NCBI GenBank assembly: GCA_965603825.1
Contig: CBFDEM010000063.1
Span: 496,227-560,226, forward strand
DNA: 64,000 nucleotides
Origin: Blepharisma stoltei ATCC 30299
Taxonomy: Eukaryota; Protista; Ciliophora
Direction of reading: 5' to 3'
Every line of letters starts with the position of its first letter. Within the stretch, counting starts at the first letter, position 1. Shown piece by piece: positions 1 to 64,000 of this stretch. Both the position numbers and the translations under genes were made by a program. The notes below the pieces were generated by a model. The model made no database searches and had not been told where the DNA came from. It saw only the letters and a list, made by a program, of their open reading frames with translations.

Positions 1-375
1 AGAACATCTTACTCTTGTTGACTTTTCGTGCACCTGCTTAATATGGAAGCTCAATGCATTCTTATGCCTAAATGATCGACCACACTGGGTGCACTCTGAA
101 GTCTTTTCAAAATTATTGTGCAATCTCCCTATATGTTGATTTAGCCCCCGTTTTCCTTGAAAACTCATAGAGCAGCAAGTATAAGCCTTTTCATCTGAGT
201 CTTCTTCAGAGATATTAGGGATTTCAGAAATCTGAGGGGACGACAACAAGTTGCTCATGCAGATCATATTTAGGCAGGAGTAATAGAGCTGAGCCTGCGT
301 ATTCTCATTGAAATCAAGAAAATTCGATTGGTTTTCATTTTGGTTGCTTGAGGAGCTTGTAGGATCGGAGTCCAT
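1..375 (-). CDS. C2H2 zinc-finger protein (3' end runs off the window)
   Basis: Manual translation from ATG at 375: MDSDPT...YTCCSMSFQGKRGLNQHIGRLH...SECTQCGRSFRHKNALSFHIKQVHEKSTRVRCS. Canonical C-x2-C-x12-H-x4-H finger. Not in the ORF track because it has no stop in the window. Confidence 0.85.
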   Translation of the reverse strand, partial: MDSDPTSSSSNQNENQSNFLDFNENTQAQLYYSCLNMICMSNLLSSPQISEIPNISEEDSDEKAYTCCSMSFQGKRGLNQHIGRLHNNFEKTSECTQCGRSFRHKNALSFHIKQVHEKSTRVRCS

Positions 376-1001
376 AATTAGTGAATTATTTAATTATAGA
401 CAGCTTTAGATTATTAGATATTTTCATATTTTATGTTTATAATAGAGATTCAATGAATTTAGGTCGAGAGAAAAAATTGTTGGAAGACTAAAAGATTGGA
501 ATTGTGGTATATGATGCCTAAAATATGGCTGAAATTTGTACTTGAGCTTAAGTAAAAGGGCGTAAATTTAATTAATAATTGAATTTTAAGCTTAATAATG
601 AGCATAAACAGATTATAATCTACTTGAACGTTTTTTTGAATTTTAAATTCAAATCTCAGGAATTGTAAAATTTTGAAACCCAAAAATGATTGTCCTTATT
701 TAATTCTTGTCCTAAAATTTAATTTTAAATCCATAGATTCAATATGGTAACCATTTGTAGAGAATCTTAAATTTTTAGCCTTTAAACCAATCCATAAATA
801 TTCTCCATCACAGAAAAAGTTTATTTGGATTTTAATATTCGTAATTTATGTATAAAAATTAACTGAAATTCTATAATCAGATCAGCTCAAATTGAAAAAT
901 GTAATTAGTGCATAATCTTAATTCATATGCTTAATAAAATGATAATTTCTGAGGCTTTTACTAGACTTTAGCTTATATCATTATGATTTAATTAAGCTAA
1001 A

Positions 1002-1571
1002 ATGGAAAGACTGCAGCAAGATGTTGAAGACTTAAAGAAATCATATATAAAAGAAGCCTCTCCTCTATTAAAAAAATCTTATCAGCAGCTTGCAGAGCTT
1101 CACTCTAAAAAGCTGAGAATGCTTCCTCACGTATTAATAAACATTGTGACAAATAAGGCAAACCCGAAGAGAAAAAAAGAAAAAATAAGTTGTGCCTCAA
1201 GCAATTCCTCGTCTTTTTCAACATGTAAATCTCCTTCGAGCAGCAACAAATTATATGGGATAGCTTCCAACGAAAGTTACGATAATTTTAGTAAAGGAAA
1301 CTCAACCAAAAATTATCCACCAAAAAGATCGATAACATCTTTACAAAATTATGGGCTAGAAAATAATAAGCATACTATTTCATATGAAAACTCAGACAGT
1401 AGGCACATTATGCTTGAATTTACTCCAAATGTGTTTGCTGACACAAATGTGTCGATACCTGTTAGTCTTTCACCGCTACTTCCGAATAAATTCCAAAAGC
1501 AGGCTTATAGCAAAGATGTGAAGATTAAAGGAAGAAATGCCATAACTGGTAGGCCTGTTTTTAAAGTTTAA
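1002..1571 (+). CDS. hypothetical protein, Ser-rich
   Basis: 189-aa ATG..TAA ORF with AT-rich flanks; no recognisable motif. Confidence 0.65.
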   Translation: MERLQQDVEDLKKSYIKEASPLLKKSYQQLAELHSKKLRMLPHVLINIVTNKANPKRKKEKISCASSNSSSFSTCKSPSSSNKLYGIASNESYDNFSKGNSTKNYPPKRSITSLQNYGLENNKHTISYENSDSRHIMLEFTPNVFADTNVSIPVSLSPLLPNKFQKQAYSKDVKIKGRNAITGRPVFKV

Positions 1572-1681
1572 TAAGCCGAATATGTAATTATAAGTAAAGC
1601 TATTAATCTGTTTCAGTTATTTTTAGAGAAAATGGTTTCATGTTAGAATTTTGATATGAGAAAATGTAATAATTGACAGTT

Positions 1682-3118
1682 ATGGCTACGGAATATATAC
1701 AAGGCCTGATTTCAAATGCTAACTTTTCATCAGAAATTATTGATACAATAAAAGATTCCATGGAAGGGTTTATGGGAAGCTTTACAGATCAAATAAATGC
1801 CAATCCCAAATTATTAAGCGATATACGGCAAAGATTCAAAGCAAAGCAGCCTAAGCCTCCAGTTGAAGAGCCTCCTCATAAGCCTCCCGTTATAGACAAA
1901 GCAACCCGAGATTTGCAGCTCTTAGAACATCAGCTTAAAATTGATGTAAATAAAGAATTCACAAAAAAACTCAAAGAAGAACGCCTGGAGCGCGAACGCC
2001 GTATCAAAGAAAGAGAAGAAAAACAAACCAAAAAACTCCTCGACGAAATCGAAGAAAAGAATAAAGAACGTGAGGACTACTATTTACAGCAAGAGCTTGA
2101 AAAACAAAAAAGAATTGAAGAGCTTAAACAAAGAGCAGAAGAGCGCAAAAAAGACATAGAGACCCGAAAAGAAATCGGACAAAAAGAATATCAAAAAGTC
2201 GTCAGCAATAAGCCTCTATTTAAACAAATGGAAGACAAATTTAACCAACAAGTCCTAATGCCGGAGCTTGAAAAGAAAAAAGCTGAGCTCGCTAAAAAAA
2301 GAATGCTGTTTCAGCCTATTAACCCACAAGAAATATATGAGCATTCTAAGAAAATCAATGAAATAAGGAAAGAACAAGAGCAAAGACGTCAAAAAGAACT
2401 AGTCCAGCGTTCTTTAGAAGAACAGGTAAACTTTTTATCCCCAAATTTACAGTCACATTTTACAGAAGCCATTATGGAAGAAGAAAGAAGAAAACGAGAA
2501 GAAGCTGAAAAGGTAAAAGAAGACGTTATAAATAGAAAACTAAAAATGATGCAGTATGCTGATTTAGTCAAAGAGATGTTTCAGCCTAGCGTTGATAAAA
2601 GTAAACAAACTGAGCTTGAAGAAAGGATTGAAAAAATCAAGACAAAACCGAGAAAAATGGTAAATAAAACCAGCGTAAAAAGCTGGTCTGGGAGGGAATC
2701 AGGAAATGAAAATGAAGAAACTGGCTCAGAAGGGGCCATTTCTAAGCCGAAAAAATGGAAAAGAAAGCCACTAGATTTACCACCTGGGAAACCGCCTAAA
2801 AAAGAGTTTATTAAAATTGACTATTTGGCAGAAATGAGGAAGGAAAAAGATGGCAAAGACCCATTGCCTTCAAGAGCTGTAAATTTAAACTGGGAACATG
2901 AGCTTGAAGACGAAAATTTAACACCTGAAGAAAAAGCTAATAGAATTAGACATAAAGCAGAATTAATGGAAAAGAAAGCAAGGATACAGGAATTTAATAT
3001 TGGGAAAATGAATATCCAAAACCATCAAGGCATTGAAGCAACTGAGCAGGTTAACGATATGATTATTGGGTCTATTAAAGCGAAACTTGCATTACTACAA
3101 CAAGTTACTGGTAAATAA
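1682..3118 (+). CDS. charged coiled-coil protein
   Basis: Long E/K/R-rich ORF; first ATG at 1682, TAA at 3116-3118. Confidence 0.8.
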   Translation: MATEYIQGLISNANFSSEIIDTIKDSMEGFMGSFTDQINANPKLLSDIRQRFKAKQPKPPVEEPPHKPPVIDKATRDLQLLEHQLKIDVNKEFTKKLKEERLERERRIKEREEKQTKKLLDEIEEKNKEREDYYLQQELEKQKRIEELKQRAEERKKDIETRKEIGQKEYQKVVSNKPLFKQMEDKFNQQVLMPELEKKKAELAKKRMLFQPINPQEIYEHSKKINEIRKEQEQRRQKELVQRSLEEQVNFLSPNLQSHFTEAIMEEERRKREEAEKVKEDVINRKLKMMQYADLVKEMFQPSVDKSKQTELEERIEKIKTKPRKMVNKTSVKSWSGRESGNENEETGSEGAISKPKKWKRKPLDLPPGKPPKKEFIKIDYLAEMRKEKDGKDPLPSRAVNLNWEHELEDENLTPEEKANRIRHKAELMEKKARIQEFNIGKMNIQNHQGIEATEQVNDMIIGSIKAKLALLQQVTGK

Positions 3119-3138
3119 TTTTAAGCTGAATAATTATT

Positions 3139-3735
3139 TTATCTTTTTCTTTGATGTCCTAATGCAAAATTATAAAGATTTGCTGATATAATGTAATTTT
3201 TTTGTTCGGAAAGTATCAGTAGATTTTCAAGCAAATTTTCAGTAGGAACTAACTCAACTGTTATAAGCTCTTCGTTTTCTAGGTCTTGATGTGGATTTCT
3301 GTTTTCTTCTGAATCTGGATTAACTCGTATATAAACAAATCTTGTACTTTCTGTGCTTTTTCAAGGGTCAAGATTGATAACTGGCCCTATATGAATTATG
3401 TCTTCTTCGTGCGCCGTATATCCAGTCTCTTCTTTAAGCTCTCTTAGGGCAGTGATTGCAGCTGAAGAATCACTCGAGTCTACAAGGCCTGATGGGAATT
3501 CAAGCACGTATCTGTCTACAGGGACTCGGTAGCAAGCAATCAAAATTAATTTGTTTATGTCATTTTCCATTATGGTAGCCAAAACATCGACACAGTCGAA
3601 ATTTAGATTTGGGTTGGATATATTTCTGGACACATAATATCAAATAGTCTCTTTGCTGTTTCTTTTTCGAATCTTTACTTCATGCATTTTGATTCACCTG
3701 CCTTGATGCACGATTTCAGCTTCTCTTGATATCAT
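3139..3735 (-). CDS. Nudix hydrolase, ADP-ribose pyrophosphatase (NUDT5-like), 198 aa with 3 UGA-Trp
   Basis: Nudix box EFPSGLVD...ALRELKEETGY. Reading TGA as W gives MISREAEIVHQGRWIKMHEV...TIWYYVSR and DPWKSTE; the first two W match the conserved GKW and TWE of NUDT5. Stop TAA 3139-3141. Confidence 0.9.
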
Positions 3736-3914
3736 TTTTTATATTAATATTTTGCCTTTACTTCCATGGGTTTACAATTTATTTCATGCATTTCGTTAAT
3801 TCTATACAAAAAATACACTTTATTTACGATTTTGAGCGTAAATTGAACTCTATATTTATACAGAAATCCCTTAATATCACAGCATAATCTTAAATGAAAG
3901 CTAAGTTAGTTAGA

Positions 3915-4949
<1,035 letters not shown>

Positions 4950-5709
4950 TTATTATTAGCCACGATTAAAATTAACACTAATGTGGGTTAATATGAAAAG
5001 ATATTGCAAAAAGGATGATAGATATTATTGGAGGAGGAAAGGAGAAAGATATTTTGGGGAAGGCTGATGGAAGGATGGGATTTTGGGGTTTTAAGGGAAA
5101 TTAAGAGGGATTTCTGTGACAGGAAAATTGGCAGGGAAAACAGGGAAGTTTGAGGATTTTGAGGGGATGGAGAGATATTAGAATTCTAAGAAATTTTTAT
5201 AAGAGAAATTACTCAATTACAAGGAAATTGCATACATTTTTATTCTGAGAGATCAGATTCTGTAAAGATGGTCGCGACCAGCATTTAAGATTATTTCAAT
5301 ATTCCAAAAAAATTTATTTTTATAATTATTTATTAAAATTTAATTATTTTAATAAATCCTTCTTTAAATCGCATAATGCATAATGCTTTATCTTAAAGTG
5401 AGCTTTATTTTAAAAATAAAATAATTAAGCATTTATGCTTATTTATGCTAAAGTAAAGCCAAAAAACTCATTATTTATTTATAGATACTTCCCTAATTTA
5501 TCTTTAAGTTAATATTTTAACATATTTTTGAATTTCACACACTGAATTTATCATTAATTTCATAAAAGACTATAAAGATTATTGAATTAATTAAAAGCTT
5601 CACGGTGATAATCATTGGTAATTCATATTATAGTTAATTAAGTTGTATTAATTGAATGCTTATTCTAAATTGCCTAATTTAAATTAATACAAAGGTGATG
5701 TCTTGCAAT

Positions 5710-5960
5710 TTATATAAAATCTCTGATAATTTTCTCTCCTCTATCTAGTTTAACTCCAAACTGCTTATAAATAAAATTGCATACCTTCTTATTCCTAGCA
5801 TTTTTTACAATTTTTAGCATATTTGAATTCCTTTTATCCTGCTGTGTCAAATGCACCCCATTTATTACCAAATATTCAATAACTCTTAAAGCCCAAGGTT
5901 TGACTATCTTATCAGCAAATTTCTTCTTTATCTCAATTTCATGCAGCAGCTTCTGTCAGG
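5710..5960 (-). pseudogene. possible degenerate ankyrin-repeat fragment
   Basis: Frame reads ...ALRVIEYLVINGVHLTQQDKRNSNMLKIV..., resembling the ankyrin consensus vveyLl.nGad.n.kD. No in-frame ATG before an upstream TAA. Confidence 0.3.
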
Positions 5961-6567
5961 ATTTTCAAATTTAGCTTGATGGCTAGCGCGACTGTGATTT
6001 CCCCAAATTTATATTGAATAATTGCATCAATTCCTAACAAAAGACATATTTTATTTTTAAAAAATTAGAAGTATTTAGGTAAAAAAGGATATTTAAATGC
6101 TTTCTCATATTTTGAAATAAGTATTTGTAAGAAATAAAATTAACCTGAGTTGAAGATTGAGTCAAGTAGCTACTGATAAAGACTAGAAGAGATTCAAATA
6201 AATGGCAAAGAAATAATTTTTAGTCAATAGAAGTTATTTAATTTAACTGGCTGATATTATTACCACTCAAAATCTTATATTTTATTGAATTACTGTAGTA
6301 ATTTATTTTATTTATGCTGAGAAGATTCCTAGAATAAAACCAAAATTCTAATTAAATTACTAAAGCTATAATACTTTATTCTAGAAAACCGCAAATTTTA
6401 ATAAAGTCTATTAAATCGCATTAAAAATTACTAGAACCTCTCTCACTATTTCGCCTCAATATGCCTAGCAGCAATTCCAATAAAAAATCCTAAATTTCTA
6501 TTTCTTCATATTTCAAAATCCATTCTGAAAACCTAATTTTCATTTCATTATCATATAATAAAAAGGG

Positions 6568-7320
6568 ATGGAGGACTTAACTTATAAAGCCAAGCTCGCA
6601 GAACAGGCTGAGAGATACGACGACATGATTAACATCATGAAAAACGTTATCCGCCAGGCCACTGAACTCAATGTTGACCAAAGAAACCTCCTCAGCGTCG
6701 GCTATAAAAATATTGTAGGTGTTCGAAGAACTGCATGGCGAACCATCTCTGCACTGGAGGCCAAAGAAGAATCGCGCTCAAACGCAAAAAGAGTAGAACT
6801 AGCCCGCGCTTATCGTCTGAAAATCGAAGAAGAACTCAACAGAGTTTGCCAGGAAATTCTTGACCTAATCACTGAAATTCTCAGTAAAAAGGTAAATTCT
6901 AATGAATCTAGAGTGTTCTTTTTGAAGATGCAAGGAGACTATTACAGGTACATGGCAGAATATCAGACCTCAGAAGTAAATAAAGCAAGATATGGAAATG
7001 TTGCCGCCGAAAATGCAGCAAGGGTATATCAGGAAGCTACAGACCTGGCAAGCACTGAGCTCCCACCTACCCACCCAATTAGATTAGGCCTAGCTTTGAA
7101 TTACTCAGTATTTTTTTATGAAGTAAAAGAGCAGCCTAGTGAAGCTTGCAATATGGCAAGAAACGCCTTTGATCAAGCTATTGCAGAGCTTGATAACTTA
7201 GACGAAGACCAATACAAGGACAGCACCACCATTATGCAGCTGATCAGAGATAATTTGACACTTTGGACGTCAGAAATGCAGGAAGAGCCAAAAGACTCAG
7301 CTCAAGTAGAAGATCTTTAA
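6568..7320 (+). CDS. 14-3-3 protein
   Basis: AKLAEQAERY, RNLLSVGYKN, PTHPIRLGLALNYSVF, YKDSTTIMQLIRDNLTLWTS. Confidence 0.99.
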   Translation: MEDLTYKAKLAEQAERYDDMINIMKNVIRQATELNVDQRNLLSVGYKNIVGVRRTAWRTISALEAKEESRSNAKRVELARAYRLKIEEELNRVCQEILDLITEILSKKVNSNESRVFFLKMQGDYYRYMAEYQTSEVNKARYGNVAAENAARVYQEATDLASTELPPTHPIRLGLALNYSVFFYEVKEQPSEACNMARNAFDQAIAELDNLDEDQYKDSTTIMQLIRDNLTLWTSEMQEEPKDSAQVEDL

Positions 7321-8372
7321 GAAATTTAATAGAGGATTTTAAATGGAATCTAGAAATTTAATTTTGAGGGATGTTTATGAGGAAAGATATATCTTTTTAT
7401 ATTTCAGTTAAAATATATTTAGAGTTTAATATTTTTCTCAATAAAAAATCCAATTAAAGTTTGATTCATCTTTAATGAATAATTTTAGATAGTGTGCTAT
7501 GATGAATAATCCTTTATAACTATGAAAATAATAAGAATAAGAGATCTTAAGTATAGAAAAAAGCAATTTCTATTATAAATATTATAAATCTTAAATAAAA
7601 TCAAATGAAGATAATTATGAAAAACTTTGTAAATAAATTTAATATTGGTAGAATAATAAAAAATAACCAATTCTAGTGCTTTTTTTGAGAGCACAAATTC
7701 TTAATTAAAAAATATCCAGTTATAATCGCATTACAAGCATTAAAAATAGGATACTGATATATCGAAAATGGATGATTTATATGGATAAATTCAAAAAAAT
7801 TCTGGCAGCTAACATAAATAAATGGGTTTGTGTTTTCCTAAATCAACGACTCTGCGAAACGCAGAAGCCGTCGAAATAAAGCAGTCATGCAAATTTTCAT
7901 ATAAGGCAGAGCAAAATATATGAAAATCCAAAGCATTAAATGCTCCGAAACTTACTCTTGATAGTAATAGACTATATAAGAGAAGGCTACTGCAAATGGA
8001 AAGAAATGCACAAGCTTTATATATAGCTTGTGATAACTCAACGATTAATTCAACTTCCACGCAGATCGGAGAAGCAAATTAAGGAAAATGACATGCTAAT
8101 AATTAATAGTATTTTTTATGTAACATAACAGAATACCCCCATTAAATGCAAAATAAAGGTGAAATGGCGCTTTATGTCACATACAATGTTTTTAAAAATA
8201 TATATAGTTAATTAGATGCATGTTAGTGATCAATTCTGCTGCCTCCATTTACAATATATTTTGTTAAAAATCCTTAAAAATGGCAACTTTAACAATTTTC
8301 TTAATTCACAAAAAAATTAAGGTTTAATTTCACAACTCAAATTGCCAAAAGGCTATAAAATTTATTTAGTAG

Positions 8373-8648
8373 TTAGGCACTTTTAAAAAGGAGAATTCCA
8401 ATTGGGCCTATATAAAAATAAATATAATTTCGCGCCTCAAATGTCACATGAGCTCCGAAGTGTCTTCCCACAATGCAATGCCAGTGTGGCTGATACCTAT
8501 CTTCAAATATTTTCTTAATATGCGAAGCAATTTCTTTTTCCGTGCTTTTACCTGAAATTGCATTAATTGCTGTTTCTATAGCAAAATCTTTCATTTCCGG
8601 CTCCATTTCATCAATCTTAACAACAGCACTTAGATTTCCTAAGCTCAT
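8373..8648 (-). CDS. dynein light chain type 1 (LC8 family)
   Basis: EKEIASHIKK.F...Y...WHCIVGRHFGAHVT...ILLFKS. Confidence 0.95.
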   Translation of the reverse strand: MSLGNLSAVVKIDEMEPEMKDFAIETAINAISGKSTEKEIASHIKKIFEDRYQPHWHCIVGRHFGAHVTFEARNYIYFYIGPIGILLFKSA

Positions 8649-8710
8649 TTTTATTTATTCTTATAGCTGTCCAATAATTTTTCAAAAATTATTAAAAATA
8701 CATATAAATT

Positions 8711-9517
8711 ATGAATTATTTAGATGAAAATCTAGAAAACCTGGACACTTGTCCAGTGATATTAAGATTTCAAGAAAGAACCACCAAAATCATAATCACA
8801 AACTTACAAACTTTTTCCTCAAAAGAGCACAAATTAGAAATCCCTGAAGCAATGGGAATTTGGAGCGCAATGTGCTTAATTCCTGGGAATTCTCATTTTT
8901 GCTACGGAAATTATTATAATAAAGCATGCACAGGGACAGCTTTTATCATTTCTGAAAATAAAAAAATTAGGAGGATTCCGTCAGGGTTTCCTTGCAATGG
9001 TGCAGGGACTATTTATTTCCAAGGGAGTGTGTATTCTTTTGGAGGGTATAATATGATGCCTTTAAGAATTGTTCAGATATTTAGCTTGGCAGAAAATAGA
9101 TGAAGATTGGCAGCGCCGTTGCCGAGTCCTCCTGAATCTTTGGCTTGTGCAGTTTTCAGATATGTGATTTTGCTGTCTGGGGATAATTTTAGCACTGTTT
9201 ATCTTTATGATCCTTTTATTGACTGCTATTCAGATCTCCAGCTCTCTCTGAACTCATTTGTGCCGAAAATGGTTATTGCTGCAGGTGAAAGAGCTTATGT
9301 AATTGATGGAAAAATATATGAAAGTGAAATCAATAATCCATATAAATGGGAAGAAATAGGAGATATAATGCTTTCTTGGAACTCTTTACTGTCTTATAAA
9401 GTCAGATGAAAAAATGCTGTTTATTTTCATCATCGATATCAGCTATATGAATTTGATTTAACACAGAAAACACTAAAAAGGATAAAACATGATGTAAGAT
9501 TCAGAGAAGAAGTTTAG
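8711..9517 (+). CDS. Kelch-like beta-propeller protein (2 UGA-Trp)
   Basis: ORFs 8711-9103 and 9107-9409 join through TGA=W (ENRWRLAAPLP) and continue to TAG 9515-9517. VYSFGGY Kelch blade motif; same family as the subtelomeric Kelch genes. Confidence 0.85.
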
Positions 9518-9897
9518 AGATATAAAAAAAATAGATTTTATTTCATATTAAAATTAAACTAAATAAAATATATTGGGAAATAATTTTTGGTATTAACTAT
9601 AGCATTTAAAAAATGCTGATGCAAAAGAAAATATTAAAATGCTATTAATAAAATGAAGATTTATTATGCTTTCTTTGAGTAGCAGAACATAATTTGTGAT
9701 AAAATTTATTGAGATTCAAATTGAGGGTAAGTCTTATTAAAAGAAAATATGATTGTAATTTCCTATTGATAGCTTGCGTATATGTGTTTCATCAGGATAA
9801 TTACAAGAGTTTTTTTTACGCAAGATATTGGATTTCATATCTTTTTATAAAGAAAACTGAAAAATTGAGTATCTATTTATTAAATTTATATAAAATA

Positions 9898-12800
9898 ATG
9901 TCCGACTCTCCAGATTTAGACTTACAAAATCCACTCCGAAGGTCTTATAAAACACTAGATGAAGCAGTTGACAAAAAACAAAGGAAAAAAGCATACTCCG
10001 ATCACTTTACCGCAGTCTATAACATCTTTTTCCAAGCTTTGCCTGACCAATTAAAAGCCTCTTCCAAAGGGTGTGTTTTTGCCATTTCAGATAACGAAGA
10101 AACCCTCATTTCTGGGAACTCCTATGGGAACATCAGCATAATTAACAGAAAATCCAAAGAAATTCTATACGAAAAACTTGCATTTTCCAGTAAAGTACTA
10201 AAACTATTAGTGGAAAACGGCCATCTTTGTTGCATTGTGGCAGGGTTAAATTCTATTTTCATTTTAGACAAAAATACATTAGAAAGTGAGCTGTCCCTTG
10301 AAGGCCACTCAGGTCAGGTTACAGACATAATTATCCATCAAAAAAAATTATATTCCACAGGTGAAGATTTTACATTAAGGGCTTGGGACACCACAAATTG
10401 GTCCTCCCTTAAAACTCTTTTCCAAATGGACTGCAAAGGGAATTCTTTAGATATCAGTTCTGATGGAAAATTTTTGGCATGTGGAAACAGCTCAAAATCA
10501 ATAATTCTATATGAATTTGAAAAAAATGAAACTTTTTCTTTACAAAGTGACATTAATCAAGAAATTTATGCAGTGAAATTTGCTGAAAACTTTAAATATT
10601 TAGCAAGTGCTGGAAATGCAGGAAAAATTGAAATCTGGAATACTGGGTTTTGGGATCTGAAATTCTATATAGATATAGAATGTATAGGGTCAAGTTTGAA
10701 ATTTATTCGGAATGACGAGTTTATTATAGCTGGATGCTCAGACGGTTTCGTAAAATGTTGGAGGCTATTTGATCAAAAATTATTTTCATTAGAAAATCAT
10801 AAAGGGGCAATAACTTCTTTTTATGTCTCGAAAAGTGAAAAATATATAATTTCTTCAGCTGAAGATAGGGTATTTTTGACCTCAAAAATCCCTGATCTCC
10901 AAGAAGAAGTTCTCCATGGGCATAAAGGAACGATAAATTATGTTTTCTATAGCAAAGAAAATGATTTAATTATTTCAGCGCAGAGTAATGGGATTGTCAT
11001 TTTTTGGAACTCAGTTAAAAAAACAATGGTAAAAGAAGTGGATTACAATTGTAATTTTACCTTAATAATTATGTGCCCAGATGAGACTTGCTTGGTTTGT
11101 GCGACTGATGATTGCCGAGTTTTTATTATTAATCTTGATTCATATGAGATTGATAATATGACTATTAGAGAAAAATATGAAATTTCAGCTATGAAAATCA
11201 CTCCAAATAGCGAAATCTTGATAATAGGAAATGTTTTAGGGCAGCTGAAACTTATTAATTTCAATGATTTATCTGAAATTAGAATCATAAAAAAGATGAG
11301 TTTAGGAATTACGAGTATTGATAGTGACAATAAATTTTTCTATGCTGGGAGCTTAGATGGGAAAGTTTTAATGGAAAATTTAGAAGATGAAAATGATGTT
11401 TACGTTTTTCCAGGAAAATCTCAAATCACTTGCTTATCACTTTCTCCATGCCGCAAAAGGCTATATGCAGGCTCAGGCAATAACTTAAACATTTGGAGTA
11501 CAAAAACCAAAGAAAAGTTGATGCTTATTGAAATGGGAGCTGAAGTAAAGAATATTTACTTCAAATATCTAGACTATTTTATGACATTCAGTAGCGATTC
11601 TATGGTAAAAATTTGGAGCCAAAGAGACTATACATTGATTTCCAGCATGCCATTAAACAGTAATACAAAAGGCCTAATTTTATTGCCAAAAGAAAAATAC
11701 ATGATCACAACCCAAAACAACCATTTATTGATGCATAATAACCCTTGGTCCTCTAACTCTATATCAACAATAGGTGATGAAAAACACAAGCCAGAATTTA
11801 TGAAATACCTCGTCAGCATTACTGAGCAAACCTCGAAAACCCACAAATCGGAAATGGACTCCTATTTAATTGCTCCGTATTTTATAAATGCGCTTCATTT
11901 TTATGCATATTATAATATGAAAGACCATCTTTTAGAAGCTTTAAATTATGGGTCTCCATTATTTATGTCAAAATATGGGTATTCACCATTGACGATTTCA
12001 TTAGACCTTATGCATGATGATTGCACGATTATTATACTTAATCATATAAAAAAAGCTTTGAGGGAGAATATTCATACAGGATACCTATTGGAAAATGCGC
12101 TATTGGAAATAAATTTGAGAGGGTTCAACAATATTAATAAACTTTATGACTCAATGCTTACTGCAAGCAGCTATAAAAATCTGCCGAAGTTTTGTAATGC
12201 TTATAGTAAGCTTCCTGCTGTCATTCATTCTAAATATATAGAAGTTTCCCCAAATAAATTCCCAATAAGTTACAAAAATAAAGACATTTCAATTATTTTC
12301 CAACAGTCCACTACAAGATTTTCACTAGAAAACGGGTCAGTAGAAAGCATGAATTTTATATCAAGTTTAATCAAAAGTCCAAATAACCGAGTTTTTACCT
12401 CAGAAGTAGTGAAGTATATTTTACACGAAAAATGAAGAGTTGTCAGATGGAGCCTATATCTTCATGCTTTGATTTATATCCACTATTTAGCACTTTTAAG
12501 CACTTATGCGGTTGGTTTTCAAAATGATGTATTTTTCGCCTCACTAATTCTAACAGCAAACTTCATTTTGATTTTGCCTGAAATTTATAAAATTCTTACT
12601 ACAGGGATTAGCTATTGGCTTTCAGTTATGAATAATGTTGATGTGTGGAGGTTTATAATGTGCACTTTGTACTGCTCATTTGTGTTTAAAGATATTCATG
12701 AAGAATATAAACGAAGCTGGCTGATCTTTTTAGTTTTATTTTCCTGGATAAGAGGGATAGGATTATTTGCGTTATTCGAACAAACAAGATTTTTGGTTAA

Positions 12801-13446
12801 TATGATTAAGACCGTTATTATAGAAATGCTAGCGTTTTTCGTGGTTTTGGCATACTCGACGCTTGCTTTTGCGTTTTTTGAGCATGCGATAGAAGACTCA
12901 GACACTTCTGATGAATTTTTTGATTATTTATTGGCTTCTTATATGTTTACGCTAGGTGATTTTGGAGATGGGGATTACTCTGATACAGAATGGATCATTG
13001 TTATTCTAGTTTCAATTCTCAACTCTATGATTTTGCTTAATTTCTTAATCTCAATTATTTTCAACACCTTTGGGAAAGTCCAAGAAGAAAAAGACGCAGT
13101 TAGCCAACGAGAGCTCGCTAAAATTATCCTAGAAGGTGAATCCATACAATTTTGGAAGCGAAAAAGTAAGCCAAAATATCTACAAGTCTGCAAGTCAAAT
13201 TTTGGAGATATTGATGGAGAATCAGATAAATTAAAAAAATATAGAAAAGAAATAATAGACGCAGTAAAAGAGACTAGTGAAGAAATAAAAAACTCAAAAG
13301 GAGAAATTATTGAATATGTAGAAAGGAGCAAAATTAATAGTGAAAATGATCTGCAAAAGAATTTTGAAATGTTGGAAAAAAGACTGATGGAAAATATGGA
13401 GAAAAAATTCGGGGAAATAATGGAAAGGATTGAGAAAAAAGGGTAA
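9898..13446 (+). CDS. WD40-repeat protein with C-terminal TRP-like 6TM ion-channel domain (~1182 aa)
   Basis: Many GH...WD/WN repeats. TGA 12433-12435 gives ILHEKW, the pre-S1 L..KW motif. Followed by N..D (S3), WIRGIGLF (S4), pore FTLGDF, LLNFLISIIFNTF (S6) and a C-terminal coiled coil. Confidence 0.88.
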
Positions 13447-13511
13447 TTAATAAAAACACATTTTTAATTAAAAATTCTAAAATCTATCATATTTTAGTTT
13501 AGAAATTTCAA

Positions 13512-14447
13512 ATGATAAGAGGATATTTTCCTATATCTGACCACATAAGCAACGCTAACCCTAGCTATATATTTGAATCGCTTATAGGAGAAGGCAGCTT
13601 TGGCTGCGTTTACAAAGCATATGACCCTACAAACAATCTAAGTGTTGCAATCAAACGGTCCTTAAAATCAGGCTGTATGGTTTCTAGAGAGTTTTCAATA
13701 TTAAAAGAGACTGTAAACTGTCCAAATTGTGTAAAACTCCTCGATATTTTTTATTCGGTCACAGACGATAATAAATTTATCCAACACCTCGTTTTCGAGT
13801 GTATGCCTAAAAACCTTGCACAATTTTTAGCAGAAAGATGGAGCCTTGACCCTTTAAACGACTTTGAAATCACTTCAATAATGAGGCAGCTTTTAAAAGG
13901 CTTAGAATATCTTCACAGTAAAAATATAATGCACAGGGACATAAAACCTCAAAATATTCTTATTGACGATAATGACGAATTTTACAAGGTAAAATTATGT
14001 GACTTTGGAAGCGCAAAATTTGTGACTGGGAAAAACATGCCTTATGTAGTCAGCAGATATTATAGAGCCCCTGAGCTAATTCTTTTGAATACAGATTATG
14101 GCACTGAGATTGATATTTGGGCTGCTGGCTGCGTTTTTATTGAATTATTCACAGGCTGCCCGATTTTTCGAGGGGATACTGAAGCTGACCAATTTATAAA
14201 AATTGCAAATATTATTGGCCCTCCTACAGCGACTGACATGAAAAATCTTACAAAAAGTGTCCAGCTCAACACAAAAATGATACAAAGAATAATCAAAATA
14301 GGGAGAAAAATCCAATGAGTCCATTTATTTAAAAGAAGCCCAAAAGCTGAAGAAGCTTTTGATTTAGCTCAAAAAATGGTATGCTGGGACCCTACAAAGC
14401 GATTTACAGCTACACAGTGTTTAGAACATCCTTTTTTCTTAATTTAA
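13512..14447 (+). CDS. CMGC Ser/Thr kinase, GSK3/shaggy-like
   Basis: GEGSFG, VAIK, HRDIKPQN, DFGSAK, YVVSRYYRAPEL. TGA 14316-14318 must be read through to reach subdomain XI (WDPTKRFTATQCLEHPFF). TAA 14445-14447. Confidence 0.92.
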
Positions 14448-14463
14448 GGTAAAATATTAACAA

Positions 14464-16851
14464 CTAATTAGGTGTTTTTGATATTTTATGATTTGTAGAA
14501 GGCCTCGTGTTGTCTTTGCTAATTTCTCTGCTGTTTAAAGCTTTTTGGAATAAACCTCAAGGTTTGCTATAAAATTTAAATTGTAGTGGCATGTCTATTA
14601 AATTATTTTTTCTGTTCCCTGCCTTTTTTTCAGCTGATTTTACACGCTTAATTTTTTTTTCTATATCTTGAACTTCATGTAGTATATTCCGAGGCGAAAA
14701 TGTCGAAAAATTTTTTTTTATTATTTTTGAGCTGAATTTTTTTTCATTTTCGTCTGAGTTGTTGGATTTATTGATTTTTTCTAAAATTGGGGCTGGCAAA
14801 ATATTTCTCATTCTTTTCATGGCAACTTCTTGTTCAGTAAGCCTTGCATTTAGTTTTTCTTGGGATTTTTGGATTTCTATTATTTTATAGATGCCTGGGG
14901 ATTCAATTTCTGCGTCTTCTATAGGAAACAGCCTTGTGTTTTTTTCTTTTACTATGGTCGGAATTCTGGAAACTCTGCGGATTTGATAGTTTTCGTCTGA
15001 TTTTATTGGCTCGATGTTATTTTCTTGGATTTTTGATAATAATTGTTCAAGTTCTTCTAGCTCGTTTACACGTCTTGCATTTAAAAGCAAAATTAAAGGA
15101 GAAATAACAGAGCATAGCCTCATTAATTGATGCTGATAAAGCATATGGCTAGTAGAAACTAGCTCATCGACTTCTAAAAATGCATGTAATGGCCCTTTCT
15201 CAGGCTGATTTTGTTTATCATTTAAATAATTTTCAAGGATTTTTGAGTTCGTAAAATACAAAATCATTGGCTGGTCTTTTAATAAATTTGCAAATAATAT
15301 GCCATCTTCACTGTTTTTAAAGACTTTTATATATGAAGAAATTATTTCGGTTTTTTTCAGAGAAAGATAAGGGAGGACATTTTTTTTGAAATTTTCTATA
15401 GAAAAGCTTTCTTGGATTTGGTCGAAAAAATCAGTTCTGTATATTTTAGGTAAAACTGGGGTTTTTGTATGTGTGGATTCTCGCTTCTTTAAAAAGCCTT
15501 TTTGGAGCTCTTCTATTATAGATAAAGCGTCTGTGTATTCGCTTTCTCTATCAAGCCCTGATCTTGGGCATTTTTCTATTAGAATTTTCAATGAGTTTAT
15601 TGAGATAATAGCAAGATTCATAATAGTCAAATATATTTTTAGTATCAGCTGCTCAGACTCTTCTGTATGGTCTAGCTTTGACGTCAAATTGTCTTCTAAT
15701 GAAATTTTTACATGGTTAAAAGTATAAGGCAAATTTTTCTCAGTCATCCCAAAATCGTCATTATTTATTTTCAAAATTTGTAACTCCTTATCCAGCTCCT
15801 CATATCTTTTCTGCAATGCTAAAAAATCCAGCGTCAGCTGCTGAAATCTCAAGCTTAGCGATGTCTCTTGGTATATTAAAAATTTATACATATCAATAAT
15901 CCCATTCAGTGCCTCTTCATCAAGTGTGTCATAACAGTCTCTATCATATCTTTCTAATACTTCGTTTATTATACCCATTTGTTCTTGAAAACACTGATAA
16001 GCGTTTTCTATTCTCTCTTTTTCCTTTGATTCTTTTTCATGCCTTTTTAATTGTTTTTCAAGCTTGTCAATCATTGTCGTGATTTCGCGTCTTCTTTCGG
16101 CTTGTTTTATAGCATTAGTACTGATACTTCCTACGATCGTGTCGATGTCTTCTTGGATGTGGTCATAACGCTTACGCTGCTCTGTGTAGACTTGGATGTA
16201 TTCTTCTTGACGCCGAGTCATTTCTTGCTTAAATAAAAGCGCTTCATTTTGGCCTAAAATGAGGTTGTTGATAGCGTTTTGTTTAGAAATCATTGAGGCT
16301 TCATGACTTTTGGTTACTCGTCTATGCATTTCACTGAGCTGCTGAATCCGCTCTTTTCATATTAAATTCCCTGCTTTTTCTTTGGAAAGGACGCTTTCGA
16401 TTTTTAATTTTTCTTGTTCATTTTCTTCAATTTTTATCATATATCTGTCAATTTTTTCTAAAATATCTTCTCGTGACGGCGCAAAGGCACTTGACGCCAC
16501 TGAGCCTCTTTCTGTAAAATATCCACTGCCACTAATAGCTTTAAACGTAGAAACATCACTGATGAAGGGATCATATAGCCTAGCCTCCATCACAAGTTTT
16601 TTCAAATTTCTTCTCTTTTCTTTATTTATTGATAGCAGCTTGTCAAGCTCCCTTTTAAGCTTGGCTTGCTCTTTATTTGAATATAATGAACGGTGTCTTT
16701 TTGCTTCTTTTACATGATGGTCATATTCAATATCAAGGACTTCTTTGATTTCTCTGCGGAGTTCGCGGGTACGATCAGTTAGTTGGCCTTCAATATTGAA
16801 GGCGTTTTTTGAGGTAACTTGAAAGTTTGGTAGTGAGGATTGTGTGTGCAT
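14464..16851 (-). CDS. hypothetical coiled-coil protein (~795 aa, 2 UGA-Trp)
   Basis: ORFs 16357-16851 and 14557-16329 are in frame across TGA; extends to TAG at 14464-14466. Confidence 0.8.
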
Positions 16852-17007
16852 TGATTATTAGAAAATAATTTTAAGCTCAATTTAAAGAAAAACTGATTTG
16901 GTATATGGTTATAAATATATATAAATTTAGGCTTTTATTTTATAGGAAATAGATTTTTATATATTTGTGTATAAAAAATAATAAGACTGATTTTTAAATT
17001 AAAGGAA

Positions 17008-20000
17008 TTATTTTTTAAGGCTGCTCGGCGAGTTTTTCTTTTGGAAAAGAGATGTGCTTATAGGTCTTTTTGCTTCAAGTACCCCTTCTTCTGCAATTTT
17101 GGGCAAAATCCCTACACTTCTTTCATAAGACAGTCCTAGATTGTCTGTATTTTCAATTTTTGGAATAAGCTGTACAGTAGCTCTTATATCGTCATATGAT
17201 TCTTCATCAATTATTTTGACAGCTTCTGGCTTCGTTTGTGGAGGTGGAGGTAGCTCTAATGGTGTTTTATCTCCGAAAAATTTCCATATAAAAATCCCAT
17301 CTGGTCCTTGTGAGCTAGAAATCAAGTAGTTTCTATCAATACTCCAGCCAATATTTGATATATTAAAAGAATGCCCTATAAAAGCTTGACCTGATATAGA
17401 ATTTGGCTTAGATGAATAATCCCAAATTTTCAAAATTCTGTCAGTTCCGCCGGTTACTAAATACTTGCTGTTATTTGAGATAGAAAACGATAAAATCTCT
17501 GAGTTAGGGTGCAGTCCTTGGAGCTCTTTTATAGGAATTGCCTCAAAACCGTTAAGTCCATAATATCTGACCCTGAATTCCTGGGCTGAGTTTATAGCAA
17601 TTATATCTTGGCCATTAGGTGAAAATACGATTTTATGGATAATGGCGCCAAGGGTATTTATTCTGAATTTTTGAGAAAAAGTTGAGCATTCCCAAATAAA
17701 AATGGTCGAGCCTTGCGTCCCTAAGACAGCGAAGTGCTTTGAATCGTGCGAAAAACACACATCAACATGGTCTCCTGGGATTTCAGGGAAAATTGATTTT
17801 ACAGGCTGATATTTACGGCGGACGTCATATAAGCACACCATAGCGTCTTCGCTTGCCGAGAGAAGTAAATTTCCATCCCCAGAATGAACAACTTTTATAC
17901 ATTTGCAGTCGTGCTGAAGAAATTCATCCCTTTCTCTTGTTGATTCTACCTCAAAAATCCTAACCATCCCACTTTCAAATCCACATGCAAAAAAATTTTC
18001 TTCTGGATGATAAGAAACACTCATCGGGACGTCTCCAGAAGATGTGAACTCATACTGCTCCTCAAAGGTTTCCAAGCTCCACACTCTAATTGTACAGTCA
18101 ATGCTAGCTGTCACCAAAGTCCCATTACTAGGATGGATATCAAAATTGACTATCTGCGAAGTGTGGCCCCAAATTAGCGTTTTTATCATATTATTGGACA
18201 TATCAAGAACTCTTAGGGTGCTATTAGCAGTTCCACAAGCAATTTGTAAATTATCAGCGCTTATATCGACACCCATAATAGTTGACTCATTGTTTACTTC
18301 AAAAGAATATTCAGAAAAGTCTAAAGGCCAGACACGTAAATAGCAGTCTTGGCTGCCTATACAGCAAAATTGTTCGCCAACTGTAATACTTTGGATTCCT
18401 GAGGCATGAAGTTGTAAGATCCCTTCAAGTTCTAAAGTAAAATAGTTAACTTGGAATAAAAGACCTTGGCTTGAGCCTACAAAAACACGCTTAGAATGCT
18501 CGGCGTCAGCTGGGCTGAAAATTTCAAATGATAAATCTAAAAATTCAGCACCTCGGGCATGCTGTTTTAGCACCACTATAGTCCCTGTTAAATGGTCTTT
18601 ATTGATTTTCCACTGACGAATATTTTCTTTTCCACAGGACATTAAAAGTGTAGAGTCTATAGGAGAAAATTTAATGGTATTTATATGAAAATTTGACACA
18701 TGCTTTGCTTTCATTTTGACTTCTTGATTTATAGCCTGTTTTCCTTTTATTTCTTGGTTTATATTCGAAATATCATAAACTGTAACAATATCTCTCTTTA
18801 AATTATCCACGCTCGCAATTACTAAATTGTTGCTATCAAAACTTATATCAACTGCAGTCACTGAAAGGGTTTTTTGCAAGGCAATTTGTGTAGGTGCCCT
18901 ACGTGTTTTAATTTCCCACACTAAAACCAGTGGATTTGCACCTTCTTGGCCAGTAGCCACCAATGTCCCATCAGTGCTTACAGCTAAGCACGAAATAGGC
19001 GCTGTATGGCCAAAGAAAAATTGTTGTTTTCTCGTTATAGGGTTCATAAATATCAAAGTACAGCCTGATGGATAAATTAAAAATTTATTATGGGAATTTT
19101 GAATAAATTCTGGAGGGTAGCATGAAAAATTACTTTTTGGCCGCGACCATTTTACAGTGTTCGGCTTGTTTCCTGAAAAGCCTATAATATAAGATAGAGA
19201 CATAATAGGGTCTGGATGCATTACACCTTTAGGTTTTGGCTCTTCACGCCTTGCTGGGGTTTCGTATTTATTTGGGGTTTTGGTTAAATTGAATGATAAG
19301 TCTTCTTTGCTGACTTCTAGGGATTCTCGCTCTTTTGAAGGGCTTCGACGCTGGTATTCGCTTGTTGGGATCATGTCTTTGCTGATGTTAAAAGAGTCAA
19401 GCGATTTTTCATATTTTTGGCGGAGGGAGCTGTCTGGGGCTTTGATTTCTTCTTTAGGCTTGAATTCAGAGTATTCGTGGAATTGGACGTTGAATTTTTT
19501 AGGCTTTTCGTCAGTTTTAACTACTTTTTGATCAAATTTTAAGGTTACTTCTTCATATTTATGAGGGATTTCTTCCTGTTTTTTTTTGCCTTCATCTACA
19601 ACTTTTTTCTCAATAATTTCCGCCTGTTTTTGTTTAATTTCTTCGCTTTTCTCTGACTTTTCGGTCTCAATATACTCAATTTCCATAAATTCTGTTTCTT
19701 GCTCAGTAATTTCGAACTCTATATTTTCCCTCTCGTTTTCATTAGGAAATTCTACCCAGTCATAAAGCTCATTTCATGCTTTATTTCTATCTGTCTTAAA
19801 GGACATATCTCTAGGCAAATTATTTTGGGTATATAAAATATCTGATGTAAAGACTCCTCGGATTATCATTGATGAGCATAAGTTGAAAGATTTTAATGTG
19901 AATTTTCTATATAAATTGCCAAAATGCTGCCATAGTAAAGCCTTGATATCAAGTAGAATGATGGTTCATTTATCTGATAAATGACAGGCAAGCTGAAGGC

Positions 20001-20370
20001 CGGAGCTTATTATTTTGCTTTCTTTGAATAAATTACTTAGTGAAATCCTCAGAATTTCTTTTGTACCTGTGTTTTTATTTTCCAAAACAAATTCAAAATG
20101 CATTGAGTACAATTTATCCTTTGGAATCTGGACCTCTACATAACAAAACCTCCCAGTCAGGCTCAATGACTTCAGTTGTGACTTTGGTCTAGGAATTTGA
20201 ATATAGTTGGCGGCCGAAATGGCCCCTGAAATTCTAAACGTTTTCTTTCCTATTGCTTTGTCCACAACTTCTAAAACTTCTCCTTCTTTTTTAGCAACTC
20301 TTCATTCATTAATGTTGATAAACTTAAAGACATCAACAAATGGATGCTGCCACATATCATCTGATTTCAT
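17008..20370 (-). CDS. WDR90: WDR90/POC16 centriole/basal-body protein (CFA20/DUF667 domain + WD40 repeats)
   Basis: N-terminus MKSDDMWQHPFVDVFKFININEWRVAKKEGEV...FRISGAISAANYIQIP...LSLTGR...RISLSNLFKE matches WDR90 as I recall it (WQHPF, SAANYIQLP, SNLFKE). Three TGA fall at conserved W. WD40 array follows. Confidence 0.92.
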
Positions 20371-20395
20371 ATTTATTAATTCTTATTCAAATTAT

Positions 20396-21082
20396 TTATT
20401 GTTCTTCAATCGACATCTCTGACTTATTGGAGCTCACTGGCATGAATTTTATCCCATTTCCAAAGGTTTGTGAAGCTTCTTGCTGGTTTGTATTAGGCAG
20501 CATCGCGCGTTTGACCCTCATTTCTGTGTTTGGCTGGTTTTCTTCGACTTCGCTTACGTCGTTTAAATCTATTATGCTTATTTCAGTGTTTTTGGTACTT
20601 TTTACATATTTGATGACCCTAATATAAGTTACTAAATACCTCAAGCTTAATATAGTCATTGAAATAATTTGTAAACTGTAGCCTACTTTATCATGAAGAG
20701 ATGAGCTCACAAGAGCAATTATCCAGCTTGTAAAAGATAGAAATGAGTCTATTATATTGACTTTTTCTTGGAAAAATAAAGTCGATCCCAGCATAAGCAC
20801 TCTATACAAAATTTCAAGGACTACTAAAACTAATAAAGACGCTTGAATACCTATAAACCAGCCATCTATTTCTTGTTCAGCTCAGTTAATTGACGTATAT
20901 ACAATGCAAAACGCGGCAAGAACCGCAAGGATGACATAAATATATTTAAATCACTGTGAATAATAAATCCTTGTCATCCTAACTTTGCATTCGTTATGCT
21001 CTGTTCTCAATAAATGGTTAGTTGATATAATTTCTATTGGTGAAAACAGTCCTTTGAAGTTCTTTTTGCTTTCTCCTTTCAT
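20396..21082 (-). CDS. stand-alone voltage-sensor-domain-like 4TM protein (228 aa, 2 UGA-Trp)
   Basis: ATG at 21082. S1 SQWFKYIYVILAVLAAFCIVY, S2 LLVLVVLEILYRVLMLG, S3 FFQEKVNIIDSF, S4 ILSLRYLVTYIRVIKYVK. No pore domain. Confidence 0.7.
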
Positions 21083-21146
21083 ACGATTTTTTTTGAATTT
21101 TTATAATTAAATGAAAAATCAGATTTTATTTTTCCTTCTTATTATC

Positions 21147-22244
21147 TTAATACCCTAAGCCTAAAACCAAGAAAATCCCTACTATCAGTCCATTTGCATC
21201 ACTTCCTTTATCATATTCTTTTTTCGCCTCCCAATAAGCTGGAAAATAAGTCTGAACCACGCAGTCTTCAGCTTCATGAATTACTGAATAAATGAACACA
21301 TAATTATCATAATACATCAGCTCGTCAATTTTCTTTTTTTCCCACCAAGTGTCCATACAGTTTTCGCTGAACCTTGCATATGTATTGCATTTCAAAATCC
21401 CTTTGCTTTTAGTCCAGGATTTTATTATGTCAGAATATTTGACATATGGGGAATCCCCAGGGAAAATGTCACATACGCCGCCACCGGCTTTGGTGTAGCT
21501 GCATAAGCAATCTGTATTAAAGCTTTTATTAAGTTTTCCAATTGTTTTTGAGACACAGTCAGTATCTGCGGTGCAAGAGGTTGGGATTTTTTTGCTTGAT
21601 TTAGGGGCTGTGTAGCATTGTGGGGTATCTCCTTTGTTTAACTCAATGCAGAACCCGGATTTGCATAAATAGTTAACGTCACCTGCTGTGGTACAGTTAA
21701 GGTTGACAGGGTCTTCGTTGCTGATTGAAAAATAAGTTTTGCAGGTATTAACTGTAGGGTCTATAGAGCTCACTATATCACAGCCTGCATTGTTGACACA
21801 ATCAGAGTCTTCAATGCAGCCTTTTTCTCCTGCAGGGATTTGAGCTATACAGGTATCTTGATGACATCTTAAGCCGACGTCACAGTCTGTATGGTTCAAG
21901 CAGGAATGGTTTTCTAGATGTCCTTTGCAATACCCATTTACACAGGTGTTATTTAAATAGCAGTCTTCATCGTAAAAGCAAGATTCGCCTGCTAATTTGG
22001 CATGAGGTGGAGAAGGAAGTGGCCTTGTACAGTTCGCTGATTTTTCAGCCAACATAGCTGGGCAATAATACCCATAATTGCAAGGGTTGACATAATAAAT
22101 GCCATTTGTTTCGTCATAGCTCATGCAGGTGCTAGGATCAGGGAAAGGATAATCTTTTGCCTTGCATTGGTATTTAGGACAAGTTAAGGCTTCAATTGAA
22201 GGAAAGATCGCAAGCAAAAGAAAGATGACGATCATATTTGCCAT
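21147..22244 (-). CDS. Cys-rich secreted/surface protein, probable GPI anchor
   Basis: Signal peptide, repeated C-x4-DC motifs, C-terminal small residues plus hydrophobic tail (GSDANGLIVGIFLVLGLGY). Confidence 0.85.
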   Translation of the reverse strand: MANMIVIFLLLAIFPSIEALTCPKYQCKAKDYPFPDPSTCMSYDETNGIYYVNPCNYGYYCPAMLAEKSANCTRPLPSPPHAKLAGESCFYDEDCYLNNTCVNGYCKGHLENHSCLNHTDCDVGLRCHQDTCIAQIPAGEKGCIEDSDCVNNAGCDIVSSIDPTVNTCKTYFSISNEDPVNLNCTTAGDVNYLCKSGFCIELNKGDTPQCYTAPKSSKKIPTSCTADTDCVSKTIGKLNKSFNTDCLCSYTKAGGGVCDIFPGDSPYVKYSDIIKSWTKSKGILKCNTYARFSENCMDTWWEKKKIDELMYYDNYVFIYSVIHEAEDCVVQTYFPAYWEAKKEYDKGSDANGLIVGIFLVLGLGY

Positions 22245-22663
22245 TATAAGCCGTCATTTTATAGAGAATGAGATGCAATTATAGCATTTAATTGATAAAA
22301 AGTGTATTTATAATTCTGAAGAATTTTTAATTAATAGAACAATTTTAGTTATAATTTTTATAAAATTCTTCAAAAATTGAGAGTATATTTTATTTAAAAA
22401 TATGGATTTCTGAATTTAAATAATCATGAAGCATAAACTTAGTGAGAATTTATGATTTATATTTACATATAATTCTTAAATTATTTTAAGCAATATTAAT
22501 ATACTCTTTATGAGAATCATTAACAATTCATAAATACTTATATTTTATAAACATTCTTCAATTTAAAAATCAAAATAATTCTCATAACATCTTTTCAATT
22601 TCTGTGTCAGATAACAAAATGTCCATTTTTCATGAATAATGGCCAATAATTTATAAACATAAA

Positions 22664-23110
22664 ATGGCTCAGCAATTACGTCGCGGAAGCTTAATCGTAA
22701 GACCAATCAGCGCAAAGCTCATCAAAGACACCGCTACAGGGACTATGGACCCATACGTAGTGATTAAAGTCGGGGCTCACGAACAGAAAACAAACTATTG
22801 TCGGAACGGCGGCAAGACCCCTAACTGGGATGAGCAGCTAAATTTCATTGTTTCTGGCGAAGACCAAATCAATATTTCTGTGTGGGATAAAAGAACTCTA
22901 GCAAAAGATAAAGAAATTGGAGAAACAACGGTCCCATTGCAGACTGTTATTGCTGCCAAGCATTTTGAAGATTGGGTGGATTTGCTTCATAAAGGAAGAA
23001 ACGTGGGACAAGTCAGGCTCCATCTGGTGTTTAATGAAGAATTCCAAGCTGGACAGCAAGTTGTGGGGCAGCAAGGTGTGGGTCAACAGCTCCCTCAATC
23101 AGGATTTTAA
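22664..23110 (+). CDS. C2-domain protein
   Basis: MDPYVVIKVG, GGKTPNWDEQL, ISVWDK, DKEIGE. Confidence 0.92.
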   Translation: MAQQLRRGSLIVRPISAKLIKDTATGTMDPYVVIKVGAHEQKTNYCRNGGKTPNWDEQLNFIVSGEDQINISVWDKRTLAKDKEIGETTVPLQTVIAAKHFEDWVDLLHKGRNVGQVRLHLVFNEEFQAGQQVVGQQGVGQQLPQSGF

Positions 23111-23139
23111 GCTAATTAATTTTTAAAAAACAGAGCGTT

Positions 23140-23590
23140 CTGAAAATTAATTGTTCGGCCTGGTCTGCGAAATTGGCTGGGGATATGTCAATAGTTTCTA
23201 TAGATCCTTATGCTGTGGCTAAATGTGGCTCACAAGAGCAGAAAACGAGATATTGTAAAGATTGAGGGAAAAGTCCAAGGTGGGGTAAAGAATTAATTTT
23301 TTACAGTGACGCCAGAAAACGCAATTTATAGGAATTTTGATAGGCTATTGCGAGGGTAATTATGATAATTAGATATTTTTGATAAATAAATGGCATAGTA
23401 AAAGATAAAAGAGACAAATTTATTTGTATTTATACATGTAACAGTGTTGGGCAAAATTCTTTTAACTATTGATAAAGAAATTGCGATTTTTGAAACAATA
23501 ACTTCTGTAAGTAGTAAATAAGGCATTACTATTGGCATTTTCCATAAAGGATTATAAACTGGACATATGATGATTAGTTTTATTTTTCAC
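23140..23590 (+). pseudogene. frameshifted C2-domain paralog
   Basis: KLIVRP/fs/SAKLAGD..IDPYAVAKCGSQEQKTRYCKDWGKSPRWGKELIF ... DKEIA ... FHKGL*TGH, colinear with the upstream C2 gene, with frameshifts and TAA stops. Confidence 0.75.
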
Positions 23591-24634
23591 TCTTGAGTCT
23601 ATAGGTGGGCTATACTTATGAAGCAAATCTAAAAATATCTCTGACTATTATTTTATGGCTAATGCCTAATTCTTTGAACCAAACTCTTTTATGCCAAGCA
23701 CTTTTCTTGACAGCTTTCTTCAAAAATTCAATTATTCTCCTGAAATTCTTCGATTTTTAAATCCCATCTTAAGTTCATATTTTTTCCACAAACCTTCGCT
23801 CCAATAATCTTTGAATCTACGACTATATCCTACTTTCTACTTCTCTTTCTTCAATCTTTATTCTTCTTTGTAAATTCAATTCTATCTATTCCTCCAGATT
23901 ATGCATATCTCTTTTCCTGTTCATAGATTTCTAATGCCTGAATCCTGCCACTCTTACTTTTCCATCTGCAATATTTCCTCTATTGCATCTCTATGCCAAT
24001 ATGCTCCATTATTTTTAGTTCCCACTTCATCATACCTCCATTTGCTTTCAGGCCTATGTTCTTGAGGGCAATCATATATCGCATGATTTTTCCATGTGAA
24101 GATAAGCTCAAATAAAATTTAAATGGAAAATGGAATTAAGCTTCAAAGGAAAAGATTATTAATAACTTAATTTATGAGACCAGAAAAAATTATAGCTTGC
24201 AGCATAATTACTACAATTTTCAGATGCCATGATATATAAGTCATCTACATAAACCAAGATGTAATTTTGTAATTTTAGTCACTTTAAGGGGATTTTTTAT
24301 TGAGAATACAATTATTTCAAAAATAAGTTGTAGGTTATATAGTTTAAATAATCAGATAATCTGAAACTAACATGAAGCCAACATCAGAACACAAACAACG
24401 CCAAATAATGGTAAAAAATGGCTATAGGCCAGAAAAAACTCCTTTTATCAGAATTTCACTATATCTCTCTATTCTTCTCCCTCCCAGATCTCTTATCTTC
24501 TATTTCTTTTTGTCTCCATTATCTCTCCTCTTTCCTTTTTCTCACCTGCTTCTCTATGCCATCTTACGTCACTCTCAATATTTCTTAAAATCAATTGACT
24601 CCTATGCGTTTTTAACTTCAATAAATAATAGAAG

Positions 24635-25456
24635 ATGTCTAGAAAGTATAATCAAGCATATGAAAACAATATTGATTCCTTAAACTTTCTTCTATCCAGA
24701 GAGCGTGAAAAGCCACCCCTCGGTGACTTTCTCTCAGGCAACGACATACAAGCCTCCATGCGTGACAAGCTTGTCCAATGGATGTTCAAGCTGTCCCAAG
24801 ACCTATCTCTTCAGCTCGAAACGACCCAATTTGCTATATCTTTGATGGATTTATTTCTTTCTAAGGTAAAAACTGCAAAAAGTGTAATCCAGCTGCTTGG
24901 GGTGGTCTGTTTAATGATTTCCACAAAATTTAATGAAAATAGGCTATTCACATTGCAAGACGCGTTATTCCATACTGGAAAGCAATATAAAATTAATGAA
25001 GTACAGTTGACAGAAGTCTTTATTTTACACAAACTTGAATGGAGACTTAATATAACGACAGCCTCGGAGCTGGTGAGGAGGCTTTTTATACTTACAGGGC
25101 TTGAAAATGATTTTTCAAGAATTTATGAAAGAATTGACGCTTTTACGTGTGTCTGCTATGGGAATTATGAGCTTTCGCAGTACCGTGTGCTAGAAATTGC
25201 TATTGCAAGCTCAATATGTACCCTTGAGCAGTTTAATCAGATTAATTTTAGAAATCAGTGGGTGCAGCTGTTATTTAATCAGGGTATTTTAGATGTGGGG
25301 AGCGTTGATTTGTGTAAGAGGACGCTACTGAGGGTGCTTTATTCACAGACATCACCTTATGATGCACATAAGCTTAGTCCGATTACGCTGGATAGCATCG
25401 AAACTTATATAAGGAGAAATAATGATGAAAAATCTCGTTTAATTAACAATGCATAA
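24635..25456 (+). CDS. cyclin (cyclin-box protein)
   Basis: MRDKLVQWM, AISLMDLFLS, QLLGVVCLMISTKFNE, E..IL.KLEWRL. Confidence 0.93.
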   Translation: MSRKYNQAYENNIDSLNFLLSREREKPPLGDFLSGNDIQASMRDKLVQWMFKLSQDLSLQLETTQFAISLMDLFLSKVKTAKSVIQLLGVVCLMISTKFNENRLFTLQDALFHTGKQYKINEVQLTEVFILHKLEWRLNITTASELVRRLFILTGLENDFSRIYERIDAFTCVCYGNYELSQYRVLEIAIASSICTLEQFNQINFRNQWVQLLFNQGILDVGSVDLCKRTLLRVLYSQTSPYDAHKLSPITLDSIETYIRRNNDEKSRLINNA

Positions 25457-25799
25457 TTAGTTAACGCGTTTTATATGATTTAGATAAAACTGCAAAAATT
25501 ATTCAGGATTTATAAAAACCAAATGGTAAAATTTAAAATCATAAATCCTCCTGAAAAACTTGGAGATTTCAAAACAATTAATTTAATTATCAATATTAAG
25601 GCTGAGAAAAAATATACTATATCATTTTTATGTCAAATTTTTCCAAAACTTAAAATATTTCAAATATCTATTTAAGATTTCCTTTAACAAAATCCACATA
25701 TTTCTTCCGAATTATGCTTTCCCTTATCACCTATCCCAATACTTGCCATATCAGAATAATGCCATCATGCTTACGTAATTAGATAAAAAAATCAAAAAT

Positions 25800-26876
25800 A
25801 TGAAACACTTCATCTGCAGAGCATTTGGAAAATACACAGTCAAAGCGCCTACAAATATCGCGCTTATCAAGTACTGGGGCAAGTCCAACGAAGACATAAA
25901 CCTCCCTCTCAACTCCTCAATAAGTTTGACTGTCGACATTGAACAATTTTTTACACAAACTACCATTGAATTAAATGATGAAAAAAACCAGCTTATCCTC
26001 AACAATGAGCCAGCTGAGATCACAGGAAGAATTTCTCGTGTGATTAACATGCTGAAGTCTCTGACAAAACCAGAAAATTTAGAAAAAAAAATAAAAATCG
26101 AGTCTTGCAATAATTTTCCGACTGCCGCGGGAATGGCAAGCTCAGCTTCTGGACTGGCAGCTCTGACCTTTGGACTGGCAAAAGCATATAAGGTAAATAT
26201 TAGTATGGAAGAATTGTCAGGAATCGCAAGACTTGGCTCTGGGAGCGCCTCACGCAGCTTTTTTGGCGGAATTGTCGAATGAAGTGCAGGTGACTCTCAT
26301 GAAAAAAGCATCGCAAGGCAGCTTTATGAAAATTCCCATTGGGACGAGTTAAGACTACTAGTAATATTAACTGATTTAGAAAAGAAAAAAATTTCCAGCA
26401 CAAATGCAATGAAATTAAACAGAAAAATGCTACTTGAAAGGGCCAATGAAAGAGTCCCAATTCGTATAGAAAACTTAAAAAAAGCTTTAGAAGCCAAAGA
26501 TTTTGAAAATTTAGCTAAAATTACTATGGAAGAAAGTGATGATTTGCATTATGTGATTGAGGCGGCTAATGTGAAATACCTGAATGCTAAAAGTGAAGAA
26601 ATTAAAAAACTTATCCATGGCTTTAATTCACAAGGAATCCGTGCTGCTTATACCTTTGACGCTGGCCCAAATCCTTTTATATTGACTAGGAAGCAGGATA
26701 TTAATGACTTAGTCAGTCATTTATTGATAAGCCTAAAATTAAGATCCCACAACGACTTAAAATTGCATGGGCAGCTGCCGAATGATCCTTTCCTATTTTT
26801 ACAAAGCAGTGCAACTATTCCAGTCTTTGGGATAATTGAAAGCAAAATATCAAGGACAGGGCCTATTTTACTTTAA
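25800..26876 (+). CDS. MVD: diphosphomevalonate decarboxylase
   Basis: NIALIKYWGK, NNFPTAAGMASSASG, ARLGSGSASRS, GGIVE-W(TGA 26280), KKKISST, AYTFDAGPN. Confidence 0.96.
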
Positions 26877-26900
26877 TTTATTAGAAATTTATGAAATAGG

Positions 26901-27649
26901 TTACTTATTTGTGGTATTAATAAATTTCCCTTTCATGATTTGCACCATCAGTTCTTTGTCCATAAATTCATAGTCTTTTGGAATGTAGAGCCTATGCCTT
27001 TCTTCTTGGTAATATTTTACCCATGGTTTATTTTTGGCATCGTCAGGGATTTCGAAATAGGATACTTCAGTAGGAAATAAATCGTCTTTCAGCCTTATAG
27101 AGTCTTCGTATTTTATAGGCGGAGTTAAAAAGTTAATAGGCATTGTATAAAAGTATTTTTTGCTTCTTCTTCCAAGCCAACTTAAATACCCAATATCTAT
27201 ATGAATTCCATCTCTATTAAGCTTTACTTCATGGATAGTAATTGATTGATGAGCCAAAATCGCCCAATTTCTCCACAGACTATACACCCCATAAAATAAG
27301 AACACAGGCAAACACAATGGCTCTTGATTAACTCTATTTGACAATTACATGGCCATGGATTCTTTGCTAAAAGAAAAAAACTTCCTATTGTTGTAGTGAG
27401 ACGTCCTAAGAACCTCCCCATTGTTTTCATAAATGTAGGCTGATAGGAGTACACAAGGAGGCTTCCACTTTCATCAAATTCAAGAATTTTAGATGGGCTG
27501 TAAACATTGACTCTATTTTGAAGTTACTGAGAAGGCTTTTCACGTAACGGTTTTGGCTCCCAAGGGTTTACAAGTTTTTTTGCAGGGGATTTGACTGTTT
27601 TCTTTGTATTGACTAAGGACCCAAAGTTCTTTAATACAGCTTTGAGCAT
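26901..27649 (-). CDS. small membrane protein with basic N-terminus (possibly mitochondrial); two tiny introns
   Basis: ATG 27649 MLKAVLKNFGSLV...; 15-nt intron 27513-27527 removes an in-frame TAA. A second intron near 27332-27348 is needed to reach the 3' ORF, with a frame ambiguity (see findings). Confidence 0.7.
27513..27527 (-). other. 15-nt spliceosomal intron GTAACTTCAAAATAG
   Basis: GT..TAG, A at position 10, removes an in-frame stop. Confidence 0.85.
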
Positions 27650-27700
27650 ATTTAATCAAATAGGGTAGATATTTGTATACTTTTCATATACAAAATTAAA

Positions 27701-28513
27701 ATGGGATACCAAGCCCCTAGTCAGCTTTCATGCGAAATCAGCCTTTACATTCCTACTTATTTTCAGAACACAACCTTAATAGCTCATCTAAACAGAAAAA
27801 ATATCCCATATATCGTATTTTCTTCAGAAAAACACCACCCTAATTCTATTTTATTCTATCGGCATACTATTTCTTCCAAGGTAAACTCAGAAGAATTTTT
27901 AGTAAATAATAAAAAAGTCCTTGCGATATTATTAGAAGGCGATTTTAGTGACGAAAAAGAACTCCTGGAAGATTATTTATCAATTTACTATAAAAATAAA
28001 ATCCGAGTAATTTTGGTTCTGCAAGGGCTAAAAGAGGCCTTAGAAACAGTCCAATTTACACAGAGAAAAGGGTTCACCCATGAAACTTATGCAGAATGGG
28101 TAGCCCAAATGATGATAAAAGGGGTTGATTGTATAGAAACTGAGAATTTCCGAGATACTGCAGATTATTTAGAAAGGGTTATTAACACCTTAAATAATGG
28201 GCCATATAGACCTCTTCCTACTGTTTTTCATTTACAGTCTCGAAAGCTCTCAGTAAATCATAATATACCCAAATCTTCAGCTTTGTGAGCAAGTCAACTG
28301 ATAAATATTCCTGGAATTTCTGAAAGTAAGGCAAAATCCATTATTGATATGTACCCAACTTTAAGCTCGCTGATGGAAGCTTATGAAAATGAAGAAAAAT
28401 CAGAAGCAGAAAAGAAATTAATTTTGGCACAGATTGGGGAGAGAAAGGAGAAAAAAAATTCAAGCAAAATTTATAGGTTTTATACAAGTAAAAATCCTGA
28501 TGAAATTTTGTAA
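27701..28513 (+). CDS. EME1: EME1/MMS4-like crossover-junction endonuclease subunit (ERCC4-like + HhH)
   Basis: With TGA=W the C-terminus reads LWASQLINIPGISESKAKSIIDMYPTLSSLMEAY...SSKIYRFYTSKNPDEIL, the EME1-type tail. TAA 28511-28513. Confidence 0.8.
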
Positions 28514-29955
28514 GAATTTTAATTTAAATTATTTTTTCGGTTTTATTAACAATTGGATTAATTAAGCTGCATTATTTTGCACAATTTTTTGCTTGATTAT
28601 TACTCTGAGCAATTAATGACAGATAAACCTGAAGCTAATTTGGGTTTGAAAATTTTCTTTCAGAAAATTACGCACCTTGATTGCAAAATTTCAAGTTTAA
28701 AATAGGATTCATAATTAGACTTAAGAAATCAGCAGGGTCTCGGAAAACATAACACAGAGATTCATAGTCTCTTCTATTAAAATAAATTATCAATTTTTTT
28801 CAAATAAAATATATTTAAACGTATTAGTCTTATTAGGAAATTCCTTTTTAATATTTCATATCACCCTAAATTTATCAAATACTGAACTTTTATCTTTAAA
28901 TGAAAAATTTCGAATATTCTTACTAAAGATGGTAATTTGTGAGGTTTGGAGTTGAGGAATAAGGCTTAAGGGTTCTTCATTAATAACGCAATTAATTAAA
29001 TATAATGTAAAATATACTAGTTGCATACAATAAATGCCTTCATGCCATTCACTATAACATATTACCAATAAAAGCTCTCAAGTATTTTATTTAGTTTTAG
29101 CATTTTCATATCAAATTAACATTCCTAAAATAGTGATCTTCCTTAGAATAACCTATTCAAATTTTCATAGACGAAGACTTTCTATCATCAAGCTAATTCA
29201 TTAAAATATTAGCCAGATATTACTTTATTAAAGACTTTAAACGTTTTTCTTCTCATTTTAATCTTGATCTTCTCATAAAAAGGTGAATTATTTGCTTCAG
29301 CTTATGTTACGTTTCTTTCTTCGGATTAAGTAAATAATGAGCTTGCTGATACATCAGGCCTAGTTCTTCTTCTATCTGCTTTTGCTTATTGGCTTCTTCC
29401 TTTTGGCTTCATATTCTTGTCTCTCTTCATAAGCATAAAATTTTCTTTTTCTTTTAAATTGCTCCTTTTCATCTCAAATCTTTAGCTATCTTAGCATAGA
29501 AGCCTCATATAAGCTTTTATTCAGAGCTCTTGCAATTGTCCTTTCAGTTTCATTATTTTATTAAGCTCTTCATAACTCGAACTTTTAAAATTAGCCGTTT
29601 TTATAAAATTAAGCCTTTCAAACCCATCATCGCAATTTCAAATAATTCTTCAAGTCTCAACAATTTCAATAATAAGGCAAATATCAGCTTCGTATAATTA
29701 TTATTTTGCTTAAAACTATATTTTGCAAGTAAATTCTTAACTAAAATTAATTATTTTTTAAAATCATTTAATTAGGCCTTATAAAGCTGCTGAGACTTGT
29801 CCAAATTCTCACGGTCAAATATTTCAATTTGCTTTTGATCACCTATGAAAAATTTTAGGAAAAAGTGTGCTGTTTTGCATGTATCTTCTTGAAAGTCTGC
29901 CATATTTTTATGGATAAAACGGCTAAGAGAAATCTAGCGATTATAATAAATACAA

Positions 29956-32109
29956 ATGAAAATCGCTATCTTACTTATACTCAGCTTAACTGCGTTTGGG
30001 ATAAGAAATGATGTGTACAAGTCAATGTTCTTACAGCAAGACAGTGCTACAACTTCCACGACTAGTTCTGTGTCATCAGCGGAAGCATCTGCATATGTAG
30101 AAGAGGCAGCATCTGAAGTTAGTTCAACAACTGAAGAAGCAAGTGAAGAAGCAGAAACATACGTTGAGAGTGGAGAAGCAGAAGCTGATGCTGAAGAAGC
30201 TGAATCTACTGCTGAAGAAGCAGCTGAAACAACTGAAGAAGCAGCTGAAGAAGTTGAAGAAGAAGCTGAAACAGCTGAAGAAGAATCTAGTGAATCAACT
30301 GAATCAACTGAATCAACTGAAACAACTGAAACAACTGAAACAACTGAAACAACTGAAACAACTGAAACTACCTTTTTCATTCAAGAAGAAATTTTAAGCT
30401 ACTCTGAAGCCAAAGCTGCTGCTCAAGAATATGTTGAAAGTGGAGAAGCCGAAAGCGACGCTTATGCAGCTGAAGCAACTGTTGATTATTACTTTGAATC
30501 TGGAGAAGCTGAATCCGATGCTGAAGCAACAGAAGCAGATGCTGACCAATATGTTGAATCAGGAGAAGCATCAGCCGATGCAGCAAAAGTTGAAGAAGCC
30601 GCTGAAGAGTATGTTGAGAGTGGAGAAGCAGCACAAGATGCCGAAAAAGCAGACCAAGCTAAAGATGAAGCTGCTGAAGATGCTGGTGAAGAAGCTGCAG
30701 AATATGTTGAATCAGGAGAAGCTGAAGCAGACGCTCAAGAAGCTGAAGCTGCCGCAGAAGCTGCAGAAGCTGATGCCGAAGCTGATGCTGAAGCTGAAGA
30801 TGAAACTGCAACATCTTTCGTACAACTTGAAGAAATTTACAGTTACTCTGAACTTAAAGCTGCCGCTCAAGAATACGTAGAATCAGGACAAGCTGAAAGC
30901 GATGCTCAAACAGCCTCAGTCGAAGCTGAAGCATATGTTGAATCTGGAGAAGCAGAAGCCGATGCTGAAGCCGCTGAAGCTGATGCCGACCAATATGTCG
31001 AATCAGGACAAGCATCTGCCGATGCAGCACAAGCTGAAGAAGCCGCTGAAGAATACGTTGAAAGCGGACAAGCAGCAGAAGATGCCGAAAAAGCTGATGA
31101 AGCCCACGATGAAGCAGTTGAAGCCGCTGGCGACGAAGCTGCAGAATACGTTGAATCAGGAGAAGCTGAAGCAGACGCTCAAGAAGCTGAAGCTGCCGCA
31201 GAAGCTGCAGAAGCTGATGCTGAAGCTGAAGATGAAGCTGCAACCTCTTTCGTACAACTTGAAGAAATTTACAGCTACTCTGAACTTAAAGCTGCCGCTC
31301 AAGAATACGTAGAATCTGGACAAGCTGAAAGCGATGCTCAAACTGCCTCAGTCGAAGCTGAAGCATATGTTGAATCTGGAGAAGCAGAAGCTGATGCTGA
31401 AGCCGCCGAAGCTGATGCCGACCAATATGTCGAATCAGGACAAGCCTCAGCCGATGCAGCACAAGCTGAAGAAGCCGCTGAAGAATACGTTGAAAGCGGA
31501 CAAGCAGCAGAAGATGCCGAAAAAGTTGATGAAGCCTACGATGAAGCAGTTGAAGCCGCTGGCGACGAAGCTGCAGAATACGTTGAATCAGGAGAAGCTG
31601 AAGCAGACGCTCAAGAAGCTGAAGCTGCCGCAGAAGCTGCAGAAGCTGATGCTGAAGCTGAAGATGAAGCAACCACAACTCTCTTCTTACAAACAGAAGA
31701 AGAAATTTACAGTTACTCTGAGATTAAAGCCGCAGTTCAAGATTACATAGGATCAGGACAAGCTGAAACTGATGCTCAGGAAGCTTCAGTTGCAATTCAA
31801 AGCTATGTTGAATCTGGAGAAGCCGAAGCTGACTATGAAGCAGCTGAAGCTGATGCTGAAGCCTATGTCTCATCAGGACAAGCAGAATCAGACGCAGCAG
31901 AGGCTGAGGCAGCTGCTGAGGAGTACGTAGAATCTGGACAAGCAGCTGAAGATGCTGAAAAAATCGATGATGCAGAGGATGAAGCAGCTAAAGAAGCAGC
32001 AAAAGACACTTATGAATACGTTGATAGTGGAGAAGCAGAAGCAGATGCTGAGGCAGCAGAAGAAGCAGCTGAGGAGGTAGAAGAAGATATCGAAGATGAA
32101 ACAGAATAA
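29956..32109 (+). CDS. secreted, extremely acidic (E/A/D) repeat polyprotein with 4 ~144-aa modules
   Basis: Signal peptide MKIAILLILSLTAFG; modules start at F-[ILV]-Q-(L/T)EEI(Y/L)SYSE; internal YVESG(E/Q)A subrepeats. Confidence 0.92.
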   Translation: MKIAILLILSLTAFGIRNDVYKSMFLQQDSATTSTTSSVSSAEASAYVEEAASEVSSTTEEASEEAETYVESGEAEADAEEAESTAEEAAETTEEAAEEVEEEAETAEEESSESTESTESTETTETTETTETTETTETTFFIQEEILSYSEAKAAAQEYVESGEAESDAYAAEATVDYYFESGEAESDAEATEADADQYVESGEASADAAKVEEAAEEYVESGEAAQDAEKADQAKDEAAEDAGEEAAEYVESGEAEADAQEAEAAAEAAEADAEADAEAEDETATSFVQLEEIYSYSELKAAAQEYVESGQAESDAQTASVEAEAYVESGEAEADAEAAEADADQYVESGQASADAAQAEEAAEEYVESGQAAEDAEKADEAHDEAVEAAGDEAAEYVESGEAEADAQEAEAAAEAAEADAEAEDEAATSFVQLEEIYSYSELKAAAQEYVESGQAESDAQTASVEAEAYVESGEAEADAEAAEADADQYVESGQASADAAQAEEAAEEYVESGQAAEDAEKVDEAYDEAVEAAGDEAAEYVESGEAEADAQEAEAAAEAAEADAEAEDEATTTLFLQTEEEIYSYSEIKAAVQDYIGSGQAETDAQEASVAIQSYVESGEAEADYEAAEADAEAYVSSGQAESDAAEAEAAAEEYVESGQAAEDAEKIDDAEDEAAKEAAKDTYEYVDSGEAEADAEAAEEAAEEVEEDIEDETE
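30292..30370 (+). repeat. 9-bp coding minisatellite (GAAWCAACT)n encoding EST/ETT
   Basis: Directly visible tandem repeat. Confidence 0.9.
30373..32100 (+). repeat. ~432-bp coding tandem repeat, 4 units; units 2 and 3 near-identical
   Basis: Motif starts at 30373, 30814, 31246, 31681 (spacings 441, 432, 435). Confidence 0.92.
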
Positions 32110-32351
32110 ATGGAAAAACCTAGAAGATAATTAATATAATTTTACTTTATTTCAAATCCATAGCTTTAAATTAATAAATTCTAGTCAGAAATTGTAAATA
32201 AAAATTTTTAAGCTTAATAAATTAATTAATTATTTGATATTAAGTTATTCTTTAGTAATAATTAAATTTTTGGAATAACAGTATAATAAGAATCCTTAAG
32301 ATTTACTAGTTTTCTAGTTAATTTTACCCTTATTTTTAAACTTTTCGTTAA

Positions 32352-33557
32352 TTAAAAGCTGAGAAATGCTAATCCAAGTCCTATCAACGACAGATAAACT
32401 CCACTATCATCATCCATCTTTGCATTAGATAATGCAAAGCCTAATCTTTGGTTATCCATGTCAAAATTGATATAGTATCTTCTAATGAACGAGTCTCCTA
32501 AAAGCCAATAATCATCTTCTTGTGGAAAGATAATTAATAAATATTTTCCCTTGACTTTATACATATAGTCGTGTGGTGCTAATTCCAAAGTAATTCCTGC
32601 TGCTTGGAAATAGATGCTTGGGAGTTCTGAAGAGATTTTATCGCAAAAGATAAGTCCTTCACCATCTTGCTTGCATCCAAAAGTTTTAGAGCTTGTAAGA
32701 AATGCAGAAATCGCAGTTACATCTTTAAGAGGTGCATATATGAAACTTGTTCCTGTATCAATAATCCCAGTAATAGCAATATCAAGAATGGTTGTTCCAA
32801 AAAGAGTTTGGGTGAAAGAAATTTCCCAAAAATCAGGAGGATTTTTGGCTACTAAGTCGACATAAATAAAAGCAGTCTGATTAGAGTATTTTGCTAGATC
32901 ATACCCTTCAACCATAAGGTTTGACTGTGGTGAGCTTCCTTCATAGTTTAAGAAAAATGCGAAAGTCCTTGATGTGATTTTCTTTTGGGTTTGTAATACC
33001 GTCATCAGTGAAGGATATCCCTGTCCCAAATCGTCAAATGCAAAACCAATGAGGCCATCTGGAGCGAACCCTGTATCGTTTGTTTCCTTGGTAGCCATTA
33101 AAAAGGCGTATTGAGTAGCATTTAGAACTGTGGAGTCACCAATTCCAACGACATCCGAAACCATTTCTCCTGAAGTTGAGCCAATCCCATATTCAATATC
33201 CATGGTCGCATCTAAATCTTTGAAAGTTGAGGACTTTGTAGGGTCATAAGTTTGATCACATTTGTGGCAATCTTCGCAGCCTTTTTTAACTACCCACAAT
33301 GTGGTGCTTCCAGTGTCGTATTGACAGGTGAATTTTTTGGCTGGAGTGCCAATAGAAATAACTCCATAATAAATTGTCTAAGTAGAAAATACATCGTCTC
33401 CATTTTTCAACATTGATGAGGTGCCAGCTTCTAATAAATTCTTTGCCCTGACTTTTTGGAAATGCTCCCAATGTTCTTCGTTTGATTTAAAGTGAGTGTC
33501 AAGGTCAATAGAAATCGATGCAAAAACTGCTGGGAGAATAAAATAGAGGAATTGCAT
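32352..33557 (-). CDS. pepsin-family (A1) aspartic protease with signal peptide and GPI-like tail; one 15-nt intron
   Basis: MQFLYFILPAVFA signal; after splicing YYGVISIGTP...YDTGSTTLWV and IIDTGTS (two DTG), WLLGDSFIRRYY. Confidence 0.95.
33378..33392 (-). other. 15-nt spliceosomal intron GTATTTTCTACTTAG
   Basis: Its TAG is the apparent stop between propeptide and mature domain; A at position 10. Confidence 0.9.
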
Positions 33558-35482
33558 TTTATTATGGTGAAATTTTAGGCTTGATGACATGGTTACAAAA
33601 ATGACGATAAAAATCTAACAATTTTAATTTGAAGAAAAAAGCTGATAATTGGAATGGGAATGATATATTGAATAAAACTAAAAAGTTTGTGAGGAATAAG
33701 AAAATAGAGAGGAGAAAAAATAGATATTATTTTAGAAAAATTCTTTGGCACAGTTTTTTTGGTTTCAACTAAATCGAAAAAAAATGCTTGAAAGAAATAG
33801 AAGATAAATGCAATTATAAAAGAAAATTCTGTCCAATTTGCATACATAATTGAAGGTTTTCAATCCATTTTCAACACTTTATATTTTATTAATTTTATTC
33901 ACCATTTACTCAAAGTCAAATAAGAATTCTAAAGTTTTAATTTTCATAGATTATAATTGCTATTATTTTTTATCAATTTTGAAATAAAGTTAAAGCGATT
34001 TTGCTATAAATTGCAGAAATTTGTTAGATTTTAGGAGTGAAAATGATTAAATTTCAAAGAATGAAGGCAATTAGATAATATTTCTTATTATAAGGATTAA
34101 AAGGTTAGATTAATTATTAAAATAGATATAGTGAGGAGCCAAAAAACAGATTAATATAAAATCATTATGCGCCTCTCTGCTAAATATCCTAGATTTTTTA
34201 TATAAATAATTAAAAAACCAAGAAAAATTTGAAAATACAAAAATAATTTATCATAAGAAATTTCTAAGTAACTCTGCAAGGATAGGAGATTTAGGGAGGG
34301 AAACTCTCTATTGTTTGTCGATTTCAAGTCATAAAACCAACTAGAGAAGGTTCATTTGCCAACCAGTCAGTCTCCTGCTCTTACAGGAAATTCTTATATT
34401 TAAAGAGAGTTCGTTTTCATTGGCTGCGCCTACCTCATTGATGCCCTGCAGAGTTTCAGAGATTATCATTCTCAAGCCTGGCCGAAATACCCTGCTTTTT
34501 CTAGATATGCTGTCTAAGATCTCCTAAATTTCCAATCCACGCGCAACCTAAGTTTCACCAAACTCCCTTCCAATGCGAGAACGCCTACATAAACTGGCTA
34601 TTATCAACTGAATAGACTCCCATTTTGCCATCAAACTTACATCCCCTTTTTCAGATCATCTTGAGGAAGAATTCAACAGCTTTTCCATTCAGTGCTAGTT
34701 ACAGTAGCAACTTAGGCAAGTAAGTCACCCTGTCTCATGTCTAGCATCCATCGAGTTTGGTGCTCTGGCAAAAAAGTTGAATTTATCTGCCCAAAAAGCC
34801 AGAACCAAAACCAACAGCTTTCGTTCTTGCGTCTCTCTTCTCAAGACTGCTAATAACATGGTTAAAAACCACTAAAAATCATGCTCGGCGTATATAAGGA
34901 CCTATGTCATAGAGGGACAGGCCATTCATCTTCAGATTTATTTATATAAAAATGCAAAAATAATTGAATTTTTTAATAGTTAAATACATGCACTACAGGA
35001 TCCTCAATCTATAGCAAAATCTATACTGACAATATCAGTATTTTCTACAAGCTCTTCTTATAAGTTAGAAAGACGACTGAAGCAACAAAAAAATTCAGCA
35101 GCTATAGCTAATAAATTCCAACGCTTAAAACATAATTTCACGAAAAGGGTTGCAGTCCGTTTAAAATCGTTCTCAGTAATCTGCATTATTTTATCATCAA
35201 AAGAGAACCACTTATCATCTAGAATTTGGGTAATGCCTTTATTAGTATTACTGGAGTCCCAATACTGTTTCCCCTCTTTTCCTTTCACTTGCTAGTAAAC
35301 AATAATAGAAAAATGCTTGATGTGCATTAGTTCTTCCTTAATTTTCTTTATATTAATTTAAAGAAAAGGATTATTGGTGAATTATTTTTGGATAGAGCTC
35401 TCTTAATGCATCCTGACGAACACTATGCTAACATTTCTATATAATAAAATTTACTGAGAGAAAAGATTCTAAATCGTTGTTA

Positions 35483-36370
35483 TTAGTGTCTATATGTCAC
35501 TTCAAATTTTAATTCTCTCCATATGGTGTTATTAGTCCCATTTCCATCATCAAAAGTTGTAAATCTCTCAGTACCCGCGACTCCTTCACCTGATTTATTT
35601 TTTCAATCTTTTGTCAAGCTATGAAATTTTCATTTCGCATCCCAAAAGCCACAATTATCAGGCTCAAAACGCTTTTTTCATTTTTCCATAGGGCAGCAAG
35701 AGCATACTGAGGTCAAAGAAAACACTCCATATCCATGGCATGAGATAACATTCTTCACAATTTTCATTTTTACATTGACCGATAAAACAGATGCCTGGTC
35801 TGACATGCCTCCATGGAGGGGCAGTTTCACTAAAGTCAATTTCTATTCTATTTTCAAAGTTATTAAAGTCATATAATTTCGCTAGCGCAAAACCTCCCCC
35901 AACCTTATAGGGTGTAACAGTAATCGTGTCATTATCCTTGATATTAATGTCAGGCCAATTATAATTTGCTGGACTTCATACAATTTTATTTTCTAAATGC
36001 CAAGTCTGATTTCTAATTGGAATTCCAAATTTATTCCTAATATAAAGTTTTAATCATCTAATGGACTTGCCATTATGAACTTCTATAACTTCACATTTTT
36101 CTAAAGGCTTTAAAATAATTCTGCAGGGCATCGAAACTTAATATTAGTCTGCAAATCTTCAATCATAACAAGCTCAAGAGGGTTTTGCAAATTCATAGTT
36201 TTCGTATCATAATCGTTCACTTCATCCCCTTTGTGATAATACATTTGAAGCCGAGATGGAATGCCAGATATTTCTTCAACTTGCTTTTTTATAGAGCAGA
36301 CTGAACCAGAATCTTCTGGAACGTTAATGACGTATTCCGCATAAAGGGATCTAATGATTATACTTGAAAT
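35483..36370 (-). pseudogene. frameshifted paralog of the di-UBL/Cys-rich gene
   Basis: Colinear with 37720-38613, but ATG is replaced by ATT and frameshifts occur near 36120, 35760 and 35600. Confidence 0.85.
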
Positions 36371-37719
36371 TCTACAATTATTAGCGAAAAATGCATTTCC
36401 AAAAAAGAGGTCAAACGATTCGCACTAATATTAAAAATTAGTTTAGAAATTATGATTATGATTTGAAATCCATGTCAGTCTATTCATTATTATAATTAAT
36501 CCTTATGATTTGTGATTGCTTATAAATAATTGTTGTCTTCGTTATGCAAAGCCGCCTCAAATATCACTATAAACGATAAAATTTTAATTAAAATATAAAA
36601 TGTACCAATTCTTGTAATGTATGCAATTGGTAGCAAATCTTTATGGTCTCATTTTTGATTCCATAACTTTAATCCCAATATTCACTATCGACATTTTCTT
36701 GTTTCTGCAAAGTTATTAGGAAATTGTAGATAAAGCTATTATCAGCAGGTTAGCATATAATATTTTTATGACTCTCCATAGAGTCAAAAACCACGTTAAA
36801 TATTATAATTAGCAGCTTGGTATATTTTTTATTAGTTTTCACCTAGATCAATTTTTCTTTGCTTTGGTTTAATTTTTAGCCCTAAATGAATGCTTGAATA
36901 AGAAAACTTACCTAAATAATCTATTTAAGGCTTTATTCATAATAAGCAAATTTATCCAAAGGCTTAAAATTAGAATTAGATGATAATTTAATGCCAAAAG
37001 CTCATAAGAAATGGCATTTAAGTCAATAATGCACCTTATTATAAACTTTTTGTGTTAGTTTATTTATTCTAAAATTCATGCATGATTAGAATCAGAAGAT
37101 AAACCATTTTCCTATTGCCAATATGATAGTTTTAAATATTTATGATTATCATTGATCAAGCAAATGGAATATTTAAAATGATGGCACTCGAGTTTTCTGT
37201 TATCTTGGACCAAAATTCACGGTATCATATTTTTTTTCAAAATTATCTTTATCTGGTGAACTAATCCCAGCTGTGGCAGAGTAGCAAAAGTTTGCTAAAC
37301 TGTGTAGAAATTATGAGCTTTAGATTATTCTTAAGAGCAGCAGCTACATCTAATGAATCCCAATACTCAAAATATAATACGTGAAAAAAATTGCAACCAT
37401 TTGAAGTTGCTCTAAGTAGCCTACATTATTTTATCATCAAAACAGAATAACTTATCAGCTAGAAGCTGGGTAGTGCCTTTATTAATATTCTTGCTGTCCC
37501 TAATACTTTTTCCTCTTTTCTTTTCCTTTTAGTCATTATAAACAATAAGGGGAAATGCTTGCTGCATTAGCTCTTACTTCATTTCGTTTATATAAATTTA
37601 AAAACTTTGGGTTATTGGTGATTTATTTTTGGATAAAGTTCTCTTAATACTGCCTGGCGAGCATCATGCTAAAATTTTTAAATAATAAAATTCCTTAAAG
37701 AAAGGATTTTAAATCGTTA

Positions 37720-38613
37720 TTATCATAGAGATATCACTTCAAATTTTAATTCTCTCCATTTAGTGCTATTTCCTTCTTCAAAAGTTGTAAATTTATCATA
37801 ACCGGCGGTTCCTTCACCTGTTTTTACTTCTCTCTTGTCTGTCAAGCCTCTAAATTTTCATTTTGCAAACCAAAAGCCACAATTATCAGGCTCAATATAC
37901 ATTTTGCAACCTTCCACAGGGCAACGCGAGGGTACTGAGGCCAAAGAAAATATTCCAAATCCATGGCATGAGATAACCTTCTTATTAAAAGCTGCACAAT
38001 TCTCATTTTTGCATATGCCGATAAAAGAGAGGCCTTTACTGACATACCTCCATGGAGGGGCAGTTTCACTAAACCCAATTTCTATTATTTTTTCCAAGTC
38101 ATTAAAGTCAATTTCTAACGTTGGCGGACCTCCCCCACGTACATCCTCAACAACTTTAATTAGATTAATCCGCTTGATATCAATATATTCACCGGATTTT
38201 GCAGGTCGTATATACCTATCCTCATAGAACCAATTCTGTTTTCTAATTGGAATTCTAAAATTATCCCTAACGTAAAGGCATAATAGTCTAATGGGCTCGC
38301 CATTATGGACAGATATAGCCTTTGTCTTATCATATACATTAATCACAATACGGCAGATTTCTTCGGAGCATCGAAACCTAATATTACGCGGATCTAAATC
38401 ATAAGTTCTAACAAGCTGAAGAGGGTTTTGCAAATCCATAGTTCTTGTATCATAATTGTACACTTCTTCCCCTAAGTGATAATATTCTTGAAGCTCATTT
38501 GGAATGCCAGATATCTCTTCAACTTGATTTGCTATAGAGTAGACTGAACCAAATGTTTCTGGAACGTTAATGACGTATTCCCCATAAATTGATGTAATGC
38601 TTAGACTTGGCAT
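37720..38613 (-). CDS. two ubiquitin-like domains + RGGG + Cys-rich C-terminal domain (297 aa)
   Basis: QVEEISGIPNELQEYY and DNFRIPIRKQNWFY (the UBL GIP..Q motif twice), VRGGG, then APPWRYVSKGLSFIGICKNENC...CP...C...CGF..KW. Ends TGA-TAA. Confidence 0.8.
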
Positions 38614-39809
38614 TCTACAATTATTAGCTAAAAATGAATTTACCAAAAAAGAGTGCAAATGGTTAGCACTAATATTGAGAATTAGTTTGATAAACTAATA
38701 TATTGAGTTTAAATCCATATGAGTCGATTCATAATTATAAGTAATGTTTATGATTTATAATTGCTTATAAACAATTATTGTCCTCGCTATGCAAAGCCGC
38801 CTCAAATGCAACTATAAGTGATAGAATTTTAATTAAAATACAAAAGGTACCAATTCTTTAAGATGGTTAAGATTATTGAGTATGCAATTGGTTGCAAATC
38901 TCTATGGTCTCAACATTCACTATTCACATTTTCATCTTTCTACAAAGTTATTAGGAAATTGTTGATAAAGATATTATCAGCAGGATAGCATATAAAATTT
39001 TGATTACTCTCCATATAGTCCAAAAACCACGTCAAATATTATAATTAGCAGCTTGGCATATTTTTTATCAGTTTACACCTAGATCAATTTTTCTTTGATC
39101 TGGTTTAATTTTTAGCCCTAAATAAGTGTTTGAATAAGAAAACTTACCTAAATAATCTATTTAAGGCTTTATTTAAATTTATCCAAAGGTTTAAAGTTAG
39201 AATTAGATGATAATTTAATGCCAAAAGATTATAAGAAATGGTTTTTAACAGCATTTAAGTCAATAATACACCTTATCATAAACTGTTTTGTGTTATTTTA
39301 TTTATTCTGAAATTCATGAATGATTAGAATTAGAAGGTAAACAATTTCCTATTGTCAATATATAATAGTTTTTATTATTTATGATTATTATTGATCAAGC
39401 CTATAGAATATTCAAAAATGATGCCACTCGAGTTTTCTGTTATCTTTGACGAAAATTCACGGTTTCATATTTTTATTTGAGAATCGACTTTATCTGGTGA
39501 ATTTATCCCAACTGTCCAGAGTAGTAAAGGCTTGCTATGTTGTGTAGGAGTTCTGAGCCCTAGATTAATCTTAAGAAGTGCAATCTACCACAGGTGGTGG
39601 AGATTGTGAACCTCATGGCACCTGAAAGTCTCAACTTGGTAGCCCAAACTCAGAGGAAAGTTAATCTAAAAAGCCAGTTTATTCATCCCAAGTGAGTTAG
39701 TCATATTAGGAGATAGAGGAAAATATGTTATTGAGTGCATCTAAGGACAATTTTGAGTGGAGCTGTTTTCAGATAATCTTGATAGATAAATGATAATAAG
39801 ATTAAGCCT

Positions 39810-40949
39810 ATGGAACTTAATCCAAACACTCTCAATATTATAATAGCAAGCATTTTCGCGCTAATCTGCACATGCTTACAAATAGCCATCCAAGAGCAGC
39901 TTGAAGACTCAAGCGCAGATTACATAGAATGGCTTCAAACCGACCGCACCTCATTCAGCGAATTTATATTCAAATCATTTGGATTTATTACTCAGCTAGT
40001 CTATGTAGGCACTGGAGTTATTTTATTCCTTAGCTTTGATCGTCACCTAGGCTTTCTGACTCTAAGTTTTGGCTTAATAGGAGCTGCTTCATCGACTTTA
40101 CTAAAACTTATGTATGCCCAGCCAAGACCTTATTGAAAATATTCTCATATTGCTGGCTTAGACTGTGCTACAGACTGAGGAACCCCATCAGGCCATGCCT
40201 TGAGTGCTGGTTGTGTTCTATTCTATATAGGGCCAATTTGGATTAATTCCTCTAAAAGAAAACTATGAAAAGTATGTGTAATTATTTTTGCTGTTTTTAT
40301 TACAGGATTTAATAGAAATTATTTAGGGGCGCATTTTTATTCCCAAGTCGTGCTTGGGTATTCTTATTCTTTGCTATTTATTTCTATTATGGCTTATCCT
40401 TATATATATGAAAAATTAAGGAAAATTAGTAAAGAGGTGGTTTATTTTACTCATGGGTTAGCAGGGGTTATGTTTTTGACAGCAAGTTTGCTGTATTGTT
40501 TTAGAAAGCCGTATTGAGATGAAGAGTGGGGGAGAAATTATAGTGAAAAATGCGGAGGGAAGCTGCACGATGGGAAGCCTATGATAAGTGATTTTACGCA
40601 GACTAGCTATATCTGTATAGTGGCTGGATTGAGTTTGGGGTATTTTAAGTTGGAGATTAAGGGGTTGCCAAAATTTAATATTAAAAACCTTGCGATTTCT
40701 CTAGGAATCGCAGGGACTTGTGCTGGGATAATCTTAGGCTGTGTTTTTTTGTTTTCATTATTTTTGGATGGAATATTTTTAGCTTTTGCTGTAGGACTAA
40801 CAGGGTATTTTGGAGGATTTTCATTAGGCAATGTAGTTCCTTTACTTATTTATAGGTTATTAGGAGTCAAAATTGATAAAGGTGAATTTGGCTTTAAGTT
40901 TCGTGAGATTGACGAAGTTGATTTGCCCAGGGTGGGATATAAACCATAA
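39810..40949 (+). CDS. PAP2-family membrane phosphatase (G6Pase/lipid phosphate phosphatase-like), 4 UGA-Trp
   Basis: Motifs C1 KLMYAQPRPYW, C2 PSGH, C3 NRNYLGAHFYSQV, contiguous when TGA=W. Confidence 0.92.
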
Positions 40950-41095
40950 TCTTATAATAAACTCAAATTTTACTGTTTTTAAATTTAAGCTAAATTGAGA
41001 TTTTATGAAAACTCTCTACTATAGCTGATCTGCATTATCGGCTAATTCTTAATATGTCAGATTTATACTAAAATCATATGCAAAATTCTTTGAAT

Positions 41096-42880
41096 ATGAA
41101 TCAAAAACAATGCTCTGAGCCAGGCTGTGAGCTTGAAGCCGAGTATGGATGCCAATGCACCAGTCCTGAAACTTATCTATGCAAACTCCACTGAATGAAA
41201 CATTGCGAATTGCCCAATAGGGATCATACCTTCGAATCTGTTTTTCTAAAGCCATGCGAAGGGACACAAGAAGCAATTCTAGAATTTCTTAAAAGCAAGC
41301 TGTCTGAAAATCAAGAATCAAGGAAAAATATTACAGTTTCCTTTAGCCAACACCTCAACAGCTCTGAAGATAGCTTTGAGAATTTCTTAAAAAGACTGGA
41401 CTCTGAATCAGCAGAAATCAAAATCTGCTTTGAGAAGATTTCTGAAGCTAAAAAGCTATCAAAATTCGAGCAGGATCCCCTGTTAAAGTTATTGGCTTTA
41501 CAGCCTAATGAAGCTATTGAGAAAATTAAGCCAATGCTATCATGCAAACCAGACTCATATACAAATATAAATTTAATTTGTAGCTTGACTGGAGAAATCG
41601 AAAAAATAATCGAAAGCTTTATCAAAAACAAATTCGAAAAATATTTAGAAAATAAGCTATCTGGCTTAGAAAAAACGCTTGAAAAGCATGATCAAATTAT
41701 CAATTCGGCTAATGATTTTGTTGAAAATCTTAAGGACACTATTTCTACCCTAATAGCTGAGAATGAAAAGAGCAAAAAAGATTTTGAAGAATGGAAACAA
41801 GAAGTTGAGACAAAAAGAAAATGAGAAGTAGCCTCAAGAAATTCTCAGCTCTCCAACAGTATCACGGATATCCTCAAAGTTTCAAATTTAAACAAAAAAC
41901 AATTAAATTTCAAAAACTGAAGCCCAGATGTAAAAATAAATGAAATTAAATCTGCAACTTTGAATGAGGCTTTCAACTCAGAAATAGACCAAGATTCCAT
42001 TAGTGTTTGCTCACTATATGAGAGTGAAATCCTCTCAGTTCCTGACTTAAGGTTTTATTATCAAGACAATTTTGATACAGAAATTAAAAAAAAATCGCTT
42101 TATCTTATTGATAAAGGTATAAATAAAAATACAAATTTGATTGTTTTTGACACAGAAAATGAAATGGAAGACATAAAAACCTTGAATATTTCTGATCAAT
42201 TAGACTCTGGTACGTGTATAGCGCAGCTTCCTGATGGCAAATTTTTCTGTTTTGGAAAACGTTGTCCAGCTTCTGGGATTTCGTTGACAATTGACAAAAA
42301 ACTTAAGATTTGCATGATGCCGTCAGGAACACCCTGCTGTTATTCATCAGCTGTTTATTTTAATAGAAATATTTATTGCTTTGGTGGGTGAAATGACGAG
42401 AAATCACCTTTAGCCTTATCAGAAAGATTTGATATGAACGAAAATAAATGAATTAAATTAAGCCCATTGCCAAATCCGGATTGCTGTTTGCATTCCTTGA
42501 TTTTTAAGAAAAATATTTTAATATCTGGGAGTGAAAATCGGAAACTTTTGAGGTATTCTATTTTAGGAAATGATTTTACAACAATTCCTTTTGAATTTGC
42601 TGAAAGGAAAAGGAAAATAATGGTAAATGCAGTCAGGCTGTATTTGATTGAATGCGGGGGATTTATTTATGAAAGCGAAATTGAAGATGATACGGTGTGG
42701 AAAATAATAGCTCCCTCAGTAATCAGTGAAATTTGCCCATGGCAAGTATATTGCTTATATAATAAGGAGACAATTTATATTGGGTGTAGAGATCTGAATG
42801 AATATTACAAATTTAGTTTGCTTAGCAAAAATATGGCTGCGATTTTACACACCTCTCAAGAAAGCTGTTTGACTTTTTAA
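41096..42880 (+). CDS. B-box-like Zn finger + coiled coil + Kelch-like propeller (~594 aa, 5 UGA-Trp)
   Basis: MNQKQCSEPGC..YGCQCTSPETYLCKLHWMKHC...H; three track ORFs in frame across TGA; CIAQLPDGKFFCFG and IYCFGGW blades. Alternative ATG at 41078. Confidence 0.88.
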
Positions 42881-43118
42881 TTATTGTTAATTCAATAACT
42901 TTCTTCATTATTTAATTAGCATAAAGGAAGATATACCTTCAAATTTTTTAAGGCTTCTAAAATAATACTTCATTCTATTTTAAAAATCTAGGAAAGTCCT
43001 AAGCACCCATAATTTTTCCCATATCTAAATTCCAATAAGTGCAAGATAAGATGTGATTTTTATATATATTTTGAACAAATATAGGATATTACAATAATTT
43101 CGGGACAAAGGATCAATT

Positions 43119-44300
43119 TTGCAGGCTACTAATGGCTTAAAATTCATCACAACCGTGGAAATCAAATTCCCTAGCCTTTCAGAGTTAGACAATCAGACTC
43201 TCTTAGAAGAATATAAGTCAAATCACAAAAAACTGACAGATGCATTAATGTCAGAAAAAAATAGAGTTGTTCATCATGTAAAAAAGATTCAGCATCTGGA
43301 AAATGAAGTGAAAGAAAAGAATTCGAAAATGATTGAAATCAAAAAATGATTTTAAATCTTATAAAGGAAAAAGAAATGATTGTAAAGGTTAATGAAGAGC
43401 AGAAGCAACAGAAAGAAATTTATGAAAAACAGACTGCAGAACTTAATAGCATCAATGAAGAAAGGAAGCCAATAGAAAAATTAGAAGAGCAAATTGAAGA
43501 ACTTCAAGCTGAACGTAAAGATCTTCGAGCTGAATGTAAAGATCTTCGAGCTGAATGTGAAGATCTTCGAGCTGAATGTAAAAATCTTCGAGCTGCTAGT
43601 GAAAAATCAGATGAGGAAATTAAAAATCTTCAACTAAAACTTTGAACTGCAAAATTGATTTGGAAATTGCAAAGCTCCAAAAGGAAATAAAAGAAATCGA
43701 GACGGATTTATTAGACCAAAACGACCCAGAAAGAATAAAGATCAATAAATGTAGACAAGAAGAGATTGAATTTAAATCACTCTTAGGGAGATTATCGGTG
43801 ATTTAAAAAATGACCTAATTAAGGAGCTAAGTGGGTTTATTGGCGAAAGATGTTACGGATTCTTAGATATTAATAAAACAGCACGCTCTAAGGGAATAGA
43901 CAAGGAAGAAGTTAATGCTTGCAAGAGAAACTATTTTTTTGAGAGATATGGAATTGACATTGATGCTTTTCAGCGAATTATGGACAAAAGATATTCTCTG
44001 TTTAAATACAAGCATAACTCGACCTTAATGGAAGGAGATAGGCTTAGGAGGTATTTAGATGAACTTCCCGAAGATAACAAATATAAGTTGATTTATATGT
44101 CTATGACTGGATTTATTGCTATAAGAGAAAAAGAAAAAAGGCAAAAGGAATCCCCAAATTGCTGTAGAAAATGTGGAGATAGTAAGCATATAACGGAGAG
44201 ATGCCCAATTTGCTATTTTTGTGATGATTATGGGCATACCAAAAATAATTGCCCAAGAAGAAGACCTTATAAATCGAGAAAGCTAAGAAAAATATTTTAA
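43119..44300 (+). pseudogene. coiled-coil + tandem CCHC zinc-knuckle gene, frameshifted copy
   Basis: Colinear with 44764-46177; frame breaks near 43345, 43650 and 43790; CRKCGDSKHITERC and CYFCDDYGHTKNNC; 21-bp DLRAEC repeats. Confidence 0.8.
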
Positions 44301-44745
44301 TATCTGGGAGTGAAAATCGGAAACTTTTGAGGTATTCTATTTTAGGAAATGATTTTACAACAATTCCTTTTGAATTTGCTGAAAGGAAAAGGAAAATAAT
44401 GGTAAATGCAGTCAGGCTGTATTTGATTGAATGCGGGGGATTTATTTATAAAAGCGAAATTGAAGATGATACGGCGTGAAAAATAGTAGCTGCATCAGTA
44501 ATCAGTGAAATTTGCCCATGGCAAGTATATTGCTTATATAATAAGGAGACAATTTATATTGGGTGCAGAGATCTGAATGAATATTACAAATTTATCTGTT
44601 TAGCAAAAATATGGCTGCGATTTTACACACCTCGCAGGGGAGCTGTTCACTTTTTTAATTATTGTTAATTCAATAACTTTCTTCATTATTTAATTGACAT
44701 AAAGGGGGATATAAAATCCAAATTTTTAAGGCCTCTTAAATAATA
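44284..44745 (+). repeat. near-identical duplicate of the Kelch gene 3' end and flank (42505-42967)
   Basis: Offset 1779 bp, few substitutions, includes a TGG/TGA swap. Confidence 0.95.
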
Positions 44746-44763
44746 ATTAACTTTATAAACAAT

Positions 44764-46177
44764 ATGCTCCAAGATCAAAACATTAGGGATTATCAAGAAT
44801 CCAAAGAAGAAACTCTGATCGGTAGACAAAAAATAGATTATCTTAAAGGATTAATCTTAATTGAAAAAGAAAAGCTCATCAAGCAAAATACATCACAGGA
44901 AGATTTGGTAAATGCTCCACAAATTCGCCTTTCAGAATTGCAGCAAGAGCTGATTAAAGAGTTTGAAAATGAAATAAAGAAAGCTTTTAAAGATCAGAAA
45001 AACTTAAATTCATACCTTCAACAGATGCAAAGGGAAGTTCAACCATAAAAAACTAACTGAAGCATTAACTTCAGAAAAGGATCGAACTCTTCATCATGAA
45101 AAGAAAATTCAGCGTTTGGAAGTTGAAATACATAACAATAATTCGAAAATGGCTGATATCAAAACAAGAATTTTAGATCTTATAAAGGAAAAACAAATGA
45201 TTGTAAAGGCTAATGAAGAACAGAATCAGCAGATAAAAATTTATGAAAAACAGATTGCAGAGCTTAATAGCATCAATGAAGAAAGGAAGTCAAAAGAAAA
45301 GTTTGAAGAGCGAATTGAAGAACTTGAAGGTGAATGCAGAGATCTTAGAGCTGAATGCAGAGATCTTAGAGCTGAATGCAGAGATCTTAGAGCTGAATGT
45401 GAAGCTCTTCAGGCTGCTAGTGCAAAATCAGATAAGGAAATAAAAATCCTTCAAGAAGAAAATCGAGCTAATCGCGAAAAATCAGATAAGGAAATTAAAA
45501 AACTTAGTGAAGTAATTGCAAAGCTTAAAAAGGAAGTAAAAAGACTAAATGAAAGCAAGACAGATTTATTAGAAGAAAGCAAGTCACAAAGAACAATGAT
45601 CAAAAATTTTAGACTTCAAGATGAACAAAATCAGGAAAAAATGTCCAAACTAGAAGAGATTGAATTTAAATCGTGAATGAGGGAGATTATCACTGATTTG
45701 AGAGATGACTTAATTAAAGAGTTAAGTGGGTTTATTGACGAAAGATGCTACGGATTATCAGAAGTTGATAAAACAGCAAATTATAAGGGAATAGATATGA
45801 ATGAAGTTAATACTTGCAAGAGAAACTATTTGCTCGAAAATTATGGAATTGACACTGATACTTTTGAGCGAATTTTGGAGGCGAAATATGAACTGAATTA
45901 CTTCATACACAACTCGACCTTAATGGAAAGAGAAAAAGTTCAAATCTATTTAGCTGGACTTCCAGATAACAATGAATTAAAGTTGATTTATATGTCTATG
46001 GCTAGATTTATTTCTAAGAGAGAAAAAGAAGAATTGCAAAAACAGTTCCCAAACTGCTGTAGAAGATGTGGAGATAGTGGGCATAGAACGGAGAGATGCC
46101 AACTTTGCTATTTTTGTGGAGATTATGGGCATACCCAACAAAATTGCCCAAGAAGAAAATATAATCGAGAAACGTAA
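44764..46177 (+). CDS. coiled-coil + tandem CCHC zinc-knuckle protein (one frameshift near 45007-45046; possibly a pseudogene)
   Basis: 45116-46177 is contiguous through TGA 45674; DLRAECR heptads; CRRCGDSGHRTERC and CYFCGDYGHTQQNC. The upstream ORF at 44764 is out of frame by 1 nt. Confidence 0.7.
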
Positions 46178-47762
46178 TTGTTAATGAAAATATTTAGAAT
46201 ATTAATTAAATGTGTTTTAGGAATTTCCAAAAGATAATATATATTTTTCAAAGTCCCAAAACTTTGAATAAAATAAATTTTTAAAATAAAACTCAGTATG
46301 ATACTTCAAAAAGAATCTTAAGCTGACTAATCATTCTTCTGAGAATTCATAATGATAGTCTCAGGAACAAAGCCACAACGGTCAAGATTTCAATCACAAT
46401 TGAAGCTGTTCAAATTTGAGCTTTCTTTCAGTCAAGTTAAATCTTCTATCACAAAGGCCTAAACATGTATCACTTCAATTGCTGTCAAAATAGAGTATAA
46501 ATTGTTTTTGTAGCTTGAAATAAGGACTTGATATGCAATTTCTAAATATCATTATTCCTATATGAAGAAAAAGCCTAGTTTCAAGAGGAGCCACTAGAAT
46601 GAAAATTTTTGATATATCAAAATGGTAATTTCGATACATGATAGGAAATAAGCCTTGAAAGGAGTCATAAAGTCGTATTAATGAAAGAATGCAAGTCGAC
46701 AGTTAATGCAGCAAGAGAGACTGGTAAATTCTTGGAAAATCACCAATATCAAATATCAATCCATAAATATGCTTGGATTATAATATATGGCGAGCCAATA
46801 GCCTAAAATAAATTTGACTCATTATTTAGACGTATCTATGCTAATTTATTTCCGCATCTAAATTTTATAGTAAAAATTAAATTTTATAATCAACAAAAAA
46901 AGCTAATATATTTGAAGGAGGTGGGTATAAATATTAAAATTGAGATGCTCTATGAATATAAGTATTTTTATGATTCTCAAAATAACAAAATAGGATTAAA
47001 GAATTATGTAAATATATCAATTTTATAATAAATAATAACAGTTCTGCTGTCATATTACTGTTAACAGTAAATAAGAAAGGATATAATCATTAGTAGAAAT
47101 TCGAAAATAGATTCTTCCAAGGTATCCTTTATATAATAGCAGGATGATCAGGAATGCTGATTCTGCTGCAAAAGCGGCTGCTTAGCACTAGCCTGGCATA
47201 TTAATTGCTTTAACCGCTACAGTTTTCCATGTTACAAGTAAATAATGTAAGATATTAAAAAACTTATTTTAAAGTAAGTTAATCATGAATTTTTCATTCA
47301 AATTAAATTTGGAATAGCTGATATTATTTTTTATATAGCAAGCACTATATATTCACCCTTTATTATATGTGCAATAAATTCAGTCCGAATCCTTGCCAAT
47401 TACTGAGTTTGCTATTTGATTTCAAGCATACTCGTCTTCACTTTCATAGATCTTTCCTAAAGAGTCTTCAATCAAATATAGCCTTCCTGCATTAATTAAT
47501 ATCTTTATTTTATAATAGTCAAACTCATAAGGAATTACTGAGAAAGAGTCAGTATCAATAGAATACAACCAAATATATGAATTTAGTGATCCTGATATCA
47601 ATATGTTTCCATTAAATATTACACTATGGCAGCAAAGCTCATCAAGTGGCATTGGGGTTAAATTAAATCATTGATTTCTATCCAAATCAAATCTACTAGA
47701 TATAGATAAATAATAAAATAAGTTTCTTCCTCCAAAACAATAGACGCTCCTATTGAAGTATA

Positions 47763-47836
47763 TATGAGACTTTAGCTGAATAGGGAACAATTTTGCTTGA
47801 AATTTTTAATTATTGCGTTTAATCCAAGAGAGTTTA
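47763..47836. mobile_element. 72-bp TA-bounded IES-like insertion
   Basis: TA at 47763-47764 and 47835-47836; excision leaving one TA regenerates TCA GCT ATA TAC (SAIY). Confidence 0.7.
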
Positions 47837-47860
47837 GCTGAGGAATATGCACAAGGCGGC

Positions 47861-48005
47861 CCAGATGCCTTTTATTATTTTTGAAAAGTTTGAATGATTA
47901 ATCCTTTTGCTCTAGAAATGCATCTCATAGAAAATGATTTCCAAGCATGAAGATTAATTTAGAAAGTAAAATTTAAAATTTATAATTACTTCTAAATCCA
48001 GATGC
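47861..48005. mobile_element. 129-bp insertion flanked by 8-bp direct repeat (CCAGATGC)
   Basis: Repeat at 47861-47868 and 47998-48005; no TIR; A-rich end on the minus strand. Confidence 0.75.
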
Positions 48006-49365
48006 TAGTGAATGAACTTTATAATTTCTATCAATTATGTAGGAATTTCCAGTGATTGGATGGCCACCACCAAAACAAAACAGCTTTGCATTTGGAAGCT
48101 GAGCAATACATGTTCCATCATCTAATTTTTCTGAAAATTTCAATGCTTTCGTATCCTCTCTTTCATTTTCAGTATCATAAATAGTCAAAATAGTGCACCC
48201 TGGATCTTGGTCAATAAGATAAAGAGATGTAATGTGATGATAAATATTGACATATTCATAATAAGCTTGGCTTAGTGATAGATCAGAAACTGAACTCTGG
48301 TTTTCATACATTGAGCAAGTTCTCCTGAAATCTCTCTCTGTTTCTGGGTCATTGCTGACTTTGCTTAGAATTGAAGATGTTTTGGCTTTTATGTCGTGAA
48401 AATTAATAATTGGTTTGGATAATCTAGATTGGGCTCATTGTGAGTTTGACTTGCTGCATTGCCGAAATCTTTTGAGAAAGAATCGAGTTGAAAATTAAGT
48501 AATTTAGCTTGATAAAGAGTTTTGACGTCCATTTATAAATTTGAAATGCCAATAAAATATATTGTAGTGTTGCTTGCTTTGGCTAATATAATTAGATATT
48601 TCTCTTTTAGAAATATAAATTTTTATTATTAGTAACCTTTTCTCATGGCTTTCTAAACTTTAAATACTTTATTTTTTATTGTGCCCATTAGCATAAAAGA
48701 GAAGGAGAGCTCTCATTTGGTATTTAGATTTTAAGACTTAGGTGCTATTTATGATCATAAAATAATATTAAGCTCATATAAGCTTCAATATTGCAATTAA
48801 ATAACGCAAGAATATCAAATAGACTTTCAATGGAAGTACAATTTATTATCTTTATCATAATATTTTTAATTACATTAATATTCAAATATATAAATTTTTA
48901 TAGTGAGTTTATGTTTTCTTATATTATTGAATGAAATTAGCTTGAAATGAAAAATAAAAATTGTAAATAATAACAAGAGATAGATATCGGCTCAGCAATA
49001 TTCAGGAATCTCAAAGTGAGAGGTCTAACTCACAAGTCCGCTAAATTGTGGCTTGGCTACTAGGGCAATTGTGTATTCTTTTATTTCCAGAAGCGCTTTG
49101 CCAGGTGAGTGTCCGATATGGAGGAGGGATGAACCTGCTCAAGTTGTTTTTGTTTTTCTGCCAACAATGCACAAGCAGTTGAGTTTTCTAGCAGTATGAT
49201 TCGAGAAAAGGGAAGTAGGAATAGAAATTTCGGGAGTCTTTAAAATGGGAAACGTTTGGTGGTCATTATTAATTTTGAGTCAAAATCTTGTTTTATTAAG
49301 ACCTATATTTTTCTATATATTTTTTATTCCTAGATTTTTAATTCAAAGCTAATTGGGGATTGGAG

Positions 49366-50559
49366 TTAGAGCTTAATCATCACTTTTTTACTCAAGTTAA
49401 ATTTGAAATAATTGGGTTTTGAACCGCAGCCTATATAAATTTCTCCTTTATTATATAAGCAACACATTTGAGTTGGATGATAAGGTATTATTGAAATTCC
49501 TACTGGCTTCCACACATACTCATTTCCAAATTCACTCTCATAGACTTTGCGCTTGCCACTCTCGATCAAATACAAGCTCCCTGCATTTATCAAGATCTTA
49601 GCTGCAAAATATTCAAAATCGTAAGGAATTTTCGAGAAAGAGTCAGTAGCAATTGAATATAGCCAAATACTCCATGAAAATTTTCCAGCAATCAAAACAT
49701 TTTCATTAAATATTAAACTATGACAACATGCATCAGCTCATGGCATTGGGCATAATTTAATTCATCGATTTTCATCTAAATTAAACCTTTCTGATAGGCT
49801 TAAATTTCTACTTGTATTATCTGATCCTCCAAAGCAGTAGACATTTCTGTTAAAATATATAGCTGACGACCAAGAGCAAGCAGTTCCAGATGGCAAAATT
49901 CGGACTCTCAATTTTCTATCAATTATCGAAGTAATTCCAGAAGCTGGAAAATTTCCAAAACAGAATAATTCATTATCTGGAAGTTGCGCTATACATGTAT
50001 AATCGCTCAATTGTAATGAAGTATCTAGCAGCTTTACGTTTTCTTTTTCCTCTTCAGTGTTATACACAATTAAGCTCGTTTTCTTATTAACCTCACCAAT
50101 AAGATAAAGAGAAGTATTTTGAAAGCAATCTTGCTTTAGTGATGGATCAGAAGCAGAAATCTTGCTCTCAATGAATTGAAAATTTCTTATAAAATTTTGC
50201 TCTATTTCTTTGATTCTAATATCAGAACTGGAATCTTTAACTTTTGGCACCAACTTAATCTTATCCTCATCTGGCTTAGAAAATTCCTTTTCAATAATTC
50301 CGCTTGGTTTATCAATTTTTAAACAACTAGAGATTGTCTCAGAGATGCCCAATCTTCCCAGCTCTTCATAGAGCCATTTAATTTCCTTATCTTTTGTTTT
50401 AATTATTTGTGCTAAATGCTCTAAACTTATTTTGAGGGACTCTATTTGGCTCACATGCTTCTGCATTATTTTTTTGCATGCGGTTAGCTTTCTTTCGAGT
50501 AATAGATTTTTTTCTTTTTCCGAATTATACAAAGCAGCTATGTCTCCAAGTTGCTCCAT
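49366..50559 (-). CDS. coiled coil + Kelch-like propeller protein (397 aa, 2 UGA-Trp)
   Basis: CIAQLPDNELFCFG, VYCFGG, ENRW(TGA)IKLCPMP; in-frame join of two track ORFs. Confidence 0.88.
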
Positions 50560-51981
50560 TTTTAAAGAAAATTATTCTCCTATTGGTAACTGCAATTTTA
50601 TTTGAAGCTGCTGATCTGTTTCATTGCATAGTTTTCTTATAAATTCATCAGGCTCTGTATGGCAAAAAATTAATTTGTTTCCTCTCACAAATTGTCTTTT
50701 AAAGAATAAGAATTGCTTTTTCATTTTCAGCACTCTTTTAATGAGATAAATCCAATATTACAAAAATGAATATCGGGATTTTTATTTATCAGAAAAACCT
50801 ATTAATTCATTTGAAAATTTTATCATTAAATATAAAATATTGTGCACTAAGACATAAGAGATTGCATAAGTAAATATTATTAACCGCATCAGAGTTATGA
50901 ATAAACAATTATAAGATATAAGATATCTCTAATATTAATTACTATTAAAGATAGGCAAGTTGATCATGATTACTATATGAAAATCGCTGGATCAAGAATA
51001 AGTGCTAGTTTTTTTTTTAATTTTTAGGTAGCCTCGTTTAAATCAAAAACGGGGTGTTGTATGGTCTAAATTTTAGATTGCCTAAGCACAATACCACTAG
51101 TCAGGAGTTAAAGGGTGGACTCAAGCACTCCTAAACCACCCTGCTGAAGTAGATATTTAATGGTTCATTTCGTCAAAACGGAAAAGCTGACCATTTAGGA
51201 TTTTGACAACGCATTTCATATTATCTAGTGGCTCTTGGCTATTTAGTTAAATATTGGATGATGCAAGATCAATATCATCAAATATTACAAGTTTAGTTTA
51301 AGTGAAGAATTATTGACTAAACTATTTTAAAATAACTGGAAAATAATAATTTTATAGACTATAATTAGTTAAGAGAATAAAGCAATTGGTAGGGTTTTTT
51401 TATAATGAGCTGACTTTTATAGAGCGCAATCATCTTGCTTTATGCCTGAACATTTAATATAGCTCATCTAATCTTTTAAAGCAACGCTAATTAAGATTAG
51501 AATGAAAATTAATTAATAAGAAATTTTCAGGTTTAGCGATTTTAATTATTTGGCTACTTAATAGAGGAATAAACGCAGGGTCTCCTTCTAGGAATGCTTA
51601 GAGCCTATAAACTTGCCATAGCTTAAATCTATACCAAACAGAAAATGGAGTTTATGATAGGATGGGTTTTCCATCTGTAAGAAAATGGTTGATAGAAATT
51701 TCGAGTAATCAGCTATAATTATATATAAAGAGCATATACTGAGCTGAAGGCTGATCAGCTCAGCATTACTGCTCTATTTGATTTAAGAAAAATCTTGCTG
51801 AATGCACATTCTTGAACGCATCCTCCCGCAAGGCACCCGCATCATCCGTGGGATGTAAACAACACTAGCTAAGAGGGCGGACCGATTTATCACATATGGA
51901 AATAGCCACTCGCTGCCTGCCACTCTTAATATTCAAAACGCCGCAATATAAGCAAAGATAAATATATAAATAAGAAACTAA

Positions 51982-53007
51982 ATGGAAAACAAAAGCCAAG
52001 CCAATTTACTTAGTATTCAACTCAACTCGGCCATAGAAGGTCTTAATGATGTTGTAAAACGAACCCAAAATCAAATAAGTCAAAACTATTCAAATAAACT
52101 ATTAACTATTCAAGACCTAAAAGCTAAAACATCTGAAATTTTAAGTAAAGCCAAGAATGATCCAGAAACAGAGCAAGATTTCAGAAGAATTTGCTCGCTA
52201 TATGAGACTCAGAGTTCTTCTTCTGATCAGTCACTTTTCCAAGCTTATCAAGAATATGTTGATGCCTATCGCAAAATCACTTCTCTTTATCTCATCGACA
52301 AAAATAATGAGAGAACTATTTTGACTATTTATGGCACTGAAAATGACAGAGAAGAGACCTGCGAGCTGGAAACTCCAGAAATGTTAGACCATGGTACATG
52401 CATTGCTCAACTTCCAAATGGCGAGCTATTCTGTTTTGGCAAATGGCAACCTTCTGGAATTGCATTCATATTAGATAGAAACCTAAAATTCCGTAGATTG
52501 CCATCTGGACCCGCTTATGGATGCCCATCGGCTATTTATTTCAACAAAAACGTTTATTGTTTTGGAGGAAGAAGCTATAATAGCTTTTCAACTCTATCTA
52601 GTAAATTTGACTTAGTTGGAAATAGGTGAATTAAATTAACTCCTATGCCAAGAGTTGACCTTTCTTGCCGTAGTGTAATATTTAATGGGAACGTTTTGAT
52701 TTCAGGCTGAGGAAAAAGAAATATATTGATATATTCAATTGATACTGACTCCTTCTCCACAACTCCTTATAACTTTCAACTTGATAAACTAAATATCCTT
52801 ATTAATGCAGAAGATAGGCTATATTTAATTGAGAGCCCGAATGGTTCAGTATATGAAAGTGAAATTGGAAACGAGTATGTTTGGGAAGCAATAGGAAACT
52901 CGATAATAAGTTTTTGGCCTTTCCGAGATTATTATTCATTTAATAAAGGAATAACAAATATGCCTATTGGCTCCTATAGCGAGAAGTTGAAAATTTTAGC
53001 AGAATAA
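51982..53007 (+). CDS. Kelch-like propeller protein (341 aa, 2 UGA-Trp)
   Basis: CIAQLPNGELFCFG, VYCFGG, GNRW(TGA)IKLTPMP; C-terminus diverges from paralogs. Confidence 0.82.
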
Positions 53008-54370
53008 ATAAATTCATATGCAAGATTTAATTGCATTTATAAATAAACTTCATCTAATAAATAAGTTTACTAGGATTCTTTTCATTCAATTATATACTTA
53101 TAATAAATAAAATTTCCATACAAAAATGATGATTGGGGATATCTTCTATCTTAAATTTTATTTAAAATTATAGAATTCATCAATTAGTAATAAATGAATA
53201 AAGAGATGTATACATTTCTTCTTGCTGTCTTTGCAAATGAACAATTTTTTTGTTTATTCTTAAGCGAAATAATTTTTATGAAATCTTTATTATTAATGTA
53301 ATTTCAATTCCAAAAATCTCAATGATAAATATTTGATCCAATTATAGATGATTTTAGAATAAACCTCAAAGCTTAATAGAATTAAGAAAAAAATTTATTA
53401 TAATAACAATTTTTTTACAAGCTACAGATATTATTCTCCAAAAAAAGGAGATTTTATATTTTCAATTTAACATGAAGATAATTGCTAGAATATATAATCA
53501 TTGCCACTTGGGCAAAATGGAATTATAATTTTAAGATATAATTATAAGCTTGAGAGCACACTCAAAGATAGAACATTATAAATTTCAATTGAGCAAAAGA
53601 AAACTAATTCGCATTTAAAAGACGATGCTTAAAAGACAATGAAAAGATTTATTAATAAATCATTATTAAAATTTTAAAAGGTTTATTAAATTTAAGCTTC
53701 AAAATGTTTTTGAGGTAAAAATTTCTTGATTAGTTTTATAATACGTAAGATATTTAATGCTCATCTCTATTAAAATCTAAACAGTATTTTTGCAATTAAA
53801 TCAATTTGTAATATCTTTCATTTGCACTTGATATGATATATATTAGCATTACCAATTTAAAATTAATTAAAAATAAATGGCACCTAATAAAAATAAGCTA
53901 TCTCATTTCAATCAGTAGAAATTGAGCCATCAAAATCTAAAAATCATTTAAAAAGAAATATTATTATCCTCTTCAAAAATATTCAAAATTATGACCTAGA
54001 ATTTAAACTCAATTTTTCTTAAAGGTCGCAATATAGATTTTTACCAACATCATTGAAGAGCCTTTACTTTGCATAGCAGTTGGTAAGGGAGACACAAAGA
54101 AACCCTTTCAAATCTGTGTATTTGCTGAAGCAAGTCAGAAAAACGGTATATAAGGATTATCAAGCCATCAAAAAATAATTATCTATTAAACGTTCTAAAA
54201 TTCTAAAATAATTGTGAAAGATTAGATTAATTTAAAATTCTCCAATAAGAGCCATCATGGATAAATTAGGCAATTTATAGCATTATCCTTCAATGATATA
54301 AAACTAAGACCAATTGCTTAAATTGTTGGAAAGATTTAATTATTTATCGAATATAAAAACAATGATAGCC

Positions 54371-57300
54371 CTATGGGAATCTAATAGCTTCTAAGCGCTT
54401 ATGAGTTGGAGAAATTTTTGATAATGAAATCTGGGAAGCTTTGCCAAAACTAAATGCAAACTTGAATAAATTCCCAGTGTCAGTCCCCTTTAGCCTAAAA
54501 AGCATGCTAGGATACTTTTTCTTTTGAACAAGCAACCCAATCGCTATAATAACACCTCAACCAAAAATTAGAGTCATTAAAAGTATAATTTCCCTGTTCT
54601 TGATATTAGCTATTAGGCCAGTCAAAGATAATAAAGCAAGCCATATAACCCCAATTATGCTCAGTCCTTGTCATCAACTAAATCTTGGATAATTGTAGGG
54701 CTTGAATTTGAAAATAAATACTGCATATGCAGACATAACTATAATAAATATTATCCCATGAACAATTTTAGATGATCTTTTGACACTTTGGTCTAGAACA
54801 ATCACAAAGGTTTGGATCACTGTTTTGGCCATAAAAAATAGAGGAACAGTTTTTACATGCAAATTAAGTTGCAGTTCTTGCCAAAGTGGGCGGCAATATA
54901 TAGCTAATGGCTCATATAATAGCAATGCCAAAACTGATAAGGCTGAATATATTAAATGCTCTTCTTTTCAACAAAAATAAAAGCAATCTTTAGCCAGAAA
55001 ACTATCAGTGAAATTGTCTCCAATTGATTGGTCGCATTGAAAAATATCAAGACAGATAGAAATAAATGGAATAAAGCACAGATTTCCTAAAATAGGCATC
55101 GTATAGTCAGAAAGCCATCTTAAAAAATTTAGCAGTCATATTGAGGGAAATTTCTCGTCAAGCTGCAAAAGCACAATCAAACAAAGAAGAACTCAGAGTC
55201 CAATTCCTGAGTAAACGCCATCTACAACTAATCAAAAGACTCCATTTTTCAGTTTTAAAGCATCTTCTAATTTCATAGAAAATACATCACTTAATTTTGA
55301 TAAAAAGGGACTGATAACTTTAAAGTCAGGACCCATTGATGCATATTGAAAAAATTCAATTGCAATACTACACCCCACAATTGCGTCTTCAATAGATATT
55401 TCTTCTCTTGTGATGAGAGGACTAACCGAAGTATTTCACCATTTCTTTCAAATATAAAGTGTGATGAGAATCATTACTAAAGCAACAAAAAAGCAAATTC
55501 CAAATAAAAGAACCCTTCCTTTCTCAAAAGTTCTAATTTCTTTCGCGGGAAATGGGCACCCAGAATCCTCATTTCTAAAGTCAGTTGGCTTCTTTGTAGA
55601 CCCATTGCCATAAATAATTGGATTTATAATAGAAATAACTTGTGAGCTGAAAGGTCGGAAATTGCCAATTGTGTATACCTGAGCGTTTCCGTCTTCAGAA
55701 GTCTTGGCACCTTGAATAATCAATCAGTCAACAATTCTATCATTACTATCTTTCTCTATACTTACTTTTCCAGAGCAGCCATCAAATCTCGTGCTTCTTA
55801 TTGCTTTCATTAATTTGCTCGGGTCAGTGTAATCATCCCCTCTATTGATCATATAATCTAATGCATTTGAAATCAAATAAGCTGCGTCTACATAATAGCA
55901 GGGTATAGGACTGGGTTCTGAATGATAAATAGAGATCATTCTATTGAACATATCCTGGCCGAATTTACCTGCTCAAGCATTACTTATAATTGAAAACATT
56001 GGAATCCCAACTTCCAATCGCTTGTATAAGTAGGTGTCATTAGTCGAAATTTGCGATAGAAGATCAGAATACCCTGCACAAATAACTAAATCCCCTTTTC
56101 TTACACCTAAATCATATAATAGCTCAAGAACATAGTTTCCCAATGGAGTCTGAACAATTAAAATTAAAAGTCTGGCTTGAGAATCAATAATTTTCTGTAA
56201 CAAATGTGTGTAATTTCTTAAGCCAGCTCTATCTAAATTTGGAGGAATAAAGCTGCTGTTATCTGGATTCACCAGCTTTAGTCCTTTGTATTCTGAATAT
56301 TGCATAATACTAGACAAAGCAGCATTGCCTCATGCATCATTTTGATATAGAACTCCAGCTGATTTTCAGCCCATACCTGCAATTAAAATTGGGTACTTTG
56401 AACAAATATAAGAATTTGACATCTGCACTCTTGAATACATAGGAAAATTTGATGTGGAACTTAGCAGGTCATCTGTATTTGTAGCTCCAACATTCGGGAT
56501 TGATATATTAAGTTCTTTGAATATCTGAAGAGAGCCGATCGCCACCTCAGAGGTAAAGCCAGAGATATGAGAAAGCCCAATCTGGTCTATATCTTTATTG
56601 AAACAATCTTTTGCAAAAGTTCGATTGAACACTGTGACTCCACAATCAAAATTAAAAAACTTAATTTGAAAGTGTTGTAAAATGTCATTTCCTTCATTGA
56701 TTTTGTCCTGAATGGCAAAAGCACCTCTGGCTGCTATCACTGCATTCTGATATGGAAGACTGCCAGGATTTGTTGTGCCAGCATTTATGCTCAAGTGAAG
56801 AACCTTTTTAGTGGGTATTGGTATTAAACTCTGTAACCCTGGGAATTCCAAGTCTCTAAATACTGTGACGCTATCATTCATGATTTCTCCAACTATTACC
56901 CTTTTGCCATTTTGAATATTCACTAGTGAAAAGTGGCAACGATTTTCAATTATTGAATCCAATAACTTTTTCAGGTCTCCAGATTCATTTCTTGCTAGAA
57001 GTTCAATAATTTGTATTATAGAGTGTTTAAAACTGTCTTCGGCTGAAAGGGTATATTCCTTGCCAATTTCTGTTATTATTAAAGAGCCATTATAGCTGCA
57101 GTTATAGCCACTCTCTTGATCAAGCAAGATTCCATTTCCACTTCCTAATAGCTTTTTATTTTTCAGCGAATTTTGAATTTCAGCTGATTGAAAAGATTCA
57201 GTAAAAAGGAAGTAGAAAGTTGAACCTGATGGAAAAATCACTTTATTTACAAATTCTTCAATGTTCGTCTCTGATTCAATTATCATAAATTCTATATTCT

Positions 57301-57802
57301 CATAATACTGCAAAATTGTTTCTTTTCAGTTTGATTTTAATATATTACTAAGGAAAATTCCTTGTGACCAATTAAAATGCTTTAAAATTGCTAAAAAGGC
57401 ATTTAGCAGCTCTGATTCAGAAGGAATAATAGAATAGGTTCATTTTGCTTGATAAAAAAGCTTATCTTGATAGACTAAATGAAGCATTGAATGCTCTTTA
57501 CAAATTTCAGAAATAGAAATCTGAACTCCAATCTCCTCAGAGAGATCTAATACCAGTGAGCTGCTTGCATATTCTAAAATGCAAGTTCTTAGAGAAGATA
57601 TATTGCATTCATGCCATTCTATTGATTTGAAAGATTGATAAATTTCTATCATAATCTCTTCTTTAAGGGCATTCTTAGAAGAATTATCTCGGGCCAAAAT
57701 AATTTCAATAGAGTAGCTTAATTTGATAAAAAGGAGTCATAGCAATAATTTGAGTGAAAGCAGTTGTCAGTAAAAAGTATGACCAAGTGAAAATTTCTCC
57801 AT
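54371..57802 (-). CDS. receptor-like protein: Venus-flytrap (ANF_receptor/PBP1-like) ectodomain + ~9 TM helices (1143 aa, 17 UGA-Trp)
   Basis: Six track ORFs join in one frame from ATG 57802 to TAG 54371-54373. LSSTSNFPMYSRV, GWKSAGVLYQNDAWG, F.GCSGKV.I....DR are PBP1 motifs; hydrophobic C-terminal third. Confidence 0.88.
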
Positions 57803-58747
57803 TGTTATTATATATATGCTTAGTATATGCATTTCTCCACTACTCAATCATAATTTATAGATGACTTTATTCCCCTATCTATGGCCAGATTAAATAGTTT
57901 AGGAATTTTATTTCAAGATTCTAGATGAAGGTAAAACTTTGAGAAAATCTTAGAACAGACATTAATATGATGTGTATTTATGGAGCTTAAAAATGAAATC
58001 ATACTTCTCTCAATTTTACTCTTTATTATCTATTAAATAAAATATCAAAAGAGTCTGCAAATTAATAAAAATATAGTGATTTTAACTCCAAGTTAGACAA
58101 GTTTAAGTTTTAATAAAGTCACCATCTACATACAAAAGAAGGGTAGGTTAATTAGTATGAATCATATAATTTTCCGTTAATCACGTCTCTATAGTAATAT
58201 TAGCTCTATAAGATAATAGCATCATATCCTATATATCTTTTATAGTTCAGTATACTAGAAATTCATTTTAAGAGGAGTTATATCTTTTATCCTACACATA
58301 ATACTTATTTTTAACGCCTTCTATATATCTTGATTTTTTAATTCATTTTCAAAAAGTTTTATTCAGTTTTTTAAATGTGCATTTTGTTTTAAATTATTTC
58401 CCTATATCCCATAAATTATAGTGTCCGTTTTGCTTTTTTAATGAGTCTGCGACTTTAATGCAAATCCTATATGTTCAATAGCAGCTTGAGCAGCACTATT
58501 AATGATCTAAGTTATAGATTCAAAGCTATTTGAATAGGCGTAATGGCCATCATAATGTTTTAGTTTCATTTCTGTTTTATTTTAGTAATAGATTCATCTT
58601 CCTTGGTGCGTTTATTTTAAAATTAGTATAAATTTGTAGCGTAAAAGTACAAATTGTGCTTTAGCTGTTACATTAATAAATCTATATATTATATATAATA
58701 ATAACGAGTTCAATGAAAATATTTTTTATTATTGATAAGATTAAGGA

Positions 58748-61029
58748 TTATAAACTCTTTGCTTTATTAATAGATTCCATAGCTTCTTCTCTTCTGCCTA
58801 ATTTTATAAGAGCATTTCATTTATTATAATAATAAAGCGCACAGTTTGGATCAATTCTAATAGCATCGCTGTAATACTTTGCAGCTTCTTCATATCTTTT
58901 TTCATTAAAACAAATAATTCCTATGCCATTATATGCAGGTGCACAGCTTGGATCAATTCTGATAGCTTCTTTATAGCAATCCATAGCTTCTTCACTTCTG
59001 TCTAACTCTCTAAGAGCAGCTCCTTTATTATAATAATAAAGTGCACAGTTTGGATTGATTCTAATTGCATCGTTGTAATGCTTAATTGCATCTTCATATC
59101 TCTTTTCATTTTTTAAGATAAGTCCTATGCAATTGTATGCATAATTATCATTTGGGTCAATTCTGATAGCTTTTTTATAGCATCCAATAGCTTCTTCTCT
59201 TCGGCCTAACGCATATTGAGCATATCCTTGATTTCTAAAATAATGTGCACAATTTGAATCAATTTTAATTGCATTCTTAAAATATTTTACTGCTTCTTCA
59301 TATCTCTTTTCATTACAAAAGATTTCTCCAATGCTATTGTATGCATATGCATCATTTGGATCAATTTTGATAGCTTCTTTATAGCATTCCATAGCTTCTT
59401 CTCTTCTACCTAACTCTCCAAGAGCATCTCCTTTTATTCGAAAATAAAGTGCACAGTTTGGATTGATCCTTATTGCATCATTGTAAAGCTTAATTGCATC
59501 TTCATATCTCTTTTCATTAAATAAAATAATTCCTATGCGATTGTATGCAAGTGCACAATTTGGATCAATTTTGATAGCTTCTTTATAGCATTCAACAGCT
59601 TCTTCTCTTTTACCTAACTCTCCAAGAGCATATCCTTTATTTCTAAAATAAAGTGCATCGTTTGGATTGATTCTAATTGCATCATTGTAGTGTTTTACTG
59701 CTTCTTCATACCTTTTATCGTTATAAAAGATATCTCCTATGCAATTGTATGCATATGCATCATTTGGATCAATTCTGATAGCTTGTTTAAAGCATTCCAT
59801 AGCTTCTTCTCTTTTACCTAACTCTACAAGAGCATATCCTTTATTTTTAATATAAACTGCAACGTTTGGATTGATCCTAATTGCAGCGTTGTAATTTTCT
59901 ACAGCTTCTTTAAATTTTTCTTGATTATAAAAGATATCTCCAATGCCATTGTATAAATATGCATCATTTGGACCAATTTTGATAGCTTGTTTAAAGTATT
60001 CCATAGCTTCTTCTCTTCTACCTGACTCTTCAAGAGCATATCCTTTATTAGAATAATAAACTGTATGATTTGGATCGATCCTAATTGCATCGTTGAAATG
60101 TTTTAGTGCTTCTTCATACCTTTTTTCATTATAGAAAATGTTTCCAATGCCATTGTATGCAGGTGCATAATTTGGATTGACTTTGATAGCTTCTTTATAG
60201 TATTCTATCGCTTCTTCTCTTCTGCCTAACTCTCCAAGAGCATTTTCTTTATTTGAAATATAAGCTGCGCAGTTTTGATCGATCCTAATTGCATCGTTGT
60301 AATGTTTTAGTGCTTCTTCATACCTTTTTTCATTATAGAAAATGCATCCTATACAATCGCTAGCGTATGCATGATTTGTATCAGCAATTCCAGCTTCTTC
60401 ATACTTGTATAATGCTGGCTGTAATATCTCCCATTCATTTTCAAAGTTCATATTATGCTTTTTCAATTTTAATTCCATTTCTTGCGGAATAACTCTAGAC
60501 TTTTCTTGGCGAAAGCTTTTTAAAACTGCATCAATTTGTCTTCCTATTTTACTGAATAACCTAATATTATTATTTGATATTTTTGCAAAAGTTTCTTTAG
60601 GTTTTCAACAGCTTCAAGAGGCTGCAAGGCTAACAAATTTAAGGCTGGATCTTTCTCTATTCTCGATAGTTTTTGTGCTTGCCAGATTTTTCCGGCATAG
60701 CTGCTAATTTTTGTAGAATCAGAGTCAATTTCATTTAAAACTTCCTCAAAAATTATTTTATAGCGACAAAGAATTTGAGTAAAGGAAGCAATTATATTAG
60801 CCTTCATTTCTTTAATTTTTGACTTTTCTTCAGAAAGAAAACTAAGGATTGCTTCTTTTGTGCCTTCAACAGGCTCTACAAAAATCGAGCTGAAATTATG
60901 AGGATTGCTGCTAGGTTGGCAATGCTTCACTATGTGTTTTTCGCAAGAATAAGTCGCAGGTGAAGTGCAGTTGCATGAAAGCTCAACCTCACTGTCGCAC
61001 ATAGGCTGATAGCATTTGATGGCGCTCAT
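58748..61029 (-). CDS. B-box-like Zn finger + coiled coil + ~15 TPR repeats; frameshift near 60596
   Basis: N-terminal ORF 60544-61029 is homologous to the 41096 N-terminus; TPR ORF 58817-60478 continues through TGA to TAA 58748-58750. Confidence 0.8.
58760..60360 (-). repeat. 204-bp (68-aa, two-TPR) coding tandem repeat, ~7.5 units
   Basis: Alternating AYN.IG.IF.NEKRYEEA and Y..NKG.AL.ELGRREEA units with high nucleotide similarity. Confidence 0.9.
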
Positions 61030-61506
61030 AATTTAAAATTTATAGTAGGGGACAATAAGTTAGTCACAAAGAGGTTGGCAAAATGGCGGATTCCAAAGAT
61101 CAAGCAATCGATTTGACTATAAAAATATTAAATGAAAGATGCTTAGTAGTCCTACAATTGGTAACTTTGATAATTTTTTAATTAAGAATTTTGGTCATTT
61201 GAACCTGATTCCAAAAGCTCTTCTATGCACTCCCTTGATTCAACTAGCATGGCTAGAGGGTGCTAGGACTACTCCCTTCTACTTGCTATTTTTTGACTAC
61301 TCTTTTGTGAAAAATCTAAGAATTCCCTTTAAACAGCTCCATAAAAATTCTATCAATGGCATGAGCCTTAAAAGGAAGCTTTAAATGCTTCCCGAAGTGC
61401 AGTTCACAGGATAAAGTTAAAGAAGAGGTGTACAGGCATGTATATATAATTATTATAATGACTGCTTATTAAAAACAAATTATTATTTAAATCTGCATTT
61501 TGTGGA

Positions 61507-64000
61507 GTGTTAGGGTGTTAGGGTGTTAGGGTGTTAGGGTGTTAGGGGTGTTAGGGTGTTAGGGTGTTAGGTGTTAGGGTGTTAGGGTGTTAGGGTGTTA
61601 GGGTGTTAGGGTGTTAGGGTGTTAGGGTGTTAGGGTGTTAGGGTGTTAGGGTGTTAGGGTGTTAGGGTGTTAGGGTGTTAGGGTGTTAGGGTGTTAGGGT
61701 GTTAGGGTGTTAGGGTGTTAGGGTGTTAGGGTGTTAGGGTGTTAGGGTGTTAGGGTGTTAGGGTGTTAGGGTGTTAGGGTGTTAGGGTGTTAGGGTGTTA
61801 GGGTGTTAGGGGTGTTAGGGTGTTAGGGTGTTAGGGTGTTAGGGTGTTAGGGGTGTTAGGGTGTTAGGGTGTTAGGGTGTTAGGGTGTTAGGGTGTTAGG
61901 GTGTTAGGGTGTTAGGGTGTTAGGGTGTTAGGGGTGTTAGGGGTGTTAGGGTGTTAGGGTGTTAGGGTGTTAGGGTGTTAGGGTGTTAGGGGTGTTAGGG
62001 TGTTAGGGTGTTAGGGTGTTAGGGGTGTTAGGGTGTTAGGTGTTAGGGTGTTAGGGTGTTAGGGTGTTAGGGTGTTAGGGTGTTAGGGTGTTAGGGTGTT
62101 AGGGTGTTAGGGTGTTAGGGTGTTAGGTGGTGTTAGGGTGTTAGGGTGTTAGGGTGTTAGGGTGTTAGGGTGTTAGGGTGTTAGGGTGTTAGGGTGTTAG
62201 GGTGTTAGGGTGTTAGGGTGTTAGGGTGTTAGGGTGTTAGGGTGTTAGGGGTGTTAGGGTGTTAGGGTGTTAGGGTGTTAGGGTGTTAGGGTGTTAGGGT
62301 GTTAGGGTGTTAGGGTGTTAGGGTGTTAGGGTGTTAGGGTGTTAGGGTGTTAGGGTGTTAGGGTGTTAGGGTGTTAGGGTGTTAGGGTGTTAGGGTGTTA
62401 GGGTGTTAGGGTGTTAGGGTGTTAGGGTGTTAGGGTGTTAGGGTGTTAGGGTGTTAGGGTGTTAGGGTGTTAGGGTGTTAGGGTGTTAGGGTGTTAGGGT
62501 GTTAGGGTGTTAGGGTGTTAGGGTGTTAGGGTGTTAGGGTGTTAGGGTGTTAGGGTGTTAGGGTGTTAGGGTGTTAGGGTGTTAGGGTGTTAGGGTGTTA
62601 GGGTGTTAGGGTGTTAGGGTGTTAGGGTGTTAGGGTGTTAGGGTGTTAGGGTGTTAGGGTGTTAGGGTGTTAGGGTGTTAGGGTGTTAGGGTGTTAGGGT
62701 GTTAGGGTGTTAGGGTGTTAGGGTGTTAGGGTGTTAGGGTGTTAGGGTGTTAGGGTGTTAGGGTGTTAGGGGTGTTAGGGTGTTAGGGTGTTAGGGTGTT
62801 AGGGTGTTAGGGTGTTAGGGTGTTAGGGTGTTAGGGTGTTAGGGTGTTAGGGTGTTAGGGTGTTAGGGTGTTAGGGTGTTAGGGTGTTAGGGTGTTAGGG
62901 TGTTAGGGTGTTAGGGTGTTAGGGGGTTGGGTGTTAGGGTGTTAGGGTGTTAGGGTGTTAGGGTGTTAGGGTGTTAGGGGTGTTAGGGTGTTAGGGTGTT
63001 AGGGTGTTAGGGTGTTAGGGTGTTAGGGTGTTAGGGTGTTAGGGTGTTAGGGTGTTAGGGTGTTAGGGTGTTAGGGTGTTAGGGTGTAGGGTGTTAGGGT
63101 GTTAGGGTGTTAGGGTGTTAGGGTGTTAGGGTGTTAGGGTGTTAGGGTGTTAGGGTGTTAGGGTGTTAGGGTGTTAGGGTGTTAGGGTGTTAGGGTGTTA
63201 GGGTGTTAGGGTGTTAGGGTGTTAGGGTGTTAGGGTGTTAGGGTGTTAGGGTGTTAGGGTGTTAGGGTGTTAGGGTGTTAGGGTGTTAGGGTGTTAGGGT
63301 GTTAGGGTGTTAGGGTGTTAGGGTGTTAGGGTGTTAGGGTGTTAGGGTGTTAGGGTGTTAGGGTGTTAGGGTGTTAGGGTGTTAGGGTGTTAGGGTGTTA
63401 GGGTGTTAGGGTGTTGGGTGTTAGGGTGTTAGGGTGTTAGGGTGTTAGGGTGTTAGGGTGTTAGGGTGTGTTAGGGTGTTAGGGTGTTAGGGTGTTAGGG
63501 TGTTAGGGTGTTAGGGGTGTTAGGGTGTTAGGGGTGTTAGGGTGTTAGGGTGTGTAGGGTGTTAGGGGTGTTAGGGTGTTAGGGTGTTAGGGTGTTAGGG
63601 TGTTAGGGTGTTAGGGTGTTAGGGTGTTAGGGTGTTAGGGTGTTAGGGGAGTTAGGGTGTTAGGGTGTAGGGTGTTAGGGTGTTAGGGTGTTAGGGTGTT
63701 AGGGTGTTAGGGTGTTAGGGTGTTAGGGTGTTAGGGTGTTAGGGTGTTAGGGTGTTAGGGTGTTAGGGTGTTAGGGTGTTAGGGTGTTAGGGTGTTAGGG
63801 TGTGTAGGGTGTTAGGGTGTTAGGGGTTGGGTTAGGGTGTTAGGGTGTTAGGGTGTTAGGGTGTTAGGGTGTTAGGGTGTTAGGTGTTAGGGTGTTAGGG
63901 TGTTAGGGTGTTAGGGTGTTAGGGTGTTAGGGTGTTGTGGGTGTTAGGGTGTTAGGGGGTGGTAGGGTGTTAGGGTTGTTAGGGTGTTGGGTGTGGGTGT
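61507..64000 (+). repeat. telomere (TGTTAGGG)n, i.e. (CCCTAACA)n
   Basis: ~2.5 kb of 8-mer repeat running to the window end, G-rich strand toward the end; the known heterotrich (Stentor/Blepharisma) unit. Confidence 0.99.

Follow-up and report, generated by a model that had tools for sequence, protein, structure and literature searches.

An acidic repeat protein of the ciliate Blepharisma stoltei carries a short x-F-[LIV]-Q motif once behind its leader and once ahead of each of four modules, and is on balance best explained as a secretory proprotein, which would be cut by an aspartic protease of plasmepsin IX/X–ASP3-like specificity encoded elsewhere in the genome to yield polyanionic subunits of a matrix or coat. 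Its gene lies in a window of 64,000 nucleotides (the whole stretch of DNA that was analysed, to which all positions refer) and is convergent with a gene for an A1 aspartic protease. The features of the locus are as follows.

29956..32109, plus strand: gene of the acidic, predicted secreted repeat protein (717 aa; single copy, intronless, transcribed)
29956..30003, plus strand: predicted signal peptide, ~aa 1–16 (hydropathy and inspection by eye)
30025..30036, plus strand: motif 1, (S)MFLQ, aa 24–27, S codon at 30022; end of a putative propeptide of ~10 aa behind the signal peptide
30037..30372, plus strand: S/T/E-rich acidic spacer, aa 28–139, containing a single YVESG unit and a short repeat of the TET type
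30373..30384, plus strand: motif 2, (T)FFIQ, aa 140–143
30385..30813, plus strand: module 1, five YVESG units at spacings of 20-20-20-31 aa
30814..30825, plus strand: motif 3, SFVQ, aa 287–290
30826..31245, plus strand: module 2
31246..31257, plus strand: motif 4, SFVQ, aa 431–434
31258..31680, plus strand: module 3
31681..31692, plus strand: motif 5, LFLQ, aa 576–579
31693..32106, plus strand: module 4, the most diverged
32110..32351, no strand: AT-rich gap of 242 bp between the two stop codons
32352..33557, minus strand: A1 aspartic protease, 396 aa, GenBank CAG9336078.1, PF00026, transcribed
33378..33392, minus strand: GT-AG intron of 15 nt with an in-frame TAG; these 15 letters are missing from the RNA contig

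The reading frame of the acidic gene comprises 717 codons without an internal stop, and its translation agrees with the original prediction of a signal-peptide protein with SMFLQ, TFFIQ, SFVQ, SFVQ and LFLQ at these places. The predicted signal peptide is the sole hydrophobic stretch in the hydropathy profile. The body had been described as essentially free of C, W, P, R and N; indeed, C, W and P are absent altogether, and the only R and the only N reside in the leader. Alanine and glutamate together account for 52% of the protein, and about one third of the residues in its predicted subunits are Asp or Glu. Behind the S/T/E spacer follow four acidic modules of ~144 aa built from 20-aa YVESG repeats, each preceded by F-[LIV]-Q, as predicted. 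DNA identity amounts to 97% between modules 2 and 3, and relative to the others to 83–85% for module 1 and 69–75% for module 4. An assembly artefact as the source of the modules is ruled out by the presence of module variants in RNA contigs and in relatives; in module 4, 8 of the 10 listed differences from a related organism are synonymous. RNA contigs cover modules 3–4 and end ahead of the intergenic gap, and contig depth is absent over ~32090–32260, consistent with two separate transcripts. Protein and DNA-pattern searches both found a single locus in the B. stoltei genome. A weak match (30%) to the N-terminal part of the protein was seen at C12:354919.

The motifs are confined to unit borders in a protein that is otherwise nearly devoid of bulky hydrophobic residues: of its eight phenylalanines, five occupy the F position of a motif and one more opens FFIQ. 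At most two F[LIV]Q occurred in any of 100,000 shuffles of the body as opposed to the five observed, and the two present in the non-duplicated part (aa 18–143) were never reached in 100,000 shuffles. Because the modules are near-copies, the five sites are not independent; they represent, as read from the sequence, two independent origins, a post-leader site and a module-border site. The border motif has been retained while the modules diverged, and a contig of a related organism ends in T-A-T-S-F-V-Q with the Phe codon changed synonymously.

Processing at F-x-Q is plausible, and we consider it rather likely, because FFIQ and SFVQ are identical to tested plasmepsin X motifs, and similar motifs recur behind other signal peptides and are enriched in protist A1 propeptides. 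Peptides tested as plasmepsin X substrates include FFIQ, SFVQ, SFIQ and NFLQ (PMC7146544), and plasmepsin X substrate peptides are cut after F (PMC10128010); motif 2 equals the tetrapeptide in the Rh1 peptide and motif 3 that in the EBA181 and Rh4 peptides. Substrates of Toxoplasma ASP3 contain SFVE, SFTE and SSVQ, and lack an obvious consensus (PMC5595437). In the Blepharisma genome, S-F-[LI]-Q directly follows the leader in three unrelated small signal-peptide reading frames, two of which carry a second motif 9–12 aa downstream. Within a conserved protist A1 clade, F-[LIVM]-[QE] occurs in the propeptides of 42 of 102 sequences against 7.5 expected, and in 17 of 45 against 3.3 expected after de-replication at 60% identity. 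A genome-wide pattern of start codon, hydrophobic codons and motif gave 87 matches as compared with 89 for a scrambled-order control; such DNA motif counts are dominated by noise, and a reversed pattern is an unfair control for them. The motif therefore does not characterise the secretome as a whole; only a subset selected by eye, with ~4 in-frame, signal-peptide-like matches against 0–1, points to enrichment. The identity to plasmepsin X tetrapeptides, the motifs behind unrelated signal peptides and in A1 propeptides, and the retention in a related organism lend indirect support to the proposal of a polyprotein with putative processing sites. That it would be divided into four similar acidic subunits needs to be amended: the four modules and their candidate sites are present, but cutting at the motifs would yield five pieces, since aa 28–143 form the spacer and not a module.

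In the mechanism we favour, the gene product would be a proprotein of the regulated secretory pathway, which after removal of the signal peptide would be cut, in a post-Golgi compartment, at each of its five x-F-[LIV]-Q motifs by an aspartic protease with plasmepsin IX/X–ASP3-like specificity. The predicted products, one spacer of ~12 kDa and four polyanionic subunits of ~15 kDa, may then condense or fold with Ca2+ or at low pH into a secretory granule or extrusome matrix or an extracellular coat. An alternative, which we regard as unlikely, is that the protein stays uncut. It would then be an intact polyanionic protein of a coat, of mucus or of the cyst wall, in which F-x-Q serves as a sorting signal or as a hydrophobic sticker for aggregation, receptor binding or docking between modules. 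Tandem duplication by itself places any motif at unit borders, and strongly hydrophobic patches occur nowhere but at the F-x-Q motifs, behind each of which comes a conserved, aromatic-containing (L)EEIYSYSE segment. On the other hand, an independent copy right behind the signal peptide stands where propeptides typically end, unrelated secreted reading frames and protease propeptides have the motif in this position too, and the tetrapeptides equal tested protease sites. Still less probable is cleavage at or near the sites by a non-aspartic enzyme such as a subtilisin or cysteine cathepsin, or unspecific cleavage in lysosomes or once the protein has been secreted; the similarity to plasmepsin X sites would then be convergent, pepsin-type and other proteases favouring bonds between Phe and a hydrophobic residue. 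The subtilisin SUB2 was the first enzyme credited with S-phi-x-E sites, and cysteine peptidases and carboxypeptidases are co-expressed with Grl genes in Tetrahymena, but the known alveolate maturases of the F-x-Q motif class are aspartic.

The original prediction had proposed the product of the adjacent gene as a candidate maturase. The neighbour is indeed an A1 protease (PF00026, E 1e-46) and its distance of ~240 bp was given correctly. It possesses a signal peptide, a short prosegment, the catalytic motifs DTGS and DTGT and a C-terminal hydrophobic tail, judged by eye to be GPI-signal- or TM-like. While the signal peptide accords with its description as secreted, the enzyme is probably membrane-anchored because of this tail. 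A pseudogene, suggested by the in-frame TAG, is ruled out since the TAG lies inside the spliced intron; compared with the read-through translation, the annotated protein lacks 5 aa. A dedicated pair, in which the tailed protease matures the polyprotein and both genes stay linked under common regulation, is nevertheless a very unlikely arrangement. In its favour, the two genes are adjacent and transcribed in the same RNA run, both products are predicted to be secretory, a loosely similar NLLE occurs in the protease prosegment, and the chance of an A1 neighbour for one named gene is ~0.6% (2 x 75 / ~25,000 genes). However, the genome contains about 75 A1 loci, and the pair was singled out post hoc from thousands of candidate observations. 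The 1.5-kb flanks of 30 other A1 loci contain no multi-motif secreted reading frame; conversely, the three other motif-bearing reading frames lie on contigs C22, C38 and C60, for which no A1 match is listed. Tail-to-tail genes share no common promoter. In the RNA runs of three related organisms, whose contigs report presence only and do not permit ranking of expression levels, the acidic gene is present and the protease is either one short low-depth contig or unseen, a weak argument against the pair; none of these contigs spans both genes.

The affiliation of the protease points in the same direction. In a tree of A1 proteases without named PMX, ASP3 or Cth3 sequences, the neighbour falls into a Blepharisma-expanded clade with GPI/TM-like C-terminal tails, separated by branches with 100% support from the conserved clade, which is shared with Stentor, Paramecium and Pseudomicrothorax. 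It is 40–50% identical to its paralogues and has one relative from soil or metagenome data. In architecture it resembles GPI/TM-tailed yapsin-like proteases, which likewise combine a signal peptide, a pepsin-family domain with the two catalytic Asp motifs and a hydrophobic C-terminal tail. In a PDB search, plasmepsin X was the weakest, last of its 52 matches (77.6 bits versus 131 for cathepsin D). The neighbour is thus most likely unrelated to the acidic protein and its position probably due to chance; the cutting enzyme would more likely be a member of the conserved clade, e.g., C24:452033 or C25:140517. For one conserved-clade candidate, L020, a PDB search lent no support to a PMX-like nature, plasmepsin X being absent from its matches at E<=1e-40, and no named ASP3, PMX or Cth3 was found among its best 120 homologues. 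The propeptides of the only two Blepharisma proteases in this clade contain F-L-S and F-L-P, not F-x-Q/E.

No homologue of the acidic protein was found beyond close relatives. An HMMER scan of 1.84 billion representatives returned three look-alikes matching in composition or short words, Pfam recognised no domain, the ESM Atlas gave no feature match, and the exact sequence is absent from a collection of 15 billion. A word search was blank, a weak test given that the query itself was not returned. Neither word search, HMMER nor ESM Atlas revealed a homologue linking it to extrusome proteins. Two uncharacterised large proteins, P0001 and P0003, share 20-residue Y/F-x-x-S/T-G repeats with the same period and Y-V-x-S-G register; they are look-alikes, with profile probabilities of 42% and 10%, non-acidic and without signal peptide or F-x-Q borders. 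AlphaFold models show helix strings broken at each SG (pTM 0.30 and 0.19), and fold searches returned nothing specific. The alternation of Ala and acidic residues gives a stronger moment at 160–170 degrees than at 100, and the low-confidence ESM Atlas model resembles beta-helices, so the modules may adopt a beta-solenoid fold.

The ciliate Grl and TMP proteins are multigene families of ~350–400 aa with coiled-coil heptads. With Tetrahymena Grl and Paramecium TMP the Blepharisma protein shares acidity, a signal peptide and a predicted helical propensity; in contrast to them, it is single-copy and 717 aa long, has 20-aa YVESG repeats arranged in four tandem modules, lacks Leu/Ile heptads and displays no homology detectable in database searches. 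Cleavage of Grl proproteins depends on the aspartyl cathepsin Cth3 (PMC4142616), an enzyme identified through co-expression and not linkage, and the acidic protein is likewise a candidate proprotein; judged by its sequence, it resembles the Grl/TMP acidic proproteins in working and is not a member of their family. The substrates of PMIX, PMX and ASP3 (Rh1, Rh2, Rh4, Rh5, EBA181, the SUB1 prodomain, ROP1, ROP13 and MIC3) are comparable in being secretory proproteins, as predicted here, with S/F/N-F-[LIV]-[QE] tetrapeptides, FFIQ and SFVQ being letter-for-letter PMX motifs. They are, however, parasite adhesins or enzymes in which one to three sites serve to remove a prodomain, whereas in the free-living ciliate five putative sites would divide an acidic repeat protein into near-equal units.

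Ciliate extrusomes and apicomplexan rhoptries and micronemes have exocytic machinery in common, and heterotrich secretory matrix proteins are, to our knowledge, essentially undescribed. The finding bears on the question whether a proprotein-cleavage code is common to these organelles as well, a question made directly testable by an abundant-looking substrate that is poor in Lys and Arg and offers five predicted sites with precisely defined neo-N-termini to be expected. We put forward, as a tentative possibility, that the F-x-[Q/E] code of the apicomplexan invasion-protein maturases may be an ancestral secretory code of alveolates or of protists more widely, by which a free-living heterotrich would still cut a new class of polyanionic polyprotein with 20-aa repeats to give matrix subunits, perhaps by means of a locally linked, membrane-anchored aspartic protease; the gene pair would be the most surprising part and is weakly supported. 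Should an ancestral code prove true, Blepharisma would allow the origin of PMX/ASP3 specificity to be studied in a free-living model, and the acidic protein would represent a new self-assembling, Ca2+-dependent biomaterial.

The locus holds the gene of an acidic secreted protein and, convergent with it, that of an A1 aspartic protease:

29956-32109, plus strand, ORF of the acidic protein, 717 aa with a hydrophobic leader
32352-33557, minus strand, neighbouring A1 protease, 396 aa
33378-33392, minus strand, 15-nt GT-AG intron of the protease gene, holding an in-frame TAG and missing from the RNA contig

The acidic protein contains 191 alanine, 184 glutamate, 55 aspartate, and 14 lysine residues; cysteine, tryptophan, and proline are absent and the sole arginine and asparagine sit in the leader, in agreement with the original note that the body essentially lacks all five. 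The five F-[LIV]-Q motifs lie where they had been placed (aa 25, 141, 288, 432, and 577), whereas shuffling of the protein never yielded more than two; aa 18-143 hold two, a number never reached in shuffles of that segment. A 116-aa S/T/E-rich spacer precedes four modules of 138-147 aa, in line with the ~144-aa acidic modules noted originally, each comprising five Y-V-E-S-G-[EQ]-A-E-x-D units at a spacing of 20, 20, 20, and 31 aa. DNA identity amounts to 97% between modules 2 and 3, 83-85% for module 1, and 69-75% for module 4. The module-border motifs thus descend from one ancestral site, with the post-leader MFLQ representing a second, independent one. The border motifs were retained while their flanks diverged (TFFIQ, SFVQ, LFLQ). 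The gene is single copy. A 138-aa open frame on the minus strand elsewhere in the genome (C12:354919-355266) weakly matches the first 116 aa of the protein (30%, E 2e-4) and might encode a short, acidic relative that is likewise secreted.

Three independent lines make it likely that the F-x-Q motifs are processing sites, as predicted from sequence. Peptide substrates of plasmepsin X (PMX) carry SFIQ, FFIQ, NFLQ, SFVQ, and SFLE (PMC7146544) and are cleaved after the Phe (PMC10128010); sites of the Toxoplasma maturase ASP3 include SFVE, SFTE, and SSVQ, with no strict consensus (PMC5595437). S-F-[LI]-Q also occurs 7-11 residues past the leader, as in the acidic protein, in three unrelated small signal-peptide ORFs of the genome, which were selected by the motif itself; in two of them another motif of this kind follows closely. 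Finally, in a conserved protist A1 clade, comprising B. stoltei, Stentor, Paramecium, Pseudomicrothorax, and many metagenome sequences, 42 of 102 propeptides contain F-[LIVM]-[QE] (7.5 expected), either directly behind the signal peptide or immediately ahead of the mature domain. De-replicated sets, whose members are still mutually related, gave 17/45 versus 3.3 expected (60% identity) and 7/30 versus 1.7 (55% identity). Against such processing, a genome-wide count of the motif as a DNA pattern revealed no excess (87 versus 89 in a scrambled control).

Among the three small ORFs, L065:2369-2692 (plus strand; C60:295368) encodes 107 aa with a signal peptide, SFIQ and SYLQ past the leader, and, at its C-terminal end, a pair of almost identical amphipathic helical segments; it resembles a prepropeptide from which membrane-active or signalling peptides would be released. 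The 78-aa signal-peptide ORF L067:5838-6074 (minus strand; C22:26073), with SFLQ, SFIQ, and VFIE 12-23 aa apart, would amount to a very small polyprotein yielding short peptides, provided that cleavage occurs at the motif. In the 116-aa secreted ORF L066:5650-6000 (minus strand; C38:360499), for which no clear paralogue was found, SFLQ-Q right past the leader is followed by an Ala/Glu/Ser-rich stretch, a layout resembling the start of the acidic protein. Further motif candidates exist in the genome, e.g., C10:321829.

The tail-to-tail protease is intact and lies 242 bp away (PF00026, E 1e-46; catalytic motifs DTGS and DTGT), much as noted originally. Searches employed exon 2 as the reference and later the 396-aa database record P0004. 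Its hydrophobic C-terminal tail, shared by the closest paralogues, suggests by eye a GPI or transmembrane anchor, and at E<=1e-30 its only relatives are a metagenome protein and seven paralogues from B. stoltei. Across the genome, PF00026 is matched 84 times, corresponding to about 75 A1 genes; many of them form tandem clusters (C13, C26, C36, C20), and a large clade among them carries hydrophobic tails at the C-terminus.

That this neighbour is the dedicated maturase of the polyprotein, as originally proposed, is improbable. The chance of an A1 neighbour is roughly 0.6% for one named gene, but the pair was picked after the fact. A secreted neighbour with multiple motifs is absent from the 1.5-kb flanks of 30 other A1 loci examined, and no A1 match is listed for C60, C38, and C22, which hold the three other motif genes. 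In trees, the protease belongs to a clade of tailed enzymes expanded in Blepharisma, outside both the conserved clade and a cathepsin-D-like clade, and PMX is its weakest match among solved structures. The gene pair is probably a coincidence. By conservation alone, the conserved-clade genes on C24 and C25 are candidate maturases; their own propeptides carry F-L-P and F-L-S. Homologues of a conserved-clade protease at L020:1252-2475 (P0013-P0132) have F-[LIVM]-[QE]-enriched propeptides, often with two or three motifs each, and this clade may be a free-living counterpart of self-processing PMX/ASP3-type maturases. PMX is not among the PDB matches of the L020 protease at E<=1e-40.

Transcription was assessed in RNA runs consisting of assembled contigs rather than raw reads, using segment 31230-33800, which was selected in advance so as to avoid the module 2/3 duplication and covers the last two of the five motifs. 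In one run, contigs span modules 3-4 and end at the intergenic gap. A single run contains transcripts of both genes, as separate contigs whose depths (about 1000 and 270) are unsuitable for ranking expression. Runs from three related organisms also contain the acidic gene. In one of these, organism B, 17/470 bases of module 4 differ, with 8/10 listed changes (the best-supported ones) being synonymous; one contig end reads T-A-T-S-F-V-Q with a synonymously changed Phe codon.

The DNA is the B. stoltei macronuclear genome. The source assembly comprises 41.5 Mb in 64 contigs, the published genome 41 Mbp in 64 sequences with 25,711 genes, UGA encoding Trp, and introns of 15-16 nt (PMC9942806); the neighbour is 100% identical to a B. 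stoltei protein. A long TGTTAGGG telomeric tract fills the window end from about 61.5 kb (61500-64000), and the acidic-protein locus lies ~30 kb from the contig end. Upstream (24635-28513) are ordinary housekeeping ORFs, namely a cyclin, a mevalonate-diphosphate-decarboxylase-like ORF (by eye), and an ERCC4-domain ORF, with no secretory genes seen among them.

Each predicted subunit, of about 15 kDa, would carry 48-52 acidic residues and 2-4 basic ones and so would probably lack a fold at neutral pH unless cations are present. AlphaFold yields helix strings broken at each SG without confident packing (pTM 0.30 and 0.19), and fold searches returned no specific match; a Ca2+-templated beta-solenoid would likewise be compatible with the alternation of Ala and acidic residues. 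No homologue was found by HMMER over 1.84 billion representatives, in the ESM Atlas, in Pfam, or by a word search that also missed the protein itself, the two best look-alikes matching in the 20-aa period only. By analogy with Tetrahymena Grl proteins, which are matured by the aspartyl cathepsin Cth3 (PMC4142616), the most economical function would be that of a coat or secretory matrix condensed by Ca2+ or pH. The protein would thus work like an acidic proprotein of the Grl/TMP (Tetrahymena/Paramecium granule matrix) type; it is not a member of that family, having no detectable homology to it and being single copy. Like PMX and ASP3 substrates, it carries sites of the PMX/ASP3 type, and both the acidic protein and this common motif code are real and testable.
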